Shown here one piece after another: positions 1 through 64,000 of a DNA stretch of 64,000 nucleotides. The translations under genes were made by a program, and so were the position numbers. Each line of letters begins with the position of its first letter. Position 1 is the first letter of the stretch. The stretch comes from a virus (Duplodnaviria > Caudoviricetes): IMG/VR virus record IMGVR_UViG_2667528183_000003, positions 1 to 64,000 of that record; one strand, given 5' to 3'. The notes beneath the pieces are model-generated. The model was not told where the DNA came from. It did not search any database and worked only from the letters and a program-made list of their open reading frames with translations.

Positions 1-351
1 ATGGACGCCGACATGAACAAAGCCGAAATACCGTCTGATCCGACCCAGCGTTGGGAATGGATCAAATACCAATTACGTGCTCGCGGTACATCACTGGCCA
101 AGCTATCTCGCGAGCTGGATGTTTCAGGCCAAGCCCTCAAGAACACAAAGCGCATCGCCTATCCACGTATGGAGAGAGCTATTGCAAAAGCTTTGGGTTT
201 AATGCCAATCGACATCTGGCCCGAGCGCTGGAACACCGATGGTAAGCCTCATCGAATCTGCCCGAACCGTGCAGAACGCAGAGCAGCCAGTAATCAAGAT
301 CATAACTCACTCTATGTCCTTCGACACTGTAAAGCCGTGGCGGGGGTGTGA
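1..351 (+). CDS. ner: Ner/Nlp-family HTH regulator (start could be ATG 13)
   Basis: IKYQLRARGTSLAKLSRE...YPRMERAIAKALG...IWPERW is the Ner signature; lies upstream of the transposase. Confidence 0.85.
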   Translation: MDADMNKAEIPSDPTQRWEWIKYQLRARGTSLAKLSRELDVSGQALKNTKRIAYPRMERAIAKALGLMPIDIWPERWNTDGKPHRICPNRAERRAASNQDHNSLYVLRHCKAVAGV

Positions 352-794
352 ACATGCGCCGCGTAAAAGACGACAGGACACTAGACATCTTCTCTGTTCC
401 ACAGCCGGTGCTTTCTATACCTGGCCATGGCAACTACGCCGCGACGGTGAGTGAGCTGGTGAGCGAAATCCTCAAAGGCTCCGAGCTGGACCGTTACGAG
501 ATTGCAGCTCGTATGTCGCGACTTTCAGGTGACGACGTAAGCAAGAACATGCTCGATGCATGGTCGAGTCCCGCCCGTACCGAGCACAACCTTCCTTTAT
601 ATAGGGCGCCATTGCTTGAAGAGGTTTGTGCAACTCACGCGATGACCGACTGGTTGGTGCATCTGCGTGGCGGACGAGTTTCTTACGGTCGCGAAGCACT
701 TGATGCTGAGCTTGGTCGCCTGGAAAGAGTCGCCGCAGACGCTACTCGAAAAGCCCGCGAACTGAAGCGTATGTTAGGGGGCAGCCATGCGTAA
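348..794 (+). CDS. Hypothetical phage early protein
   Basis: 148-aa ORF overlapping both ner and the MuA start. Confidence 0.7.
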   Translation: MNMRRVKDDRTLDIFSVPQPVLSIPGHGNYAATVSELVSEILKGSELDRYEIAARMSRLSGDDVSKNMLDAWSSPARTEHNLPLYRAPLLEEVCATHAMTDWLVHLRGGRVSYGREALDAELGRLERVAADATRKARELKRMLGGSHA

Positions 795-2838
795 TTGGTA
801 TTCCGCCCAGGAACTCGCAGGCCTGCCCGGCTTGCCGAGTACTTCTCGCAACGTTAAGGCAATGGCTGCTCGGGAGAACTGGGAGGGCCAGCAACGACTT
901 GGTAGCAAAGCTGTCGAGTACTCCTTTGCGATGCTGCCGGAGAAAACCCAGGCTGCTCTCATTGCTGCCTCAATTCCCGCCAGTGCACCAGAAGCACCGG
1001 CTGAAACACATGTGATTCTTTCAGGGTGTGACGCTAAAAAAGCGTCACGCTTGAATGATTCGCAGATCTCGGTCATGACGGCACGCCTGTCATTCGTGCG
1101 CGAAATAGAGCGCATGAGCAAGGTGGTCAGCCAGAACCGCGCCATTCTCACACTGGTCTCCCTGGCACGAACCGGCGACCTGAGCCCCTACCTTGCCGAG
1201 CAAGTGGTCCGGGCCAACGACCGCAAAACAGAAGACCGAACACTTTCGGAGCGCACCCTGAAACGGTGGCTGGCGGACTATCGCGCCCATGGGGAAATGG
1301 GACTGGCACCAGCACGCCGCAAACAGGACATGAGCGTCCCGTCTTGGGCTGCCGAGTTCCTGAAGCATTATCAGCGCCCGCAGAAGCCCAGCGTTGAAGC
1401 GGCATACGAGCAGTTCAAACAGATCCATTCAGAGGTCCACTCCAGCGTCTGCCCGAGCATTCACGCCGTCCGCCGCTGGCTGAAAAAGCTGTCTCCAGAG
1501 GCCCGCGAGCGTGGTCGTATGGGGCCGCATGAGCTGAAAACCCTACAGGCGTACAACCGCCGCAAGGCGGACATGCTCTGGCCAAATGATGTCTGGGTTG
1601 CCGATGGTCATACCTTTGACGCCGAGGTTATCAACCCTCTTACCGGCCAGATCTTCCGGCCGGAAATCACCATGATCATTGATTGGGGCACACGCCGAAT
1701 CACCGGTTTTTCGGTCAACCTGGCTGAGTCGACATTGGCCACCTTGGACACATTGCGCGACGGTGTTACCCGCTGCGGCATGTACAAGATTTTCTATGTA
1801 GACAACGGCAGCGGCTTTGATAACGCCGTGGTCTATGAAGCCAATGACCGTCTTGGCGGCACCGTCACGCATTCGCTGCCTTACAACTCCCAAGCCCGTG
1901 GCGTGATTGAACGCCCACACAAAACCATCCTGGTCAGGCTCGCTAAAACCTTCGACAGCTACATCGGCGCCGATATGGACAAGGAGGCCGGAACCAAGGC
2001 CCACAAGCTATCCCGTAAGCAGTTGGCGCTGGGTTTGGCACCAACAGTTGTGCCGGAGTTCTCGGTGTTCTTCGCCGACCTGCAATGCGCACTCGACGAC
2101 TACAACCGGCGCCCACACCGTGGCCTACCGAAGTTCCGCGACCCACAGACGCTGCGCATGCGTCACCAAAGCCCCATGGAAGCCTGGAAACAGGCCGAGG
2201 CCGAAGGCTGGGAGCCATTGCTGGCTGACGCAAGTATCGTTGAAAGCCTGACCCGTCCGCAGGTCCTGCGCACTGCTCGGCGCGCCCAGGTGCAATGGAA
2301 TAGCGGCACCTACTTCCTGAAAGAACTGGAAGGTTTCCATGGCGAGGAAGTCCGCGTGGCCTATGACTTCCGCGACTCCAGCCGTGTATGGGTGCATACC
2401 CTTGATGGCGAGCTGATCGGTGAAGCCATTCTGGATGGCAATGCCAGCCCAGCAATGCCGGTAACGATGCTTGAAAAAGCCAGTGAGAAGCGCGAACGCG
2501 GACAGCTGTCGCGCCTGGTTAAAAAGGCCAAAACCATCACCGGGCAAGACGTTGAAATGCGCGTCATTCCCACGGCATCGAGCAGCTATGAGCTGTCCCC
2601 GGCACAGCTAGCCGAAGCACAACGTTTCGCCCAGCTGGTCGCGCCACAGGCTCCAGCCTTTGAAATCCCCAACGACCCTATTTCCAAGTACCGCCTTTGG
2701 CAGCAGCTCGATGGCCGCGTGAAGGGCGGCGAAGCGCTACCACCCGAGCAAGCCCAGTGGCACGAACGCTGGCCCAAACATTCCGACTACAGCGCGATGC
2801 AGCGGATGTTTGCCCACGCAGAACAAGCCAGAGCCTAA
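787..2838 (+). CDS. MuA-like DDE transposase
   Basis: N-terminal Mu DNA-binding motif WYSAQELAGLPGLP; catalytic motifs VADGHT, YVDNGSG and GVIER; 683 aa. Confidence 0.95.
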   Translation: MRNWYSAQELAGLPGLPSTSRNVKAMAARENWEGQQRLGSKAVEYSFAMLPEKTQAALIAASIPASAPEAPAETHVILSGCDAKKASRLNDSQISVMTARLSFVREIERMSKVVSQNRAILTLVSLARTGDLSPYLAEQVVRANDRKTEDRTLSERTLKRWLADYRAHGEMGLAPARRKQDMSVPSWAAEFLKHYQRPQKPSVEAAYEQFKQIHSEVHSSVCPSIHAVRRWLKKLSPEARERGRMGPHELKTLQAYNRRKADMLWPNDVWVADGHTFDAEVINPLTGQIFRPEITMIIDWGTRRITGFSVNLAESTLATLDTLRDGVTRCGMYKIFYVDNGSGFDNAVVYEANDRLGGTVTHSLPYNSQARGVIERPHKTILVRLAKTFDSYIGADMDKEAGTKAHKLSRKQLALGLAPTVVPEFSVFFADLQCALDDYNRRPHRGLPKFRDPQTLRMRHQSPMEAWKQAEAEGWEPLLADASIVESLTRPQVLRTARRAQVQWNSGTYFLKELEGFHGEEVRVAYDFRDSSRVWVHTLDGELIGEAILDGNASPAMPVTMLEKASEKRERGQLSRLVKKAKTITGQDVEMRVIPTASSSYELSPAQLAEAQRFAQLVAPQAPAFEIPNDPISKYRLWQQLDGRVKGGEALPPEQAQWHERWPKHSDYSAMQRMFAHAEQARA

Positions 2839-2856
2839 CCCCTAAGGAGTTTTCAC

Positions 2857-3579
2857 ATGAGTTTTCCCAAGATTGTTCCACTGACCAACGTTGGCCTGTT
2901 GTCTGCCGCTATCGAACGCGCCCTCAAACGCCCACAGGGGCTGCCCGGTGTTGTCGTGATGCATGGCCCCACCGGCTTGGGCAAAAGCGTTGGCGCTGCC
3001 TTCGCCGCAAACCAGCATCGCGCCTATTACGTCGAGTGCCGCGACACCTGGAGCAAAAAGGCTTTCCTGCAAGCCATCCTGCACGAAATGAGCATCACAC
3101 CTGAACGCACCCTGTCGCTGATGGTGGACCAGATCGCCGAACAACTGTCGCGCAGCGGGCGCCCGCTGCTGATCGATGACGTGCAGTACCTGCTTGAGAA
3201 ATCCATAGCCAACGTTCTGACCGATATCTACAACGCCAGCCAAGGCACCATCGTGTTGATCGGTGAAGAACGAGTGCCTAGCAGCCTGGCCAGGCTGGAG
3301 CGCCTGCATAACCGTGTGCTGGAGTGGGTGCCTGCCCAGCCTGCCACGCTTCACGACATACACGCCTTGGCCCAGGCCAGTTACCCCGGCCTGCACTTCG
3401 CCGACGATCTGCTAGAAGACCTGCGCAAGAAGGTTAAAGGCTGTCTGCGCCGTGTCGCGGTCAACCTGTACCGCGTTTACAACGAAGCCCAAACCCAATG
3501 CTGGGACAAGGTTGACCTTGCGACCTGGGGCCATCGGGAGTGGTTCACCGGCGACGCTCCTGTGCGGAGGGTTTCGTAA
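2857..3579 (+). CDS. MuB-like AAA+ transposition ATPase
   Basis: Walker A GPTGLGKS and Walker B LLIDD; directly follows the transposase; AAGGAG SD. Confidence 0.9.
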   Translation: MSFPKIVPLTNVGLLSAAIERALKRPQGLPGVVVMHGPTGLGKSVGAAFAANQHRAYYVECRDTWSKKAFLQAILHEMSITPERTLSLMVDQIAEQLSRSGRPLLIDDVQYLLEKSIANVLTDIYNASQGTIVLIGEERVPSSLARLERLHNRVLEWVPAQPATLHDIHALAQASYPGLHFADDLLEDLRKKVKGCLRRVAVNLYRVYNEAQTQCWDKVDLATWGHREWFTGDAPVRRVS

Positions 3580-4193
3580 TGGCTGGCGGTCGTGGTCGTA
3601 AACCAATTGATCTGGAAATGCACGGTAAGAAGGGCAATCGCCAGCGTGTCTGGGAGGCTATGCGTGTCATTCGAGATGGCTTTACAGCCTATGAAATCTC
3701 CCGCCGCTCCCTGGTCGATGACACGGCGGTTCGTAGCTACCTGCAATCGCTGATCAAAGGCGGATTTGTCGAGGTTATCTCTGGGGCCAAGTTTGAAGAA
3801 CAGACATTACACCTGGTCAGGGACGTGGGCGCCGAAGCTCCAGCAATCACTCGCGAAGGAAAACCCAGCAAGACGGGCAAAGGCACCGAAGCCATGTGGC
3901 GAACCCTGCGCATCCTGGGCGAAATGGACGCCGACGAGCTGGCTGAACAAGCCTCTATCGCAGTGCCGACCACGACCTGGACAGCGCGTTCCTACCTCAA
4001 GTGGCTAAAACGTGCGGGTTATGTAGTCGAAGTGCAGGCCAGTACACCGGGCAAGAAAGCCCGATACCGCCTAGCTCCAGGCAAATACACCGGCCCGCGC
4101 CCACCGATGATTCAGCGCATCGGTCAGGTGTTCGACCCGAATCTCGGCGAGGTGGTGTTTCGCCAGCCCGAACCAGCTGAGGCCGAACTATGA
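3579..4193 (+). CDS. Putative winged-helix DNA-binding protein
   Basis: TAATG coupling to MuB; two wHTH-like repeats (VRSYLQSLIKGGFV and ARSYLKWLKRAGYV). Confidence 0.7.
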   Translation: MAGGRGRKPIDLEMHGKKGNRQRVWEAMRVIRDGFTAYEISRRSLVDDTAVRSYLQSLIKGGFVEVISGAKFEEQTLHLVRDVGAEAPAITREGKPSKTGKGTEAMWRTLRILGEMDADELAEQASIAVPTTTWTARSYLKWLKRAGYVVEVQASTPGKKARYRLAPGKYTGPRPPMIQRIGQVFDPNLGEVVFRQPEPAEAEL

Positions 4194-4567
4194 ACGTGAA
4201 TCTATCGGCCTGGGGCGCTGAGCCTCCACTGTTTGTACGTTTGCTGGCAGCCGAAGTCGCAGCCACAAGCCAAACCCAGGCCAGCAAGCGTATCGGCATG
4301 AGCCGAACAGCAGTCAGCCTGACCCTGGCCAATCGCTATGCATCGCGTAGCACTGCCGGTGTTGAACGCCGTGTCATGGAAACCCTCGGCCGCATTCAGT
4401 GTGTGGCTCTGGATGATGAAGTGAACGCGGAGCAGTGCCAAAGCTATCGCGAAAAACCAGCCCCCACACACAACCCACCTGCCATGCAGCGATGGCGTGC
4501 TTGCCAACATTGCCCGATCAACCCCAACTGCTGCACCCAGGAGAACGCCCATGCTCGCCTCCACTAG
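4190..4567 (+). CDS. HTH protein with Cys-rich C-terminus
   Basis: SQTQASKRIGMSRTAVSL helix-turn-helix; ACQHCP motif; ATGA overlap. Confidence 0.7.
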   Translation: MNVNLSAWGAEPPLFVRLLAAEVAATSQTQASKRIGMSRTAVSLTLANRYASRSTAGVERRVMETLGRIQCVALDDEVNAEQCQSYREKPAPTHNPPAMQRWRACQHCPINPNCCTQENAHARLH

Positions 4568-4874
4568 CCGTACAGCCTTGAAAGTGTTGACCCCATCGCT
4601 CGCTGATCGCCTGCGCATCTTCAACGCCGCCGCCCGCCAGTTGCAGGCGAATGGCATTCGCATACTCGGCTTCTGCCCAGCTCAAAACTTCCTGGTTATC
4701 GATCCCGATGCGGGCCAGCGCTTGGTCGCTCTTGGCCATCGCGAAGGCTTTAAGCGCCGCCCCACGGCCGGTAGCACCCATTACAGCGTGCAGTTCCAGG
4801 GCGTGACCCTGGAGTGGCGCGAACCCATCAGCGCCGCCCGTCCAGAAGGCTGGCAGCGCCCGACTGTCCACTGA
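4551..4874 (+). CDS. Hypothetical early protein
   Basis: ATG 4551 with AGGAG SD; 107 aa. Confidence 0.65.
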   Translation: MLASTSRTALKVLTPSLADRLRIFNAAARQLQANGIRILGFCPAQNFLVIDPDAGQRLVALGHREGFKRRPTAGSTHYSVQFQGVTLEWREPISAARPEGWQRPTVH

Positions 4875-4885
4875 GGAATCTAGCA

Positions 4886-5509
4886 ATGACCGTTCAACAA
4901 CAGACCATCCCTGAAGGCTACCGGGCCGACGCTCAAAAGCGCCTTATCCCTGAAAGCATGATCAAACCCATCGACCTGGAGCGTGACGCCTTGGTGCTCG
5001 CCCTGGTCGAAAAAGCGCGTGCGGCCCATGACGTTTTGTCGAAGTTCAAGGCTTCCGCGTTCGGCGATATCGAAGCCTTTATCGAACTGAGCGCCGAACA
5101 GTACGGCGCTCAGATTGGCGGCAAGAAAGGCAATGTCAGCCTGATCAGTTTTGATGGGCGCTTCAAGATCCTGCGGGCAGTCCAGGAAAGCATCGCCTTT
5201 GACGAACGCTTGCAGGCAGCCAGGGCACTGATTGACGAATGTTTGCGCGACTGGACAGAAGGGGCTCGGCCGGAGGTCGTCACCCTGGTGAATGACGCCT
5301 TTCGCACCGACCAGAAAGGCGATATCCGCACGGCCCGAGTGCTTGCACTGCGGCGACTGGAAATCACCGATGAGCGCTGGCAGCGCGCCATGCAAGCCAT
5401 TGGCGATGCATGCCAGGTGGTGGGTTCAAAGTCCTACATTCGTGTGTATCAGCGTGTCGGTGATACCGACCAATACGAACCCATCAGCCTTGATATTGCG
5501 GGGGTATGA
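4886..5509 (+). CDS. DUF3164-like Mu-phage early protein
   Basis: GGKKGNVSLISFDG, FDERLQAARALIDECL and SKSYIRVY motifs; GAGGA SD. Confidence 0.8.
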   Translation: MTVQQQTIPEGYRADAQKRLIPESMIKPIDLERDALVLALVEKARAAHDVLSKFKASAFGDIEAFIELSAEQYGAQIGGKKGNVSLISFDGRFKILRAVQESIAFDERLQAARALIDECLRDWTEGARPEVVTLVNDAFRTDQKGDIRTARVLALRRLEITDERWQRAMQAIGDACQVVGSKSYIRVYQRVGDTDQYEPISLDIAGV

Positions 5510-5859
5510 CTATGCAAGAAGATAACAGCCTGATCCTGGATCAGTTGGAACGCCTCGGCACTCTTGAGCGCGTTTGTGAGGGGCTAACCCAAGATCACAT
5601 TGAAGGCGGCTGGACCGTTCGCGGAATCAGGGTTCACTGCAAAGCGGTTGAGCAAGAGCGTGACGATCTGCGTAGCCAGTTGGTGGAGCTTGAAAAGTTC
5701 GGTGAATGGTGGAAGGAGCGTATGCGAACCCATCTGACCATCATTTATGGAGCTATCGGTAAGTCAGACCCGGAGGGTTGTGCAGACCAGACGGTAAGGC
5801 TTGATGAGCGTCTGGCTCCACAGATTACAGCCTCTTACTCCAGCACAAAGCCGCAATAG
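5506..5859 (+). CDS. Hypothetical protein
   Basis: ATGA overlap with the upstream gene; 117 aa. Confidence 0.6.
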   Translation: MTMQEDNSLILDQLERLGTLERVCEGLTQDHIEGGWTVRGIRVHCKAVEQERDDLRSQLVELEKFGEWWKERMRTHLTIIYGAIGKSDPEGCADQTVRLDERLAPQITASYSSTKPQ

Positions 5860-5895
5860 ACCAGACAGCTCCGCACACATTATTTACAGGAAACT

Positions 5896-6111
5896 ATGAT
5901 GGCCAAAATTGTCCTTACCCTGGAAGACCGCCGCGACGAAAGCGGCGCTCCGACAGTCACTCTTGACCTGTCTGGTGTGCCCACTGGTGCAGCTCACCGA
6001 TCCGCAGCCTGCTCCATCTCCCAAATGCTTTGGGGGATGGCCTCTTGCGAGCAGCTCCTGGGCGAGCTGCCTGCGTACCGTCGTCAGCCAAGTAACTCAA
6101 CCATCCACTGA
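5896..6111 (+). CDS. Hypothetical protein whose stop codon abuts hammerhead 1
   Basis: CAGGA SD; 71 aa. Confidence 0.65.
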   Translation: MMAKIVLTLEDRRDESGAPTVTLDLSGVPTGAAHRSAACSISQMLWGMASCEQLLGELPAYRRQPSNSTIH

Positions 6112-6176
6112 GCGAAACCCTCCCGGTCTCCGGGAGGGTCTATCAGGCGTGGCTACCTGGTACTGATGAGCAGCCG
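6112..6176 (+). ncRNA. Type II hammerhead ribozyme 1; predicted cleavage after C6140
   Basis: GC-GAAA(6114-17); stem III ccctcccgg/ccgggaggg; GUC(6138-40); stem I tatcagg/cctggta; CUGAUGA(6163-69)-GC; loop I UGGCU can pair with 3' AGCCG. Confidence 0.88.
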
Positions 6177-6196
6177 AACAGTAAGTGGGGAATTTT

Positions 6197-6394
6197 ATGA
6201 GCAAGCAACGAAAACCATATCCACGGTCTGCGGACAACGCCGACAAGATGAATCTGCCCGAGGGTAAGACCTGCGGCGACTGCGTGCACTGCCGCCGCTG
6301 CACGATGATGTTCGGACACATCCCAGCTGATGAAGCTTGCGACTGGAGCCCTTCGCGTTTTCGCGAAGCAGTGCCAAACGCGATTGTTGTCTAA
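6197..6394 (+). CDS. Small Cys-rich protein, 65 aa (CxxC-xx-CxxC...C)
   Basis: KTCGDCVHCRRC...EACDW; GGGGAA SD; first gene after hammerhead 1. Confidence 0.7.
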   Translation: MSKQRKPYPRSADNADKMNLPEGKTCGDCVHCRRCTMMFGHIPADEACDWSPSRFREAVPNAIVV

Positions 6395-6425
6395 CCCAAA
6401 ACGTAAGACTCCGAGACCTGACGAA

Positions 6426-7097
6426 ATGGATCACAGCAAAGCTATAGACAAAATCAAGAAGCTTCTGCGCCTGGCAGCAAGCGACAACCCCCACGAAGCC
6501 GCAGCGGCTATGCGCCAGGCGCGGGCCATGATGGAAAAATTCCGTATTGAAGAAGCTGATGTAGCGCTTTCGGACATCTTTGAATCGGCCTCACGCAGCG
6601 GCTCTAAGGTGAATCCTGTTCGCTGGGAGGCCAATCTGGCTGGCAGCGTAAAACGTGCGTATGCCTGCGAGTTGCTGTTCATGGCGGGCTTAGGTGAATG
6701 GCGGTTCATTGGTGAGTTTGCCGAGGTGGCCAGCTACACCATGACGCTGCTTCTCCGTCAGATCCGCCAGGCTCGGCGTGACTTCATCGCCGACAAACTC
6801 AAGCGCTGCAAGGCCGCAACCAAGACCAAACGGGCGGACGTATTCTGTGATGCCTGGGTCTATCAGGTGCGCAAGCAGGTGATGGCTTTCGCTGGCAATG
6901 ACACACCATCCAGCGCCGCTTCGGCCTACATGCTCAAGCATCACCCGGATACAACAAAGGCAGACCCGAAGGACCGGAACACCGCAAAGCGGATGAGCAA
7001 TCGGTCCGTGAGCGATGCCATGCACGGGATTCTCGCAGCGGCTGACGTACAGCTGAACCACGGTGTGAAAGGACAAGAGCAGCAACGCCTCCACTGA
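6426..7097 (+). CDS. DUF2786-domain protein
   Basis: N-terminal KAIDKIKKLLRLAASDNPHEAAAAMRQARAMMEKF helical motif; stop codon abuts hammerhead 2. Confidence 0.8.
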   Translation: MDHSKAIDKIKKLLRLAASDNPHEAAAAMRQARAMMEKFRIEEADVALSDIFESASRSGSKVNPVRWEANLAGSVKRAYACELLFMAGLGEWRFIGEFAEVASYTMTLLLRQIRQARRDFIADKLKRCKAATKTKRADVFCDAWVYQVRKQVMAFAGNDTPSSAASAYMLKHHPDTTKADPKDRNTAKRMSNRSVSDAMHGILAAADVQLNHGVKGQEQQRLH

Positions 7098-7164
7098 GCG
7101 AAACCTCCCCGATGAACTGGGGCGGTCTGCCAGGCATGGTTGCCTGGTACTGATGAGCAGCCAC
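7098..7164 (+). ncRNA. Type II hammerhead ribozyme 2; predicted cleavage after C7127
   Basis: GC-GAAA(7100-03); stem III cc(t)ccccg/tgggg(c)gg; GUC(7125-27); stem I tgccagg/cctggta; CUGAUGA(7150-56)-GC; loop I UGGU can pair with 3' GCCA. Confidence 0.86.
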
Positions 7165-7166
7165 AG

Positions 7167-7445
7167 ATGACAGACGAAACACCCCGGCAGCGTAAAGCCC
7201 GTTTGGCCCGTGAGCGCAAACGTGCCCAGCGCCTGCGGGACAAGGCCAAGAAACTGGCCATGGGTTCCAGCACGTTCAAGATGGAAGCGTACAAAGGCAC
7301 ACTGGCCGAGCTTGAACGTATCCGTATCGCCGGGGAGTTCGACGAAGCGGCGCACGCGCTGACGATGGTCATTCACGGAGCAGCCGAGTTGTCTCGCCGA
7401 GATCCGGCGGCATTCAGGGCATTGATTCAAGGGAGAACAAAGTGA
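7167..7445 (+). CDS. Basic helical hypothetical protein
   Basis: ATG 7167 directly after hammerhead 2; TPRQRKARLARERKRAQR. Confidence 0.65.
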   Translation: MTDETPRQRKARLARERKRAQRLRDKAKKLAMGSSTFKMEAYKGTLAELERIRIAGEFDEAAHALTMVIHGAAELSRRDPAAFRALIQGRTK

Positions 7446-7855
7446 GCAGACGAAACCTGGATCTGAGCAAGATTCACATAGCAAAGAAGGACCTAGGGCT
7501 TGATGACGAAACCTATCGCGCGCTGCTGGTTCGCGTGGCCGGGGTCAGATCGGCAAAGGACCTAAGCCCGCGTCAAGCAGGCAAGGTGCTGGCCGAGTTT
7601 GAGCGGCTTGGCTGGAAGCCTTCCCCCGTCAAGACTGGTCGTAAGGCTCCGGTAGCAGCAGCGGGCAGAGCAAAATTAATCGGTAAGATTGAGGCGTTTC
7701 TCAGCGAGGCGAATCGTTCCTGGGCATATGCCGATGGCATGGCCCAGCGTATGTTCAAGGTCGAGCGTGTGGAATGGTTGGACCCTGAACAACTTCGCAA
7801 GATGGTTGCAGCATTGGCTTATGACGCCAAGCGCCACGGGAGAGCAGCACAATGA
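7442..7855 (+). CDS. gemA: GemA/gp16-family protein (DUF1018)
   Basis: KIHIAKKDLGLDDETYRALL...GVRSAKDLS motif; lies upstream of mor as in Mu. Confidence 0.85.
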   Translation: MSRRNLDLSKIHIAKKDLGLDDETYRALLVRVAGVRSAKDLSPRQAGKVLAEFERLGWKPSPVKTGRKAPVAAAGRAKLIGKIEAFLSEANRSWAYADGMAQRMFKVERVEWLDPEQLRKMVAALAYDAKRHGRAAQ

Positions 7856-8289
7856 GCGGAGAACTATTTCCAGACGACAGCGACGAACTCGACTCCGCCA
7901 AAGTCCTGGCGCACATGAAGGACCCGACGGTCCTGGCCAGATGGGAGGGAGTACTCGGCGACATGGTTAGAGTGGCCGAAGCTGAATTGCGTAAGGCGTT
8001 AAATAATGACCCGCGCTCGACAGAGTTAGCACAGTTGGTCATCTATACCGTATGCGAACACCTGGGCGGCGGCGTGATGTACTTGCCTAGCGGTGCTCGA
8101 CTAAAACGTGCCATGCGTGATGCTGACTTGTACAGGGATTGGCGTGACCACGGCATTAAACCTGCCGATCTGGTTGGAAAATACAAGCTATCCAGCCCAA
8201 CTGTTTATGACATTATCACCAGGCAACGGGCGCTGCACCGCAAAAACGAGCCCGACCTGTTTGGATTTGGCGAAGATACTTTGCATTAG
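7852..8289 (+). CDS. Mor/C-family transcription activator
   Basis: LGGGVMYLP...RDADLY...LVGKYKLSSPTVYDII motif. Confidence 0.85.
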   Translation: MSGELFPDDSDELDSAKVLAHMKDPTVLARWEGVLGDMVRVAEAELRKALNNDPRSTELAQLVIYTVCEHLGGGVMYLPSGARLKRAMRDADLYRDWRDHGIKPADLVGKYKLSSPTVYDIITRQRALHRKNEPDLFGFGEDTLH

Positions 8290-8303
8290 CAAAAGGAATA
8301 TAC

Positions 8304-8786
8304 ATGCGTTCAATTCTGCTTTGGCTATTTGTGATTTTCAGTACTCAGTCTTTTGCCGCTGATCTTGGGAATTATGATCATTTGATAGATGGTCTATCTG
8401 ATTATCAATTTGATATGCGTCCGGCAGCACCTGGTAGAACCCCTGGTCTGGTGGGAAAGCAAAGGATGATGGGGATGACCAAGGATGAGAAGCCCCCATC
8501 AATGCTTGAAGTAATCGGGGTAAATCTGAATCGAGCTGTTGAAAAGGTAACCTTGGACGTTTCTGTCACTGACGTGGAGAAGCAGCAAAGGAAGAGAGCG
8601 AAGTTAATCAAAGCTTTTGTTGACCTGCTCTTGCCGGAAGTACCGAACCGTAAAGACTTGATCGTGCAGGCCATGGAGGCCGCCGTTCCTGACAAGACAG
8701 TAACGATGAATTTAGGAGAAAAACGACTTACTGTCCGACGCAGCATTACCACTAACAGCTTTGTCTTCACCATTGAATCAACTTGA
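8304..8786 (+). CDS. Exported protein of unknown function (moron)
   Basis: Signal peptide MRSILLWLFVIFSTQSFA; visibly AT-richer than its neighbours; AAGGA SD. Confidence 0.7.
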   Translation: MRSILLWLFVIFSTQSFAADLGNYDHLIDGLSDYQFDMRPAAPGRTPGLVGKQRMMGMTKDEKPPSMLEVIGVNLNRAVEKVTLDVSVTDVEKQQRKRAKLIKAFVDLLLPEVPNRKDLIVQAMEAAVPDKTVTMNLGEKRLTVRRSITTNSFVFTIEST

Positions 8787-8823
8787 TTGTATCTAGTTAC
8801 ACACCTCTCACTGAGCAAGCTTA

Positions 8824-8874
8824 AAAACCTTAAGCCGCCCTGAAATTACAACTTTCCGCTTCTTGCGCGAACCT
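8824..8874 (+). promoter_or_regulatory. Putative Mor/C-activated late promoter (Plys-like)
   Basis: AAAACCTTAAGCCGCCCTGAAATTAC box also found at 17733 and 28773; weak -10 at the same offset. Confidence 0.7.
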
Positions 8875-8906
8875 GACCCCGTTATCCCCGACGGCAGGTT
8901 CGCACC

Positions 8907-9254
8907 ATGCGTTCAAATCCCGCTCCACCCAAAGTCTCACGGCCTCAATGGCCGCGCCAACATGCGCAGCTCATTCTTGCGGCTGGGAGTAACAACGCCC
9001 GTGCGGTGTTGTGGGCCAAGGTGCCAGCCGACTGGCTACCCATGGTCCAGGCGCATGTAGAGCAGGGCGAAGAGCGCATCCGACAAGCAGTCAGCCAGCG
9101 AGAGAAGTTACGCCCCGCTGTAAGAACACACTCTGCACAGACCTTTGCCGACTACCGCGAGCCTGCTCGCGTGATCGGTAATCCCGTTGTCGCCGCGCAA
9201 CATCTGGCCGCTTTACGGGCATCCATCCATCACCCACCGCGAGTAACCCAATGA
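8907..9254 (+). CDS. Hypothetical protein, first late gene
   Basis: 115 aa; ATGA overlap with the holin. Confidence 0.6.
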   Translation: MRSNPAPPKVSRPQWPRQHAQLILAAGSNNARAVLWAKVPADWLPMVQAHVEQGEERIRQAVSQREKLRPAVRTHSAQTFADYREPARVIGNPVVAAQHLAALRASIHHPPRVTQ

Positions 9255-9544
9255 CTCTTCCACTGCCGAAGCGGCGCCCGCGTGCGCCACGTATGACCGA
9301 CTGGACGTTGATCACCATCGCCTTGCTGTTCTGCCTGGCCATCGTCGCCCCGACCAAGCTGCCGGTTGTCCTCTACAAATGCGGCCTGGTCACCCTGGGC
9401 GGCGTCCTGGGCTACTGGATTGACCGAGCATTGTTTCCCTACGCTCGGCCGAACCAGGTCCGCCGCTATGAACGCTCCATGGCCGGTGTCCGTCGTGCCC
9501 TGGTCGTGCTGGCTTGTGTGCTCGGCCTGACGCTGGGGCTCTGA
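9251..9544 (+). CDS. Holin
   Basis: 97 aa with three hydrophobic segments; GYWIDRALFPYARP motif; precedes the endolysin. Confidence 0.8.
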   Translation: MTLPLPKRRPRAPRMTDWTLITIALLFCLAIVAPTKLPVVLYKCGLVTLGGVLGYWIDRALFPYARPNQVRRYERSMAGVRRALVVLACVLGLTLGL

Positions 9545-9546
9545 CG

Positions 9547-10170
9547 ATGCGGAAAATCCTTCTATATATAGGTGCTGCATCGCTGGCTGGGCTCACCGCC
9601 TGCGCTCCTGCGCATGCCGAGATTCCAGCTCAGGCCGAACGCTACCGCCGTGACCTGACCCGTATCGCCCAGGCCGAGTGGGGCCTGGATGCTCCGGTGG
9701 CAACCTTCGCCGCTCAGATCCACCAGGAAAGCCGCTGGCGCTTCGATGCGAAATCTCCGGTCGGTGCGCAAGGCTTGGGCCAAGTGATGCCCTCGACCGC
9801 GACCTGGCTCGCCCAGACCTTCCCCAAGGCCCTTGGCAAGGTCGAGCCTTACAACCCGGTTTGGTCGATGCAGGCACTTGTCAGCTATGACCGTTGGCTG
9901 GCAAACCGCATTCAGGCCAGCAGCACCTGTGAACAGGCTGCGATGATTCTGTCGTCGTACAACGGCGGGCTGGGCTGGGTCATCCGTGACCGCAAGTTGG
10001 CATCGGCAAAGGGCGCCGATCCGCTGACCTGGTTCGATTCAGTCGAGCACCACAACGCTGGTCGCTCGGCTGCCAACTTCCGGGAAAACCGCAATTACCC
10101 GCGCTTCATTCTCTGGCATTGGGAGCCCCTGTATGTCGATGCAGGCTGGGGCAAGGGGCTTTGCCGATGA
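9547..10170 (+). CDS. SLT-family lytic transglycosylase endolysin with N-terminal export signal
   Basis: QIHQES, SPVGAQGLGQVMP and SYNGG motifs. Confidence 0.9.
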   Translation: MRKILLYIGAASLAGLTACAPAHAEIPAQAERYRRDLTRIAQAEWGLDAPVATFAAQIHQESRWRFDAKSPVGAQGLGQVMPSTATWLAQTFPKALGKVEPYNPVWSMQALVSYDRWLANRIQASSTCEQAAMILSSYNGGLGWVIRDRKLASAKGADPLTWFDSVEHHNAGRSAANFRENRNYPRFILWHWEPLYVDAGWGKGLCR

Positions 10171-10802
10171 AAAGCCTACTCGGCTTCATCACTCCAGCGA
10201 CTTGGTATGTGGCCGTCATCGCGGCTGTTGTATTGGGTCTGCACCTCAACTGGCAGGACGGTTACAGCGAAGGCCTTGCGAAAGCACAAGCTGAAGGTCA
10301 GACCGCTATTACCAACCTGCGCCTGGAGTATTCCGAAGAACAGCGGCGCATTGCAGACGCGACCAGCGAGACGCTGAAACAGGCGAACGAAAAACTGAGG
10401 GCCGAACAAGAGCGAGGCAGCTTGCTTGTCACTCAGTTGGCCGACGCCAAAGAGGCCTTTCGTAAAAACACCGACACGCTAAACGGAGAGATTGCTCGTG
10501 TTACGACCCTATACCGCCGCACGCTCAAGTCAGCACCTGAGCCGTTGCCTGCTGCTGTGTTCACTGCTGGTTTTGTCCGCGTGTGGAACACAGCCAACGG
10601 CATCAGCGCCTCAGTGCCTTCCCAGCAAGCCGCCAGCGGAGCTGCTGCGCCGACCGACGGAGCCGGAGCCGCTGACAGCCTCGACTCGGGCGTCACCCAG
10701 GCACTTGTCCTGGGCAACCAGGTCCGCAATGGCGAGTTGCACAGCACCTGCCGGGCTCAACTCAACCGCCTAATTGACTGGACCCTTAATGCAAGCAACT
10801 GA
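10167..10802 (+). CDS. i-spanin (Rz-like)
   Basis: N-terminal TM segment and coiled coil; follows the endolysin. Confidence 0.75.
   Translation: MKSLLGFITPATWYVAVIAAVVLGLHLNWQDGYSEGLAKAQAEGQTAITNLRLEYSEEQRRIADATSETLKQANEKLRAEQERGSLLVTQLADAKEAFRKNTDTLNGEIARVTTLYRRTLKSAPEPLPAAVFTAGFVRVWNTANGISASVPSQQAASGAAAPTDGAGAADSLDSGVTQALVLGNQVRNGELHSTCRAQLNRLIDWTLNASN
10492..10773 (+). CDS. Embedded o-spanin lipoprotein (Rz1-like); start uncertain
   Basis: Alternate frame inside Rz; LLLCSLLVLSAC lipobox; Pro-rich mature part. Confidence 0.65.
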   Translation: MLVLRPYTAARSSQHLSRCLLLCSLLVLSACGTQPTASAPQCLPSKPPAELLRRPTEPEPLTASTRASPRHLSWATRSAMASCTAPAGLNSTA

Positions 10803-11007
10803 CTTTGCCAGCCTCCTGGAGGCGAAGCACAACGAAACGTCTCTGGTGGCACATTTTGCACAACGTGAAGTATTGACCGGCCCTTCGGCCGAGTTTTGCA
10901 CAGGCGAGGATTGCGACATGCCAATCCCTGAAGAGCGCCGCTTGGCCTTACCTGGTGTGCAGCTTTGCGCTCAATGCCAAACACATCGCGAAAAACGGAG
11001 ACGCTGA
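10789..11007 (+). CDS. TraR/DksA-type C4 zinc-finger protein
   Basis: C-x4-C...PIPEERRLALPGVQLCAQCQ. Confidence 0.85.
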   Translation: MQATDFASLLEAKHNETSLVAHFAQREVLTGPSAEFCTGEDCDMPIPEERRLALPGVQLCAQCQTHREKRRR

Positions 11008-11318
11008 TGACGACGATTGAAATGCCTGCGTGGCAGTTGGTGAGCATCGCGGTCACCATCCTGGGCGCCTTCGCCGGACTAGTTAAGGTCATGGTCATGC
11101 AGATGGAGCGCCGTCTCGATCAGCGCTTTGCAATCACGGACAAGGACAGCGAGCGCCTGAGGACATTGGAGATTTCCTTTGAACGGCTGCGGGGAGACAT
11201 GCCAGTGCACTACGTGCGCCGGGAGGACTACGTGCGCGGCCAAACCGTGATTGAGGCCAAGCTCGATGCCTTGGCGCTCAAGCTGGAAACCGTCCAACTT
11301 AAAGGATTGAATCAATGA
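11007..11318 (+). CDS. Membrane-anchored coiled-coil protein (Mu gp25 position)
   Basis: N-terminal TM; YVRREDY motif; TGATG coupling. Confidence 0.65.
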   Translation: MTTIEMPAWQLVSIAVTILGAFAGLVKVMVMQMERRLDQRFAITDKDSERLRTLEISFERLRGDMPVHYVRREDYVRGQTVIEAKLDALALKLETVQLKGLNQ

Positions 11319-11626
11319 ACATTGACGCTGCAAAGACGCGCCGGGAGTCCCTGCGCTGGTACATCATCAAGACCCTGGACACCTCACGCCCGATTGATCC
11401 GCATGAAGCGGTGGTGCTGGCGACCATTCAGGGTATCTATCCAGACTCCACCACCATTGAACTTCGGCGCGAACTCGACTACCTGGCTGACCGCAGCCTG
11501 GTGACGTTGAACAAGCAACCTAACGGCGTGTGGATCTGCGGCTTGACCTACTACGGCGTCGACCTCGCCGAGTACACCATCCCATGCGACCCCGGCATTG
11601 CCCGCCCAGAAAAATACTGGAGCTGA
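11315..11626 (+). CDS. Mu gp26-like protein
   Basis: RRESLRWYII...ELRRELDYLADRSLV...PGIARP; precedes the small terminase. Confidence 0.7.
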   Translation: MNIDAAKTRRESLRWYIIKTLDTSRPIDPHEAVVLATIQGIYPDSTTIELRRELDYLADRSLVTLNKQPNGVWICGLTYYGVDLAEYTIPCDPGIARPEKYWS

Positions 11627-11629
11627 CCC

Positions 11630-12157
11630 ATGCCACCACGCAGCAAAGTCGCCAGTCTGCCCAAGGAGGTCAAGACCTGGCTCGATAAGGCCCTGGCCGA
11701 TAACGGTTTCAGCGAGTACGAAACCCTCGCCGCTGAGCTATTGGCACGCGGCTTTTCGATCAGTCGGTCATCGCTCCAGCGGTACGGCCAGGACTTTGAG
11801 TCCAAACTCTCGGCCTTGAAGATGGCGAGCGAGCAGGCGCGCGCCGTGGTTGCTGCTGCACCGGACGAAGAAGGAGCGGTCAACGAGGCCCTTATGCGTT
11901 TGGTCCAGGAACACCTGTTCAAGGTACTGATGGCCGGTGCAGACCCCGAAGGGAAAAACAAGTTTGACCTGCCAAAGGTGGCCAAGGCTGTAGCTGAGCT
12001 GGGCAAAGCATCGGTGGTTCAGAAGAAGTGGCAAGCCGAGTGGCGAGAAAAAACAGAGGCAGCCGCAGCGCGTGTCGAGAAGATCGCTAAGAAAGGTGGC
12101 CTGACGGCAGAAACTGTTGACGAGATCCGCCGCGAGATCTTGGGGATGGCCTCATGA
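11630..12157 (+). CDS. Terminase small subunit (Mu gp27/DUF3486-like)
   Basis: MPPRSKVASLP...ISRSSLQRYG...IRREILG. Confidence 0.85.
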   Translation: MPPRSKVASLPKEVKTWLDKALADNGFSEYETLAAELLARGFSISRSSLQRYGQDFESKLSALKMASEQARAVVAAAPDEEGAVNEALMRLVQEHLFKVLMAGADPEGKNKFDLPKVAKAVAELGKASVVQKKWQAEWREKTEAAAARVEKIAKKGGLTAETVDEIRREILGMAS

Positions 12158-12456
12158 ACTACTTCTTTGCCCTGATGATTTGCTTCGCCATGACCGGGTT
12201 ATCAGCCAATGAAGAGAACGCTCGTTGGCTGCTGATATGCGATCTCAATGTGGCACTTTATTTGGCACTGGCGTGGTTTCTTGACCTCTACAAGAAGCGC
12301 CGTAGCAAGGGCCTTCAGCAGTACGTCAATGTCATTGAAGTGCAATGTGATCATGCTGAACAGCTGCTGCGTGAAGTATGCCGTCATCCAGATACGCCGG
12401 ACGGCCTGCGTGCAGAGATTCGTCAGGCTCTGAAACCTGCACCGAGGCACCCATGA
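12154..12456 (+). CDS. Hypothetical membrane protein between the terminase subunits
   Basis: ATGA overlaps at both ends; two hydrophobic segments. Confidence 0.6.
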   Translation: MNYFFALMICFAMTGLSANEENARWLLICDLNVALYLALAWFLDLYKKRRSKGLQQYVNVIEVQCDHAEQLLREVCRHPDTPDGLRAEIRQALKPAPRHP

Positions 12457-14015
12457 GCAGCCGCCGCCCCCCTTTGGTACTGGACAACACGGCGAGCAAC
12501 AGTGCGCCGCCAGTCCTGCTCGACTATCAGAAAGAATGGATTGGCATCCGCGCCCCGCTCAAGGTCGGCGAGAAGTCTCGCCGTATTGGCCTGACCTGGG
12601 CGGAAGCGGCAGACAACGTCTTGGTTGCCGCAGCGGAAAAGCCAGCCGGTGGCCAGACTGTGTATTACCTGGGCTACAACCAGGACATGACGGTCGAGTA
12701 CATCCAGGCCTGCGCCATGTGGTCGCGTGCATTCAACTACGCGGCTGGGGAGATCGAGGAAGGTATCTGGCCGGACAGCGACCCTGACAAGAACATCAAG
12801 ACTTACACCATTGTCTTTCCCAGCGGGCACCGCATCGTGGCGCTGACCAGCCGACCGTCCAACCTGCGGGGCCGACAAGGTGTCGTCGTGATCGATGAAG
12901 CGGCGTTCCACCAGGACTTGGCCGAGCTGCTGAAAGCTGCTCTGGCGCTGCTGATCTGGGGCGGTGAAGTGCATGTCATCAGCACCCATGACGGTACGGA
13001 AAACGCCTTCAATGAGCTGATCAATGATATTCGTGCCGGTAAGCGCAAGGGTGAGCTGTTCCGTTGTGAGTTCCGAGATGCCGTGGCGGATGGCCTTTAC
13101 CAGCGGGTCTGTCTGAGAAAGGGCATCGAGTACAAGGCCGAGGAAGAAGCGGCCTGGGTCCAGGACGTGTACGACTTCTACGGTGATGCTGCCGAGGAAG
13201 AGCTTGATTGCGTGCCGTCCCAGGGCGGCGGAGCCTTTCTGAGCTTGGCCCTGGTTGAGCAGCGCAGCAACCGCGAGGTGCCGGTGCTGCGCCTGGCCTA
13301 TCCGCAGGGCTACGAGACCATCGCTGAACACCTGCGCCTGGCCGAGTCCCTGGAGTGGTGCGAAGAACACTTGCTCCCGCTGCTGTCGGCTATTCCATTG
13401 GACGTCCAGAGCTTCTATGGCATGGACTTCGGGCGAACCGGCGACCTTTCGGTCATTTGGCCGCTGATCAAGGAGCAAAACTTACGCAAGCGCACACCCT
13501 TTGTGGTCGAGCTGCGCAACGTCCCGTTTAAGCAACAGGCGCAGATCAAGTTCTACATCCTTCGGCGCCTGCCCAACTTCCTCAAGGGGGCCGATGATGC
13601 CAGGGGCAACGGTTCGCAACTGTCGGAAGACACGGCCGTCGAGTTCGGTTTTAACCGTATCGAACGGGTGATGCTGACGGAGGGCTGGTATCGCGACAAC
13701 ATGCCGCCGTTCAAGGCCGCCCTGGAAGACGACACCTTCTGTGACATCCCGGCCGATAAGGACGTGGTCAGCGACGTGCGCGCCTTTCGGATGGTTAAGG
13801 GCGTGGCCCGCATCCCGGAAAAGCGCACCAACGAAAAGGGCGAGAAGTCCGGCCCCAAGCGCCATGGCGACGCTGGTATTGCCGCTGTGCTGGCCGACTA
13901 CGCCTCTCGACAAGAAATCGAGATCATCGAATATCACCGCGTCCGGCCCGCCGCACAGCATGACCGCGAAATCAAGCTAGGCGCTGGCTGGCGTTCTCAG
14001 AAAGGCATTTGGTAA
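12453..14015 (+). CDS. Terminase large subunit (Mu gp28-like)
   Basis: KSRRIGLTW, VVIDEAAF, GMDFGR and HGD motifs. Confidence 0.92.
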   Translation: MSSRRPPLVLDNTASNSAPPVLLDYQKEWIGIRAPLKVGEKSRRIGLTWAEAADNVLVAAAEKPAGGQTVYYLGYNQDMTVEYIQACAMWSRAFNYAAGEIEEGIWPDSDPDKNIKTYTIVFPSGHRIVALTSRPSNLRGRQGVVVIDEAAFHQDLAELLKAALALLIWGGEVHVISTHDGTENAFNELINDIRAGKRKGELFRCEFRDAVADGLYQRVCLRKGIEYKAEEEAAWVQDVYDFYGDAAEEELDCVPSQGGGAFLSLALVEQRSNREVPVLRLAYPQGYETIAEHLRLAESLEWCEEHLLPLLSAIPLDVQSFYGMDFGRTGDLSVIWPLIKEQNLRKRTPFVVELRNVPFKQQAQIKFYILRRLPNFLKGADDARGNGSQLSEDTAVEFGFNRIERVMLTEGWYRDNMPPFKAALEDDTFCDIPADKDVVSDVRAFRMVKGVARIPEKRTNEKGEKSGPKRHGDAGIAAVLADYASRQEIEIIEYHRVRPAAQHDREIKLGAGWRSQKGIW

Positions 14016-15571
14016 TGGCTCAGTCCAAAATCGTCGACCAGTACGGTCGCCCCATTCAATACGACAAGCTCACCGAAGAGCTGGCCGCTGCGCGCACCAC
14101 CGGCATTCGCCAGGTCTGGCACCCGTCGGTGGCCAGCGGCCTCACACCTGGTCGGCTTGCGAGCATCCTGCAAGCCGCTACCGAAGGCTCGGCCCATGCC
14201 TACTTGACCCTTGCCGAAGAAATGGAAGAGCGCGACCTGCATTACGCTTCAGTGCTAGGCACCCGCAAGCTGGCTGTGTCTGGTTTGTCGGTGCGGATCG
14301 AGGCTGCCAGCGATGATGCCGAGGACGTGCGCCGAGCGGACCAGCTCAAGGAGGTTGTCGATTCGCCGGAGTTCGGCGAGCTGCAAGCCGACCTGACAGA
14401 CGCCATGGGCAAGGGTTATGCCGTCAGCGAAATCATGTGGGACCGTAGCGGCAAGACCTGGAACCCGTCGCGCTTCGAACCCCGCGACCAGCGCTTCTTC
14501 CAGTTTGATCGAGACACCGGCCGGGAACTGCGCCTGCTCGATGAGGCCGACCCAATCAACGGCGTTGCATTGGCGCCCTATAAGTTCATCGTCCACCTGC
14601 CGCGTATTCGCTCCGGGCTGCCGATCCGTGGCGGCTTGGCGCGACTCGCTGCCGTGGGCTACATGTGCAAAGCCTGGACCTGGAAAGACTGGATGGGCTT
14701 TGCCGACATCTTCGGTATGCCTATGCGCGTGGGGCGGTACGGGCCTGGTGCCAGTAAGGAAGACATTGCCACCTTGATGTCGGCGGTGGCCAACCTGGGC
14801 AGCGATGCGGCGGCGGTGATCCCGGACAGCATGCGTATCGACTTCACCCAGGCGGCCAATGTGACGGGTGCAGGGGACTTCTTTAAAGGCCTGGCCGAGT
14901 GGTGGGATAAGCAGGTCAGCAAGGCTGTAGTCGGTCAAACCATGTCTGCCGATGACGGCTCAAGCATGGCCCAGGCGGTCATTCACAACGAAGTTCGCCT
15001 GGATCTGCTGGGCGCCGATGCTAAGGCAGAGTCCAATACTCTGAACCGGTGTTTTGTACGGCCCTGGTGTGATTTGAACTTTGCACCTGGTCGACGTTAC
15101 CCGCGATTGATAATCGACGTACCGCAGCCGGAAAACACCAAGCTGTTGATCGAGGCACTAAAGGAGCTGGTGCCACTGGGGCTGCGTGTCGAGCAGTCAG
15201 TTATCCGGGATAAGCTGAATCTGCCAGCACCCGCCGAGGGCGCCGAGCTGCTGGGCGTTCCGGCGCCGGTTCCTACTCCAGTCATGGCGCAGGCCACCAA
15301 CAGCGAGCAGGCACCGGCCCGCCCGACTGTTACTCGGGACATTGTTGATAACCAGGTAATGACATTGGAAGCGGCAACAGGGGCGCCCATCGACGACATG
15401 GTCGATCAGATCAAGGAATTGCTCGACTCAGTCAGTAGCCTGGAAGAGTTCCGGGATCGCTTGATTGAAGCCTATCCGGCGATGAACTCCACTCAGTTGG
15501 CGGATGCGATTGCCGATGGCTTGACGGCTGCCAGCCTGGCGGGGCGCGATGATATTTTGAGGGGGCTTTAA
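14015..15571 (+). CDS. Portal protein (Mu gp29/DUF935)
   Basis: EMEERD, FGMPMRVGRY and SKAVVGQT motifs; position after the terminase. Confidence 0.9.
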   Translation: MAQSKIVDQYGRPIQYDKLTEELAAARTTGIRQVWHPSVASGLTPGRLASILQAATEGSAHAYLTLAEEMEERDLHYASVLGTRKLAVSGLSVRIEAASDDAEDVRRADQLKEVVDSPEFGELQADLTDAMGKGYAVSEIMWDRSGKTWNPSRFEPRDQRFFQFDRDTGRELRLLDEADPINGVALAPYKFIVHLPRIRSGLPIRGGLARLAAVGYMCKAWTWKDWMGFADIFGMPMRVGRYGPGASKEDIATLMSAVANLGSDAAAVIPDSMRIDFTQAANVTGAGDFFKGLAEWWDKQVSKAVVGQTMSADDGSSMAQAVIHNEVRLDLLGADAKAESNTLNRCFVRPWCDLNFAPGRRYPRLIIDVPQPENTKLLIEALKELVPLGLRVEQSVIRDKLNLPAPAEGAELLGVPAPVPTPVMAQATNSEQAPARPTVTRDIVDNQVMTLEAATGAPIDDMVDQIKELLDSVSSLEEFRDRLIEAYPAMNSTQLADAIADGLTAASLAGRDDILRGL

Positions 15572-15573
15572 AC

Positions 15574-15780
15574 ATGAAAGGCACAACTGAGGACTCATTC
15601 ACCACCAGGAAGCGGCTGTCATACACCAGCAGCGACGGAATGTACCTGATGGTCGATAGTGAGCGTGACGCATCAGTTAGGCTGCTTGTCGGTCATGAAG
15701 AGGGCGAAGTCGCTGTAATGTTGAATAAGGCCGAAGCTGAAGAGCTGGCGCGATTCATCCTGGCTGGAGTTGCGCGTTAA
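15574..15780 (+). CDS. Small hypothetical protein between portal and gpF
   Basis: 68 aa; TAATG coupling to gpF. Confidence 0.55.
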   Translation: MKGTTEDSFTTRKRLSYTSSDGMYLMVDSERDASVRLLVGHEEGEVAVMLNKAEAEELARFILAGVAR

Positions 15781-17048
15781 TGGCTGTCTCCCATGGCTCG
15801 CTCCCGTTCAATGAGCAGATCGACTACTTCCGTAGCAAGGTCAACCTGCCGACCAACACCTGGTCCGACGTTTATGGTGCCGAGCATGACTATGCCTTTG
15901 TTGTGGCAGGTGCTGTAAAGCGGGATCTGCTGGCCGACCTGCGCGGTGCTGTCGAGAAGTCTATTGCCCAGGGCACCACCCTGGAACAGTTCCGCAAGGA
16001 CTTTGACCAGGTCGTGGGGAAACATGGCTGGCAGTACAACGGCGAGCGTGGCTGGCGTACCAATGTCATTTGGGAAACCAACCTACGCCAGTCGTACAAC
16101 GCCGGGCGCGAAGAGCAAATGGCCGACCCGGAGCTACGCAAGCGCCGCCCCTATGCAGTCTATCGTCATGGCGATAGCGCCCATCCACGGCCAATGCACC
16201 TGTCTTGGAACGGCATCACATTGCCGCTCGATGATCCGTGGTGGGCAACTCACACCCCGCAAAATGGTTGGGGCTGCAAGTGCAAGAAGTTCATGTTGTC
16301 AGCAAGGGACGTTGAGCGCCAAGGATTGACCATCGGTCCGGCGCCGGTCACTGAGTGGGAAGATCGGGTTATCGGCAAAAACAGCCCCAACGGCCCACGC
16401 ACGGTCCGCGTGCCGAAAGGGATCGACCCAGGCTTCGAGCATGCACCAGGTCGCTCCCGCCTGTCTGACGCTGTACCGCAGCTGCGTACCCGTGACCCCA
16501 TCACTGCACCAGGCACACCAGCGAAGCCGGAACCTGCGGCCATGCTTCCCAAGAGCAGACCGACAGGGCCACTGCCTGCGCCCAGGGCGATTCCGGCAAA
16601 GGCTTTGCTCCCAGCCAAAGTACCTGCGCCGCAAGCTGTGGCTAAGCTCTTGGGTGAGTTTGGGGCCAGTGATGCTGCACCTGCGGTGTTTCGTGATGTG
16701 ACGGGTGATGCCATGGTCATTGGGCGCGAGATGTTCAGCGATGCCAAAACCAGCGCAATACAGCTGGCCACGCAGATCAAGGCCCGTGAGTTGCCCCTCC
16801 TGGCTACCGCCATCAAGACGCCGGACGAAATATGGGCGCACCTGGTGTGGCAGCCGGACCAGGGCAAGGCCGTCCTGCGCCGTCGCTACCTGGCGCACTT
16901 TGAAGTGAAGGGTCAGGCGATGCCAGCCGTTGCCGTGTTCGATCTGGGCGCCGATGGCTGGGATGCCGTCACAGGCTTTGTCGAAGACAGCGAGCAGTAC
17001 CTGGAGGCTTTGCGCCTTGGTGTTCTGCTTTACCGTCGACCGGAATAG
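15780..17048 (+). CDS. Mu gpF/gp30 head morphogenesis protein with C-terminal extension (PBECR-like fold)
   Basis: HPRPMH and PQNGWGCKC MuF motifs; Pro-rich linker; then AIKTPDEIW...LRRRY domain. Confidence 0.85.
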   Translation: MAVSHGSLPFNEQIDYFRSKVNLPTNTWSDVYGAEHDYAFVVAGAVKRDLLADLRGAVEKSIAQGTTLEQFRKDFDQVVGKHGWQYNGERGWRTNVIWETNLRQSYNAGREEQMADPELRKRRPYAVYRHGDSAHPRPMHLSWNGITLPLDDPWWATHTPQNGWGCKCKKFMLSARDVERQGLTIGPAPVTEWEDRVIGKNSPNGPRTVRVPKGIDPGFEHAPGRSRLSDAVPQLRTRDPITAPGTPAKPEPAAMLPKSRPTGPLPAPRAIPAKALLPAKVPAPQAVAKLLGEFGASDAAPAVFRDVTGDAMVIGREMFSDAKTSAIQLATQIKARELPLLATAIKTPDEIWAHLVWQPDQGKAVLRRRYLAHFEVKGQAMPAVAVFDLGADGWDAVTGFVEDSEQYLEALRLGVLLYRRPE

Positions 17049-17056
17049 GAGCCCTC

Positions 17057-17539
17057 ATGGCTGGTGCAATGCTTGATGTCAACATCGACCTAGACCTGGT
17101 GAGCAAGGCCCTAGAAGAACTGGCCGAACGCATCGGCGACTTGACGACGCCCTTCAACGACATAGCCGAGTACCTTCACCAGTCGACCGATGATCGCTTT
17201 CGGCAGAAGGTAGCGCCGGATGGTTCGCCCTGGGCGCCGCTGTCGGCTGTCACCCTGGCCAGGAAGAAAGGCCCTGGTATCCTGCGCGAGAAAGGGACGC
17301 TCCAGGACACGATGCGTCATCAGGCCAGCAGCACCGAGCTAGCTTTTGGTACAGATCGTCCCTATGGCGCAGTGCATCAGTTCGGGCAGCGTAAAGGCGC
17401 CTCGGGCAGTACGGGTAAAGGCAGCCCCATCCCATGGGGAGACATACCGGCGCGCCCCTATCTGGGGTTGTCTGCCGAGGATGAAACGGAAGTCCTATTG
17501 ATCATCCACGACTACCTAATGGAACCGGTGGCGGGCTGA
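17057..17539 (+). CDS. Virion morphogenesis protein (Mu gpG-like)
   Basis: PDGSPWAPLS, YGAVHQFG and IPARPYLG motifs. Confidence 0.9.
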   Translation: MAGAMLDVNIDLDLVSKALEELAERIGDLTTPFNDIAEYLHQSTDDRFRQKVAPDGSPWAPLSAVTLARKKGPGILREKGTLQDTMRHQASSTELAFGTDRPYGAVHQFGQRKGASGSTGKGSPIPWGDIPARPYLGLSAEDETEVLLIIHDYLMEPVAG

Positions 17540-17732
17540 CTGCGCAGGATCGCCTAGGCGGCGCGTATTGGGATTGGCGGTACACACGTTGCCAGACTAT
17601 CGCTTTAACAGCGTTAGACATGCGTTAGATTCGGCCAGAGCGCTATTTACTCCGCGTTCGCGAGACCCGCCCACCGCCATTCTTCAAATATGGAGCGGGT
17701 TCCGGGTTGCCCCTCGCCCGCAACACCTCGCC

Positions 17733-17783
17733 AAAACCTTAAGTCGTCCTGAAATTACTATCTTTTGCTTGCCGCCTGACACT
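17733..17783 (+). promoter_or_regulatory. Putative late promoter (PI-like)
   Basis: AAAACCTTAAGTCGTCCTGAAATTAC (24/26 identical to the 8824 box); GACACT at 17778-17783. Confidence 0.72.
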
Positions 17784-17789
17784 GGCGGC

Positions 17790-18767
17790 ATGAAAACCCA
17801 ACTCGCTCTCAATTCAGAAATCTACAGCTCAGTCGAGCTTTCCGAAGGGAAGGCGCCCGACTGGGTTCAACTCATCCCCGCAGGTCCGACAGTCACTGGT
17901 CGCGATGGTCGCTCCTGGTTGTTCGACGACATGGCTGCTGGCTTGGTGCAGTCCAGCTTTGCCAGTCGGGCCATTGATCTCCCTATCGACTGGGAACATG
18001 CAACGCAGAAGCGGGCATCCGTGGGCAAGGAAGCTCCAGCGGGCGCCTGGATCAAGCAGTTCGAAATCCGTAACGGCGCTCTCTGGGGACAGGTCGAGTG
18101 GACGCCTCGTGGTGCCTCACAGGTGGAGGCCCGCGAGTACCGCTTTCTATCTCCCGTCTTCGATTACGAAGTCGACAGCACACGCATCGTGCGAATGGTC
18201 AGCGCCGCGTTGACCAACATCCCCAACTTTCTGATGACAGCCCTCAACCAAGAGCAACAGGAGCACAACCTCGTGAAACCTTCGCCAGAACTTTTGAAAC
18301 TTCTCGGTTTGCCCGATACGGCAACTGCGGAACAAGTCTTCACCGCTACCACCGCCAAGCTTCAGGCCACCGGCCAAGCTTTGAACACCGAGCAAGCGAA
18401 CCTGGAGCGATTCGTGCCACGGGCTGATTACAACGCCCTGGAGCAACGCGCCGCCAACGCGGAACAGGCGCTCACCGAACATAAAAAGGCAGAGCACACC
18501 AAGGCCGTCGACGCAGTCATCACTTCGGCCACCCAGGCCGGAAAGATCACTCCGGCGACCGTGGACTATCACCGTGCTATGTGCCAGGACGAAGCCGGTC
18601 TGGCGCGCTTCAAGGTGTTTGTCGAGGCCGCGCCAGTTGTTGCGGCTGCCACCGATCTGGGCGAGCGCAAGCCCGACAACACCAGCACCGCGCTCAACTC
18701 CGAAGAGCAACAGGTCGCCAAGCTGCTGGGCATGAGCGAGGCCGAGTTCATCAAGGGCAAGGCGTAA
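17790..18767 (+). CDS. Prohead protease I with in-frame scaffold Z (internal GTG 18273)
   Basis: PIDWEH, EYRFLSPVF and ALTNIP motifs; CAGGAG SD before GTG 18273. Confidence 0.9.
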   Translation: MKTQLALNSEIYSSVELSEGKAPDWVQLIPAGPTVTGRDGRSWLFDDMAAGLVQSSFASRAIDLPIDWEHATQKRASVGKEAPAGAWIKQFEIRNGALWGQVEWTPRGASQVEAREYRFLSPVFDYEVDSTRIVRMVSAALTNIPNFLMTALNQEQQEHNLVKPSPELLKLLGLPDTATAEQVFTATTAKLQATGQALNTEQANLERFVPRADYNALEQRAANAEQALTEHKKAEHTKAVDAVITSATQAGKITPATVDYHRAMCQDEAGLARFKVFVEAAPVVAAATDLGERKPDNTSTALNSEEQQVAKLLGMSEAEFIKGKA

Positions 18768-18795
18768 CTCCCTCCCTATATAAAGGAAGCGATTC

Positions 18796-19689
18796 ATGAT
18801 CATTACTCCAGGCGCCTTGACTGCGTTGTTCACCGCATTCAGAGCCGAATTCCAGAACGCCCAGGCCGCAACGCCTACCGATTGGCAGCGTGTGGCAACG
18901 GTGGTTCCATCGTCGTCGACCAGTAATACCTATGGCTGGTTGGGGCAGTTCCCGACCTTTCGCGAGTGGATCGGCGACCGTGTCCTCAAGAACATGGCAG
19001 CCCATAGCTATTCGATCACCAACAAAAAGTTTGAATCCTCTGTCGCGGTTCCTCGCGACGCTATCGAAGATGACGAAGTCGGTGTTTACAAACCACTGTT
19101 TGCTGAAATGGGCCGGGCCTCATCGGCGCATCCTGACGAGTTGGTGTTCGCCCTGTTGAAAGCGGGCCTCACCACCACTTGCTACGACGGCCAGTATTTC
19201 TTCGACATCGATCACCCGGTGTTCCCTTCGACCGATGGCACCGGCACTGCGGTGTCCGTGAGCAACTACCAGGACGGTGAAGGTCCTGCATGGTATCTGC
19301 TCGATGTCAGTCGAGCGATCAAACCCATCATCTTTCAGAACCGCCGCAACTACGCACTGAAAGCCATGACCGACATGAACGACGAAACCGTCTTCATGCG
19401 CGACGAATATCGCTACGGCGTTGATGCTCGCGTGAACGTCGGCTTCGGCTTCTGGCAGTTCGCCTACTGTTCGAAAGCGCCGCTTACACCGGACAACTAC
19501 GCGCTGGCCCGTGCTGCCATGAAGAACTTCAAGGCAGATGGCGGTCGCCCGCTCGGTGTTAATCCTGGCCTGCTGGTTGTGCCATCTCAACTGGAAGGCG
19601 CGGCCCGGAAAATCGTCGTCAAAGACGCGAACGCCGGTAATGAATGGGCAGGCACGGCCGAAGTTCTCGCGCCGAGCTGGCTCGGATAA
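18796..19689 (+). CDS. Major head protein (Mu gpT-like)
   Basis: YGWLGQFPTFREWIGDR, YDGQYFFD and YGVDARVNVGFGFWQ motifs. Confidence 0.95.
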   Translation: MIITPGALTALFTAFRAEFQNAQAATPTDWQRVATVVPSSSTSNTYGWLGQFPTFREWIGDRVLKNMAAHSYSITNKKFESSVAVPRDAIEDDEVGVYKPLFAEMGRASSAHPDELVFALLKAGLTTTCYDGQYFFDIDHPVFPSTDGTGTAVSVSNYQDGEGPAWYLLDVSRAIKPIIFQNRRNYALKAMTDMNDETVFMRDEYRYGVDARVNVGFGFWQFAYCSKAPLTPDNYALARAAMKNFKADGGRPLGVNPGLLVVPSQLEGAARKIVVKDANAGNEWAGTAEVLAPSWLG

Positions 19690-19699
19690 GGGGGGCGTT

Positions 19700-20236
19700 A
19701 TGGCTATCGTCATCACTGCAAAGCGCGACGGCTTCCGCCGTTGCGGCATTGCACACTCCCGCAAGCCGACCTCCTACCCGGACGACTTCTTCACGGAAGA
19801 ACAGTGGCGGGCTCTGTTGAAAGAGCCGCAGTTGATCCTCGCCTATGTGGAGGATGAATTCGACCAGGTGAAGGACGGACACAATGAAATTCTCCAGGAA
19901 GTCGATGTATCGAAAGCGTCCGGCGCCGCACAAAACGCCCAGTCGCAGACGCTCGAAGCAATCGCTACGGCTCTGGGTAATGGAGTGGCTCTGCCCATTA
20001 CCCCGGTCACTGGCAGCGGAGAGCCTGGACCTGACGGTTCGGGATCTGGGCCAAACCCACCTGTGATTGAACCGTCCCATGACCAATCGAGCGGGTTCGG
20101 CATCGACTTCGATGCTCTCTGGGAGGACGCACTCCAGGAAGATCAGGCGCGTGAAGCGGCCAAGGCGGAAGCGTTGAAGCCTCCCACGAAACCCAGAAAG
20201 ACCAAGTCCGAAAAGACCGAGGACGAAGGCAAATGA
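19700..20236 (+). CDS. HI1506-like (Mu gp35 position) protein with low-complexity tail
   Basis: ITAKRDGFRRCG...LLKEPQL N-terminus. Confidence 0.7.
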   Translation: MAIVITAKRDGFRRCGIAHSRKPTSYPDDFFTEEQWRALLKEPQLILAYVEDEFDQVKDGHNEILQEVDVSKASGAAQNAQSQTLEAIATALGNGVALPITPVTGSGEPGPDGSGSGPNPPVIEPSHDQSSGFGIDFDALWEDALQEDQAREAAKAEALKPPTKPRKTKSEKTEDEGK

Positions 20237-20724
20237 ATCTCTCGCTGCCATCCGCCACCCAGCTCCTTGTGCGCTTCGGTGCCCGCGACATTACAGAAGT
20301 CGCGGTCCCAGACCATGAGCGCGTAATCGACTCGGAACTGCTGGCGGCGGCTGCAAGTGGTCAGCCCTTGGACGGTTGGCCTGAAGAAGATGTGGCTATC
20401 GCCGTGGCAGCGCTGGCCAGGATCGCCGACGCCGTCACTCGGGCGCGCAGTGAGGTTTCGTTTTACCTGCGGTTCCGCCCGGCCGGAGAAGACGCCCCCG
20501 AGTGGGTGGCCGATGATCTGGCCGAGATTGCTCGTTATCACCTGTACGACGATGCGGGCAAGGAAGAGTCGACCGTGCGCGTGCTTTACAAGGACGTCAT
20601 CAAGCGCCTGGAAACCCTGGCCAGGGAGGACAAGGAGCGTGGTGCCTCGGACGGTGGACAGTCCGGTTTCCAGATATCCCAGCAGCCCCGGCTCATGAGC
20701 CGCAACACCTTGAGGAACTTGTGA
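20233..20724 (+). CDS. Head-tail adaptor (Mu gp36/DUF1320-like)
   Basis: IARYHLY...YKDVIKRLE motif; position. Confidence 0.75.
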   Translation: MNLSLPSATQLLVRFGARDITEVAVPDHERVIDSELLAAAASGQPLDGWPEEDVAIAVAALARIADAVTRARSEVSFYLRFRPAGEDAPEWVADDLAEIARYHLYDDAGKEESTVRVLYKDVIKRLETLAREDKERGASDGGQSGFQISQQPRLMSRNTLRNL

Positions 20725-21290
20725 TGCTGGGCGAACTGGAGGACTTGATCGAGGCGCGGCTCAAGGAGCTGAACAGCAAGCTGCCGAGCCTGGTGGTGGG
20801 CAGCTACGGCGGCGAATTGAGCGATCCTAATCTGTTGTCCGGTTTGCTCAAGCGTTGCCCAGCCATCTTGCTGACGGTGCCCAAGGTGACATTCACCCGT
20901 AAAACCAACACCCGCTATTCGGTGCCGATCACCTTCCGCTTGATCATTGCTACCCGTCACCCTCGGGGCGAAAGGGAAACCCGGCGCGGCACGACAGATA
21001 AGGACATCGGCAGTTATGCGCTGTGGGAAGCCTGCATGCACCAACTGGTTGACTGGCAGCCTTGGACAGATCGCGCTGCCATCAAACCGACCGAACTTTC
21101 AAACCTGGTCAACGGCAAGTTTGAAAGCGCTCACCTTTCCGTCCTGGGGCAGTCGTTCGTTATCGAGCTGGACTGGGAGAAACCGAAAGAGGCGCTGCCG
21201 GAATTTTTGGGTATTGACTTGAACTACCACTCCCCGTCGGAAAACCCCAACCCGGTGGCCACCGACTTAATCGAATTGAGGGACGTGTAA
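20721..21290 (+). CDS. Tail terminator (Mu gp37-like)
   Basis: VGSYGGEL...PAILL motif; position before the sheath. Confidence 0.7.
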   Translation: MMLGELEDLIEARLKELNSKLPSLVVGSYGGELSDPNLLSGLLKRCPAILLTVPKVTFTRKTNTRYSVPITFRLIIATRHPRGERETRRGTTDKDIGSYALWEACMHQLVDWQPWTDRAAIKPTELSNLVNGKFESAHLSVLGQSFVIELDWEKPKEALPEFLGIDLNYHSPSENPNPVATDLIELRDV

Positions 21291-21484
21291 TGCACGTTAT
21301 CGCCGCACCTGGTCAACAGGTGCCAATGGAAGGAGATCCATATCAGTACATCGGCGACAAGCTCGACGAGGCTGTCGATGTACCGGATACCTCCTATTAC
21401 CGCCGTCGCTTGGCGGCGGGTGAACTGCTGGCTGCGAAGAAACCGCGCAGTGCCAAACAACCCGCACAGGAAGCCGCTGAATGA
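21290..21484 (+). CDS. Mu gp38/DUF2635-like protein
   Basis: VPME...YYRRRLAAGEL motif. Confidence 0.8.
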   Translation: MHVIAAPGQQVPMEGDPYQYIGDKLDEAVDVPDTSYYRRRLAAGELLAAKKPRSAKQPAQEAAE

Positions 21485-22584
21485 GCATTTCCTTTGACAC
21501 CATCCCCGCATCGATTCGCAAACCCGGTGTGTACATGGAGTTCAACACCAGCCTGGCGGTACGGACACTGCCGACCAACAAGCAAAGCGCCTGCCTGATC
21601 GTTCCCCTGGGCGCCGGAGCGACAGTCGGGGCCAACGTGCCGACACCGATCTATAGCGCGGCCGAGGCCAAAGCTCTGTTCGGTGGAACGGTTGCCGAGG
21701 AAATGGCCGAGGCGTTTATCACGGCTTATCGTTATGCCAGCCTTTCGGCCGTGGGTGTGGCTGCCGTCGAGGGCGAGGGTGAACCTGACATCAAGGCTGC
21801 CCTGGATGCAACTGCCCTGGGCGGCTTCACTATCTTGGTGCCTGCCTGGTACAGCCAGACCGCGCTTACTGCACTGCGTACCCACATCCAGCTCTATACC
21901 AACTCAATGGAACAGCAAGGCATCATCGGCGTTGCGGCGCTGACCAGCACCTTGTCTGCGGCCACTACCTTGGCCACTTCGTTGAACTCTGGCGCTATCA
22001 GCCTGGCCGTGCTGCCTGGTACGCCATCGACTGCGCGCCAGGTTGCCGCTGCCTACGCCGCGATGATCGCATCGGAAGAAGACCCAGCCCGGCCACTGAA
22101 CACCCTCGTACTGACAGGCATCAAGGTGCCGCCAGTCACTCAGCGCCTTGGCCGTACCGAGCAGGAAACCGCCCTGGCCAACGGCGTCACACCGCTGGAG
22201 GTTGCGGCCGGTGATGTGATTCAGATTGTCCGCGCCGTGACCACCTACACCAAGTCTGCGGCCGGTGCCACGGATGTGTCGCTGTTGGACCTGACCACCA
22301 TCCGCACCCTGTATTACGTGCGTATGGCCTGCCGTGACCGTATCCGCTTGCGCTTCCCGCGCGCCAAGCTCTCCAAGAAAACCCCAGAGGCTGTGCGGGG
22401 TGAGCTGCTGGACGTACTGCTCAAGCTGGAAGAGCTGGAGATCGTCGAAGAAGTCGAAGCCAACGCGGCCAGCCTGGTGGTCGAGCGTTCGCTCCAGGGC
22501 GTAAACCGCCTCAACGCCGCCATTCCCACTGACGTAGTCAACGGCCTGCATGTGTTCGCCGGTCGTATCGACCTGCTCCTTTAA
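21481..22584 (+). CDS. Tail sheath protein (short, 367 aa)
   Basis: ISFDTIPASIRKPGVYMEF, DPARPLNTL and VVNGLHVFAG motifs. Confidence 0.9.
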   Translation: MSISFDTIPASIRKPGVYMEFNTSLAVRTLPTNKQSACLIVPLGAGATVGANVPTPIYSAAEAKALFGGTVAEEMAEAFITAYRYASLSAVGVAAVEGEGEPDIKAALDATALGGFTILVPAWYSQTALTALRTHIQLYTNSMEQQGIIGVAALTSTLSAATTLATSLNSGAISLAVLPGTPSTARQVAAAYAAMIASEEDPARPLNTLVLTGIKVPPVTQRLGRTEQETALANGVTPLEVAAGDVIQIVRAVTTYTKSAAGATDVSLLDLTTIRTLYYVRMACRDRIRLRFPRAKLSKKTPEAVRGELLDVLLKLEELEIVEEVEANAASLVVERSLQGVNRLNAAIPTDVVNGLHVFAGRIDLLL

Positions 22585-22600
22585 TAAGAGGTGACTTTAT

Positions 22601-22972
22601 ATGGCTGATAACTATGTGGGACTGATCGTCCTGGAGATCAACGGCACCGACTATGAGGTCTCCAGCGTCGAGCCAAGCCTCAAGACCGGGCGCACAGTTG
22701 TAAAGACCATGAACCGCACGGGGCGAGCGACCGGCACGGCCAAGGGTATTGAAGAGCACGAACTGAAAATTTCCGTGCCTATCCCGAAAACCGGCGAGCC
22801 GGACTGGCGCGCCTTGCTGGACGCCAAACTGACCATCTATCCCCAAGATGGCGGCAGTAAGCGCCAGACCTGGACCGGCTGCTCGCTGATGGAGATGGGC
22901 AGCAAGTACCAGCTTGAAGGCGAAGCCACCCGCGACCTGACCATCGCCGCACTGAACTACTACACGGAGTAA
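22601..22972 (+). CDS. Tail tube protein
   Basis: 123 aa, beta-rich; directly after the sheath; GAGGT SD. Confidence 0.8.
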   Translation: MADNYVGLIVLEINGTDYEVSSVEPSLKTGRTVVKTMNRTGRATGTAKGIEEHELKISVPIPKTGEPDWRALLDAKLTIYPQDGGSKRQTWTGCSLMEMGSKYQLEGEATRDLTIAALNYYTE

Positions 22973-22976
22973 CGCA

Positions 22977-23381
22977 ATGACTGAGCAAACGAACAAGCAG
23001 TGGGACGGCCTGACCATTACCGGCGAGCTGCGTATCGGCGTTTATTATGCTGGCCTGCGGCACAAGCGCTTCACCCTGCGCGTCGGCATGGCGGGCGATC
23101 TGGTAGCAGCGCAAGAGCTGCACCCTGACGGTCCCTTTCAGTTGACCACCCTCGAAGTGTATCGCCGCCAGTTGCTGTCCTTGGGTGACATCCCGACCGA
23201 AGCACTGACCGTCGAACTGCTGCGCGAGCAACTCGCCGAAACCGACTTGGCCATCATCGCCAACGCAGATGCTGATCTGGAAAAAAAGCTCGCGCCGCCG
23301 AGCGCGGCAACGCCGACTGGCGCCGAATCGAGCACGCCCTTATCCGACACGGCTACCGGCTCGACGAACTCCGCCGCATGA
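22977..23381 (+). CDS. Tail assembly chaperone; -1 frameshift product extends to 23485
   Basis: Between tube and TMP; A-AAA-AAG at 23282-23288. Confidence 0.8.
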   Translation: MTEQTNKQWDGLTITGELRIGVYYAGLRHKRFTLRVGMAGDLVAAQELHPDGPFQLTTLEVYRRQLLSLGDIPTEALTVELLREQLAETDLAIIANADADLEKKLAPPSAATPTGAESSTPLSDTATGSTNSAA

Positions 23382-23542
23382 CCAGGGCGGAGATCGACAC
23401 CCGTATCGATCTGATCATCGGCAAGGTCAAGAAAACACGCTACGTCAGCAAGCGCCAGCGCAAGCCACTGCCGAAACCACGATAAGACCAGGCTCGATTT
23501 CGGGCCTTTCTTGTCCCTGTAAGACCCTTTCGGGAGCATCCA

Positions 23543-25765
23543 ATGAGTTCTGATCTGCGCGTAGCGCTTCGTTTCCAGGCCCACGCAGGCAACAGCCGAC
23601 GCGAGATCGAGCAGATCAATCGCGACCTTCGCAAGGCAGGTAAGGAAGGCGCCAAGTCCCTGGCGGATGAAAGCTGGAAAGCCTCCACTGCAATAACCAA
23701 TGTCGGCCGTGTGGGAGCCAACAGCTATAAAACCATCCGTAGTGCCATGCGTGAAACTGCGGGGGCTGGTTCCGGCACGCGTATCGAGGTCAGCAAGACT
23801 TCGGCTGAACTCAAGCAGATGGCTGCGGCCGCCCGTAAGGCTGCTCGTGATGCCAAGACCGAACTGGTGAGCGCAGACCGCCAGGGCGTGCAGCCGCTGC
23901 GCCAAAGCGTTGACCGGACAGAAACATCCTTCAGGCGCCTGGCGCAAAACGGTGGACGTAGTCTTCGCGCCTTGAAGACGATTGCTGCGGGTGCCCGTCA
24001 GGAGTTTGATCGCCTGAAGGGTTTGGGGGGCAGTATGCAGGGACAGCTTGCTGGGCTGGGCGTTGGACTTGGGGTTGTGTCAGGTGTGACATCAAGTGCA
24101 AAACTGGACCGTCAGCTTATACGTACTCAACAGACTGCGGGAATGTCAGCTGAAGAGCGTGAAGAGTGGCGTGGGGAACAATGGCGATTGGCAAAAACCT
24201 ACGGTATTGAGCGTGAGCAAGTTCAAACGGGCTTTGATACCTTAATCGCAAGTGGCTTGTCCTACGATAAAGCGAAGGCAAGTTCTGAGGCCATCGCTCA
24301 AGCTACCGCAGTTACCGGGGCTGACTCCGGGGTCTTGGCTAAAGCACTTATTACTGGGTCAAGTGCTTTTGATATCGATCTCTCCAAACCCAACGCCGCT
24401 GTAGATATCTTACAAAAGATGATTGTAGCTGGCCGTCTGGGGAACGCTGAACTTGAGAACCTCTCAAGTATTTTTCCTAAGGTGGGGCAAGACGCCAAGT
24501 CTGCGGGCATGTCTATGGCTCAGTCTCTTTCGTTTGTTGAGACGTTATCTCTTATTGAGCTTGAACCTGATCGTTTGGGTACGTTGGCACAGTCAACCTT
24601 GCGTGCATTCAATAACGGCACTTACCGTGAGAGCGTTACAAAGAATACTGGAGTCGAGTTCTTCAACAAGGATAAGTCTGTAAGGAATACTCAAGATGTA
24701 TTTCTTGATCTCCAGCATAAGTATAAGTCGCTTAAGAACGATAAAGATCGCGCTCGTTTCATGAGTGTAGTGTTTGGCAAGATGGACCAGGACACGCAAA
24801 AAGGAGTTAAAGCATTCTTGACTGGGGATCGGCTGGAGAATTTTGCAAAAAGCACTGGTGACATCAATAACGCCAAGGGCGTTATTGAAAAGGACTTGGC
24901 CGACAACATGAACAGTTCGACTGCTGTTGGTTCTCGAATGAAGGCCACCTTAGGTGAGGCCGTAGATCGCATGGCGAAACCTTTAAACAAGAGTTTCGCT
25001 GACATGGGTAGTTACCTGCTCGATGACCTGAACTTGTCCGGTGAACAGATGTTGCTCGGTGGCGCCGCCCTGGGTGTCGGTGGTTACTACGCCGGACGTG
25101 GTGCCAAAGCTGGGGCCGGTGCGCTGTTCAACAAGCTAACGGGCGGGCCTGAAACCCTCAAAAACATTGCGGTCGGTAAAGTCCTGGAGGAAGCGACAGG
25201 CGTTACTTCTGTCTTTGTCACCAACTGGCCAGGCGGCATGCTTGGCGGCGTGCCAGATCTGCCTGGCGCGCCATCTTCCGGTAAGGGCAAGCCAGGCGGT
25301 TTTGTCGCGCCATGGTTGGCACCTGTGGCCTTGGGCGCAAGTGCAACGCAGATTGGCGGGGCAAGTGCGACAGCCACAGACGAAGGCCGCCTGGATGCCG
25401 CCCAGCGCAGCAAGCTGCTCAACGATGACCAGCGCACCTACCAAACTGCCTTTTACCGCAATCGTATAGACCTGGCCGGACAGAACCCCGGCCAATCATC
25501 CGACTGGCTGTCCTCTCAGGCCCAGCGCCTGGCACATCAGCAAACCGGCCTGACGGCATCGGGGTTGCCGGTCGAGGGTGCCAATCAGTGGGCCGCTGGA
25601 GTCGCGAATCGCGCCGTAACCGCCGGGGTTGAAACGCCTGCTGCCGAGGCCCGCCTCCGACGCCTTCTGGATCAACCCCTGGTCATCGAACTGCGCACAG
25701 ACTCAAACATGATCCAGGCCGAGGTCGAGCGCAGAGCTGACATTCAGATGAGGCGCGGCGGATGA
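23543..25765 (+). CDS. Tail tape measure protein
   Basis: 740 aa, Ala/Gly-rich helical; VFVTNWPG motif; position. Confidence 0.9.
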   Translation: MSSDLRVALRFQAHAGNSRREIEQINRDLRKAGKEGAKSLADESWKASTAITNVGRVGANSYKTIRSAMRETAGAGSGTRIEVSKTSAELKQMAAAARKAARDAKTELVSADRQGVQPLRQSVDRTETSFRRLAQNGGRSLRALKTIAAGARQEFDRLKGLGGSMQGQLAGLGVGLGVVSGVTSSAKLDRQLIRTQQTAGMSAEEREEWRGEQWRLAKTYGIEREQVQTGFDTLIASGLSYDKAKASSEAIAQATAVTGADSGVLAKALITGSSAFDIDLSKPNAAVDILQKMIVAGRLGNAELENLSSIFPKVGQDAKSAGMSMAQSLSFVETLSLIELEPDRLGTLAQSTLRAFNNGTYRESVTKNTGVEFFNKDKSVRNTQDVFLDLQHKYKSLKNDKDRARFMSVVFGKMDQDTQKGVKAFLTGDRLENFAKSTGDINNAKGVIEKDLADNMNSSTAVGSRMKATLGEAVDRMAKPLNKSFADMGSYLLDDLNLSGEQMLLGGAALGVGGYYAGRGAKAGAGALFNKLTGGPETLKNIAVGKVLEEATGVTSVFVTNWPGGMLGGVPDLPGAPSSGKGKPGGFVAPWLAPVALGASATQIGGASATATDEGRLDAAQRSKLLNDDQRTYQTAFYRNRIDLAGQNPGQSSDWLSSQAQRLAHQQTGLTASGLPVEGANQWAAGVANRAVTAGVETPAAEARLRRLLDQPLVIELRTDSNMIQAEVERRADIQMRRGG

Positions 25766-27087
25766 GCTGGTCAGAAACCTTGCTGGATGCCTCCTTTCGA
25801 GGTGTTCCGCTCCTGGTCGTTGACGAAACCTTGCAATGGCAGCGGGCGTTGTCTGAGCATGGGACACCATTTAAGGATGGTGACAGCGTGGTCGACCTGG
25901 GGCGGGGAGCACGTCGCGTCCCGATGCAGCTCATCGTTTACGGCGATAACTACGAGATTGAGCTACAGAATCTTCTGCTGGCACTGGGGCAGCGTGGACC
26001 GGGTGAACTGATCCACCCGATTTACGGCAGCATGAGTGTCGTCTCGCAAAACGTCGAGGTGAAACACGTTGCCGAAAGACCCGACGCTGCAATGGTTAGC
26101 CTGCTGTTTGTCGAAGACTCCCCTGACTTACCATTTTTTGCCCGGCAGTTTGAGTTCGTCGATATCGGTGTACTTGAACAAGAGGACCAGTATCGCTGGC
26201 AGGACGGCATCTTCGATTTGTTCGGCCGCGTCGATTCCCTGGTCGCGGAGATCCAGTCATGGATCGGTGGCGGTTGGGTCGGGCTGATCGAGAAGGCGCT
26301 CGGCCTACCAGGTATCTTCCTGCGCGTGCAGCAACTGCGGTCACAGATCCTAGGTGTTGTGTCTGGTGTTGCGTCGATGGCCAAGCATCCATCGGCGGCA
26401 TTCGACCCTCTGACTGAACTGTTCCGCACGCCGACGCAGATCCGTGGTTCGATCAGTGACAGCACACCCACCACGTCGACGGCACTGCTTGCCCGAAGTG
26501 GTGTTCCGGCGACCATGCCAGGCGCTGACACCTTAACCACAGATGCTGCGCAGGCTGCCAATTCCTTCTTGATCAGTGCCCGCCAAGGTGTTGCCCCTGA
26601 TGCGGACAGACTGCCCGACGGTATGCCTGACGATCCGGTCGAAGCCAGTGCGTTTGCGCTTGTTGTCCTAGTCGTCACGGAGCTTGCCGCAGCCCATTCG
26701 CTGGCGGTAGCCAGCGTGATCGAGGACGAAGCCAACATGCCGACCTTGAGCCCTCTGGAACTGGAGGGTCTGGTTAATCTGGTGCGCTCCCTGGTCCAGG
26801 GCGCAATCCTGCTCCAGCGTCGACTCTACGACGTGGAAACTTCCCGACCAGTCATCGAGGCCCTGCGCAACACCGCCGCGATGATCCAGGCCCGAGCCCG
26901 GCAGGTGATTTTGCAGAGCCCGCCTATGGTCGAGCGCGTTGTTGAAACTCCGGCCAGCCTGCGCTTGTTAGCCCATCGTTGGTACGGTGACCATGCTCGC
27001 GCTATTGAGCTGGTCCGGCTTAACCCTGACCTGAACACCCCTCACAACATCCCGGCCGGTAAGGTGCTGCGTGCTTATGCTGAATGA
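25762..27087 (+). CDS. DNA circularization protein (Mu gpN-like)
   Basis: LLDASFRGV, GELIHP and LAHRWYGD...ELVRLNP motifs. Confidence 0.88.
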   Translation: MSWSETLLDASFRGVPLLVVDETLQWQRALSEHGTPFKDGDSVVDLGRGARRVPMQLIVYGDNYEIELQNLLLALGQRGPGELIHPIYGSMSVVSQNVEVKHVAERPDAAMVSLLFVEDSPDLPFFARQFEFVDIGVLEQEDQYRWQDGIFDLFGRVDSLVAEIQSWIGGGWVGLIEKALGLPGIFLRVQQLRSQILGVVSGVASMAKHPSAAFDPLTELFRTPTQIRGSISDSTPTTSTALLARSGVPATMPGADTLTTDAAQAANSFLISARQGVAPDADRLPDGMPDDPVEASAFALVVLVVTELAAAHSLAVASVIEDEANMPTLSPLELEGLVNLVRSLVQGAILLQRRLYDVETSRPVIEALRNTAAMIQARARQVILQSPPMVERVVETPASLRLLAHRWYGDHARAIELVRLNPDLNTPHNIPAGKVLRAYAE

Positions 27088-28201
27088 TCCTATTCCGTCT
27101 ATTCGGCTGTCTATTGGCGGTCTGTTCCACGAAACCTGGGATGGCTGGTCGGTTGAGTCCGATCTGCTAACCCCGGCCGATGCCTTCGAATTGGAGCTGC
27201 ACACAAAGAACGCCACGCGCTTGCCTGACGTGATCAAAGAGGGCGCGCCCTGTTCGTTGACGTTGGACGGCGACCGTGTATTGACTGGGCAGATTGATGA
27301 GTTTGAGCACGATATCTCGCGCCAGGGTATCAACATGCGTATCAATGGCCGCGACCGTGCTGCTCCCCTGGTCGACTGCTCGGCACCTTTCGTGTCCATG
27401 CGTGAAGCGTCCCTGGCGCAGATCCTTGACCAGGTGGTAAAGCCCCTGGGCACGTACCAAGTTGAGATCCGCGCCGACCAGGCCAAGACCCGGCGGCGCA
27501 TCCAGATCGAACCTGGACAGACAGCTTGGGAGGCATTGCTCCAGGTCGCTGAGGCCAACGGCTTATGGCCATGGGTCGAGCCGGACGGCCGTCTGATCAT
27601 CGGCGGGCCGGACTACAACGCACCGCCCGTGGGCACGTTGATCCTGCGCGAAGAAGATGGCGTGGACAACAACGTCCAGCGCCTGAGCGTCCGCCGCTCG
27701 ATAGCCAACCGCTACAGCCAGATAACCGTCCTCGGGCAGCACGGCCAGTACGACAACGATGGGCTGGATACCAAGCGCTCCCACCTGCGCTCGGTCATTC
27801 AAGACGAGACGCTGTCACGTCGTGGGATCTTCCGGCCCAAGGTCGTTATCGACAGCTCCAGCGAGAACCAGGACATGGCCACCACTCGCGCACGAAAGCT
27901 GCTGGCCGACAGTCGCCTGGAGGGTTTCGAGATCCGCGCCATCGTCAAAGGGCACCGCGCCGATAACGGCCAGGTCTGGAGCCCTGGTCAGCGTGTCATC
28001 GTCCGCAGTGAACCCCACGGGCTGGATGCCACCTACTTTCTGATGTCTCGCACCCTGCGTCTGTCTCGTGGTGAGGGGGCTATCACCGAGCTGCGCTTGC
28101 GTGAAGACAAAATGTGGGTGCTTGACGGGAACAAGCTGAAGAAGCGCAAGGGCAAGTCTGGTTCGGACGCTGCCTTTATCGAAATGATCAAGGCTCTCTG
28201 A
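27077..28201 (+). CDS. Baseplate hub (Mu gpP/gp44-like)
   Basis: SDLLTPADAF, GRDRAAPLVDCSAP and WSPGQRV motifs. Confidence 0.88.
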   Translation: MLNDPIPSIRLSIGGLFHETWDGWSVESDLLTPADAFELELHTKNATRLPDVIKEGAPCSLTLDGDRVLTGQIDEFEHDISRQGINMRINGRDRAAPLVDCSAPFVSMREASLAQILDQVVKPLGTYQVEIRADQAKTRRRIQIEPGQTAWEALLQVAEANGLWPWVEPDGRLIIGGPDYNAPPVGTLILREEDGVDNNVQRLSVRRSIANRYSQITVLGQHGQYDNDGLDTKRSHLRSVIQDETLSRRGIFRPKVVIDSSSENQDMATTRARKLLADSRLEGFEIRAIVKGHRADNGQVWSPGQRVIVRSEPHGLDATYFLMSRTLRLSRGEGAITELRLREDKMWVLDGNKLKKRKGKSGSDAAFIEMIKAL

Positions 28202-28761
28202 TGAGCAGCCTACCGCGCCTGGTGCGCGAGCAAGTCGCCCGAGTCATGAGCAACGTTCGTCAGGCCTTCCGTGCAGTTGCAGCCAGGAACACCCACGGAA
28301 CCTTGATCGGTGTCGAAATGGAGGGCCTGTCGGGCGAGTCGGTTTCAGGCGAGCTGTTCCAGCACTACGGATTCAGCTCGGCGCCGCTCCCAGGTGCCGA
28401 GTACCTGGTTGTTCCCGTGGGTGGCAATAGCAAGCACGCCGTGGTCGTGGCCAGTGAAGACGGGCGTTATCGCCTCACACTCCAAGACGGCGAAGTATCG
28501 CTGTATACCGATGAGGGCGATTACATCCACATGAAGCGCGGCCGGTTGATTGAGGTCGTAACTGATGACCTGGTGTTCAAGGTCAAGAATAAGGTGCGCT
28601 TTGATACGCCCATGGTTGAGATGACCGGCGACCAGCATGTCGACGGTAGCATCAAGGCTGATGCTGAGATCGCCGACCATACGCGGACCATGCAGGGGGA
28701 TCGCGACCTCTACAACGCGCACGGCCACTCTGGAGGCCCGCCTCCCAAGCCGCCTCAATAA
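28201..28761 (+). CDS. Baseplate spike (Mu gp45/gpV-like)
   Basis: FQHYGFSSAP, GEVSLY and C-terminal HxH (YNAHGH). Confidence 0.88.
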   Translation: MSSLPRLVREQVARVMSNVRQAFRAVAARNTHGTLIGVEMEGLSGESVSGELFQHYGFSSAPLPGAEYLVVPVGGNSKHAVVVASEDGRYRLTLQDGEVSLYTDEGDYIHMKRGRLIEVVTDDLVFKVKNKVRFDTPMVEMTGDQHVDGSIKADAEIADHTRTMQGDRDLYNAHGHSGGPPPKPPQ

Positions 28762-28772
28762 CTCGTAGGTAG

Positions 28773-28824
28773 AGAACCTTAAGCGGTCCTTAAATCGCAA
28801 CCTCACGCGCCTGCGCGACAGTAT
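28773..28824 (+). promoter_or_regulatory. Putative third late promoter, upstream of the gp46-like gene
   Basis: AGAACCTTAAGCGGTCCTTAAATCGC variant of the box; CAGTAT at 28819-28824. Confidence 0.62.
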
Positions 28825-28832
28825 GCCGACCT

Positions 28833-29183
28833 ATGGACGCAGGCATAAACCCAACCACTGGCGACTTGACGGGCCAGCGTATCAATACGCTGGCGAACGC
28901 CGTTTACATTCGCCTCATGACACCCCTCGGCACCTGGTGGAAAGACACCGCCGTCGGCTCACGCCTGCATGAACTTCGCCGCGAAAAAGATCTGCCCCGC
29001 GTGGGCATCCTGGCCAAGCAATACGCCGAGCAAGCCCTCAAGCCACTGCTCGATGATGGCCGCGCAAAGAAGATCACCATCACCGCCGAGCAGCCACACA
29101 ACGGCTGGCTCGACCTGCACATCGACATCATCGACGCCACCGGCAATCCGCAAGTGTTTCGCCAACCTGTACGAGTGATCTGA
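28833..29183 (+). CDS. Baseplate wedge protein (Mu gp46-like)
   Basis: GTWW...GSRLHELRREK...YAEQALKPLLDDGRA motif. Confidence 0.88.
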   Translation: MDAGINPTTGDLTGQRINTLANAVYIRLMTPLGTWWKDTAVGSRLHELRREKDLPRVGILAKQYAEQALKPLLDDGRAKKITITAEQPHNGWLDLHIDIIDATGNPQVFRQPVRVI

Positions 29184-29967
29184 TATGGCCTTTTCTGCGC
29201 CTGCCCTGGAAAGCATTCTCGCCGCGATCTTGCGCGACATTCGCAACGTTCAGCCCGAGGCTGATATCGGCACCGACAGTGACAACTATGTGCGCTCTGC
29301 TGCCGTTGCTGCGGCTATCGAGGGCCTGTATCAGAAGCTCGCCTGGGTGTATCGCCAGATCTTCCCTGACACCGCAGACGAAGAGGAACTGGTGCATGCG
29401 GCTGCCATTCGGGGAGTGCTGCGCAAGGGTGCGGTAGCTGCTACAGGGACCGTCGCACTGAAAGGTGCTGTAGGTGTCGAGTTGTTGCCAGGGGCCACCC
29501 TCACTCATGTTGTGACCGGCGAGAAGTTCGACGCATTAGCTAGCGCGAAAATTGGCACCGATGGCACTGCAACCGTTCTTGTCCTGGCGCAGACTGTCGG
29601 CGCCCAACTCAACAGGCTGACTGGTGGCCTTGCGCTCACAAGCCCGCCATTGGGCATGGACGCAGCTGCCAGCTTCGTTGGTGAGACTGCCGGTGGCGAC
29701 GACCAGGAAAAGACCGAGTCCTTGCTTGCCCGGCTCCTTGACTGCGGATTTCGGAGCACCGTGACCGGCCGTTTCGGTTGATCGTGACCGGTCATTTCGC
29801 TAACGCGTGACCGCTCATTTCGGTAGCAACGTGACCGATTTTCCGCCTGTTCCGAAACAGGTGGTCACGGCTTACCGAAATCGCCGGTCACGACTTAGCG
29901 AAAGCCTTCCCCTTCGTTGCGCATGACCTGATGCGCCGCCATCCTCGACCGATTTCGGGAGAGGAAG

Positions 29968-31653
29968 ATGGCGGCGCCGCGAGTAGCCATGCGAAACATC
30001 AAAGAATGTCTGCGCCTCAAGTTTGAGGCCGGCTTGTCCCACGAGAAGATTGCCCGTGCCTTGCAGCTGTCCAAGGGCGTGGTTAGCAAGTACATCGCGG
30101 CGGCGCGGGTGGCCGGGCTGGACTGGCCGGCGCTGGTGGCCATGGACGAGGCCGCGCTGGCGGCCGCCTTGTTTGCACCGACGTCGACGAACAAGCCGCG
30201 CGGTGAGCGAGTGCTGCCCGATGTGCTGAGCATCCACCGCGAGTTGCGACGCAAGGGCGTGACCTTGCAGCTGCTGTGGGAGGAATATCTCGCCGCGCAT
30301 GCGGGCCAGCCGACCTACCGCTACACCCAGTTCGTCGAGCACTACCGGCGCTACGCCCAGACGCTCAAACGTTCGATGCGTCAGCTGCACCGTGCGGGCG
30401 AGAAGCTATTCATCGACTATGCCGGGCCGACGCTGCCGGTGGTCGACCCGGCCACCGGCGAAGTGCGCCGGGCGCACATCTTCGTCGCCGCCCTGGGCGC
30501 CTCGAATTACACCTATGCCTGCGCGACGCCAGGCGAAACCCAGGTGGACTGGCTGACCTCGCTGGGCCAGGCTCTGACCTACTTTGGCGGCGTGCCGGAA
30601 ATGGTTGTGCCGGACAATCCGCGCGCCCTGGTCGCCCAGCCGGATCGCTACGAGCCGGGCCTGAACCGGGCCACGCTGGAGTGCGCGCGTCATTACCAGA
30701 CGGTGATCCTGCCGGCACGGCCACGCAAGCCTCAGGACAAGGCCAAGGCCGAGGTGGCGGTGCAGGTGGTCGAGCGCTGGATCATGGCGCGGCTGCGCCA
30801 TCGGCAGTTCTTCAGCCTGCATGCGCTTAACCAGGCCATCGCCGAGCTGCTGGAGGATCTGAATCGGCGCCCGTTCAAGCGGCTCGATGGCTGCCGGCGC
30901 GACTGGTTCGAGCGCCTGGATCGCCCGGCCTTGCGAGCGCTGCCGGTGCATCCCTACGAGGTCGCCACCTTCAAGCGCTGCAAGGTCAGCATCGACTACC
31001 ACATCGAGGTCAATGGCAGCTTCTACAGCGTGCCCTCCGCCCTGGCCCGGCAGAACGTGGACGTGCGACTGACGGCACACACCCTGGAAGTGCTGCATGG
31101 CAACCGGCGGGTGGCCAGCCACCTGCTGCTGGGGCGACGCGGCGCTTACAGTACCCAGCGCGAGCACATGCCCGCGGCGCACCAGGCGCATCGCGAATGG
31201 ACGCCACAACGCCTGCTCGACTGGGGCGCGCGGATCGGCCCCTACACGCGCCAACTGATCGATCACCAACTGACCCACAAGCCGCACCCGGAGATGGGCT
31301 ACCGCGCCTGCCTCGGCCTGCTCTCGCTGGCCCGGCGCTATGGCAATGCACGCCTGGAAGCCGCTGCCGAACGTGCCGTACACCTGCGCGCCTTCACCGG
31401 GCGCAGCGTGCGCAACCTGCTCCAGCAAGGCCTGGATCAACAGCCGCTGCCCCAGCGTGCCGCCGAAACGACCTTACCCGGCGACCACGAGAACGTCCGT
31501 GGCGCCGACTACTACCAACCCCCGCAACAGGAGCTGTTCGATGATGCCGCAACACACCCTGAATCAACTGCACCAGCTACGCCTGGACGGCATGGCCCGC
31601 GCCCTGGAAGAGCAATGGACGCTGCCGGCCAGCCACAGCCTGAGCTTCGATGA
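29968..31653 (+). CDS. istA: IS21 transposase IstA
   Basis: IDYAG, VPDNP and [12 protein letters not shown] motifs. Confidence 0.93.
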
Positions 31654-32290
31654 ACGCCTCGGCCTACTGCTCGACCGCGAACTGGCCTGGCGTGACAACC
31701 AGCGCCTGGTACGGCTGCGCAAGAAGGCCAAGCTCAAGTACGCCAACGCCTGCCTGGAAGATCTCGACCGCCGCACCGGACGCGCCCTGGACGAGCGTCT
31801 GATCGCCACCCTGGCCAGTGGCGACTGGATCCGCCAGCAGCACAACCTGCTGCTGACCGGCCCGACCGGTGCCGGCAAAACCTGGCTGGCCTGCGCCCTG
31901 GGCAACCAGGCCTGCCGCCAGGGCTATAGCACCCTGTACCTGCGCACCCCGCGCCTGCTGGAACAACTGCGCATCGCTCATGGCGACGGCAGCTTCGGCC
32001 GTACCCTGCAACAGCTGGCAAAGGTCGACGTCCTGGTGCTGGACGACTGGGCGCTAGCCCCGCTGGAGGAAGGAGCCCGGCATGACCTGCTGGAGGTGAT
32101 CGACGACCGCGCTGGCAGCCGCTCCACCATCCTGACGAGCCAACTGCCCATCGAGCACTGGCACGGCTGGATCAACGACCCGACCCTGGCCGATGCCATC
32201 CTCGACCGCCTGGTGCACAACGCCTACCGACTGACGATGAAAGGCGAGTCGCTGCGCCGAAAAAAAGCCGAGGAACAAGCCGCATCGTGA
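31541..32290 (+). CDS. istB: IS21 helper ATPase IstB
   Basis: [14 protein letters not shown] and [10 protein letters not shown] motifs; AGGAG SD. Confidence 0.93.
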
Positions 32291-32899
32291 CCGATGCGAT
32301 TACAATCCAGAACCCGCGCAACCGGGGTGGAAGCACCGGTCACGTATTAGCGAAACGCTCGGTCACGTTCACCGAAATCCGCACCTTGACCTCATACAGT
32401 CGCCGCCAGCAGGTGGCACGGCTTATGACTTCAAGCGCTGGGCTAGAAGCGTGGACGGTGTGGCAGATGCATTGGTGCTGCCTATGCGTCGTGGCGCGGG
32501 CACTGTCGATGTAGTGATCACCGCCAGCACCGGCACCCCTTCGGCAGAAGTCATAGCGAACTGCAAAGAGTTCATCCTGGGCGAATGCTCGGTCATTGCC
32601 GATGTGTGGGTTTATGCCCCGGTGGTCCGCACAGTCGATTCCAGCGCTCTTGTAGAGCTGGCGGACGGTTACAAGCTTGCTGACGTGCAAGCGGCTGCGC
32701 AGGTCGCCTACAACACCTTGCTCGGGGCGCTTAAGCCTCGCGAGATGCTCAAGCGTTCACAGATTGAGGCCATGCTTAACAATCTGGCCGGGGTTACTGA
32801 CCGCTCCGTTACGGCCCCGGCCGGAAACGTCAAAGCCTCTGATGACGCTGGCCTGATCGGCTGGATTCGCCCTGGAGCCATCGCGCTGGGGCTGATGGA

Positions 32900-33475
32900 A
32901 TGACCAGCCTCGCCGACCAGCTCCGGTTACTACTCCCGCCAGTCTCCTATGACGGCTCGGCGCCTCGTCTGTCCGCCGCCATTGAGGCCGAGGCCAATGC
33001 GCTGACACTTTCTGACGCCCAGGCTGAGGCGACTTACAGCGCCATTTTTGCCGACTCTGGAATGGGGCTTACCGACTGGGAGCGCGTTCTTGCGTTGCCT
33101 GATCCTTGCCTTGTCGGTGTGCCGCAATCGGTTCGCCAGCGTGTGCAGGCGGTTGTCAGCAAGTTGCAAGGTCGGGGCGGTCAGAGTCGCGGTTTCTTTA
33201 TCGCTTTGGCCAAGGGCTTGGGCTACGGCATAACCATCGACACCTTTCGCCCAGCTCGCGCAGGCATAGCGCGAGCTGGCGACCCAATCAACGGCGGCGC
33301 CTGGGCGTTCACATGGCGCGTCAATGCGCCAGCGGTCACGGTCAGTCGAGCCGTTGCGGGAATCACCGGAGCTGGCGACCCGCTGGCGTCCTGGGGGAAC
33401 AAGTCCCTTGAGTGCAGGCTCAGTCAAATGAAGCCCGCCGAATCCATTCTGCTGTTCGGTTACGGAGACAACTAA
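32900..33475 (+). CDS. Baseplate protein (Mu gp48/YmfQ-like)
   Basis: LLLPP, DWERVLALPD and LECRLSQMKPA motifs. Confidence 0.85.
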   Translation: MTSLADQLRLLLPPVSYDGSAPRLSAAIEAEANALTLSDAQAEATYSAIFADSGMGLTDWERVLALPDPCLVGVPQSVRQRVQAVVSKLQGRGGQSRGFFIALAKGLGYGITIDTFRPARAGIARAGDPINGGAWAFTWRVNAPAVTVSRAVAGITGAGDPLASWGNKSLECRLSQMKPAESILLFGYGDN

Positions 33476-34425
33476 TGCAAAAGATCGGTGCAAGTACCGC
33501 TTCGGCAAACGCCCTTGGTGAGTTCACCGAGGGCAATCCTGGCGCGGGTGTAGCCGCTACGCTGCTCAAAGCCGCTTGGCTGAATGCAGTGCAGCGGGAA
33601 CTGGTTCACCTAGTAGAGGGTGCAGGCCTGACCCTGGACGCTGCTGATGACTCTCAGATTCTAAAGGCCATCCAAGCGATTCAGGTCAATGCAAGTACGT
33701 GGCTAAAGCTCAGTGGCAAGCCGACTACCATTGCAGGGTTCGGCATTACTGATGCTTTCACCAAACTAGAGACTACCTCTGCTATTCAACAGAAGATCGC
33801 AGATCTCGTCGCATCCTCTCCCGCAGCGCTCGACACTCTTAAAGAACTAGCTGATGCCCTGGGGAACGATCCAAATTTCGCCACCACTATGACCAACGCC
33901 TTGGCGGGGAAGGCCAGTAAGGCAACCACACTTTCTGGATATGGCATCACTGATGCTTATGCCAAATCTGGAACGTACTCTAAGTCAGAACTTGATGCGG
34001 CCTTGGTCCCTTTGGGTCAAGCGTCGGAGGTCAACCGGGGCACAGCGAAAGTCGCGAATCTTGCGCAGATGCTTGCGGATACTGATGACTCAGTGATCGT
34101 CACACCTAAGAAACTGCGATGGGGCTTCTCGATTAGCCTTGCGGCCAATGGATACATCGTTTTCCCATCATGGATGGGCGGGCTCGTTGTCCAGTGGGGG
34201 TCGGGAACCTCATCTGGAGCCACTGCCGAAAACCTATCTGTTGCTATGCCATTGGCCTGGCCGACAGGGTCTTTTGCAGAGAATGCAACCATTGTTGGCA
34301 CTGACGCAGGAACCCACACAGTGCTTCGAGGGGCAATGACCTCAAACACGATGAAGCTCACAACGCTGCGAAACGGTGCATATGCGAGTGGAATTACAGT
34401 TCGCTGGATAGCCATCGGCTTTTAA
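33475..34425 (+). CDS. Tail fibre protein (316 aa)
   Basis: FTEGNP...AAWLNAVQRE anchor; GITDA repeats; LDTLKELADALGNDPNFA; GLVVQWG...WIAIG tip. Confidence 0.88.
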   Translation: MQKIGASTASANALGEFTEGNPGAGVAATLLKAAWLNAVQRELVHLVEGAGLTLDAADDSQILKAIQAIQVNASTWLKLSGKPTTIAGFGITDAFTKLETTSAIQQKIADLVASSPAALDTLKELADALGNDPNFATTMTNALAGKASKATTLSGYGITDAYAKSGTYSKSELDAALVPLGQASEVNRGTAKVANLAQMLADTDDSVIVTPKKLRWGFSISLAANGYIVFPSWMGGLVVQWGSGTSSGATAENLSVAMPLAWPTGSFAENATIVGTDAGTHTVLRGAMTSNTMKLTTLRNGAYASGITVRWIAIGF

Positions 34426-34436
34426 AGGGGGCACTC

Positions 34437-34865
34437 ATGAAACGTTTTTACAGTCAAACAACTCAGACCTCTTATCTGCAAGGGTTGCATGCTGTTTTGC
34501 CTGATGACGCAGTCGAGATTCCCGATGCGCTTTACTTGGCAGTCATAGGCAACCCACCCTCCGGCAAGATTCGCGTTCACGATGAGCATGGGCTGCCGCA
34601 TTTAGTGGATGCACCAATGGTGGTCCCGGACCTGATGGGCCAGGAGCGCGAGTGGCGTGACGCTGAATTGTCGGCGGTCGTGTGGCTGCGTGAGCGGCAC
34701 CGCGATCAGCTGGAAATCGAAGCCCCTACAACGCTTAAAGAAGAACAGTTCAAGGAGCTGCTTGTGTATATGCAGGCCCTGCGGGAGTGGCCGCAATCTC
34801 CTGACTTCCCCGTCCCCTCATTTCGGCCTCGCCCCCCAGCTTGGATGGTTGATTTGGTCGAGTAG
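34437..34865 (+). CDS. Tail fibre assembly chaperone
   Basis: EREWRD...YMQALREWPQ..DFP...RP..P.W motif. Confidence 0.85.
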   Translation: MKRFYSQTTQTSYLQGLHAVLPDDAVEIPDALYLAVIGNPPSGKIRVHDEHGLPHLVDAPMVVPDLMGQEREWRDAELSAVVWLRERHRDQLEIEAPTTLKEEQFKELLVYMQALREWPQSPDFPVPSFRPRPPAWMVDLVE

Positions 34866-34877
34866 TGCGGGCAGTGA

Positions 34878-34972
34878 CGGTGTCAAATATGGCGCTAGAC
34901 GATTGGTACTCATCGAGATTTATCGGTGCCAATTGTGGCGCCAAGCGGTGCCAAATCCGACGCTCGCTTACA
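34878..34972 (+). repeat. Mu-like right end: three transposase-binding repeats and terminal CA
   Basis: CGGTGTCAAATATGGCGC (34878), CGGTGCCAATTGTGGCGC (34924) and CGGTGCCAAATCCGACGC (34946), followed by TCGCTTACA. Confidence 0.75.
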
Positions 34973-35018
34973 GTATGAAGAAAAAGGCCAGCGTCACTTG
35001 GAAAGTCACAATGGCAGA

Positions 35019-35044
35019 AACAACAAAGCCGCTCGAAAGCGGCT
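35019..35044 (-). terminator. Intrinsic terminator-like hairpin downstream of the tRNA fragment
   Basis: AGCCGCT-TTCG-AGCGGCT-TTGTTGTT on the minus strand. Confidence 0.6.
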
Positions 35045-35060
35045 AAGTCGTTGAAAAATA

Positions 35061-35107
35061 TGGTCGGGACGGAGTGATTCGAACACTCGACCCCTAGCAC
35101 CCCATGC
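35061..35107 (-). other. att core: 3' 47 nt of tRNA-Pro(GGG), not an intact gene
   Basis: Minus strand GCATGGGGTGCTAGGGGTCGAGTGTTCGAATCACTCCGTCCCGACCA has anticodon loop, T arm and CCA but no D arm or 5' acceptor strand. Confidence 0.88.
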
Positions 35108-35266
35108 ACGCAGTGCCCTCTGCGGGCCACGGAAAAAGCCTTGTAACCTCTGCGCTCGCTGCAATCGAATGCTCAGGAAAGTCTGCAAGTGCGTGAGAAA
35201 GTCACGCAAAAGTCACGCACGCCATACATCCCTCCCCCGGCGTCCTGCCGAACGAACACCAATCCC

Positions 35267-35791
35267 CTATTTGCCAAGGCCATCATAGGCCTGCTCACAC
35301 GTCACTCCCCTGCTCCGGCTTTGATCAGCATCTGCTGCCAGCTGGCCCGCTCGTTCGTCAGCGCGCTTGAACAGGTCGGCAAGCACCATTGCTGCGCGGG
35401 CTGCTGCCTGGCTTGCGGCGGCAGTGCAGGAATTGCTGCGGCCTTGGGCTGAGAGACGGCCGGCGAGATCGTCGACTGTGCGCTGCAAGCTCCCAGCAGC
35501 AGCGCGAGCGGTAACAGCATCAGCTGCAGCTTGATCGATTTTTCGTTGCCCATCTTGCACCGCCTTGTTTATTGAGGTTTGTCGGGCCTGTTCTTTCTCG
35601 CGCTCCGCGACTTCCGCGAGGGCCCAGGCCTGTTTATCGCCGGCATCACGGGCATTCCACCGTGACTGCCATTCCTCATACTTGACCGACATTCCGTGGT
35701 GATAGGAGCCGTACAGCGCGCCGAACACCACACCAAGTAAGAGGAGCACCGCCATGGCAATCCCGCCGACCTTCAGCGCTAGAGCGTTCAT
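35267..35791 (-). CDS. i-spanin (Rz-like)
   Basis: N-terminal TM; coiled coil; RSRGVTCEQAYD C-terminus. Confidence 0.82.
   Translation of the reverse strand: MNALALKVGGIAMAVLLLLGVVFGALYGSYHHGMSVKYEEWQSRWNARDAGDKQAWALAEVAEREKEQARQTSINKAVQDGQRKIDQAAADAVTARAAAGSLQRTVDDLAGRLSAQGRSNSCTAAASQAAARAAMVLADLFKRADERAGQLAADADQSRSRGVTCEQAYDGLGK
35302..35553 (-). CDS. Embedded o-spanin lipoprotein (Rz1-like)
   Basis: LLPLALLLGAC lipobox; IPALPPQARQ...WCLPTCS; nested inside Rz. Confidence 0.75.
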   Translation of the reverse strand: MGNEKSIKLQLMLLPLALLLGACSAQSTISPAVSQPKAAAIPALPPQARQQPAQQWCLPTCSSALTNERASWQQMLIKAGAGE

Positions 35792-36393
35792 GCCAGCACC
35801 TTTACAGCAGCATCACGCAGTGCCAATCGATCCGCTTGGCCGTTAAGGCCGCCATTGATTGCTCGAGTGATCTTGTCGAACTGACCAGCATCGGCCAGCT
35901 CATTCAGCCCATTTGACTGCCAGAACCAGCCTGCGACCAAGGCGGCGGTTTCCTGCTGCTCGACCAACTCAGGATGATTGACCAGATCCAGCCCAAGGGC
36001 GGCGCCGGCAGCGCGGTAGTTGTTCGCTCCGGTCAGTTGGATCAAGCCGCGCCCGCGGTACTTCCAGCCATCCCCCGGCAGCGTGTTGCCCATCCTGCCG
36101 GCGTACACGATGTTTGCGATCTTCTCGGGCTGCCTGGCCACTGCTGCCGCTGTTTGAGCAGTAAAGCGACTTGGCCACGTCGCCAATAGCCCCTGAGCGC
36201 TGTAGTTGAGGTTTTCGACCATGCGTGTCAACTGCCCCGACTCATGCCCGACTTGGGCGATGAACGCTGCCATACGGACGGGCGAGTCGATCTTGAAGCG
36301 TGACATCGCCGCATTTAGTGCAGGCACAAAAAAGCCCGCGACTTGGCGGGCTTGAGGGAGGATCTGCAGCAATTGCTGCTGAGTGATTGGCAT
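35788..36393 (-). CDS. Glycoside hydrolase family 19 endolysin
   Basis: FIAQVGHESG, YRGRGLIQLTG and ITRAINGG motifs. Confidence 0.93.
   Translation of the reverse strand: MPITQQQLLQILPQARQVAGFFVPALNAAMSRFKIDSPVRMAAFIAQVGHESGQLTRMVENLNYSAQGLLATWPSRFTAQTAAAVARQPEKIANIVYAGRMGNTLPGDGWKYRGRGLIQLTGANNYRAAGAALGLDLVNHPELVEQQETAALVAGWFWQSNGLNELADAGQFDKITRAINGGLNGQADRLALRDAAVKVLA
36328..36353 (-). terminator. Intrinsic terminator inside the 5' end of the endolysin gene
   Basis: AAGCCCGC-CAAGTC-GCGGGC-TTTTTT on the minus strand. Confidence 0.65.
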
Positions 36394-36412
36394 GACTATC
36401 TCCGAAAATCAG

Positions 36413-36730
36413 TCAAGGCTGTGGGTTTTCCAGCGCAGCGAGTCGAGCAGCAACATTCCCGGGAAGAGTTTCAATGCTTATTTCGGCCATCGTGTCATAG
36501 TTCTTTAGTTTCCCCTCATGATAAACAACGTTAAAAGGGGGGTCTGGAAGTTTATGCCACACAAAACTTCCGTCAGACTGAACAATATATTCACCAAACC
36601 GATCAGGGCCGGTCGAGGGAGGCGATCCGCTTACCCAAACAGAGCCATCAGGAAGTACATAATCGTCCTCATAATATGTGCATCCAACTTGGGACGTACC
36701 GACAACACCAAAACACTTGAATGAACTCAT
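36413..36730 (-). CDS. Hypothetical protein, tail-fibre associated
   Basis: 105 aa; ATGA overlap; GGAGG SD; AT-rich. Confidence 0.65.
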   Translation of the reverse strand: MSSFKCFGVVGTSQVGCTYYEDDYVLPDGSVWVSGSPPSTGPDRFGEYIVQSDGSFVWHKLPDPPFNVVYHEGKLKNYDTMAEISIETLPGNVAARLAALENPQP

Positions 36731-37092
36731 GCTACCTCCTGCGGTGGCAATGGCCAGTCTATGTTGCTTGGAAATCCTTCTTGCTGAACTATCCGATTAA
36801 GAGTTATCCGATATTGTTTCCAAAGCTTAAGACGATTAACCTCGTCTGTTGTTGCAGAATTTTCATCTATTGCATCTTGCAATGGGGCCATTAGATTTGC
36901 TGCAACAGATAAGAGAGTATCGCGCTTTTCTATAGCTCGTGCTTTTACCTCCTCGATAGCAGGTGGCAGAGGAACTGGCTCTGGTGGCAGTTCTTCTCCA
37001 AGCGGCATATAGTGCTCGCTTTCGTAAATAGCGCTAGGACCATCAACCATCCTAGCCCCCTGCCCATCATTCCTTACTGCATATCCAATCAT
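36727..37092 (-). CDS. Tail fibre assembly protein
   Basis: MAPLQDAID...LKLWKQYRITLNR...IDWP motif. Confidence 0.85.
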   Translation of the reverse strand: MIGYAVRNDGQGARMVDGPSAIYESEHYMPLGEELPPEPVPLPPAIEEVKARAIEKRDTLLSVAANLMAPLQDAIDENSATTDEVNRLKLWKQYRITLNRIVQQEGFPSNIDWPLPPQEVA

Positions 37093-39140
37093 AGGTTATC
37101 CTCCCACCCCGTTATCCTCACCTGGCCCGCTGCATCACTTGAACCATAATAAATATTTGTGGACTCAAATATTAAATTGAATCCAAAAATACCAGTTGTT
37201 GCGGGAGAACTACCAGCAACACCAATTGTTAGCACTGGTGGGTTTACCGCGTCGCTTGTAGAGCCATACTGATTGCTTGGGGCGACAATTACACTGCCAC
37301 CAGGGCTCTGTACGCGAGCAGTAAAATAACCAACACCAGAAGTTACCGGAACAATGCCCAATATTGACGCAGAAACCCATGTAGGTACGTTTGGAGAGCC
37401 CTGAACACCTGAAATTACCATGGGTAGAGATGTCAGATTAGATCCAGATGCAACTTTATAGTTTACTCGGCGACCGCTCTGAACGAAGGACAACGGATAT
37501 TTGTTAGCTGGTGTCGCATCAGAGCGAACCCAGCCGACTCTGGCTTTATGCGTATAACCCGCAGGCATCGTAGGAGAGGTTGAGCTAAGTGAGAAAAGCC
37601 CAGCCGTTGTAGTGCCGTTCCATATAACCCAAACGCTATACCAAGTGCTTACCGCCGACACACCCGTATCCAGGCCATTAACCCCTGACGAGCTAAGATT
37701 TGGCGAGATACTGACCGATCTCAAAACCTGATACGAGCTTGAAGAGTTTTCAACAAATATTTCATCAGCAGCAAAACTTGCAGTGCTGCTTGTGCCACTA
37801 GCTGAACCCGTTAGTCCCTTAACAGATCCTTGAATTCCAACTATTGGCGCTGGAAGCTGGTCAAGCAAAACAATGTCGGTGCCATCATATTCAATGTCAG
37901 CCAACTGGTTTGCAGCAAATATCGCTGCTACCTTGGCCCCAGTTGAGTCGTACTGCTTGATAGTCTTGGCACCAAGGCCGGATATGTTCATGGTATCCGT
38001 GCCAGTGCTAGCCACGCCAAACTTCACGCGAAAACGCTGGTTTGCAACATAACTCGTGATGGCAGGTACTGGTGTCAGCGTGAGCGTTGCGGATACGCCT
38101 CCACTTGTGAAGGCTGTGACGCTCTGTGTCTGGATTTGACCTGCACTGATAGCATGTTGAGTTTTGGTTGCAGGGGCAACTTGCAGGCCGCCACCACTAC
38201 TCTCAAGTAATACCCAAGATCCGCCACCTATTGAGCTATTCCATTGCACCCATACCACGCTATTTGCGACGATTTCTCCGCCCTGCAAAGCTGCATGGTT
38301 GCCTCCCACAATGGCAGCGGGAGCTATACCGTTTGGGCTGAATGTCGTCGCGCCAGTATTTGCATTCGCCGCTTTGAATCGGAGTACCAAGCCGTCCTGC
38401 AGGGTCGTGATCGCAGGGAAAAAGGTCGCTGCGTATGTATTGATCGACCCAATATCAAGTGCATAGGTAGTGTTTCCACTCTGGATCGACTGCAACACGC
38501 CAGACGGGAGAAGTGGCGCACCAGAGTACTGAGTGATATTGCCAGAAGTGATGGTGGTCTGCCCGAACGCAACGGTTGCCACATACAGGCCTACATAGCC
38601 GCTATCAGGCGCTGGAGTGGTTTGACTGCCGGTGGCGGCCGAAGCGCCAGCCTTGACCTGCACGATCGCAACGCCCTTGCGAGATGTGTTCTGGGTTAGA
38701 CCGTTGTTGCCCATGCCACTATACGGCAGTGCTGGATTTGCGCTGTTGTAGTACGGCAGCAAGACGGGTGTTGTGTCTTGGTCCTGGTACGTCACCTGGA
38801 CGAGGTAGTTGATTGACTGGCCGGTGGTCGTCGGCGCCGGGCAACTCAGCGTTACACCATCGAGCAAGATCCCTTGCTTCAGGATCGAGTGCGTGGTGTC
38901 AGCAGGCAGTGTGGAGAATGCCAATGAGTCGATATTTGTGAGGCTGTAGATCTCGCCGGGCGCCACGACGATCTGCAGCGAAGCCGGCCCAGTAGGGGTA
39001 ACGGCAAAGCCGTTCGCAATGGTACTGGTACCCAGCATTGCGGCAGCCAGCTTGGCGTTTCCGATCATCGCGTCTTTTGCCATTTGCAAAAGCGTGGTTT
39101 CAGGCAAGATTTGGCCTGGATATACGATCTGTCTGTCCAT
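37089..39140 (-). CDS. Tail fibre protein (683 aa)
   Basis: MDRQIVYPGQI anchor; two internal PAIT-x-RF/RV-K modules; Ser/Thr/Gly-rich. Confidence 0.85.
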   Translation of the reverse strand: MDRQIVYPGQILPETTLLQMAKDAMIGNAKLAAAMLGTSTIANGFAVTPTGPASLQIVVAPGEIYSLTNIDSLAFSTLPADTTHSILKQGILLDGVTLSCPAPTTTGQSINYLVQVTYQDQDTTPVLLPYYNSANPALPYSGMGNNGLTQNTSRKGVAIVQVKAGASAATGSQTTPAPDSGYVGLYVATVAFGQTTITSGNITQYSGAPLLPSGVLQSIQSGNTTYALDIGSINTYAATFFPAITTLQDGLVLRFKAANANTGATTFSPNGIAPAAIVGGNHAALQGGEIVANSVVWVQWNSSIGGGSWVLLESSGGGLQVAPATKTQHAISAGQIQTQSVTAFTSGGVSATLTLTPVPAITSYVANQRFRVKFGVASTGTDTMNISGLGAKTIKQYDSTGAKVAAIFAANQLADIEYDGTDIVLLDQLPAPIVGIQGSVKGLTGSASGTSSTASFAADEIFVENSSSSYQVLRSVSISPNLSSSGVNGLDTGVSAVSTWYSVWVIWNGTTTAGLFSLSSTSPTMPAGYTHKARVGWVRSDATPANKYPLSFVQSGRRVNYKVASGSNLTSLPMVISGVQGSPNVPTWVSASILGIVPVTSGVGYFTARVQSPGGSVIVAPSNQYGSTSDAVNPPVLTIGVAGSSPATTGIFGFNLIFESTNIYYGSSDAAGQVRITGWEDNL

Positions 39141-39150
39141 GGGTGCCCCA

Positions 39151-39174
39151 TAAAAAAGCCCGCACATGGCGGGC
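39151..39174 (-). terminator. Terminator between baseplate and fibre genes
   Basis: GCCCGC-CATGT-GCGGGC-TTTTTT on the minus strand. Confidence 0.6.
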
Positions 39175-39194
39175 CTGGATTCGAGTGGTGGGTT

Positions 39195-39851
39195 TCAATT
39201 GGTAATGCGATACCAAATCGTCGTACCGTAAGGCTTGGTCGCCTCTATGGCGGCTACGATGTCTGCGTCAGAGACTTCTGGGAAAAGCTGGGATGCCGGC
39301 AGCAGGCCACTTGTCATCGAAAGGCCAAACCAGTTAGTGGCAATACCAGGCCAATTCGCCGCGCCGTTGCCAGTTGGACGATAAGCTGTGATAAAGGCTT
39401 GATACGGGCAACTGGTTGAGCCGAGCGGGCCCGCTACGCCAAGCCCTAGGGTCAACCCAAGACAGCCGCAATCGTCGGGCTTGGCGGGCTCAATGATCAG
39501 CGGGCGACGCCCAGTCAGATCAAATAGCACCTGATCTATGCCGCGCCTGGTTGCCCGCTCTCTGAAGATGTTGATCAGGATTCGATTGCGATAACTGGTA
39601 TCAGACTGGTTTGCGTACCGGATCAGCCCATTCCCGAAGAAGTCCAGCCCAATGATGTCGAGCCAGCCATCCGTAGCAGTCTTGATGCGCGTCTGGTCCT
39701 TCGCGTACAGGTATAGGGTGAACCCCCACGAAAGTGCTTGCGCGTAACCCCACAGCAGCGCATCGCGGATTGGGTTGTTGTCACCGAACCACCCGAAAGG
39801 AAGCAGGCTTTTCAGCCGTTCGAACATGTCGCCTTGGTCACCAACGCTCAT
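39195..39851 (-). CDS. Baseplate wedge protein
   Basis: RIKTATDGWLD...DTSYRNRI motif; lies between J and the fibre. Confidence 0.75.
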   Translation of the reverse strand: MSVGDQGDMFERLKSLLPFGWFGDNNPIRDALLWGYAQALSWGFTLYLYAKDQTRIKTATDGWLDIIGLDFFGNGLIRYANQSDTSYRNRILINIFRERATRRGIDQVLFDLTGRRPLIIEPAKPDDCGCLGLTLGLGVAGPLGSTSCPYQAFITAYRPTGNGAANWPGIATNWFGLSMTSGLLPASQLFPEVSDADIVAAIEATKPYGTTIWYRITN

Positions 39852-40979
39852 TTAAGCCACCGTCACTGTGCCTGGTCGGATGACCTGTTTGTTGGTTGCG
39901 GCCAAGTCAGCGGTACTGCCATTCAAAAGTACGGCCGACACGTTGGTGATGGCCGGCGTAACGCCGTACGCCACCGCTGCTAGCTGGGTATATGGGAGTA
40001 TCTGACCAAGCGTCAGGTTGGATATGTACGCCTGGATGGCGGTCACCACCTGGGCCACCACCACGCTGTGCACTACGGTGGAATCGGTAGTGATGGTCAT
40101 GCCTACGTTGGCGGTCACCAGTACTGGGCCGAAAACCCCATACCGAGTGGTGAATGCCCTGGCAGATTCAATGGCGGCACCTGCAGTTACAAGAAATGAA
40201 CCAGGGGGCGCCCCGCTACCGTCATCCACGACCGCATAGAAATATCCGTACAGTAGGTTGCCGCTATAGTCCTGATTCTCGGTCAAGGTATAGCTGACAC
40301 CCTGTTGCATGGACGACAGCGCATATTGGATTGCAGCCTTGGTGCCCTTGGACAGCGACTGCACCCAAAGCACAAAGCGCGCACGGAATGGCACATCCTC
40401 CTCTTGATCTACGCCGCCAGCAAACACTGCGGAGTTGGTGACGGTATCAACGCCGCTGATGCTGCCAACAATAACCGTAACCGTGCCGATCAGGGCATTT
40501 GCTGCTGCACCTGCGGTGCTTGCTGTCACCGGCACCGTAGCCGACGCCGTGCCAGCCGGAATCAGGTAACCGCCAAGACCAGCGTCATACATAGGATTGG
40601 TCGTATCGGTTGTCACAGCGTACTGCTGCGAGCCATCTGTAGAGCCGACAATGGCGCCAACTGGAATCAACGCAGGAACTGTTGGTGTAAACCTGGAAAA
40701 CGTGACGCTGCCGGTAGCAAAGCTGGCAGACAAACGGTAAAACCCAAAGTCCGCCATCCAGCTGTCCAGGTCTGCCCCGGACGACGTGGAGGCGCGGGTG
40801 GTGGCAAGCAGCGTGACAATTAACTGCTGCAGCCACTGCAAAACGCTGGCGTTGCTTTCGGCGATGGCGCGAAGCAGTGAACCAATAGTGAAATCCACCA
40901 GGCCGGCAGCTCGGCCTTGGATCGCTGTAACTTGGTCCCGGACCAGAGTGGTGAAGTCCTTGATATTGAGCGATGCCAT
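39852..40979 (-). CDS. Baseplate J-like protein
   Basis: DFTIGSLLRAIAE, ATGSVTFSR and GGVDQEED.PFRARF motifs. Confidence 0.88.
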   Translation of the reverse strand: MASLNIKDFTTLVRDQVTAIQGRAAGLVDFTIGSLLRAIAESNASVLQWLQQLIVTLLATTRASTSSGADLDSWMADFGFYRLSASFATGSVTFSRFTPTVPALIPVGAIVGSTDGSQQYAVTTDTTNPMYDAGLGGYLIPAGTASATVPVTASTAGAAANALIGTVTVIVGSISGVDTVTNSAVFAGGVDQEEDVPFRARFVLWVQSLSKGTKAAIQYALSSMQQGVSYTLTENQDYSGNLLYGYFYAVVDDGSGAPPGSFLVTAGAAIESARAFTTRYGVFGPVLVTANVGMTITTDSTVVHSVVVAQVVTAIQAYISNLTLGQILPYTQLAAVAYGVTPAITNVSAVLLNGSTADLAATNKQVIRPGTVTVA

Positions 40980-40980
40980 A

Positions 40981-41346
40981 TCAGCGATTTACCTCAAACG
41001 AGAGCGTCACCGGCTCGCCAAGCGGCGCATCGGTGTAGCTGATAGTCACGGAAAGGGTCTCGTTGTCAGTCGAGACCGAGATAACAGGGGCTGGCTTTTT
41101 GGCAACACAATCCTCAAGCAGGATTTGGCCGCGAATCAGAGCGATGATTTCAGGTATGTTGGTGAGCGCGCCCACGTAACGGCCAAGGCCGGCGCCATAC
41201 TCTGTATGGAACAGGTAGTCGCCTGGATTGGTAATCAGTCGTCGCAGGATTCGCTGCTTTCCCCGCTCGACGCCCTCTACAATCGAAAGGCTGCCTGTCG
41301 GCGACAACGATAAGTCGTCCCCGACATAGTGATTCAGGTCTTTCAT
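40981..41346 (-). CDS. gp25-like baseplate/sheath-initiator protein
   Basis: QRILRRLITNPGDYLFH.EYGAGL motif. Confidence 0.75.
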   Translation of the reverse strand: MKDLNHYVGDDLSLSPTGSLSIVEGVERGKQRILRRLITNPGDYLFHTEYGAGLGRYVGALTNIPEIIALIRGQILLEDCVAKKPAPVISVSTDNETLSVTISYTDAPLGEPVTLSFEVNR

Positions 41347-41951
41347 GGCACAGGCACTCCAGATGTTCCGGCGCCTGGCGTCACGCCACTTGTACGGTGC
41401 GTTTTCAGGCTGATGGTGTCCGCTTTCACATCACCACCACTGACAACGACGCCAGTACCGTCAGTGACGGTCAAGGTGTGGTCCATGCTGACTGGGCCAC
41501 CCGTAAACGCGTGCTGAGGGGCGTCGTAGGTGATTGATTCGTCAGAGTGCACGCCAAGTGCTCCGACCGTGTGCAGCGTCACAGAGCCATCTGTGTTGAA
41601 CTTCAGAAGCGATCCAGTGGAGTGAACTAGCCAGACCTCTCCGGATGGGACTGGAAGAGCAAGATTCAGGCTGTTGGTGTGTCGGGCGGTGACCTTTCCA
41701 AGGTTCGGATCGGACGAATCGAAGGTAACGGTGACCTCATCACCAATCTGAGGTCCAATCTGTACGCCCCAGCCATTACCAACACCAGGGCTGTCCAGTT
41801 TGATCCAGTTGGTTTCTCTTCCCTCCGGCTGAATAGCCACTTTCACTACGCCATTGACCTTGTCGTAGCTGGTGATGGTCCCCGTCCTCGGCCCTGTCAT
41901 GTCGCTATTGCCTTGCTGACGCATGGAATTGGCGAAGTCGGCAATGTTCAT
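41343..41951 (-). CDS. Baseplate spike (gpV-like)
   Basis: OB-fold N-terminus (PQIGDEV); ISLKTH..SGV.PG...SG.P C-terminus. Confidence 0.85.
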   Translation of the reverse strand: MNIADFANSMRQQGNSDMTGPRTGTITSYDKVNGVVKVAIQPEGRETNWIKLDSPGVGNGWGVQIGPQIGDEVTVTFDSSDPNLGKVTARHTNSLNLALPVPSGEVWLVHSTGSLLKFNTDGSVTLHTVGALGVHSDESITYDAPQHAFTGGPVSMDHTLTVTDGTGVVVSGGDVKADTISLKTHRTSGVTPGAGTSGVPVP

Positions 41952-43063
41952 GGCTGCACCATTGAATTGGGATTATGGTTCTTGGCGGTCAGGCTCATGG
42001 TGTAGCCGCTCTCAAAGCTCAGCGAGCGCCGCACGGAATCAACGTAATAGAGCTGATCGAACCCGGAGCCAGTCCCTTCTTGGCGGACAATGGTGTTGGG
42101 CATCAGCGAGTTATCGCCGGGCATGGAGCACGACATGCGCATTTCGTGCACCGTGATCTCCCTGTGGATCTTCTGCGCGAGCTGCTGGGCTTGGTTTTGG
42201 TCCAGCCCGTTGCGCTTGATCTCATAGACCTGACGCCTTGAGGTTGATTGGCCTGGCGCAATACCTCTTGCCGAATTCGTGGGATAGGTTGCCTTGTAGG
42301 TCTTTCCGTCCTTGTAGGAGATCACTTGCACTGTCACGCCGCGGGCCAGAGTTAGGTCGCGCTCAAACACGATGTCATCTGAGGTGTTCGACTGCGGATA
42401 TGCCAGCACTCCTGGGTCGATCCAACGGATCAGGTACTGGTCGGTCACGGCCGGATCAAGCGCCGGCTCGTAGTGCAATTCATTGCCCGTCACATACACC
42501 TGGAAGCCGTCCAGCCCGGCGAAGTAGGCCAGCAGGTCCCACTCTGTGCGCTCGTCAGTAACGTGCGCGTGGTCCCACTTTGTGATGCCTCCGACCTGGG
42601 TCTTTGTGGCAGTCACGACTGGCGTGAGGCCGCGGCGATTCGCCAACAGCGTGGCCACTTGGCTAGTGGTCATGTTGGTGAATTTCTCGTTGGTCTTCCT
42701 GTCGATGAACTTGCTGGTGTAGTCGCGCCCCTCGATGCTTACCTCAAACTTCGCCAGGCGCACACTTAGCCGGTCGACGGTGCCAACGATCAGCGTCCGC
42801 CAGTCTTCAATGTTCTGGTCGATCAAGCCGATCGATATCGAAACCTCAATCGATTTCTGATCAGCCCACCACTTGATGCCGTTGTAGGGGTCAGGCATCG
42901 CTGACATGGCGAACACAACGGAAAAGGTGTCGGCAGAGTAGAACGCGTTGCTATTGATCTCGCAGGAGAAGAACGGGACCTCTACCCCGTTCAGCGAAAG
43001 CCGGGAAGCAATCTGCCTGACCTTCTGATCGGTCGCTTCAGTGTTCAGGTCCAAGCTATTCAC
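41948..43063 (-). CDS. Baseplate hub protein
   Basis: ADTFS, EGRDYT and YYVDSVRRS motifs; position. Confidence 0.75.
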   Translation of the reverse strand: MNSLDLNTEATDQKVRQIASRLSLNGVEVPFFSCEINSNAFYSADTFSVVFAMSAMPDPYNGIKWWADQKSIEVSISIGLIDQNIEDWRTLIVGTVDRLSVRLAKFEVSIEGRDYTSKFIDRKTNEKFTNMTTSQVATLLANRRGLTPVVTATKTQVGGITKWDHAHVTDERTEWDLLAYFAGLDGFQVYVTGNELHYEPALDPAVTDQYLIRWIDPGVLAYPQSNTSDDIVFERDLTLARGVTVQVISYKDGKTYKATYPTNSARGIAPGQSTSRRQVYEIKRNGLDQNQAQQLAQKIHREITVHEMRMSCSMPGDNSLMPNTIVRQEGTGSGFDQLYYVDSVRRSLSFESGYTMSLTAKNHNPNSMVQP

Positions 43064-44039
43064 CTATCGGAATTTTTATCGTCTGGATGCCATCAAGGCG
43101 CGGGTCAACGATGCTGTTGGCCGCGGCAATCTGTGTCCATCTGGACTGGTCGCCATAGCTGTCAGCTGCGATCTTCTGCAGGCTGGAGTTGCTGGTGGTG
43201 ACACTGGATGTGCCGTTTGCCAGCGGGCCGGCCAGGACGTTCTTCTGCACTCGCTCAAGCACGCTTTGCATCTGATAGAGCGGCGCCAGTTGGGTCAGCG
43301 CGCCGGCCTGGCGCAGCACGTTGTGCGCCGCCCGGGCGACTGGATTGCCTGGAATCAGGCCTCCCAGGGTGGTGATGTCGTTTATCGACGCGCCAACCTG
43401 AGCGATTACCGACTGGATGATCTGCTGGGCCGCCACAATCGGGCGGATCACTGTCTGAATCGTCTCGATCGTGGCGTTGGCGAAGCCCTGGACCTGCGCC
43501 ACCGCATCCTTAACGGTGTTGATGGCGCTAGTCACCGAATCCACATTGATGATGTCAGCCAGGCCAAGCGATTCGCCGATATCGCTGTTGATCAGCGCGT
43601 CCAGGGCGCCAGCCAGCGCGTTTTCAGTGACTGGCGCATCCAAGCGCTCAATGAGCAGTAGCTCGATGCTGTAATAGCGGCGATAGACATGCTCAAAGCG
43701 CGCGTTGAAGTTCTGGATCAGGACGCTGAAGTAATAGCCGTCCATGTTGAAGGCCAACGGCAGACCAAGATCACGGAGCGTTTCCAGCTCAGTGACCCGG
43801 TCGCCGGCCGTGGCGCCAGTGAACCACCCAGACCACGACATGTTGTCGTAGTCGATGCCCATGACGTCGACGATCCGCTTGCCGCCTACCAGCTTGTGCA
43901 CGACAGCCTGCTGTTTCGCCCCAATCGTCACCGACTCAGGGACCTCAAGACCGCTGAACTCGAAATCGCCAACAATCAATCGAGTGGCAAACGGATCCCC
44001 GCCCGGAGCGAAGTTGTCCAGGAAGCTTGTAAAGCTCAT
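43056..44039 (-). CDS. Tail tube initiator with LysM-like C-terminus
   Basis: SLQKIAADSYGD..RWTQIAAAN...IKIP; follows the TMP. Confidence 0.72.
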   Translation of the reverse strand: MSFTSFLDNFAPGGDPFATRLIVGDFEFSGLEVPESVTIGAKQQAVVHKLVGGKRIVDVMGIDYDNMSWSGWFTGATAGDRVTELETLRDLGLPLAFNMDGYYFSVLIQNFNARFEHVYRRYYSIELLLIERLDAPVTENALAGALDALINSDIGESLGLADIINVDSVTSAINTVKDAVAQVQGFANATIETIQTVIRPIVAAQQIIQSVIAQVGASINDITTLGGLIPGNPVARAAHNVLRQAGALTQLAPLYQMQSVLERVQKNVLAGPLANGTSSVTTSNSSLQKIAADSYGDQSRWTQIAAANSIVDPRLDGIQTIKIPIGE

Positions 44040-44042
44040 CGG

Positions 44043-46154
44043 TTATCCCCTTGGGTAGGCGGTGCTTGGTGTTCCTGGCATCAGCATGCTGCGAGTAGGG
44101 TCAAAGCCCTGGGTGCCGGTCTGTGGCTTGGCGGCCTCTTTGGTCATGCGCTGGATGACAACATCGCTGACCTTCTTGCCGTCGATGTACAGGTTGATCG
44201 GCTGCTCCTTACTGGTATCAGCCTTTCCTGGAACCGGCGCAACCAACGGCGACCACGGTTGTTTCGGGGCATTACTACCCCTGAAGTCATCTGCGAAGGT
44301 CGTCTTTGTCAGCTGCATTGATGCCGGAAGGATCAGGTTGGCGCCGGCGATCAGCGTGTTAAAGATCGTCTGCCAGCCGGTCAGGAAGATCAGCGCAAAT
44401 GACTTGAAGGCCCCGCCGATATCCCCGTTGAACAGCTTGATGAAGCCAGCTTTCAGATCGCCCCACATCAGCGTCAGCGCCCCGCTCACCTCCTTCCAGT
44501 TGTTCCAGAGGAGGAAAGCAGCGACCGCAATGGCCGTTATGGCAAGGCCAATAGGGTTCATCAGCAGCGCCCGGCCAAGAAAGAAGATCCCTTGCCCCAG
44601 GAGTTTCAACGGCGATAGGAAGGCCATCACCATTCCGCGCAGAAAGCCCGAGGTCAGGAACATCCCAACAGCCTTGAAGGAGTCGATCACGAACATGACC
44701 AGGTACGTACCGAATCTGGCCATGATCGGAACCAGCGGACCGCCGAGAAATGCTATCGCCTGCCCAAGCAGCAAGAACCCGCGGCCGGCAGCAATGACCA
44801 TATTGATCAAGCCACCCCCGATGAGGAATGCTGACAGGCCGAGCAACGCATAGGTGAATGCTTTTACTTTGCCTGGGTTTTCACCCATCCACTTAGTGAG
44901 ATCAATAATGACGTTATTCAGCTTAGTAACGGCAGTTATCGCAAGCGGCAAAACTTGATCGCCAAGCATCAACATCAGATCCTTCCACTTTGCCGCAAGT
45001 TGAACTTCTTTGCCGGCAAGTGTCTTGTCTGTTACTGCTACTGAGGCATCAATGCCAAGCGCTTTATGCTGAGCCTCAAGCGAGTGATGTAGCTTCTCTA
45101 TGTTTTTGTCGATCAGCGTAAACATCGCACCGCCAGTCGAGCCAAAAAGCATAGCGTTAGACTGACCAATAGCCGAATCCGAAGTAATCCCCATGCGTTT
45201 ATGCATCGGCATGATGATCTTTTCGTAGAACTCTGTCGGGTTCTGGCTGAACATTTCAGCGCCAATAAGAGGATTACCTTTGAACGCTTTAATTCCCCCC
45301 TGCTTGTTCCAAATTACTCTTTTCTCATCCCAAATTCCGTTGGCGACAAGCTCATGTGCTACCTGGTTAGGGATTTTTACGATGCCATTGAGTCTGTTAT
45401 AGGCCGTTCTAAGCGAGAAGCCAGCTGTCTGCCCTTTGAGCATAGTGATGATTGGCTCCATCATGGCGACCGCATCATCACTCATATTCATCGCAGCGAT
45501 ACCGCCGCGCGCTTTGAATTGGCGCAACTGCTCCCAGTTAACCGAGCCGCCAGAGGTTTGCGTCATCTTCCACCCAGCATCCGCCAGCTCATTGAAGCGC
45601 TTGGCCGATTTCAGGCCGCCCGAGTCCTCAATGTAACGCATCATGGCCATGCTGCTGGTTTTCATAACTGCCTGCGATTCCTCGCTCAGGCCAGATGTTG
45701 CATAAGCAATCTTCGACAAAACAGGGGCAGCAATCTTTGCCCCTTCCAGCGCCTCCATACCTGGAAGACCACTTTCACGAAAGACGCCTTGCGCCTCGGT
45801 AAAAAGTTTCATGTTCGTGGTGATGCTAGTGCCTATAGAGTTCATCCCTTTAACGAAGCGTTCAGACTCAGCGTTAACAGCGTCAGACATCCCATACAAG
45901 GAGAGCTTGGCCATCTCCGTCTGAAACTTCTTGGCCTCGTCCAGGGGGGCCTTAAACATCGCCGCGATACCAAGGCCTCCGGCGAACATCGCGCCGCCTA
46001 TCGCGCCTTGGCGGCCGATGGATGCCAATTGCCGGTTGAGGCGATCAGCATCCTGCCCTGCGGTATGCAGTCCCCGCGAAATTAGGGCAAGGCCGGCGCT
46101 GACATGGTTGATCAGCGACAGCTTGACGGCGACGGAATAAGCCTCAAATGCCAT
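44043..46154 (-). CDS. Tail tape measure protein
   Basis: 703 aa; hydrophobic NPIGLAITAIA segment; INLYIDGKKV C-terminus. Confidence 0.88.
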   Translation of the reverse strand: MAFEAYSVAVKLSLINHVSAGLALISRGLHTAGQDADRLNRQLASIGRQGAIGGAMFAGGLGIAAMFKAPLDEAKKFQTEMAKLSLYGMSDAVNAESERFVKGMNSIGTSITTNMKLFTEAQGVFRESGLPGMEALEGAKIAAPVLSKIAYATSGLSEESQAVMKTSSMAMMRYIEDSGGLKSAKRFNELADAGWKMTQTSGGSVNWEQLRQFKARGGIAAMNMSDDAVAMMEPIITMLKGQTAGFSLRTAYNRLNGIVKIPNQVAHELVANGIWDEKRVIWNKQGGIKAFKGNPLIGAEMFSQNPTEFYEKIIMPMHKRMGITSDSAIGQSNAMLFGSTGGAMFTLIDKNIEKLHHSLEAQHKALGIDASVAVTDKTLAGKEVQLAAKWKDLMLMLGDQVLPLAITAVTKLNNVIIDLTKWMGENPGKVKAFTYALLGLSAFLIGGGLINMVIAAGRGFLLLGQAIAFLGGPLVPIMARFGTYLVMFVIDSFKAVGMFLTSGFLRGMVMAFLSPLKLLGQGIFFLGRALLMNPIGLAITAIAVAAFLLWNNWKEVSGALTLMWGDLKAGFIKLFNGDIGGAFKSFALIFLTGWQTIFNTLIAGANLILPASMQLTKTTFADDFRGSNAPKQPWSPLVAPVPGKADTSKEQPINLYIDGKKVSDVVIQRMTKEAAKPQTGTQGFDPTRSMLMPGTPSTAYPRG

Positions 46155-46185
46155 AATGAGCTTCCTTCTTGTGGCGGTTGATCAC

Positions 46186-46422
46186 ATGGCACGCACTCAT
46201 CGCACGTATCAGTGGAAAGATGGCCGAATCCAGGATGTCGGCTCTATGTATGGGCTTGATGCAGAGGAGATCCCGCCGAGGCGGCCACAGAAGAAAAAAG
46301 GACCAGGAATCGGAATCCAGGACGCGTTACTGCTATTCACTTTCAGCAGCGTGCTAATGATTTTTGCTGGAGGAGCCTTACTGGCTTTCCTGCTTGTTGT
46401 TTATTCAGTTATTTTCGGGTGA
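46186..46422 (+). CDS. Small membrane protein (moron, antisense to the late operon; start could be 46156)
   Basis: Long C-terminal hydrophobic segment. Confidence 0.6.
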   Translation: MARTHRTYQWKDGRIQDVGSMYGLDAEEIPPRRPQKKKGPGIGIQDALLLFTFSSVLMIFAGGALLAFLLVVYSVIFG

Positions 46423-46426
46423 TCAC

Positions 46427-46849
46427 ATGCAAAAAGCACTGCCAGCAACTGCGCTAACAATCGCGCTTGTACTTAGTGGCTGCTCAAAGGTAGACAAGGA
46501 AATTTGCTGGAAGCAGGAGACAAAAGATTCTGTATCAGCTTTAGTTTCCTCTCAATCAAAAGACATAGAATCAAGAATAAAAAACTTCTTCGAATTTAAG
46601 AAGATAAATATTTACTTCGGATCGATCGATGTAAACATGAAAACATCTGACTACTCCCTAGAGAAAATCGACAAGGAAACCGAGGCTGTTGAATGCTCAT
46701 TCAACATGAATATAGAGACCAAGTTCAATTCCTCTGCGACGCTGCAAAACTCAGGCAAAGTCAGATTTACGTCAAAAGTTGGAGAGCATGGCAGGTACAT
46801 AGTTTTGGAGAAAGGCGATATCCCTCCAATAGTAGTCGGCCTCAAATAA
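46427..46849 (+). CDS. Lipoprotein (moron)
   Basis: LTIALVLSGC lipobox; strongly AT-rich. Confidence 0.75.
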   Translation: MQKALPATALTIALVLSGCSKVDKEICWKQETKDSVSALVSSQSKDIESRIKNFFEFKKINIYFGSIDVNMKTSDYSLEKIDKETEAVECSFNMNIETKFNSSATLQNSGKVRFTSKVGEHGRYIVLEKGDIPPIVVGLK

Positions 46850-46878
46850 AACAAGCCCCTTAAAGGGGCTTGTTTATT
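46845..46878. terminator. Bidirectional terminator
   Basis: AAACAAGCCCCT-TAA-AGGGGCTTGTTT between convergent genes. Confidence 0.8.
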
Positions 46879-46887
46879 CAAACATGC

Positions 46888-47763
46888 TTATGCAGCAGAA
46901 TGCATTCCCATCGCATAACCACCAGTCAATCCAAGGCTGCGATAGTTCTGGTACAGCTCGTCGCGGCGCTTATCCAGGCTTGCAAAGGCTCCACGGCCTT
47001 CATTCAGCATGTCAAAGAACAGCATCAGGGTTTTCGAATCAAGCAACTGCGCAGCGGAAAACATATGTTCTCGATGCCGAGACATTGCAGAAAAATATGA
47101 CATCAGGCCGTAGAGGTGGCTTGCTTCATATTTATCCAGGGTAATTCCGTCCTTAGGAGCAGCCTGGATGTACTCGCCTTCCAGAACGACATACGCTGCG
47201 ATGAAGTTGCGCGCCGCGTCGAGTTGATCCGCTGGAATGTCCGCCGCCGATCGAACGCCAAACGCAGCATGGGTCTGCGACCAGATTTTCATGGTTGCAC
47301 GGCGCTGCACCGCTGCAGGCAGAGAAGACACTTTGCCCTTGACCACAGCACCGAGCATGTGGAAGCCGTCAGTGCCGATAGTTTCACCCATGATGGTGCG
47401 GGCATCTTCTGGAGCAATCTGGCTCAGCCGCTTTTCGCACTCAATGAAATAGCGGCGAGCCTGCTTGCCCTTTTCATTTCGCTCAACCATGGCAAGCTCC
47501 TTGCCCATGTCCAAGGTGATGCGATATTCCCTGCTTCGACGGCCCCCAGTGCTTTTGCTCAAAGTTGAGCAAAAGTCTTCGCCCTCTTGAAACCCATACT
47601 CGGCAATGCGTCGAGCGATCCAGTCCTTGAAGTGCGTGTCCACCTCAAGGAAGCGATGCAGCTCTCGAGCATCAACCAGTTGGGCTTGCTCGCCATGGAT
47701 TGATCCAGAGAAGACAGGAATAAGCTCGATGACATCAGGTGCCGCTGTGCTATTATTCGACAT
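46888..47763 (-). CDS. AntA/AntB-family antirepressor with P22 AR C-terminal-like region
   Basis: LVDARELHRFL...FKDWI..RI.EYGF...LDMGKELAMVERNEKGKQARRYFIECEK; GGAG SD before ATG 47763. Confidence 0.88.
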   Translation of the reverse strand: MSNNSTAAPDVIELIPVFSGSIHGEQAQLVDARELHRFLEVDTHFKDWIARRIAEYGFQEGEDFCSTLSKSTGGRRSREYRITLDMGKELAMVERNEKGKQARRYFIECEKRLSQIAPEDARTIMGETIGTDGFHMLGAVVKGKVSSLPAAVQRRATMKIWSQTHAAFGVRSAADIPADQLDAARNFIAAYVVLEGEYIQAAPKDGITLDKYEASHLYGLMSYFSAMSRHREHMFSAAQLLDSKTLMLFFDMLNEGRGAFASLDKRRDELYQNYRSLGLTGGYAMGMHSAA

Positions 47764-47832
47764 GACGATTTCTTCTCCGAAGTTGATCTCGTTTCCCAAA
47801 GCCCTAAGCGCTGCAACGCTTGGGGCTTTTTC
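47762..47832 (+). ncRNA. Putative Sar-like antisense RNA (~70 nt) covering the ant start and SD
   Basis: Extended -10 TG-C-TATTAT at 47748-47756; terminator hairpin 47798-47829 with T-run. Confidence 0.6.
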
Positions 47833-47983
47833 ATTTCTGTTCATTCATCACTTCCCCCTTTGCCTGCTTGATGATCTCAACTAGTTGAGCATTCATTGAG
47901 CGGCCCTGATCCTTTGCTTGCTTCTTCAGCCAGTCCATTAGTTCGCATGGGAAGCGTACCTGGGTGCGCGCGAGTGACTGCAT
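47831..47983 (-). CDS. Arc-like ribbon-helix-helix repressor (50 aa; absent from the ORF track)
   Basis: MQSLARTQVRFPCELMDWLKKQAKDQGRSMNAQLVEII...; AAGGAGG SD. Confidence 0.82.
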   Translation of the reverse strand: MQSLARTQVRFPCELMDWLKKQAKDQGRSMNAQLVEIIKQAKGEVMNEQK

Positions 47984-47993
47984 AGTGCCTCCT

Positions 47994-48047
47994 TAGTGAC
48001 TCTGTGTCACTATACGAGCCGACCAAGGTAGTGTCAACATAGTGACA
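47994..48047 (-). promoter_or_regulatory. Pant-like sigma70 promoter with overlapping operators
   Basis: TTGACA(48037-32)-17 nt-TATAGT(48014-09); palindromes TAGTGAC-N5-GTCACTA and TGTCA-N6-TGACA. Confidence 0.8.
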
Positions 48048-48412
48048 TGACAGACGAAATTTACAGATCACAGTTCCGCCTCCCTTACCCACTGTACGAG
48101 CAGCTCAAAGCAGCGGCAGACGGGAATCGCAGATCGGTTAACGCCGAGCTGGTAGCTCGCGTTGAAGAAAGCTTCGCCAGCCAGGACAGAAGCAGTGCGG
48201 CGAAGTCTGTTTTTGGGGTGAACAAGCAGCTTTTGTTGGCTGGATCCGAAGCGCTGGATGGCGATAAACCGGTCACCCGAGCAGAACTATGGGAAGTGAT
48301 CGGTCAAGCTATAACGCATGCCTTGAGCAGCCAGATCGAAACGCCTCCTGACAACGCCAAGCCAAAGCCCAATACTGGACCGAAATCTCGTAGGCCTCGG
48401 GATAAGAAATAG
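48047..48412 (+). CDS. Mnt/Arc-family repressor (divergent)
   Basis: QFRLPYPLYEQLKAAADGNRRSVNAELVARVEESF motif. Confidence 0.85.
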   Translation: MTDEIYRSQFRLPYPLYEQLKAAADGNRRSVNAELVARVEESFASQDRSSAAKSVFGVNKQLLLAGSEALDGDKPVTRAELWEVIGQAITHALSSQIETPPDNAKPKPNTGPKSRRPRDKK

Positions 48413-48429
48413 CGGTTCAGCTAAACGCC

Positions 48430-48915
48430 TCACAGCAGCGAGCCGTACCCAAGCGCCTCATGAATCAGCCGACCGCCGACCAAACCCTCTACTGCCGCCG
48501 CACCGATGGTGCGGCGGATGAATTCCTTGTTGCGCAGAACCGCTGGCCCCATCACCGGCCGCGGCGGAATGCGCTGCGTGCCGAATTCGTGATAGACCAT
48601 CTTGGGATCGGTGGCGCCGATCACCGCCTCAAGGCCATGGCGGACATGGCTGATCGAGTCACGCATCTGACCAGATGCCTCGAGCGGGGCGTCCGCGCGA
48701 TAGCCCTTACGGGCTTTCTCGGCCTCGGTTGACTCCGCAAGCTCATTCCATTCTGGAAACGGTCCAATCCCTTGCTGGTAGTGGCCAATCTCAGCCTTTG
48801 CGGTTTCCTCGATGCGCTTGGCGCACGCTTCCAGGCCGCGCTCAAGGCATGCCACCTCTGCGGCGGCAGCGGCTGCAAGATGAAGGGCCAGGGCGCCCAT
48901 GCTGTTGAACTCCAT
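48430..48915 (-). CDS. Tail completion protein (HK97 gp10-like)
   Basis: YHEFGT.RIPPRP motif. Confidence 0.75.
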   Translation of the reverse strand: MEFNSMGALALHLAAAAAAEVACLERGLEACAKRIEETAKAEIGHYQQGIGPFPEWNELAESTEAEKARKGYRADAPLEASGQMRDSISHVRHGLEAVIGATDPKMVYHEFGTQRIPPRPVMGPAVLRNKEFIRRTIGAAAVEGLVGGRLIHEALGYGSLL

Positions 48916-49100
48916 GGCTCACTCCTTCTTGTCGAACTGCATGCTGTGCCAGTTGAAAGTACCGGCCCCTTCAAATTCAGAAAACATGATTGAAAAGGCC
49001 ATCCGCTCATAGTCGGATAGCAAGTCACACCCAAAAACCCTGTCAAAAGGAACCCCGTTCTTCACCAACCAGCATCGGCTGCGAAAATCGAGGTCCTCAG

Positions 49101-49508
49101 TCAGTTTTTTGCGGCGGCCTGCTCAGCGCTGAGCGCACTTGCGGCTGACGCGGCGTCGGCCTTGGCTTTTGCGGCTTCATGTTCAGCAAGCATGTATTTC
49201 TCAATCGCATCCATCCCTTCAGCGCCAAGCTCAGAAAGCATCGACTCGATCTGGCTAAGGGTTTGCGGCAGGCCGAATCCGACATCATCGATGTAAACAA
49301 CGGATGCAGCTGGAAGCGCAAAAGCCCCCATGTAAACGCTGTTTGCCGCAAGCTCCCCACCTACAGCCATCACTACCCTTGCCTTTTGCAATGGGTCAAG
49401 GGTGCGAAGCTTGATGACTCGGCCAAGGCTGTCGTGGAGCGAAGTGAACTTGGGCTTTTGATCAACGTGGATCGGAGCTGCGGATTCGGTAACTTTTACT
49501 GTGGCCAT
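49101..49508 (-). CDS. Tail assembly chaperone; -1 frameshift product extends to 48919
   Basis: Follows the tube gene; ends GCA-AAA-AAC-TGA; the -1 frame is open. Confidence 0.8.
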   Translation of the reverse strand: MATVKVTESAAPIHVDQKPKFTSLHDSLGRVIKLRTLDPLQKARVVMAVGGELAANSVYMGAFALPAASVVYIDDVGFGLPQTLSQIESMLSELGAEGMDAIEKYMLAEHEAAKAKADAASAASALSAEQAAAKN

Positions 49509-49600
49509 GGATAAATCCTCGGGTCAGAGAGTCGTCAAGGAGCATGGCGTGCGGGGTGACGAGTCCCGCGCCCTGCTTGCGGGGCTGCCATGCAAAACGG

Positions 49601-50026
49601 TTAAACCTTGATACGTCGGCGCGCGGTGAAGGACATGGACTGGCGAATGGTCTTGTCGCCTTCCTTCTTGCCGGCGTCTTCCAGCTTCAGAATGACGTGC
49701 GTGTAGCGCCAGGTAGTGGTGCCCCCGCCGACTTCCTGAATGGTTTCGGTGATGGTCGCCGGGCTCTGGTTGACGCCGTTGTAGTAGTCGCTTTCGAACT
49801 GCGCCCACCAATCGTCCAGCGTCGAGTCAACTCGCTCGGCCTCGAAAGTACCGGTCCAGCCCTTGGGGATCATCAGCTCATCGGTCTGACCGTTGAGCGG
49901 CGTGATTTCCTGGTTGGTGACCTTCGGCTTTGAGTCGAAGGACATGATCTTGCTCAGCCTGATCGGGCCATAGGGTCCGTTGATATCGATCGCGATATCC
50001 TTCCCCGTGTTGTATCCACCTTGCAT
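49601..50026 (-). CDS. Tail tube protein
   Basis: Directly downstream of the sheath; GWTGTFEAER; 141 aa. Confidence 0.78.
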   Translation of the reverse strand: MQGGYNTGKDIAIDINGPYGPIRLSKIMSFDSKPKVTNQEITPLNGQTDELMIPKGWTGTFEAERVDSTLDDWWAQFESDYYNGVNQSPATITETIQEVGGGTTTWRYTHVILKLEDAGKKEGDKTIRQSMSFTARRRIKV

Positions 50027-50084
50027 GGCGATCTCCAAAATGAAAAACCCGGCTCTAGGCCGGGCTGGATGTGTGGCTTAGCGC

Positions 50085-51641
50085 TTAGGCGGCGCGGGGG
50101 GTTGCGGAAGCAACGACGGTGACGGACTGCCCGGCTTCCAGGTTTACGAGGAAGTAGCGGATCACAGACAGGTACTTGACCTGCACGTCGGCCTGCATGT
50201 AGCCCAGGGCTACGCGGGAGTCGGGGTTGTTGCTGGCGTCGATCTGCACGGAGAACGCAGGGCCACCGTTGACGTCGCCAATCATTCCTTGCTGCACCAG
50301 GACCTGCAGGAAGCTTTCCATGGTCGACTTGGTAGTCCGACGCACATCTGGGGTCTGCAGTTGGCCAATAACGCCGCCGAAGGAGGCCGCGATGGTCAGA
50401 GAGATGAAGTTCGTCATCCGTGTGTAGTTGTCGCCGTTCACCGCGGAGTTGCTGGAGCAGTTCAGGCCGGAACGGTGGCCGTAGTAGCTGCCGCCCGGGC
50501 AAGGATTGGTGATCACGTCCAGGCGCGCGGTGTTGATGGCGCCGATCTCGGCGATGCTGTACGGCTGCTGCGATAGGTTGCGCTGAGTCGAGATCGCGTT
50601 GGTGATCGGCTTGTTAAGCGGGCTCTGGTTTGGCGAAAGTGCGGCGATTTTGGCGGCCGAAAAAGTCGCCGGCGCTATCATGCGTTTCTGACCATTGACT
50701 TGATCCTGCCAGTACACCCAGTCGCCAACCATCACCTTAAGCGCGTAGCTGTCACAGCCGGCGGTGGTCAGGCTGGTGGAAACGGTGGCGTAGGACGCGC
50801 CGGCCGGCCCCTGGGTGACCATGTAGCAGCCTTCAGACAGGCCGTAGGTCAGCATGGTTGGCCACTGAGTCGAATCGGTCAGATCGATCAGGTTGGCGAC
50901 CTGGGCACCGCTACCACGCAGGGCGTACATGCCTTTGCGAGTGGAACCGGTGACGCCGTCGACACCGATCAGTACAGCGTCAGTCAGCGTGGCATTGCCC
51001 GAGGTACCCGAGGTAAAGGTGACGGTCTGGGTTGTGGCGGGCGCGGTACTTGAGGCGCCGACAGTCGCAATCACAAGCTGAGAAGGCCCGCGAATGCCCG
51101 ACTGTCCGTTGTTCACCGCGCTGACGATGTTTTGCCACAACCCCAAGCCGGTGCCCGTGATGTTGTCGAAGACTTCCGGAGCTACGCCAGGCAGGGAAAC
51201 AACCAACTTCCAGCTTGAAGCCGCGGCGCCGGCCGATAGAGTGGCGCTCAGTGAATTGCCCAAGGTGCCGGTGTAAAACGCCGTCAAAGTGGCGCCGGTG
51301 GCTGTGGCGGTGTCCTTCAGGGTGCTTGTGGCGGCGGTATCAGTACCGTCGGTAACGCGCACGGCGCGGATGTTTGAGGCTCCGCCTTGAATGGAGATGG
51401 CAATCGCGGTGCAAAGATCGTACTTGCGCACGGTCTGAATGCCGAAGTTCTGCGATGCATCGCCAGGGGAGCCGATCAAGGTTGGGCTGTTCACCGGCCC
51501 CCAATCGGCGATGCCGACGAGGCCCAGGATATCGGTGGCCACACCGTTGATGTAGCGGGTCTTTGGCGGAACGATCTGGATGTAGAGATCTGGGGCCTGA
51601 AGTGCCGCCGTGTTCAAGCTGCCTGCCGGGTAAATGGGCAT
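50085..51641 (-). CDS. Tail sheath protein
   Basis: PDLYIQ, GIADWGPVN and ICDxxNN-like (IDASNNP) motifs; 518 aa. Confidence 0.88.
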   Translation of the reverse strand: MPIYPAGSLNTAALQAPDLYIQIVPPKTRYINGVATDILGLVGIADWGPVNSPTLIGSPGDASQNFGIQTVRKYDLCTAIAISIQGGASNIRAVRVTDGTDTAATSTLKDTATATGATLTAFYTGTLGNSLSATLSAGAAASSWKLVVSLPGVAPEVFDNITGTGLGLWQNIVSAVNNGQSGIRGPSQLVIATVGASSTAPATTQTVTFTSGTSGNATLTDAVLIGVDGVTGSTRKGMYALRGSGAQVANLIDLTDSTQWPTMLTYGLSEGCYMVTQGPAGASYATVSTSLTTAGCDSYALKVMVGDWVYWQDQVNGQKRMIAPATFSAAKIAALSPNQSPLNKPITNAISTQRNLSQQPYSIAEIGAINTARLDVITNPCPGGSYYGHRSGLNCSSNSAVNGDNYTRMTNFISLTIAASFGGVIGQLQTPDVRRTTKSTMESFLQVLVQQGMIGDVNGGPAFSVQIDASNNPDSRVALGYMQADVQVKYLSVIRYFLVNLEAGQSVTVVASATPRAA

Positions 51642-51702
51642 GGCGTCCTCCTAATGAAAAAGCCGCCTCAGTGGGCGGCTTCTTGTGTGTGGGTTTCGCT
51701 TG

Positions 51703-51885
51703 TTAGGCGTTGGCGACTTTCAGGACATTCCCGGCGCTCTCGCCGGCCAGGACCGCGGCAACCTCGTCCGGGTCGGTGAGGACTTGGCCAACCTGATAAT
51801 CGGCGAATGCGAATTTCACGGTGAGGGTGTATGGCGCTTTTGCCTTCGAGGCCGGCGCTTTGGTGTCTGCAGTATCGGAGTCCAT
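51703..51885 (-). CDS. Small virion-associated hypothetical protein
   Basis: LTVKFAFADYQVGQVLTD; lies before the sheath. Confidence 0.6.
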   Translation of the reverse strand: MDSDTADTKAPASKAKAPYTLTVKFAFADYQVGQVLTDPDEVAAVLAGESAGNVLKVANA

Positions 51886-51893
51886 GTCGGGCC

Positions 51894-52715
51894 TCAAGGG
51901 TTCACAGTTGTTTCAGGAAGCCCGCTTAGGGCGTTGGTGATGTTCAGTACCGGCGCAATCGCTTCCGCCTGTTGCTGGGTCTGGGTCGTCGCGTAATCCA
52001 CGGTGTAGATCAGGTCGCGGCGGTACAGCCCAGACTTCTCCTGCGCATCCGTTTGGATAGAGTGCGAATAGCGGATGATCCCGTGCGAACCATCCGGCAA
52101 CGCTATGTCGGTCGCATCAGAGAGGCGCGAATCGATCGGCGATGAGGCCGCGTCCCGGGAACTTGGCGTTGGTGCCCAGACGGTGATCTGGAACTGCTTC
52201 TCCTGGCGTTTCGTTTCCTTGATCGCGGTGCCGAAACCGCCGACGCGCGCAATGACGCTGTGGGAGCCTGAGATCGTGATGACTGCCCCGGCGCTGGATG
52301 AGCCAGGGATCAGAGCGGAAAGCCCTGTCGCAGCGCTTGTAAGCGTGTCTGATGGCTGCATGGCATAGACATAGCTGGCCCCGTTCACGTTGATCAGCAG
52401 GTTTTGCCGGCTGATCGTGCCTGAGAGCGTGACCGTTGCCCCTGAAACCGTCATTGTGACGGAGTGCGTCGGAGCAACAAGAAGCGTCCAATCCCGCCCG
52501 ATGAAACGAGTGGTTTTTCGCTCAGTAGCAAGTGGATAGAGGCTGATGTGAGCCCTTCCAGCCGTCAAATCACTCTCAAGAACGTTCGGAACGGGCCAGC
52601 CCGGGTAAATCTTGACCTGAATCCCGCACACGCTCGGCTGACTGGTCCCGTTTGGGTACACAATCGCCGCGACCTGTGCGGTCAACTGGTTGAGAACATC
52701 GGAAAGGTCGGCCAT
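51894..52715 (-). CDS. Putative tail terminator
   Basis: IYPGWP...FQITVWAP motif; position. Confidence 0.65.
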   Translation of the reverse strand: MADLSDVLNQLTAQVAAIVYPNGTSQPSVCGIQVKIYPGWPVPNVLESDLTAGRAHISLYPLATERKTTRFIGRDWTLLVAPTHSVTMTVSGATVTLSGTISRQNLLINVNGASYVYAMQPSDTLTSAATGLSALIPGSSSAGAVITISGSHSVIARVGGFGTAIKETKRQEKQFQITVWAPTPSSRDAASSPIDSRLSDATDIALPDGSHGIIRYSHSIQTDAQEKSGLYRRDLIYTVDYATTQTQQQAEAIAPVLNITNALSGLPETTVNP

Positions 52716-52716
52716 A

Positions 52717-53355
52717 TCACACCTGCGCCTGCATGGCAGTGAGGCGCCAGCCCATGTCGGTCAGCTCAGCGCTTGAAATCACGTATTTCCGACCGAGATC
52801 ATCTCGGATGAAGTCGCTAGTCCTGAACTCAACCCCAGGCCATGCTGGCATAAGGATCAACCACCACGGGGTTCTGACATCCAGCGGCAGTTTTGCGTCG
52901 TTTGACTCACCCTTGGTGCCCTGCAAGATGCTGGCAGGCCATCCTTGCATCAGGACCTCCTCGTTTTCTGGAGTCGCCCCGCCGTAGCCAACTGCGCCAT
53001 AGCCAGAATCCATTCCGGTGCGTGAAACCGAAACAGTACGATTGGCCTGAACACAGTAAATCGGCAGCGTGTCCTGCATCGCTGCGATGAAGAACGTGCC
53101 CTGGCGCCCGACGAGGAAGTCGCCGACTTCGAAAGTGCGAGCATCAAACAGTCCAAGCCACGTTGCTTGGCCGTACTTGTTTGGCGCCGAGTAGCTGAAG
53201 TTCGTGGTGAACGACGCCGGCAGCGTCTGCAAGGCGGTTGACGACAGCGGGTTATTGGCGCTCGTAGCGCGGAATTGCTGGTAGTCGAAACCGATTCGCT
53301 TGGCTGCCTTGCCATAGCCGATGTAGATCTTGTCGCGCAGCTTAAAGCCGTCCAT
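52717..53355 (-). CDS. Putative head closure protein
   Basis: Position after the adaptor; DDLGRKYVISSAE. Confidence 0.6.
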   Translation of the reverse strand: MDGFKLRDKIYIGYGKAAKRIGFDYQQFRATSANNPLSSTALQTLPASFTTNFSYSAPNKYGQATWLGLFDARTFEVGDFLVGRQGTFFIAAMQDTLPIYCVQANRTVSVSRTGMDSGYGAVGYGGATPENEEVLMQGWPASILQGTKGESNDAKLPLDVRTPWWLILMPAWPGVEFRTSDFIRDDLGRKYVISSAELTDMGWRLTAMQAQV

Positions 53356-53356
53356 A

Positions 53357-53749
53357 TCACCCCCTGGCCAAGCTGATCCCGCCACTTCCCAGGGATGGCC
53401 CGGGAGGAACTCCAAGGAAACCGCACAGCTCGCGGCGCCAGAGCCGATACAGCCTCATCCGGTCCGTCACCTCGTCCTTGTTGTGCACCCATACAGCCGC
53501 TTGTGCGGTGTCCAGGTTCTCGGTTGAAGAAAGCACGTCAGTTTCGAGGCCAGCGATCTTGGTCAGGAAGTTGGTCATAGTGACCTCTTCCTCCGGCCGC
53601 AGGCTGTTCAAGCGATGGTTCAGCGTCTGCCAGATCAGCGGCGCCACCCAGCCCCAGGCCGTATCACGCCGATCATCGAGCGTCACGTCGCCCTGCATCG
53701 GATACCCGGCGTAACGCCGAGCGTCCGATTTTTGCTGGTCAGTAAGCAT
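53357..53749 (-). CDS. Putative head-tail adaptor
   Basis: LTDQQKSDARRYAGYP...WRRELCGFLG; position. Confidence 0.65.
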   Translation of the reverse strand: MLTDQQKSDARRYAGYPMQGDVTLDDRRDTAWGWVAPLIWQTLNHRLNSLRPEEEVTMTNFLTKIAGLETDVLSSTENLDTAQAAVWVHNKDEVTDRMRLYRLWRRELCGFLGVPPGPSLGSGGISLARG

Positions 53750-53767
53750 GGGTGGCACCTTCTTGGG

Positions 53768-54019
53768 TTATTCGCTGGCCGGCTTGTTCTGGTCGAACAG
53801 GGATTGCAGATCGGCCTTGGAGGCACCTGCCTTGTAAGGAACGCCAAGCTCATCAAGCTTGGCCCGCAGGAAAGCTGCGGTTCCTTCCTTCGGCCCACCC
53901 TGGTCGGATCCATCGTCGTAGCGGGTATGGAAGTTTTCGTCGAAGCTGTCGGCATCGATCAGGACGAAATCGCCCTGCCCTTCGCCCCACGGATCGACTT
54001 TGATCACTTTATCGCTCAT
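53768..54019 (-). CDS. Small protein with HeH/LEM-like C-terminus
   Basis: LRAKLDELGVPY...ASKADL; follows the coat gene. Confidence 0.65.
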   Translation of the reverse strand: MSDKVIKVDPWGEGQGDFVLIDADSFDENFHTRYDDGSDQGGPKEGTAAFLRAKLDELGVPYKAGASKADLQSLFDQNKPASE

Positions 54020-54070
54020 GCATTTCTCCAGGATTTGATGCGCCCGTGACCTAAGACACGGGCGCAGTCA

Positions 54071-55225
54071 TTACGCCAGCAGCAGCGCGGTGTGTTCTGG
54101 TTTGACCATCGCAACACCCCAGGCCAGCGCGATTTCGTACTGGATCTGGCGGTATTGCTTGTACAGCGAGATCTCGAACGACAGGCCGCTGATAGGGTCG
54201 GTGATGATCATCCGGTCGGAAGCGCTGTCGCCGCCTTCTGGCAGGGCCGGAGCGCGGGTGGCAACAGCCAGTGCCGAGCGAGCGAACGCCATGTTGCGGG
54301 TGGTCGCGGCAATCACGGTGATAGCGGTAGCGGAAGTACCGATCGCCTTGCGCAGGCCAGGAGCAGCCAGCACGATGGTGCCGCCGTTCGAGACGTCAGT
54401 GTCACCGGTCAGTACGACGTACTTGTTGGTATCGCCGGCGAAAGTGATCACGTCACCCGCCAGTACGGTGCCGGTACCGGCCGAAGCCAGGCCGATGCTG
54501 GTAGCGCCGACTGCGTAGCCTGCGGTGTTGGTAGTCGCACTCGCGCCGGTGCCGGCCACAACGGTTTTGACCTGCGCCGACTCGCGGATGGCAAAGCCGT
54601 GAACGTCCAGCAGCACACCGCGGCGCAGCATGCTGGTATCAGCCGCTTCGTTCGCTTTGGTCAGTTGACCCAGAGTGCGCATGCTGGCGCCGGCGGTGGT
54701 GTCCAGCACCATCTGCAGGTCGCTCGTCGGCGCGCCGTTGTCCGACAGGATTTTGCGCATCTGCGCGGCTTCTGCCAGGTTGGTGGCGAACGGGACGGTG
54801 CCAGGGGTGCCGTAGGCGCGGGACGACTTCAGGCACAGGTTGGCGATGTCGGATTCGACTTCGTTCACCAGCGCACGCATACCCTGGGCGAGCTGGTCGC
54901 GCAGGATCACGTTGTACGAGGCGCCGTTGTTGTCCAAACCGCGTTTCTCTTCACCGTTCCAACGCACCGGCACGCGGCGAGCCTTGGAAATGGTCATCGA
55001 CACGGAGCCAATGGTTTGGTCGCCGTCGTTTGGCGGAGTCACTGCGGGGGTGATGTCGGTCGCGCTTGCGGCCGGCGCCACAGGCGAGGTGACGGTTTGA
55101 CCTACGGCGGCGCGGTCATAGGTCATGTCGGCAGAAACGGCAGGGATGAAGCCCACCAGTTCGCGGGAGACGACGTCCAGCGCGTTGTAGATCGTGGTTG
55201 TGAGGCCGGTGAGAGTGTTGCTCAT
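54071..55225 (-). CDS. Major capsid protein (P22 coat-like)
   Basis: ALDVVSRELVGFIP...LAWGVAMVKPE; 384 aa after the scaffold; CAGGAG SD. Confidence 0.88.
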   Translation of the reverse strand: MSNTLTGLTTTIYNALDVVSRELVGFIPAVSADMTYDRAAVGQTVTSPVAPAASATDITPAVTPPNDGDQTIGSVSMTISKARRVPVRWNGEEKRGLDNNGASYNVILRDQLAQGMRALVNEVESDIANLCLKSSRAYGTPGTVPFATNLAEAAQMRKILSDNGAPTSDLQMVLDTTAGASMRTLGQLTKANEAADTSMLRRGVLLDVHGFAIRESAQVKTVVAGTGASATTNTAGYAVGATSIGLASAGTGTVLAGDVITFAGDTNKYVVLTGDTDVSNGGTIVLAAPGLRKAIGTSATAITVIAATTRNMAFARSALAVATRAPALPEGGDSASDRMIITDPISGLSFEISLYKQYRQIQYEIALAWGVAMVKPEHTALLLA

Positions 55226-55240
55226 GGATTACTCCTGGGA

Positions 55241-55999
55241 TCAGTCGGTAACTTCACCGCCCGCAGAGACGTGCGCATGCTTGCCCTGGGGGTCAAGTGC
55301 GTCGAATTGGGAGCGGGAGATAGATTTCTTGCCATTACCGCCATTCCCACCGTTGTTTTGAGCACCGGAGCCGGAAGCCCCAGAGCCTTTCAAGATGTGA
55401 TCGCGGTGCGGGTATTGCTCAACAAGCGTTTCGATTGCTTCGTCGAAGTCAGCGACTTCGCCGGGGCGGGCACGGCTGTAGATCTTTTGGCCGTGTTGGT
55501 CGTAGGCGACGGTTTTTCCGTCCTCGACTTTGAAGGCGGCGCCGAATTTGGATTGAACAAGGTCTGCAGGGATTGCCAGCTTCTCGCCGATGTACTTGGA
55601 ACGACTGAATGCACCGCCGATCTTTTCTTCGTAGAGCTGCTTTTCGAAGGCTTGGGCCTTGGCGGACAACTCATCAACCTGACCCTGGTAGGCCTTGCTG
55701 ATTTCGTTGCGCACCACGTCGATCTCGCCGGCATCCACCAGCTTCTTCTGATCGAGCTTCGACACGATATCCAGGGCTTTCTTGGCGGCAGCGCCATCCG
55801 CGATCCCCTCGAATGCCTTCAGGGCCGTCTCAGCGGCCTCCTTGCCTTCTCGGTGGGTCTTGGCCTCAGCGTTTAGCCGGGCGATCGTGTTGACGGTGCC
55901 AGGAGCGTCAAATGCGACCTCCTTGCCATCGTCGTGCACGTAAACCGGTTTGCCGTCTTGCAGTACAACGTGGCCTTGGTCGTCCAGTTTCAGTTTCAT
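55241..55999 (-). CDS. Capsid scaffold protein
   Basis: Charged helical protein (QDGKPVY...ADFDEA) between portal and coat. Confidence 0.8.
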   Translation of the reverse strand: MKLKLDDQGHVVLQDGKPVYVHDDGKEVAFDAPGTVNTIARLNAEAKTHREGKEAAETALKAFEGIADGAAAKKALDIVSKLDQKKLVDAGEIDVVRNEISKAYQGQVDELSAKAQAFEKQLYEEKIGGAFSRSKYIGEKLAIPADLVQSKFGAAFKVEDGKTVAYDQHGQKIYSRARPGEVADFDEAIETLVEQYPHRDHILKGSGASGSGAQNNGGNGGNGKKSISRSQFDALDPQGKHAHVSAGGEVTD

Positions 56000-56119
56000 T
56001 GATGCATCTCCGGGCATCCGCCCATTTGTTGAGCCATCCGGCCCGGCGCGGCGCTATCCATCCGGAATTGCGCCCATAAAAAAGCCCCGGCAGATGCCAG
56101 GGCTGAATTTGGTGTTTGT

Positions 56120-57508
56120 TTACTGCTGCGCGGTGTTCGGCGGTGCGACTTTTGCCGGCTGCGCGGCCACTTTGGCCTTCTCTTCATCCCAGTCCAACTC
56201 ATCGCTGAGCAAGCCGCGGCGCTGCACTTCCTCGAAAAGGCTTTGGTCAGACAAAATCCGCGCCTTGTTGAGGCTCAGCAGGAACGGCATTGTCAGTTCA
56301 GGGGCGAAATCAATGTCGAAGTTGCCCTTGACCTTGACGTGGCCACCTTCCGGCAACCCCATCCACAAGGCGAAGAACTGCAGGACTTGATCAAGTGCGT
56401 CCTCAAGCTGGCCGGCCATGGTTTGGAGCGGGCTCATCTCTTGGGCCGCCTCTTCCTCGGACTGGGAAGCGGTCTTGATAGTCTGCCGCTCGCGCTGGAG
56501 TAGCTTGGCTCCGGCCAGGCGCATGTCCTCAACGAGGTCCTGCAACGACTGCCGTCCGGCTTCAATCGCTTTGCCAGTGTGTTCTACCCACTTCATTTCG
56601 CAGTCTTTGGGCAGCAGGGTCGCAGCGCCCGCGCCCACGGTGATCAGCGATCCATCATCAATCCCCGAAACTGCAAGCATCGGCACCCGGGCGACATGCA
56701 GGATGTTGTCCTGGTCGCTCTGTGACTGCCAGTGCTTGACGTTCATGTTCGCCAGCTCAAGCAGTGGCGGCGTAGCGGTGAGAAAGCCTGTGCGCTTGGT
56801 GTAGAAGGTCGCCAGCGGTATCACTGGAAGGCTGGTAGCGCCCTCTTCGTACAGCATCCAGACCTTTTTGCCCTTTCCGTCTTCAACCTCGCGGTAAGTT
56901 GCCCATGCGCCAGGCACCAGGACCCGAATCTGGTCGATGTTCTTGCACCCGAAGGCGCCATCATCAACCTCGACCGACTCCATGTAGCGAAATTGGGTCA
57001 AGAAGATCTGGCCGCCACGCGGTTCTGACCTCCAACCAAGGACTTGGCCTGGCTTGATGATCACACCATAAGGGCGGACGCCGGCCGATTTTTCATCAGC
57101 CTTGGTCTTGAGCCCCTCCGCCGGCGGATAGTCGACCAAGACATGGCACAGACCGTGCGAAAGCCCAGTGCTGAATAGTGACTGAGCCCATACCTGCAGA
57201 TTGTTGCCCTGCCTGTCGAAGTCCTCAGCCATCTCCTCGATCTGTTTGGAGATGTCATCGCAAAAGGCAATCGGGTCCGAGAACACTCGGCCGGTCATGT
57301 TCTGCACCGTCTCGCTGTACGCGGGCAGCAGCGTTGAGGTGTTCAGCCTCGCCTGGTAAGCGTCAGCCTCCTCCTTCGGCCATTGTGGCAAGAACTTCTT
57401 GCCGGCCTCGCGCATCGCCCGGGTTCCGCCCATCAGAACGTCAACGATGGCCCAGTCTTTACGCATGGCATCCACTGCGGGCAGCGTTTTGCTCGGGTCA
57501 TCACTCAT
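56120..57508 (-). CDS. Portal protein (DUF4055-like)
   Basis: LMGGTRAMREAG..FLP and PPLLELA..N..HWQ motifs; follows the terminase. Confidence 0.88.
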   Translation of the reverse strand: MSDDPSKTLPAVDAMRKDWAIVDVLMGGTRAMREAGKKFLPQWPKEEADAYQARLNTSTLLPAYSETVQNMTGRVFSDPIAFCDDISKQIEEMAEDFDRQGNNLQVWAQSLFSTGLSHGLCHVLVDYPPAEGLKTKADEKSAGVRPYGVIIKPGQVLGWRSEPRGGQIFLTQFRYMESVEVDDGAFGCKNIDQIRVLVPGAWATYREVEDGKGKKVWMLYEEGATSLPVIPLATFYTKRTGFLTATPPLLELANMNVKHWQSQSDQDNILHVARVPMLAVSGIDDGSLITVGAGAATLLPKDCEMKWVEHTGKAIEAGRQSLQDLVEDMRLAGAKLLQRERQTIKTASQSEEEAAQEMSPLQTMAGQLEDALDQVLQFFALWMGLPEGGHVKVKGNFDIDFAPELTMPFLLSLNKARILSDQSLFEEVQRRGLLSDELDWDEEKAKVAAQPAKVAPPNTAQQ

Positions 57509-57510
57509 AT

Positions 57511-58995
57511 TCACATTCTCAGAGGTTCTTGGGTCGCGGTGCGAACGCGCTTAGTCTTGGCCACAGCGAAGTATCGGAAGCTGTCTGAGCCGTGCGATGT
57601 CTTGTCGTGAAGCGGTTTGTCTTTCCAGCAGCCGCGGTTGTCGTCCCACTCCTTGCGGTAGTTTTCGAGGTGGCCGATGCCTTCTTCGCACTTAGACTCG
57701 TCGAATACGCAGAGAGGGAGGATCTCCCGCACCGCCTCGATGCCGGTATCTATGGCCGCCTTTGGAACGACCTGGAACTTGATGGAGTAGCGCTCGCCAT
57801 CGATCACATATCCCTCTTTGGCAATGTCCTTGCGGCTCTTGGCGTCGCTGCCGAACTCACGGTTCTCGATGTCGTGCGGGCCCCAGTGCTCTGAGTAGGT
57901 GTAACCCTTGTCCTTCAGCACATTCATGTAGTGCCGCAGGCCCTCGCCGGAGTTCTCGTAGTAGTCGATGACGTGGTACTGCTCACCAACCTTGCGCACA
58001 AACCAAATGGCCGTGGAGTCGCCGACACCGATGTCCCAGAAGGTCATCACCGGCAAGTGGCTGTTGTCTGGTATCGAACCGATGCGCTGAGCGGTATACA
58101 GCTTGGTGAACTGCTGGGCGTAGTAGGCTCCTTCGATCGACTGCTGGAATGCTTCAGCCGGTATCGACGGGTACTCCCGCTTCATGTCGTCGCCGAGGGT
58201 CTTCTCTTTGGCGCTGTACCAGGCGCGCTGGCCTGGATTCGTGACGATCCCGTGCTTGGCGCCCAGGTCGTCGAAATACTTGGTCAGCCGGTCCGGGATG
58301 ACGACGTCGGTCGGATCAAGCCAATAGAGCGGGTTCCGCCACCAGCTGAAGAAGAAGAACTTCCAGTCCAGCAGGCCCAGAGGGACGCCGGCCAGTTGCT
58401 GCTTCTCGGCAGACTGGCTGTAGTCGAAGAAGTACCCAGCCCGGCCCTCAGCCGTCGATTCGATGGTGACAAAGCACTCAGCAGCCACGGCCTCGAAAGC
58501 GCCTGTGACGATCTCACGCGCCTTGTGTGGGAACTTGGCGCAGATCTTCCCGAACTCGGACACATGCAGGTAGCGCAGCGTGCCGCCCCGGAAGGAGGTC
58601 GAGACGTACAGCGACCCGCCCTTGCTAAAAACCAGCTCGCCCGCGGCATCGTTGCGCGCAGGGTTGGCGGCTCGGATCTCTTTCGGCAGGTTGTCGTAGG
58701 CGTACTTCACCTTTTCCCGGAACAGGCGCTTGGCGTCGTTCAGGGTGTGGGCGATCAGGGCGCACTTGGCCGCTTCGAACAGGGCAGCATCCAGTTGGAC
58801 GATGCAGACAAGCGTGGTGAAGCCCAACTGCCGGGCCTTGAGGATGATGTTGCGGGTGTGCATCCCCTGGAAGTAGTCGACCTGCTCCTGCGTCATGCGG
58901 AAGCGGACCTTCTTGCCCTGCTTGTCCGTGATGAAGTAGAGGTTGTTTAGCCGCCAGAACCGGTCCCGGAGCAATTTCAGGTGCTCGGGCTTCAT
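57511..58995 (-). CDS. Terminase large subunit
   Basis: ILKARQLGFTT, LHVSE, IESTAEG, FWDIG and SHGSDSFRY motifs. Confidence 0.93.
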   Translation of the reverse strand: MKPEHLKLLRDRFWRLNNLYFITDKQGKKVRFRMTQEQVDYFQGMHTRNIILKARQLGFTTLVCIVQLDAALFEAAKCALIAHTLNDAKRLFREKVKYAYDNLPKEIRAANPARNDAAGELVFSKGGSLYVSTSFRGGTLRYLHVSEFGKICAKFPHKAREIVTGAFEAVAAECFVTIESTAEGRAGYFFDYSQSAEKQQLAGVPLGLLDWKFFFFSWWRNPLYWLDPTDVVIPDRLTKYFDDLGAKHGIVTNPGQRAWYSAKEKTLGDDMKREYPSIPAEAFQQSIEGAYYAQQFTKLYTAQRIGSIPDNSHLPVMTFWDIGVGDSTAIWFVRKVGEQYHVIDYYENSGEGLRHYMNVLKDKGYTYSEHWGPHDIENREFGSDAKSRKDIAKEGYVIDGERYSIKFQVVPKAAIDTGIEAVREILPLCVFDESKCEEGIGHLENYRKEWDDNRGCWKDKPLHDKTSHGSDSFRYFAVAKTKRVRTATQEPLRM

Positions 58996-58997
58996 GA

Positions 58998-59597
58998 TCA
59001 GGCGTCCTTCGATAATTCGTCTATCAGGCTCGACAGTTCGTCGGCATCGGCGGACTTCTCCTTCTCGTCCAGGCCGAATGCAGTGCGCTCGAGCACCTGC
59101 AGGTTCTTCATGGCCGACGACAGTTGAAAAAGGGTCTTGGCGTTGCTTGGCAGGGCCACTGCGGCGAGCATAGAACTTCGACGGAAGCCGCTTTCGTCGC
59201 CGGCGGTCTCGCGTTCAATCTCGTCTTCGATCTCTTCCCGGCGCTGAATGGTATTCAGCAGATCATCCATCAGCAGGTTCGCAAGGTTCGTGGCCTTGCG
59301 AATGTCTCGGCGATGACTGCGAACAACCGTCGCGCCCTCTTCCGCCGCCTCTTCGATGATCTCAGCGTCACGCTCCGGGTTCGCGCATTGGTCTTCGCGA
59401 ACTTCGCCGCGAACCAACTTATTGCGAACCTCTTTGCGCACCTGCTCGGAAAGGTCTCGCTCCCATCCGGCAGCTTTAGCCTTCTTGCGAATTGCGGTGT
59501 CGCTTATGCCATTGCGTTCGGCAATGGTCCTGATCGAAAGCGCGCCGGCCCGGTAGGCTCGTTCGATCGCCTCCCAGTCGGGCTGCTTGATATTCAT
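58998..59597 (-). CDS. Terminase small subunit
   Basis: PDWEAIERAYRAG.LSIR.IA HTH; immediately upstream of the large subunit. Confidence 0.82.
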   Translation of the reverse strand: MNIKQPDWEAIERAYRAGALSIRTIAERNGISDTAIRKKAKAAGWERDLSEQVRKEVRNKLVRGEVREDQCANPERDAEIIEEAAEEGATVVRSHRRDIRKATNLANLLMDDLLNTIQRREEIEDEIERETAGDESGFRRSSMLAAVALPSNAKTLFQLSSAMKNLQVLERTAFGLDEKEKSADADELSSLIDELSKDA

Positions 59598-59606
59598 GTC
59601 GAATCC

Positions 59607-60041
59607 TTAGTGGTCGCGGGCGATCTGAACTGTTCGAACCTTACCGCCGGTGTAGATGTCACGCTTCATCGCGGCGCGCACTGCGTCTTCTGCACTTGCC
59701 CCCATATCCATGGCAGCCAGGGCGTAGGCCGAACCGCTGCCAATGGCATCAGGGTTGGTCGGGTCGAGTTCCTGCTTCCAGACACCCGTCTTGTCGTCAT
59801 GGCCAACCATCAGCAGCTTGCCGTCGTGGACTGCATAGCCCGAGCACTCGACAGGAACTGGTGAAGGAGTGCCGAAGTAGGCCGCAATCAGGGCTTTCTC
59901 GTCGCACACGGCACCCGACAGGAAGAAGCTGACCCCATCCACTATCTGGCACTTCAGGCAGTCATCAGAAACGATTGCACCGCCACGGGTTTGGCGAGAG
60001 TCATAGGCGATCACGCCGTCTTTGTAGGCAATGGTCGTCAT
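59607..60041 (-). CDS. Minimal Ntn-hydrolase (proteasome-beta/HslV-like)
   Basis: Starts M-TTIAY; AYDSR, a downstream Lys, AIGSGSAYALAAM and RDIYTGG. Confidence 0.78.
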   Translation of the reverse strand: MTTIAYKDGVIAYDSRQTRGGAIVSDDCLKCQIVDGVSFFLSGAVCDEKALIAAYFGTPSPVPVECSGYAVHDGKLLMVGHDDKTGVWKQELDPTNPDAIGSGSAYALAAMDMGASAEDAVRAAMKRDIYTGGKVRTVQIARDH

Positions 60042-60217
60042 AGCTTGGCCTCATCCGGCGGTTCGATCTCGCGATACCTGATAGATCTCTGGGCCTGGGC
60101 CGCAAGCTTGTCTGCGTCGACCTCAAGGCCAGCCAGATAGGCGAAGGTGTGCACAGACTGCGCATAGAGCCGGAACCACCAGGGGATATAGACCTGGAGG
60201 TAGATTTTCTTGGCCAT
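60038..60217 (-). CDS. Small hypothetical protein
   Basis: 59 aa; ATGA overlap with the next gene. Confidence 0.55.
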   Translation of the reverse strand: MAKKIYLQVYIPWWFRLYAQSVHTFAYLAGLEVDADKLAAQAQRSIRYREIEPPDEAKL

Positions 60218-60231
60218 GGGAGCCACCAGTT

Positions 60232-60426
60232 TTAGAAACCGCGAGGATCAATCGTGATTTTTGGCTGAATCCTTGCTGCCAATGCCTGGGCAATCTTCGC
60301 CTGCAGTTCTTCTATGTTCTGCTGGCCGATATGCAGATCAAGTTCGCTCTTGATCACTTGCTCAACGTCTATGTGACTGAAGTCGATTTTTACCGATACG
60401 TTGAGGTGGCGAACGGTCTGGTTCAT
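60232..60426 (-). CDS. Small hypothetical protein
   Basis: 64 aa; TGATG coupling. Confidence 0.55.
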   Translation of the reverse strand: MNQTVRHLNVSVKIDFSHIDVEQVIKSELDLHIGQQNIEELQAKIAQALAARIQPKITIDPRGF

Positions 60427-60668
60427 CAGGAGTCACCAAGAATTTTCAGGCTATCCCCGTCCAAATAGAACGTGACAGTCACTGTTGGACAGGAACCTGG
60501 GAGGCTCTCGATGCAAACGCGTTGTTGCCCCGGGAGAAGGTCGCCGTGCTCGGTGTAAAGTGCAAACGGACGAGAATTTTCCTGATCGGCCAGGGACCGG
60601 ATCATTTCTGCATCGCCAATGGCATGAACATGCACAAGACGAGGAACACGCTTCAGGACCATCTTCAC
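60426..60668 (-). CDS. Small hypothetical protein
   Basis: 80 aa; GDLLPGQ...PTVTVTF. Confidence 0.6.
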   Translation of the reverse strand: MKMVLKRVPRLVHVHAIGDAEMIRSLADQENSRPFALYTEHGDLLPGQQRVCIESLPGSCPTVTVTFYLDGDSLKILGDS

Positions 60669-60690
60669 AAGGAGTCACCTTTGAATGGAG

Positions 60691-60954
60691 TTACAGCGCT
60701 TTTTTGGCCAGGGCTACAGCCTCGCTCCAGAAGACCGGGAGCTCATGGCCGAGAGCGGCCAGGATGGATTCCAGTTTGGCGATCAGGTCGGGCGCTGGAG
60801 CGACAGTGGACACAACTTCATCAATATCAGCTGCAGGTGCTGCAACGGATGGGAGTTCTACTGGCAGTTCGGACATGGCTGGAGCCTCGTTAAAGAGTTT
60901 CGCAATCCATGCGGGGAAAGTGATGCTCGCAAGCTTGGCAAAGGTGGCGCTCAC
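60691..60954 (-). CDS. Hypothetical protein
   Basis: 87 aa directly after the holin-linked membrane gene. Confidence 0.55.
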   Translation of the reverse strand: MSATFAKLASITFPAWIAKLFNEAPAMSELPVELPSVAAPAADIDEVVSTVAPAPDLIAKLESILAALGHELPVFWSEAVALAKKAL

Positions 60955-61284
60955 TTACTCACCTTCCTTTCGCTCAAGGTTGTTGAGGCATTGTTCACAG
61001 TGCAGGTATCGGCATAGCCATGACTTGACCATTGGCCAGTGGTTGGCAACAAACCAGTGCCTCAGGCCGGCCAATGCAAGCGCTCCGTGAAAGGTGACGC
61101 CGGCGGCGCTTGGGCTGAGGAACACGGTATCGCCGCGGGTCGCAATCGCGAATCCGGACACAGCGATGGCTGCGTAGATGATCTTGCCGACAATACCGTC
61201 TCTCACCTTGTGGCTCAGTACGCACCACATCGCCCAGATAGCAATGATGGAGATAAAAGCCGTGCTCAATGTTTGAAGGCTCAT
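60955..61284 (-). CDS. Membrane protein (second holin-like gene)
   Basis: Three TM segments; WCVLSHKVRDGIVGK; GGAGG SD. Confidence 0.7.
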   Translation of the reverse strand: MSLQTLSTAFISIIAIWAMWCVLSHKVRDGIVGKIIYAAIAVSGFAIATRGDTVFLSPSAAGVTFHGALALAGLRHWFVANHWPMVKSWLCRYLHCEQCLNNLERKEGE

Positions 61285-61287
61285 GAA

Positions 61288-61608
61288 TTAACCCCCTCCG
61301 AACTTCGAGCGGATAAGCGCCCAGATGTCGGCGGACTTGATAGCGCGGTTGATGGCGGTCATAAGCGACCCACCGAAGGCTCCCAATAGGAAGCCGACAC
61401 CAGCCACATTGCTGGGGTCCACGATTCCGAGGTAGGCGCTTACCATCCCGGTCAGATACAGGGCGCAGGCAACACCTGTGATCAGGAAGACCACCCAGGC
61501 CCTCCAATCAGTCAAGTCGTCTTTATGCCACCAGCTTGCAACGATGGCCCCAAACAGGCCTGCAATGATCCACTCGGCCCTGTCGAGCACGCGATGAAGG
61601 AATTCCAT
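61288..61608 (-). CDS. Holin
   Basis: 106 aa with three TM segments; first gene of the late operon. Confidence 0.75.
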   Translation of the reverse strand: MEFLHRVLDRAEWIIAGLFGAIVASWWHKDDLTDWRAWVVFLITGVACALYLTGMVSAYLGIVDPSNVAGVGFLLGAFGGSLMTAINRAIKSADIWALIRSKFGGG

Positions 61609-61640
61609 GCGCTCGACCTCTCAGTTGCATGTGTGTTGAA

Positions 61641-61668
61641 TAAAAAAGGCCGCAGTGTGAGCGGCCAA
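61641..61668 (-). terminator. Third terminator in the late leader
   Basis: GGCCGC-TCACACT-GCGGCC-TTTTTT on the minus strand. Confidence 0.7.
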
Positions 61669-61748
61669 ACTGCTGGGGAGCAGCGGATGATAGGTCAGCC
61701 CCTGCGGCACTCCCGGCTAGTCGCAACAGGTGTGGAGGAGCTGAAAAC

Positions 61749-61775
61749 AAAAAACCCAGCGGGAAGGCTGGGCTT
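61749..61775 (-). terminator. Second terminator in the late leader
   Basis: GCCCAGC-CTTCCC-GCTGGGT-TTTTT on the minus strand. Confidence 0.72.
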
Positions 61776-61780
61776 TGGAA

Positions 61781-61889
61781 TGGGTGCAGATGGCCGGTAC
61801 TGATCTCCGGCATGAACAGTTCGAAAGCGACCCGTGGGCCCACGGTGTTCAGCGTCGTCACTACGCATCAGTCTGCGCATTCATCTGCA
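61781..61889 (-). ncRNA. tRNA-like structured RNA candidate (109 nt, CCA end)
   Basis: 8-bp closing stem TGCAGATG/CATCTGCA then C-CCA; 6-bp D-like arm and 5-bp T-like arm with complementary loops. Confidence 0.62.
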
Positions 61890-61895
61890 TAAAGC

Positions 61896-61924
61896 AAAAA
61901 GCCCGACTCAATGGCCGGGCTTTT
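61896..61924 (-). terminator. tR'-like terminator
   Basis: AAAAGCCCGG-CCATTGAG-TCGGGCTTTTT on the minus strand. Confidence 0.72.
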
Positions 61925-61967
61925 AATCATCCATCATCTGCACACGCACGAATGACAGGATGGATAA

Positions 61968-61996
61968 ATACTACGAAATGGCGAAATTTAAAGCAA
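61968..61996 (-). promoter_or_regulatory. pR'-like late promoter
   Basis: TTGCTT-17 nt-TAGTAT downstream of Q and upstream of tandem terminators. Confidence 0.68.
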
Positions 61997-62003
61997 GCAG
62001 TAT

Positions 62004-62354
62004 TTATTCCATCGCTTTGCCGATCTCGGCGGCGGCACGAACGATTGCACGGCGTATCCTCGCCATGTGGTCATGAGGGCCATATTCGCTCTCTGCAGCG
62101 CATGCTGAAGGGATTGCTCCATATACGGTTTTTGCTTCTATCCCGCGGCCATCGCAACTCACTATCAGCCCTGTCGCAGCAGCAAGCCTCAATGCATCGC
62201 CATCATCGACAAGAGGGTTCCAATAATGGCCGCTACTCCAGTCATTAGGCCCGTAAAAGCTGGCCCCTAGCCGGTCTGCTGGGTCGTCAATTTCTAGACA
62301 CTCTCCGCCTATCGCCTTAGCCGCCAGCTCCAGCAGTTCGCGGTCGGTCATCAT
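62004..62354 (-). CDS. Conserved phage hypothetical protein
   Basis: MTDRELLELAAKA...WNPL.DDGDALRLA...RRAIVRAAAEIG. Confidence 0.75.
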   Translation of the reverse strand: MMTDRELLELAAKAIGGECLEIDDPADRLGASFYGPNDWSSGHYWNPLVDDGDALRLAAATGLIVSCDGRGIEAKTVYGAIPSACAAESEYGPHDHMARIRRAIVRAAAEIGKAME

Positions 62355-62611
62355 GGCTTTCCTGGTCTTTTGTGGCATCTCTGAAGCTTATGACTCAGCC
62401 AAGCAACCATCCGCTCAAGGCGCAGGGCCTTGAATATCGCAGTCTTGAGTTCTTCGGCGGCCCGATGCATGCGAAACCGCTCAAATTCGGCTTGTATGCC
62501 CGGACCTAAATATTTCCCTTGCCTATCTTTTTCGAAAACCTGCATACGCATTTTCTCTGAAAATCCATTGAGAAACTGAACCTCAAACTCTTCCTGCGCC
62601 TTGTCGCTCAT
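62351..62611 (-). CDS. Hypothetical protein
   Basis: 86 aa; ATGA overlaps at both ends. Confidence 0.6.
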   Translation of the reverse strand: MSDKAQEEFEVQFLNGFSEKMRMQVFEKDRQGKYLGPGIQAEFERFRMHRAAEELKTAIFKALRLERMVAWLSHKLQRCHKRPGKP

Positions 62612-63273
62612 GCCGCTTGCTCCCCAAGTACGCCGGCCGCCTCAAGCAGCAATTGTGCTTCCACCAGCGCATCATCCACAAGACTTTCCAGGGCCTTCTT
62701 GATGGCCTTGTTCCAGAGCTGGTAAGTGCGCTCGCTCATTCCCTGGTTGTCCCAGGTGTTCATGTCGTAGTTGGAATCAGCCAGAACGATCATGTCACTG
62801 GAGCGGGAACCTGCTTTTTGCTCTTCCTTGGCGTTTGCGCGCCTGATAGCGGCCTTTGCGGCTTCCACGCGCCATGACGGCACACCTTCGTCGAACTCGG
62901 GCGTCCTGGCCTTCACAGGCTCCTTGCGCACACCCTTGATCTGAGGGATGGCCCAGGCTGTCACGGCCTTGCGGGTGAAAAGTGCCGGCGCTGGGCTGGT
63001 AACGATTGCCACCAAGCGGCCTGTCGCCTCAATTTTGCGCCCGTTGTGAGTGCTGAACTTGGCCGTCAGGGCATTCCAGTGCCGCGGCGAAAGTTGCGCA
63101 TGGAGAACCTTGTGCACCATGCAATCGATCAGCAACGCGGCATCCTTGCCTGTGATTTCACCTTTCAGCTTGCTGGCCTGCACCTTTGGCTCAAAGTCGC
63201 ACCCACCGGCCGAGTTGATGGTTTCGGCGGCCAGAGCCCGAACAACAGCGGATATCACGTTGCGATAGATCAT
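62608..63273 (-). CDS. Late antiterminator Q-like protein
   Basis: Position before the late promoter and terminators; LSPRHWNAL.AKFS and ERTYQLW...LESLV..A motifs. Confidence 0.65.
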   Translation of the reverse strand: MIYRNVISAVVRALAAETINSAGGCDFEPKVQASKLKGEITGKDAALLIDCMVHKVLHAQLSPRHWNALTAKFSTHNGRKIEATGRLVAIVTSPAPALFTRKAVTAWAIPQIKGVRKEPVKARTPEFDEGVPSWRVEAAKAAIRRANAKEEQKAGSRSSDMIVLADSNYDMNTWDNQGMSERTYQLWNKAIKKALESLVDDALVEAQLLLEAAGVLGEQAA

Positions 63274-64000
63274 GCTGCCACCTCTTTCAACATTGAGGGA
63301 TGTACGGTGTGACGGGCCACTTCTCCGTGTTGGCGGTGAAGAACGATGGCCTTCATGTTCTGGCGCGATCTCCAGCCGCCGGCGTGGGCGTAACTGTCAC
63401 CTGGTGCCAGCGTATTGAAAGACTCGACTGTGCAGCCTGGGTACTCCTTTTTGCTTTCGTGGTGAATGTGGCCTGTCCACCAATAGCGATGTTCTGTATC
63501 CCCCCAGTCCTTGGCACGATCGGTGGCCATGACGCCTGGAAGCTTGTCAGCTTTGCTGGTGTGACCGTGGTGCATGCCGATCAAGTTGTTGCCCCAACGG
63601 TAATAGCTGAAAACGCTTGGCGAGGTTTCGACGGTGACACGCGGCTCATTGGCGTAGAGATGGGCAAACAGTCGGCTCAACCACACGGCACCGGTTTCGT
63701 CATGGTTGCCGATGACGTGCACGACGTGGACGCTCTTGTGCTTCGTCAGGGCCGACTCAACGCACTGGCGCATGGCTAGGATGAGGATGTCCACCATCTT
63801 TGCGTAGCGGCTGTCTGCGTCGAGGTGATGCCCACTGCGCGGGGTAATGGCTGCCATGGAGTCATAGTGCGCAGCATCACCGAGGTTCACGATGATTGCC
63901 GTCTCAGTTGCCGGCGCCGAATCTACCAATGAGGCCATGGCGGCGCAGTGAGTGCGCTCGGCGATGCTCAGGTCCCAGTCCTCCCCGCATTCCTCGGCCC
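63270..64000 (-). CDS. Calcineurin-like metallophosphoesterase (5' end outside the window)
   Basis: NLGD..H, IGNHD, HHGH and TGHIH motifs. Confidence 0.85.
   Translation of the reverse strand, partial: AEECGEDWDLSIAERTHCAAMASLVDSAPATETAIIVNLGDAAHYDSMAAITPRSGHHLDADSRYAKMVDILILAMRQCVESALTKHKSVHVVHVIGNHDETGAVWLSRLFAHLYANEPRVTVETSPSVFSYYRWGNNLIGMHHGHTSKADKLPGVMATDRAKDWGDTEHRYWWTGHIHHESKKEYPGCTVESFNTLAPGDSYAHAGGWRSRQNMKAIVLHRQHGEVARHTVHPSMLKEVAA

What the first reader, a model, noticed from the sequence alone, without database searches (positions are those of the whole stretch)
6112..7164. Two intact type II hammerhead ribozymes inside the early operon of a Mu-like prophage
Seen: two ~65-nt repeats (6112-6176 and 7098-7164), each with the full hammerhead core in type II order: GC-GAAA, stem III, GUC, stem I, CUGAUGA-GC. 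Stem III differs in sequence between copies but stays paired. Stem I keeps pairing through changes (A-U to G-U, U-G to C-G). In both copies loop I can pair with the 3' tail (UGGCU/AGCCG; UGGU/GCCA), a pseudoknot that would stabilise the 2-bp stem II. Established: this is the canonical hammerhead core, and pseudoknotted type II hammerheads are known from some prophages with unclear function. Inference: the early mRNA self-cleaves after 6140 and 7127, cutting the operon into separately regulated pieces upstream of gemA and mor.
Basis: partly seen in the sequence, partly recalled or inferred. Interest (0 to 1): 0.9.

Follow-up and report, generated by a model that had tools for sequence, protein, structure and literature searches.

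The report
Two hammerhead ribozymes in Mu-like prophage
Two textbook type II hammerhead self-cleaving RNAs fill two gene junctions in the early operon of a Mu-like prophage; they look real, but this arrangement has been in print since 2011 and its purpose is still unknown.

Summary
Rfam's Hammerhead_II model (RF02276, cut-off 37 bits) hits window 6110-6179 (68.3 bits) and 7096-7166 (65.2 bits) on the + strand. These are the only two hits in the 7.4-Mb genome. The predicted cuts fall after C6140 and C7127.

Pfam confirms a Mu-like early operon: MuA, MuB-like ATPase, DUF3164, GemA and Mor. Each ribozyme starts at the upstream stop codon and ends just before the next start codon.

The same layout recurs in relatives:
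- 54 of 56 viral loci holding the 92-aa downstream gene have a hammerhead at its start.
- All 49 loci with close DUF2786 homologues have one nearby.
- 150 aligned copies covary in all variable stems and in the pseudoknot.

This is a known kind. Perreault et al. 2011 described type II hammerheads, the pseudoknot and arrays flanking prophage genes. A later paper's introduction records the Mu-like association.

Cleavage of these two copies is inferred, not shown; no usable RNA data exist. My mechanism is intercistronic processing that leaves hairpin-capped fragments. Interest is low to moderate.

The parts
6110..6179 (+). Hammerhead ribozyme type II, copy 1 (HH1). The predicted cut is between C6140 and U6141. 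The pseudoknot pairs 6150-6154 with 6172-6176.
   Evidence: RF02276, 68.3 bits against a cut-off of 37; own model R1, 78.2 bits; sequence read; MFE fold.
7096..7166 (+). Hammerhead ribozyme type II, copy 2 (HH2). The predicted cut is between C7127 and U7128. The pseudoknot pairs 7137-7141 with 7159-7163.
   Evidence: RF02276, 65.2 bits; R1, 82.6 bits.
5896..6111 (+). 71-aa ORF whose TGA stop (6109-6111) abuts the first base of HH1 stem II.
   Evidence: ORF list; no Pfam or PHROG hit; stop position read.
6197..6394 (+). 65-aa Cys-rich ORF (phrog_10154), the first gene of the ribozyme-bounded cassette. It has its own GGGGAA Shine-Dalgarno-like stretch.
   Evidence: homologues sit in the same place in L009, L059 and L128.
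6426..7097 (+). 223-aa DUF2786/DUF7168 protein (phrog_421), the second gene of the cassette. Its TGA stop (7095-7097) abuts HH2.
   Evidence: Pfam PF10979 and PF23771; phrog_421.
7167..7445 (+). 92-aa ORF (phrog_4093). Its ATG starts 3 nt after the HH2 pseudoknot tail, and no canonical Shine-Dalgarno lies between.
   Evidence: In 54 of 56 loci holding a homologue, a full hammerhead ends at the gene's start.
7442..8289 (+). gemA (7442-7855) and mor (7852-8289), the distal end of the early operon.
   Evidence: Pfam PF06252 GemA, 1.9e-29; PF08765 Mor, 9.8e-18.
787..3579 (+). Mu-type transposase A (787-2838) and a MuB-like AAA ATPase (2857-3579), the proximal early operon on the same strand.
   Evidence: Pfam PF02316, PF09299 and PF13401. 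No promoter-like or terminator-like signal above shuffles in 1-9500.
6141..7127 (+). 987-nt RNA segment that double cleavage would release, with a 5'-OH and a 2',3'-cyclic phosphate end. It carries the two cassette genes.
   Evidence: Inference from the two cleavage sites.

Best explanation
Both elements are genuine type II hammerhead ribozymes that each occupy a whole intergenic gap of the Mu-like early operon.

Proposed mechanism. When the long early transcript is made, each ribozyme folds: stem III hairpin, stem I hairpin, 2-bp stem II, and a pseudoknot between loop I and the 3' tail. It then cuts itself 3' of C17, after 6140 and after 7127. Because the topology is type II, the cut splits the ribozyme between the two products.
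- The upstream mRNA keeps its stop codon. It ends 29-30 nt later in the GC-rich stem III hairpin, one nucleotide from a 2',3'-cyclic phosphate end.
- The downstream mRNA begins with a 5'-OH directly at the first pair of the stem I hairpin. The ribosome binding site and start codon follow.

The operon is thus cut into three pieces: A/B and the accessory genes; the Cys-ORF plus DUF2786 cassette; and the 92-aa ORF with gemA and mor. The stability and translation of each piece no longer depend on its neighbours. In this sense the elements act as natural intercistronic insulators. For HH2, the purine-rich core (GAUGAG) is the only Shine-Dalgarno-like stretch before the ATG, so cleavage and product release may also free it for translation.

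What is shown and what is inferred. Shown: family membership, structure, conservation and placement. Inferred: cleavage of these two copies, the protective effect of the ends, and any effect on translation. I put about 0.9 on the elements being active ribozymes and about 0.55 on the insulation/stability role.
For: Membership and structure: RF02276 at 68.3 and 65.2 bits against a cut-off of 37, with an intact core. On 150 aligned relatives, 98.0% of cells are paired against 73.3% in shuffles, and the covariation score is 0.571 against 0.160 (0 of 500 shuffles reach it). Pseudoknot pair 80-111 reads GC 130, CG 9, AU 6, GU 3, UA 1, other 1.

Placement at gene junctions: 135 of 163 distinct copies have an upstream ORF stop within -8..+3 of the ribozyme's first G. 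137 of 163 have an ATG-ORF start within 24 nt after GAGCAGC. 118 of 163 have both, against 2.4% at 3260 random same-strand positions.

Anchoring on proteins rather than on the RNA: 54 of 56 loci with a homologue of the 92-aa ORF have a full hammerhead at the gene start. 54 of 80 DUF2786 loci have one, including all 49 with 51% identity or more.

Hairpins: stem III has a median of 9 bp and -14.9 kcal/mol; stem I has a median of 8 bp and -14.0 kcal/mol. The stem I segment is 22 nt in at least 152 of 163 copies.

Operon continuity: no promoter-like or terminator-like signal above shuffles.

[quoted passage not shown] The Agrobacterium ones also cleaved in E. coli, and the processing idea is stated there (PMC3088659, passages). 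The 2019 review repeats it as unproven (PMC6765202, passages).
Against: No cleavage data exist for these two copies. Every run found is kept as assembled contigs, which cannot show RNA ends.

HH2 stem III has a U.C mismatch. HH1 stem I alone is weak, at -6.8 kcal/mol.

The ribozymes are dispensable in some relatives. Phage JBD24 and loci L184 and L185 lack the second copy; they have a 12-nt spacer with what looks like a remnant. One contig (seen as L195 and L167) keeps only the 5' half of the first copy.

The downstream gene is not constant: 74 clusters among the 155 of 163 copies that have a downstream ORF. No single gene therefore explains the ribozymes.

The protective role of 5'-OH, flush 5' hairpins and cyclic-phosphate 3' ends in proteobacteria is recalled textbook knowledge, not tested here.

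Most of the 163 copies were gathered with a pattern that fixes the core, so core conservation in that set is partly by ascertainment.
Confidence: 0.6

Rival explanations
1. Excision and ligation. The two cuts release the 987-nt two-gene RNA (6141-7127) with 5'-OH and 2',3'-cyclic phosphate ends. These ends are joined into a circular mRNA, either by the hammerhead back-reaction or by a host RtcB-type ligase. Alternatively the flanking pieces are spliced together.
For: The geometry allows it: two same-strand ribozymes bracket a cassette, an arrangement repeated in many relatives. Perreault et al. name this possibility (PMC3088659, passage).
Against: Perreault et al. state they could not detect spliced or circular products (data not shown). 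Many relatives carry a single hammerhead only, for example JBD24 and about 15 of the 56 loci; these cannot excise anything. No complementary sequence is seen that would bring the two ends together. RtcB chemistry is recalled, not tested.
Confidence: 0.05
2. Destabilising switch. Cleavage marks one or both products for rapid decay, as with the glmS ribozyme in Gram-positives. This would turn down transposase or accessory gene expression once transcripts have been made.
For: Self-cleavage followed by RNase attack is an established regulatory route for glmS (PMC6765202, passage). The ribozymes sit right after the A/B-accessory block.
Against: Both products end in stable hairpins flush with the new ends, which argues for protection. 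The 5'-OH-sensing RNase J1 route is known from Gram-positives, while the nearest phage relatives infect Pseudomonas; that RNase J is lacking there is recalled. The upstream ORF always keeps its stop codon, a design that preserves translation.
Confidence: 0.12
3. Selfish or structural repeat. The ~70-nt elements persist mainly as DNA-level recombination joints or hitch-hiking repeats that shuffle gene cassettes among Mu-like phages. RNA cleavage would be incidental.
For: Spacing between the two copies differs among relatives, from about 490 to about 1170 nt. One contig of a relative joins 6175 to 7163, skipping the 987-nt cassette, and has 436 other letters between two hammerhead copies (run X8, record 20). 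Many contigs diverge exactly at the ribozyme's edges (loose ends at 7124/7125 and 7162/7163). Both window copies share 16 identical bases at the 5' edge, including the stop codon.
Against: A DNA joint needs no RNA structure, yet all variable stems and the pseudoknot covary and the catalytic core is kept. Where the element is lost it decays wholesale rather than drifting in the core. Recombination at repeats is better read as a consequence than as the function.
Confidence: 0.12
4. False positives: hammerhead-like sequences that do not cleave.
For: Perreault et al. found some predicted hammerheads to be inactive (PMC3088659, passages). HH2 has a stem III mismatch.
Against: The scores are about 30 bits above the curated threshold, every core position is canonical, and the pairs next to the core are intact. 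The inactive cases in that paper had core deviations or atypical contexts. Here the context is the typical prophage one.
Confidence: 0.05

Closest known systems
Type II hammerhead ribozymes with a loop I/3'-tail pseudoknot (Rfam RF02276; Perreault et al. 2011, PLoS Comput Biol, PMC3088659)
   Same: Identical core, open 2-bp stem II, capped stems I and III, and a 4-5 bp pseudoknot directly after stem II. The Rfam consensus is nearly the same sequence as the window copies. The paper reports that pseudoknot mutants lose activity and that compensatory changes restore it (passages).
   Different: Nothing structural differs. These two copies are simply further members. Their activity has not been assayed.
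Clustered hammerheads flanking genes in prophages (Azorhizobium caulinodans, Agrobacterium tumefaciens ardA array, Clostridium scindens; Perreault et al. 2011, Figure 3, S1-S3)
   Same: Several same-strand ribozymes in a polycistronic phage operon bracket one gene or a short block. The proposed role is cutting long phage RNAs into gene-length mRNAs (passages).
   Different: The bracketed genes differ: here a Cys-rich ORF plus DUF2786/DUF7168, there ardA and others. I could not see the figures or supplements, so I cannot say whether a Mu-like Pseudomonas-type operon is among their examples.
Association of bacterial hammerhead and twister ribozymes with genes of Mu-like phages (stated in the introduction of PMC10085705, citing Roth 2014 and Weinberg 2015)
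   Same: [quoted passage not shown]
   Different: I saw only that sentence. The cited papers were not read, so the exact genes they list are unknown to me.
Pseudomonas transposable phages of the D3112/JBD24 group (Casadabanvirus)
   Same: They are the nearest named relatives of the region: 121 of 130 matching phage records are Pseudomonas phages, at about 72% identity. JBD24 carries a hammerhead (68.1 bits) between gp16 and the DUF2786-like gp17, the same junction as HH1.
   Different: JBD24 lacks the second copy. No paper among the 20 listed that names these phages holds the word 'hammerhead', and Cazares et al. 2014 has 0 occurrences of 'ribozyme'.
Synthetic ribozyme insulators such as RiboJ (recalled; no call)
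   Same: A self-cleaving ribozyme placed before a ribosome binding site removes upstream context and leaves a 5' hairpin on the message. This is the behaviour I infer here.
   Different: RiboJ is engineered, sits in a 5' UTR and is not type II. The resemblance is functional analogy only.

Membership tests
Hammerhead ribozyme type II (Rfam RF02276) | Covariance-model score at or above Rfam's gathering score (37 bits). | tested here: met
   68.3 and 65.2 bits, over the full model 1-66.
Hammerhead ribozyme type II (Rfam RF02276) | Conserved catalytic core: CUGANGA, GAAA, A15.1-U16.1 pair, H17 at the cleavage site. | tested here: met
   CUGAUGA at 6163-6169 and 7150-7156; GAAA at 6114-6117 and 7100-7103; GUC at 6138-6140 and 7125-7127.
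Hammerhead ribozyme type II (Rfam RF02276) | Three helices with standard pairs next to the core (10.1-11.1, 1.1-2.1, 15.1-16.1). This is the acceptance rule in Perreault 2011's methods. | tested here: met
   G-C, U-A and A-U in both copies. The one U.C mismatch in HH2 stem III is internal, not next to the core.
Hammerhead ribozyme type II (Rfam RF02276) | [quoted passage not shown] | tested here: met
   The order is GC-GAAA-stem III-GUC-stem I-CUGAUGA-GC in both copies.
Hammerhead ribozyme type II (Rfam RF02276) | Pseudoknot of 4 or more pairs between loop I and the nucleotides just 3' of stem II. | tested here: met
   5 pairs in each copy. In 150 relatives the four pseudoknot pairs are 96.8% paired, with compensatory changes at two of them. 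Tail columns A-G-C were fixed by my search pattern, so only two tail columns were free to vary.
Hammerhead ribozyme type II (Rfam RF02276) | Site-specific self-cleavage giving 2',3'-cyclic phosphate and 5'-OH ends. | not testable with these tools
   No RNA run with raw reads was found. Contigs cannot show RNA ends.
Clustered prophage hammerheads (Perreault 2011) | Two or more same-strand hammerheads flanking a gene or short gene block inside a phage operon. | tested here: met
   HH1 and HH2 bracket two ORFs within a run of + strand phage genes.
Mu-like transposable prophage, early operon | Mu-type transposase A, a MuB-like ATPase, and GemA and Mor in that order on one strand. | tested here: met
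   PF02316/PF09299, PF13401, PF06252 and PF08765. A terminase large subunit lies further on.

The most novel reading that the evidence does not exclude
The ribozyme pair defines a self-excising expression cassette. The 987-nt RNA (6141-7127) is released with 5'-OH and 2',3'-cyclic phosphate ends. These ends are joined, by the hammerhead back-reaction or a host RtcB-type ligase, into a circular, exonuclease-proof mRNA for the Cys-rich and DUF2786 proteins. At the DNA level, the same ribozyme repeats serve as the joints at which such cassettes are swapped among Mu-like phages.
Probability: 0.05. Interest if true: 0.75.

Novelty: already known. Interest (0 to 1): 0.22.

Why it matters
These two copies add nothing new to ribozyme classification. 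Their value is as a test bed. The biological purpose of phage-borne hammerheads was still called unresolved in the 2019 review (PMC6765202), and my 2015-onward search found no paper that settles it.

This phage group has natural relatives with two, one, or a decayed copy at the same junctions. It also has close kin among well-studied Pseudomonas transposable phages. That makes the question approachable with ordinary phage genetics: does cleavage set mRNA stability, translation of the next gene, or Mor timing?

The junction architecture measured here sharpens the hypothesis to be tested: stop codon, ribozyme, start codon, with a hairpin left on each product.

Tried and rejected
RNA evidence. 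The look-up of sequencing runs listed no RNA holder; there were 9 runs, all kept as contigs, with shares of 0.21 or less. I laid X1, X2, X3 and X8 anyway. No places were reported where molecules begin or end, and the contigs come from relatives in metagenomes. This says nothing about cleavage or expression.

A 5'-flank pseudoknot. I considered that the conserved CCAC before the stop codon pairs with loop I GUGG as an alternative pseudoknot. By eye, copies with the loop variants UAG or UCG (L008, L015, L042, L066) show no matching change in the 5' flank, so I dropped the idea.

A selected His-stop context. 37 of 135 upstream ORFs end in His, against 5.0% of 3446 background ORFs. But these fall in only 6 of 60 protein clusters, so the signal is mostly shared ancestry.

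Promoter or terminator roles. The consensus scan of 1-9500 found nothing above shuffles, and stem III is not followed by a T run.

Literature.
- (hammerhead with D3112, DMS3, Casadabanvirus, transposable phage, JBD24): 93 papers hold at least two terms, 20 were listed, and none of those 20 holds 'hammerhead'.
- Searches (hammerhead, bacteriophage, polycistronic, self-cleavage, mRNA stability; hammerhead ribozymes, Pseudomonas, bacteriophage, intergenic) gave nothing relevant.
- (hammerhead ribozyme plus prophage, 2015 onward): 26 papers, 22 listed, none by title or abstract start on the function of phage hammerheads.
- Supplements are closed. Perreault's Dataset S1 and Figures S1-S3 may already list this phage group.

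Not used: structure prediction, protein-database searches and complex prediction. The open question is about RNA, not protein.
Full report
OBSERVATION. The region was read and the whole window scanned against Rfam 15. Exactly two families' worth of hits reach a gathering score, and both are Hammerhead_II (RF02276, cut-off 37 bits): 6110-6179 at 68.3 bits (E 4.3e-12) and 7096-7166 at 65.2 bits (E 2.8e-11). Both lie on the + strand and cover model positions 1-66. A permissive scan of 1-45000 added only two unrelated sub-threshold hits. The window's 7.38-Mb genome has these two matches and no other, and 14 control genomes gave none.

- The order in both copies is GC, GAAA, stem III hairpin, GUC, stem I hairpin, CUGAUGA, GC. 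This is the type II permutation.
- Cleavage, by the hammerhead rule, falls after C6140 and C7127.
- Stem I differs between copies by two one-sided changes that keep pairing through wobble.
- Stem III differs in sequence. It is 10 bp in copy 1, and 8 bp with one U.C mismatch in copy 2.
- Loop I pairs with the five bases after stem II in both copies (UGGCU/AGCCG; UGGUU/AGCCA).
- MFE folding gives stems III and I for both.

CONTEXT. Pfam and PHROGs give, all on the + strand:
- a transcriptional regulator (348-794);
- Mu transposase A (787-2838);
- a MuB-like AAA ATPase (2857-3579);
- a regulator (3540-4193);
- DUF3164 (4814-5509);
- two small ORFs;
- HH1;
- a 65-aa Cys-rich ORF (6197-6394, phrog_10154);
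- a DUF2786/DUF7168 protein (6426-7097, phrog_421);
- HH2;
- a 92-aa ORF (7167-7445, phrog_4093);
- GemA (7442-7855);
- Mor (7852-8289);
- later, a terminase large subunit.

A consensus scan found no promoter-like or terminator-like signal above shuffles in 1-9500. This fits one long early transcript. So 'Mu-like prophage early operon' is confirmed.

Each ribozyme fills its intergenic gap. The TGA stops at 6109-6111 and 7095-7097 end one base before the first paired G. The ATG at 7167 starts three bases after the HH2 pseudoknot tail.

RELATIVES. blastn against phage records found 130 matching records. Of these, 121 are Pseudomonas phages, at about 72% identity, and none covers 80% of the query. 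The matches begin at the hammerhead.
- Phage JBD24 (Casadabanvirus) has one Hammerhead_II (68.1 bits) between gp16 and its DUF2786-like gp17. An unverified phage scaffold has two.
- In the window's genus, 5 of 150 other genomes have Hammerhead_II. Four have two copies and one has one copy.

Together these gave 163 distinct copies. Of those 163:
- 135 have an upstream ORF of 40 or more codons whose stop ends within -8..+3 of the first G; 98 lie within -1..+1.
- 137 have an ATG-ORF start within 24 nt of GAGCAGC.
- 118 have both, against 2.4% of 3260 random same-strand positions.
- The stem I segment is 22 nt in at least 152.
- The downstream genes fall into 74 clusters. The largest are the 92-aa family (19), DUF2786 (17) and a 138-aa family (17); GemA follows directly in 8.

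The ribozyme is therefore tied to gene junctions in general, and in this lineage to particular ones.

UNBIASED ANCHORING. The 163 copies were found through their core, so I also searched by protein.
- An alignment of the 92-aa family found 56 viral loci. My model R1 finds a full-length hammerhead (71 bits or more) ending at the gene's start in 54 of them.
- The two exceptions, L184 and L185, are like JBD24. They have a 12-nt spacer that still holds what looks like the 3' strand of stem I and a TGATGA fused to the start codon. I read this as loss by deletion; the direction is inferred.
- A DUF2786 alignment found 80 loci, and 54 have a hammerhead. That includes all 49 loci whose protein is 51% or more identical to the window's, and 5 of the 31 more distant ones.
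- Of those, 29 have the ribozyme directly upstream, 22 have it upstream with a small ORF between (as in the window), and 34 have one directly downstream.
- One contig (seen as both L195 and L167) keeps only GCGAAAC plus stem III, followed by TTC and unrelated sequence. This is a decayed copy.

So the element is either kept whole or lost wholesale. I saw no case of a retained element with a drifting core. The caveat is that model-based detection favours intact copies.

COVARIATION. R1 aligned 150 of its 155 matches from 99 sources. On that alignment, with the pseudoknot added by hand:
- 98.0% of cells are standard pairs, against 73.3% in shuffles.
- The covariation score is 0.571 against 0.160 (0 of 500 shuffles reach it). 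Sliding the partners by 1-3 columns drops pairing to 26-41%.
- All 7 stem I pairs and 8 of 10 stem III pairs change on both sides.
- Pseudoknot pair 80-111 is GC 130, CG 9, AU 6, GU 3, UA 1 and unpaired 1.

Two caveats apply. The nested helices were fitted to the model. Three tail columns were fixed by my search pattern. The pseudoknot was not in the model, so its covariation is independent of the fitting.

MECHANISM. What is shown: two canonical, conserved type II hammerheads at two cistron junctions. What follows is inference. Type II topology means the cut divides the ribozyme.
- The upstream product keeps its stop codon, so there is no non-stop translation. It ends in stem III (family median 9 bp, -14.9 kcal/mol) one nucleotide before a 2',3'-cyclic phosphate.
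- The downstream product starts with a 5'-OH at the first pair of stem I (median 8 bp, -14.0 kcal/mol).
- From recalled knowledge of proteobacterial RNA decay: 3' exonucleases need a single-stranded toehold, poly(A) polymerase needs a 3'-OH, and RNase E entry is favoured by an unpaired 5'-monophosphate. Both ends would then be protected. Each segment's fate becomes independent of its neighbours.

A Shine-Dalgarno-like 4-mer lies 3-12 nt before the start in 103 of the 147 copies whose downstream start lies within 40 nt. In 57 of 147 it begins right after the AGCN tail. The ribosome binding site therefore touches the folded ribozyme.

In the 92-aa family no canonical Shine-Dalgarno exists between the tail and the ATG (spacing 4-6 nt in 17 of 18 distinct members). 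The only purine-rich stretch is the core GAUGAG. This suggests, speculatively, that cleavage and product release expose it.

The published view is the same in outline: long phage RNAs are processed into gene-length mRNAs, and this is unproven (PMC3088659; PMC6765202).

RIVALS. I considered four: circularisation or splicing of the 987-nt cassette, a destabilising switch, a mainly DNA-level recombination joint, and inactive look-alikes. They are weighed in their own section.

The contig data bear only on the third. One 1434-nt contig of a relative joins 6175 to 7163, so it lacks the cassette. It also has 436 other letters between two hammerhead copies. The spacing between the two copies varies from about 490 to about 1170 nt among relatives. 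Cassettes between the repeats are evidently exchanged. I read this as a consequence of having two 70-nt direct repeats, not as their function, because RNA-level covariation is strong.

COMPARISON WITH THE KNOWN.
- natural type II hammerheads;
- stem II of two pairs;
- a pseudoknot of four or more pairs to the 3' tail, with mutational proof;
- several hammerheads flanking genes in prophages;
- cleavage products of the expected sizes from in vitro transcription of three such tandem arrays, and in vivo (E. coli) cleavage of the Agrobacterium array.

The introduction of PMC10085705 states that the strongest gene associations of bacterial hammerhead and twister ribozymes are with Mu-like phage genes. 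Phage-centred papers on the Pseudomonas Mu-like group do not mention the ribozyme in what I could search. That is a gap of annotation, not of knowledge. All membership features that can be tested in silico are met; catalysis cannot be tested here.

VERDICT. The kind is already known. The junction statistics, the protein-anchored conservation, the natural loss variants and the split-hairpin argument are modest additions. They make the open functional question more testable but do not change the picture. Interest 0.22.

Noticed in passing
window 6096-6113 and 7082-7099: Both hammerheads are preceded by the same 16 bases (TCCACTGAGCGAAACC, which includes the stop codon). Two unrelated proteins therefore end in (I/L)-His-stop. 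Across relatives, 37 of 135 ORFs ending at a hammerhead end in His, against 5% background. These fall in only 6 of 60 protein clusters, so shared ancestry or duplication of the unit together with its stop codon explains most of it.
   Followed up: partly
L003 4740-4800 (JBD24); L184 and L185 2380-2530: At the DUF2786 / 92-aa-ORF junction these phages have a 12-nt spacer instead of HH2. The spacer retains what looks like the 3' strand of stem I and a TGATGA fused to the start codon. This is a likely deletion scar of a former hammerhead.
   Followed up: partly
L195 2399-2456 = L167 1657-1714 (same IMG/VR contig): A decayed hammerhead. GCGAAAC and stem III are intact, followed by TTC in place of GUC, and there is no stem I or CUGAUGA. 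It scores 15 bits with R1.
   Followed up: partly
L056 (IMG/VR contig of 57 kb), about 2800-6750: An extreme array. Nine pattern matches and 12 R1 matches occur within about 4 kb, roughly one hammerhead between every pair of small genes, each followed by GAGGTG and an ATG.
   Followed up: no
window 6175/7163; run X8 record 20: A contig of a relative (kind of run unknown) joins HH1 to the tail of HH2, skipping the 987-nt cassette. It carries 436 unrelated letters between two hammerhead copies. Many metagenome contigs diverge from the window exactly at the ribozyme's edges. The ribozyme copies behave as mosaic boundaries.
   Followed up: partly
window 7150-7169 and the 92-aa family in 18 loci: The 92-aa ORF family has no canonical Shine-Dalgarno. 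Its ATG lies 4-6 nt after GAGCAGC in 17 of 18 distinct members, so the hammerhead core GAUGAG is the only purine-rich stretch upstream.
   Followed up: no
L026 and L062: These loci hold many weaker type II variants (28-60 bits with R1) with an extra C after stem II (GCCAGCC) and short stem III. They may form a divergent sub-family in other viral contigs.
   Followed up: no
window 39150-39221 (- strand) and 4806-4850 (+ strand): Two sub-threshold Rfam hits: Trp_leader at 29.4 bits against a cut-off of 41, and neisseria_FSE at 26 bits against 50. Both are probably chance.
   Followed up: no
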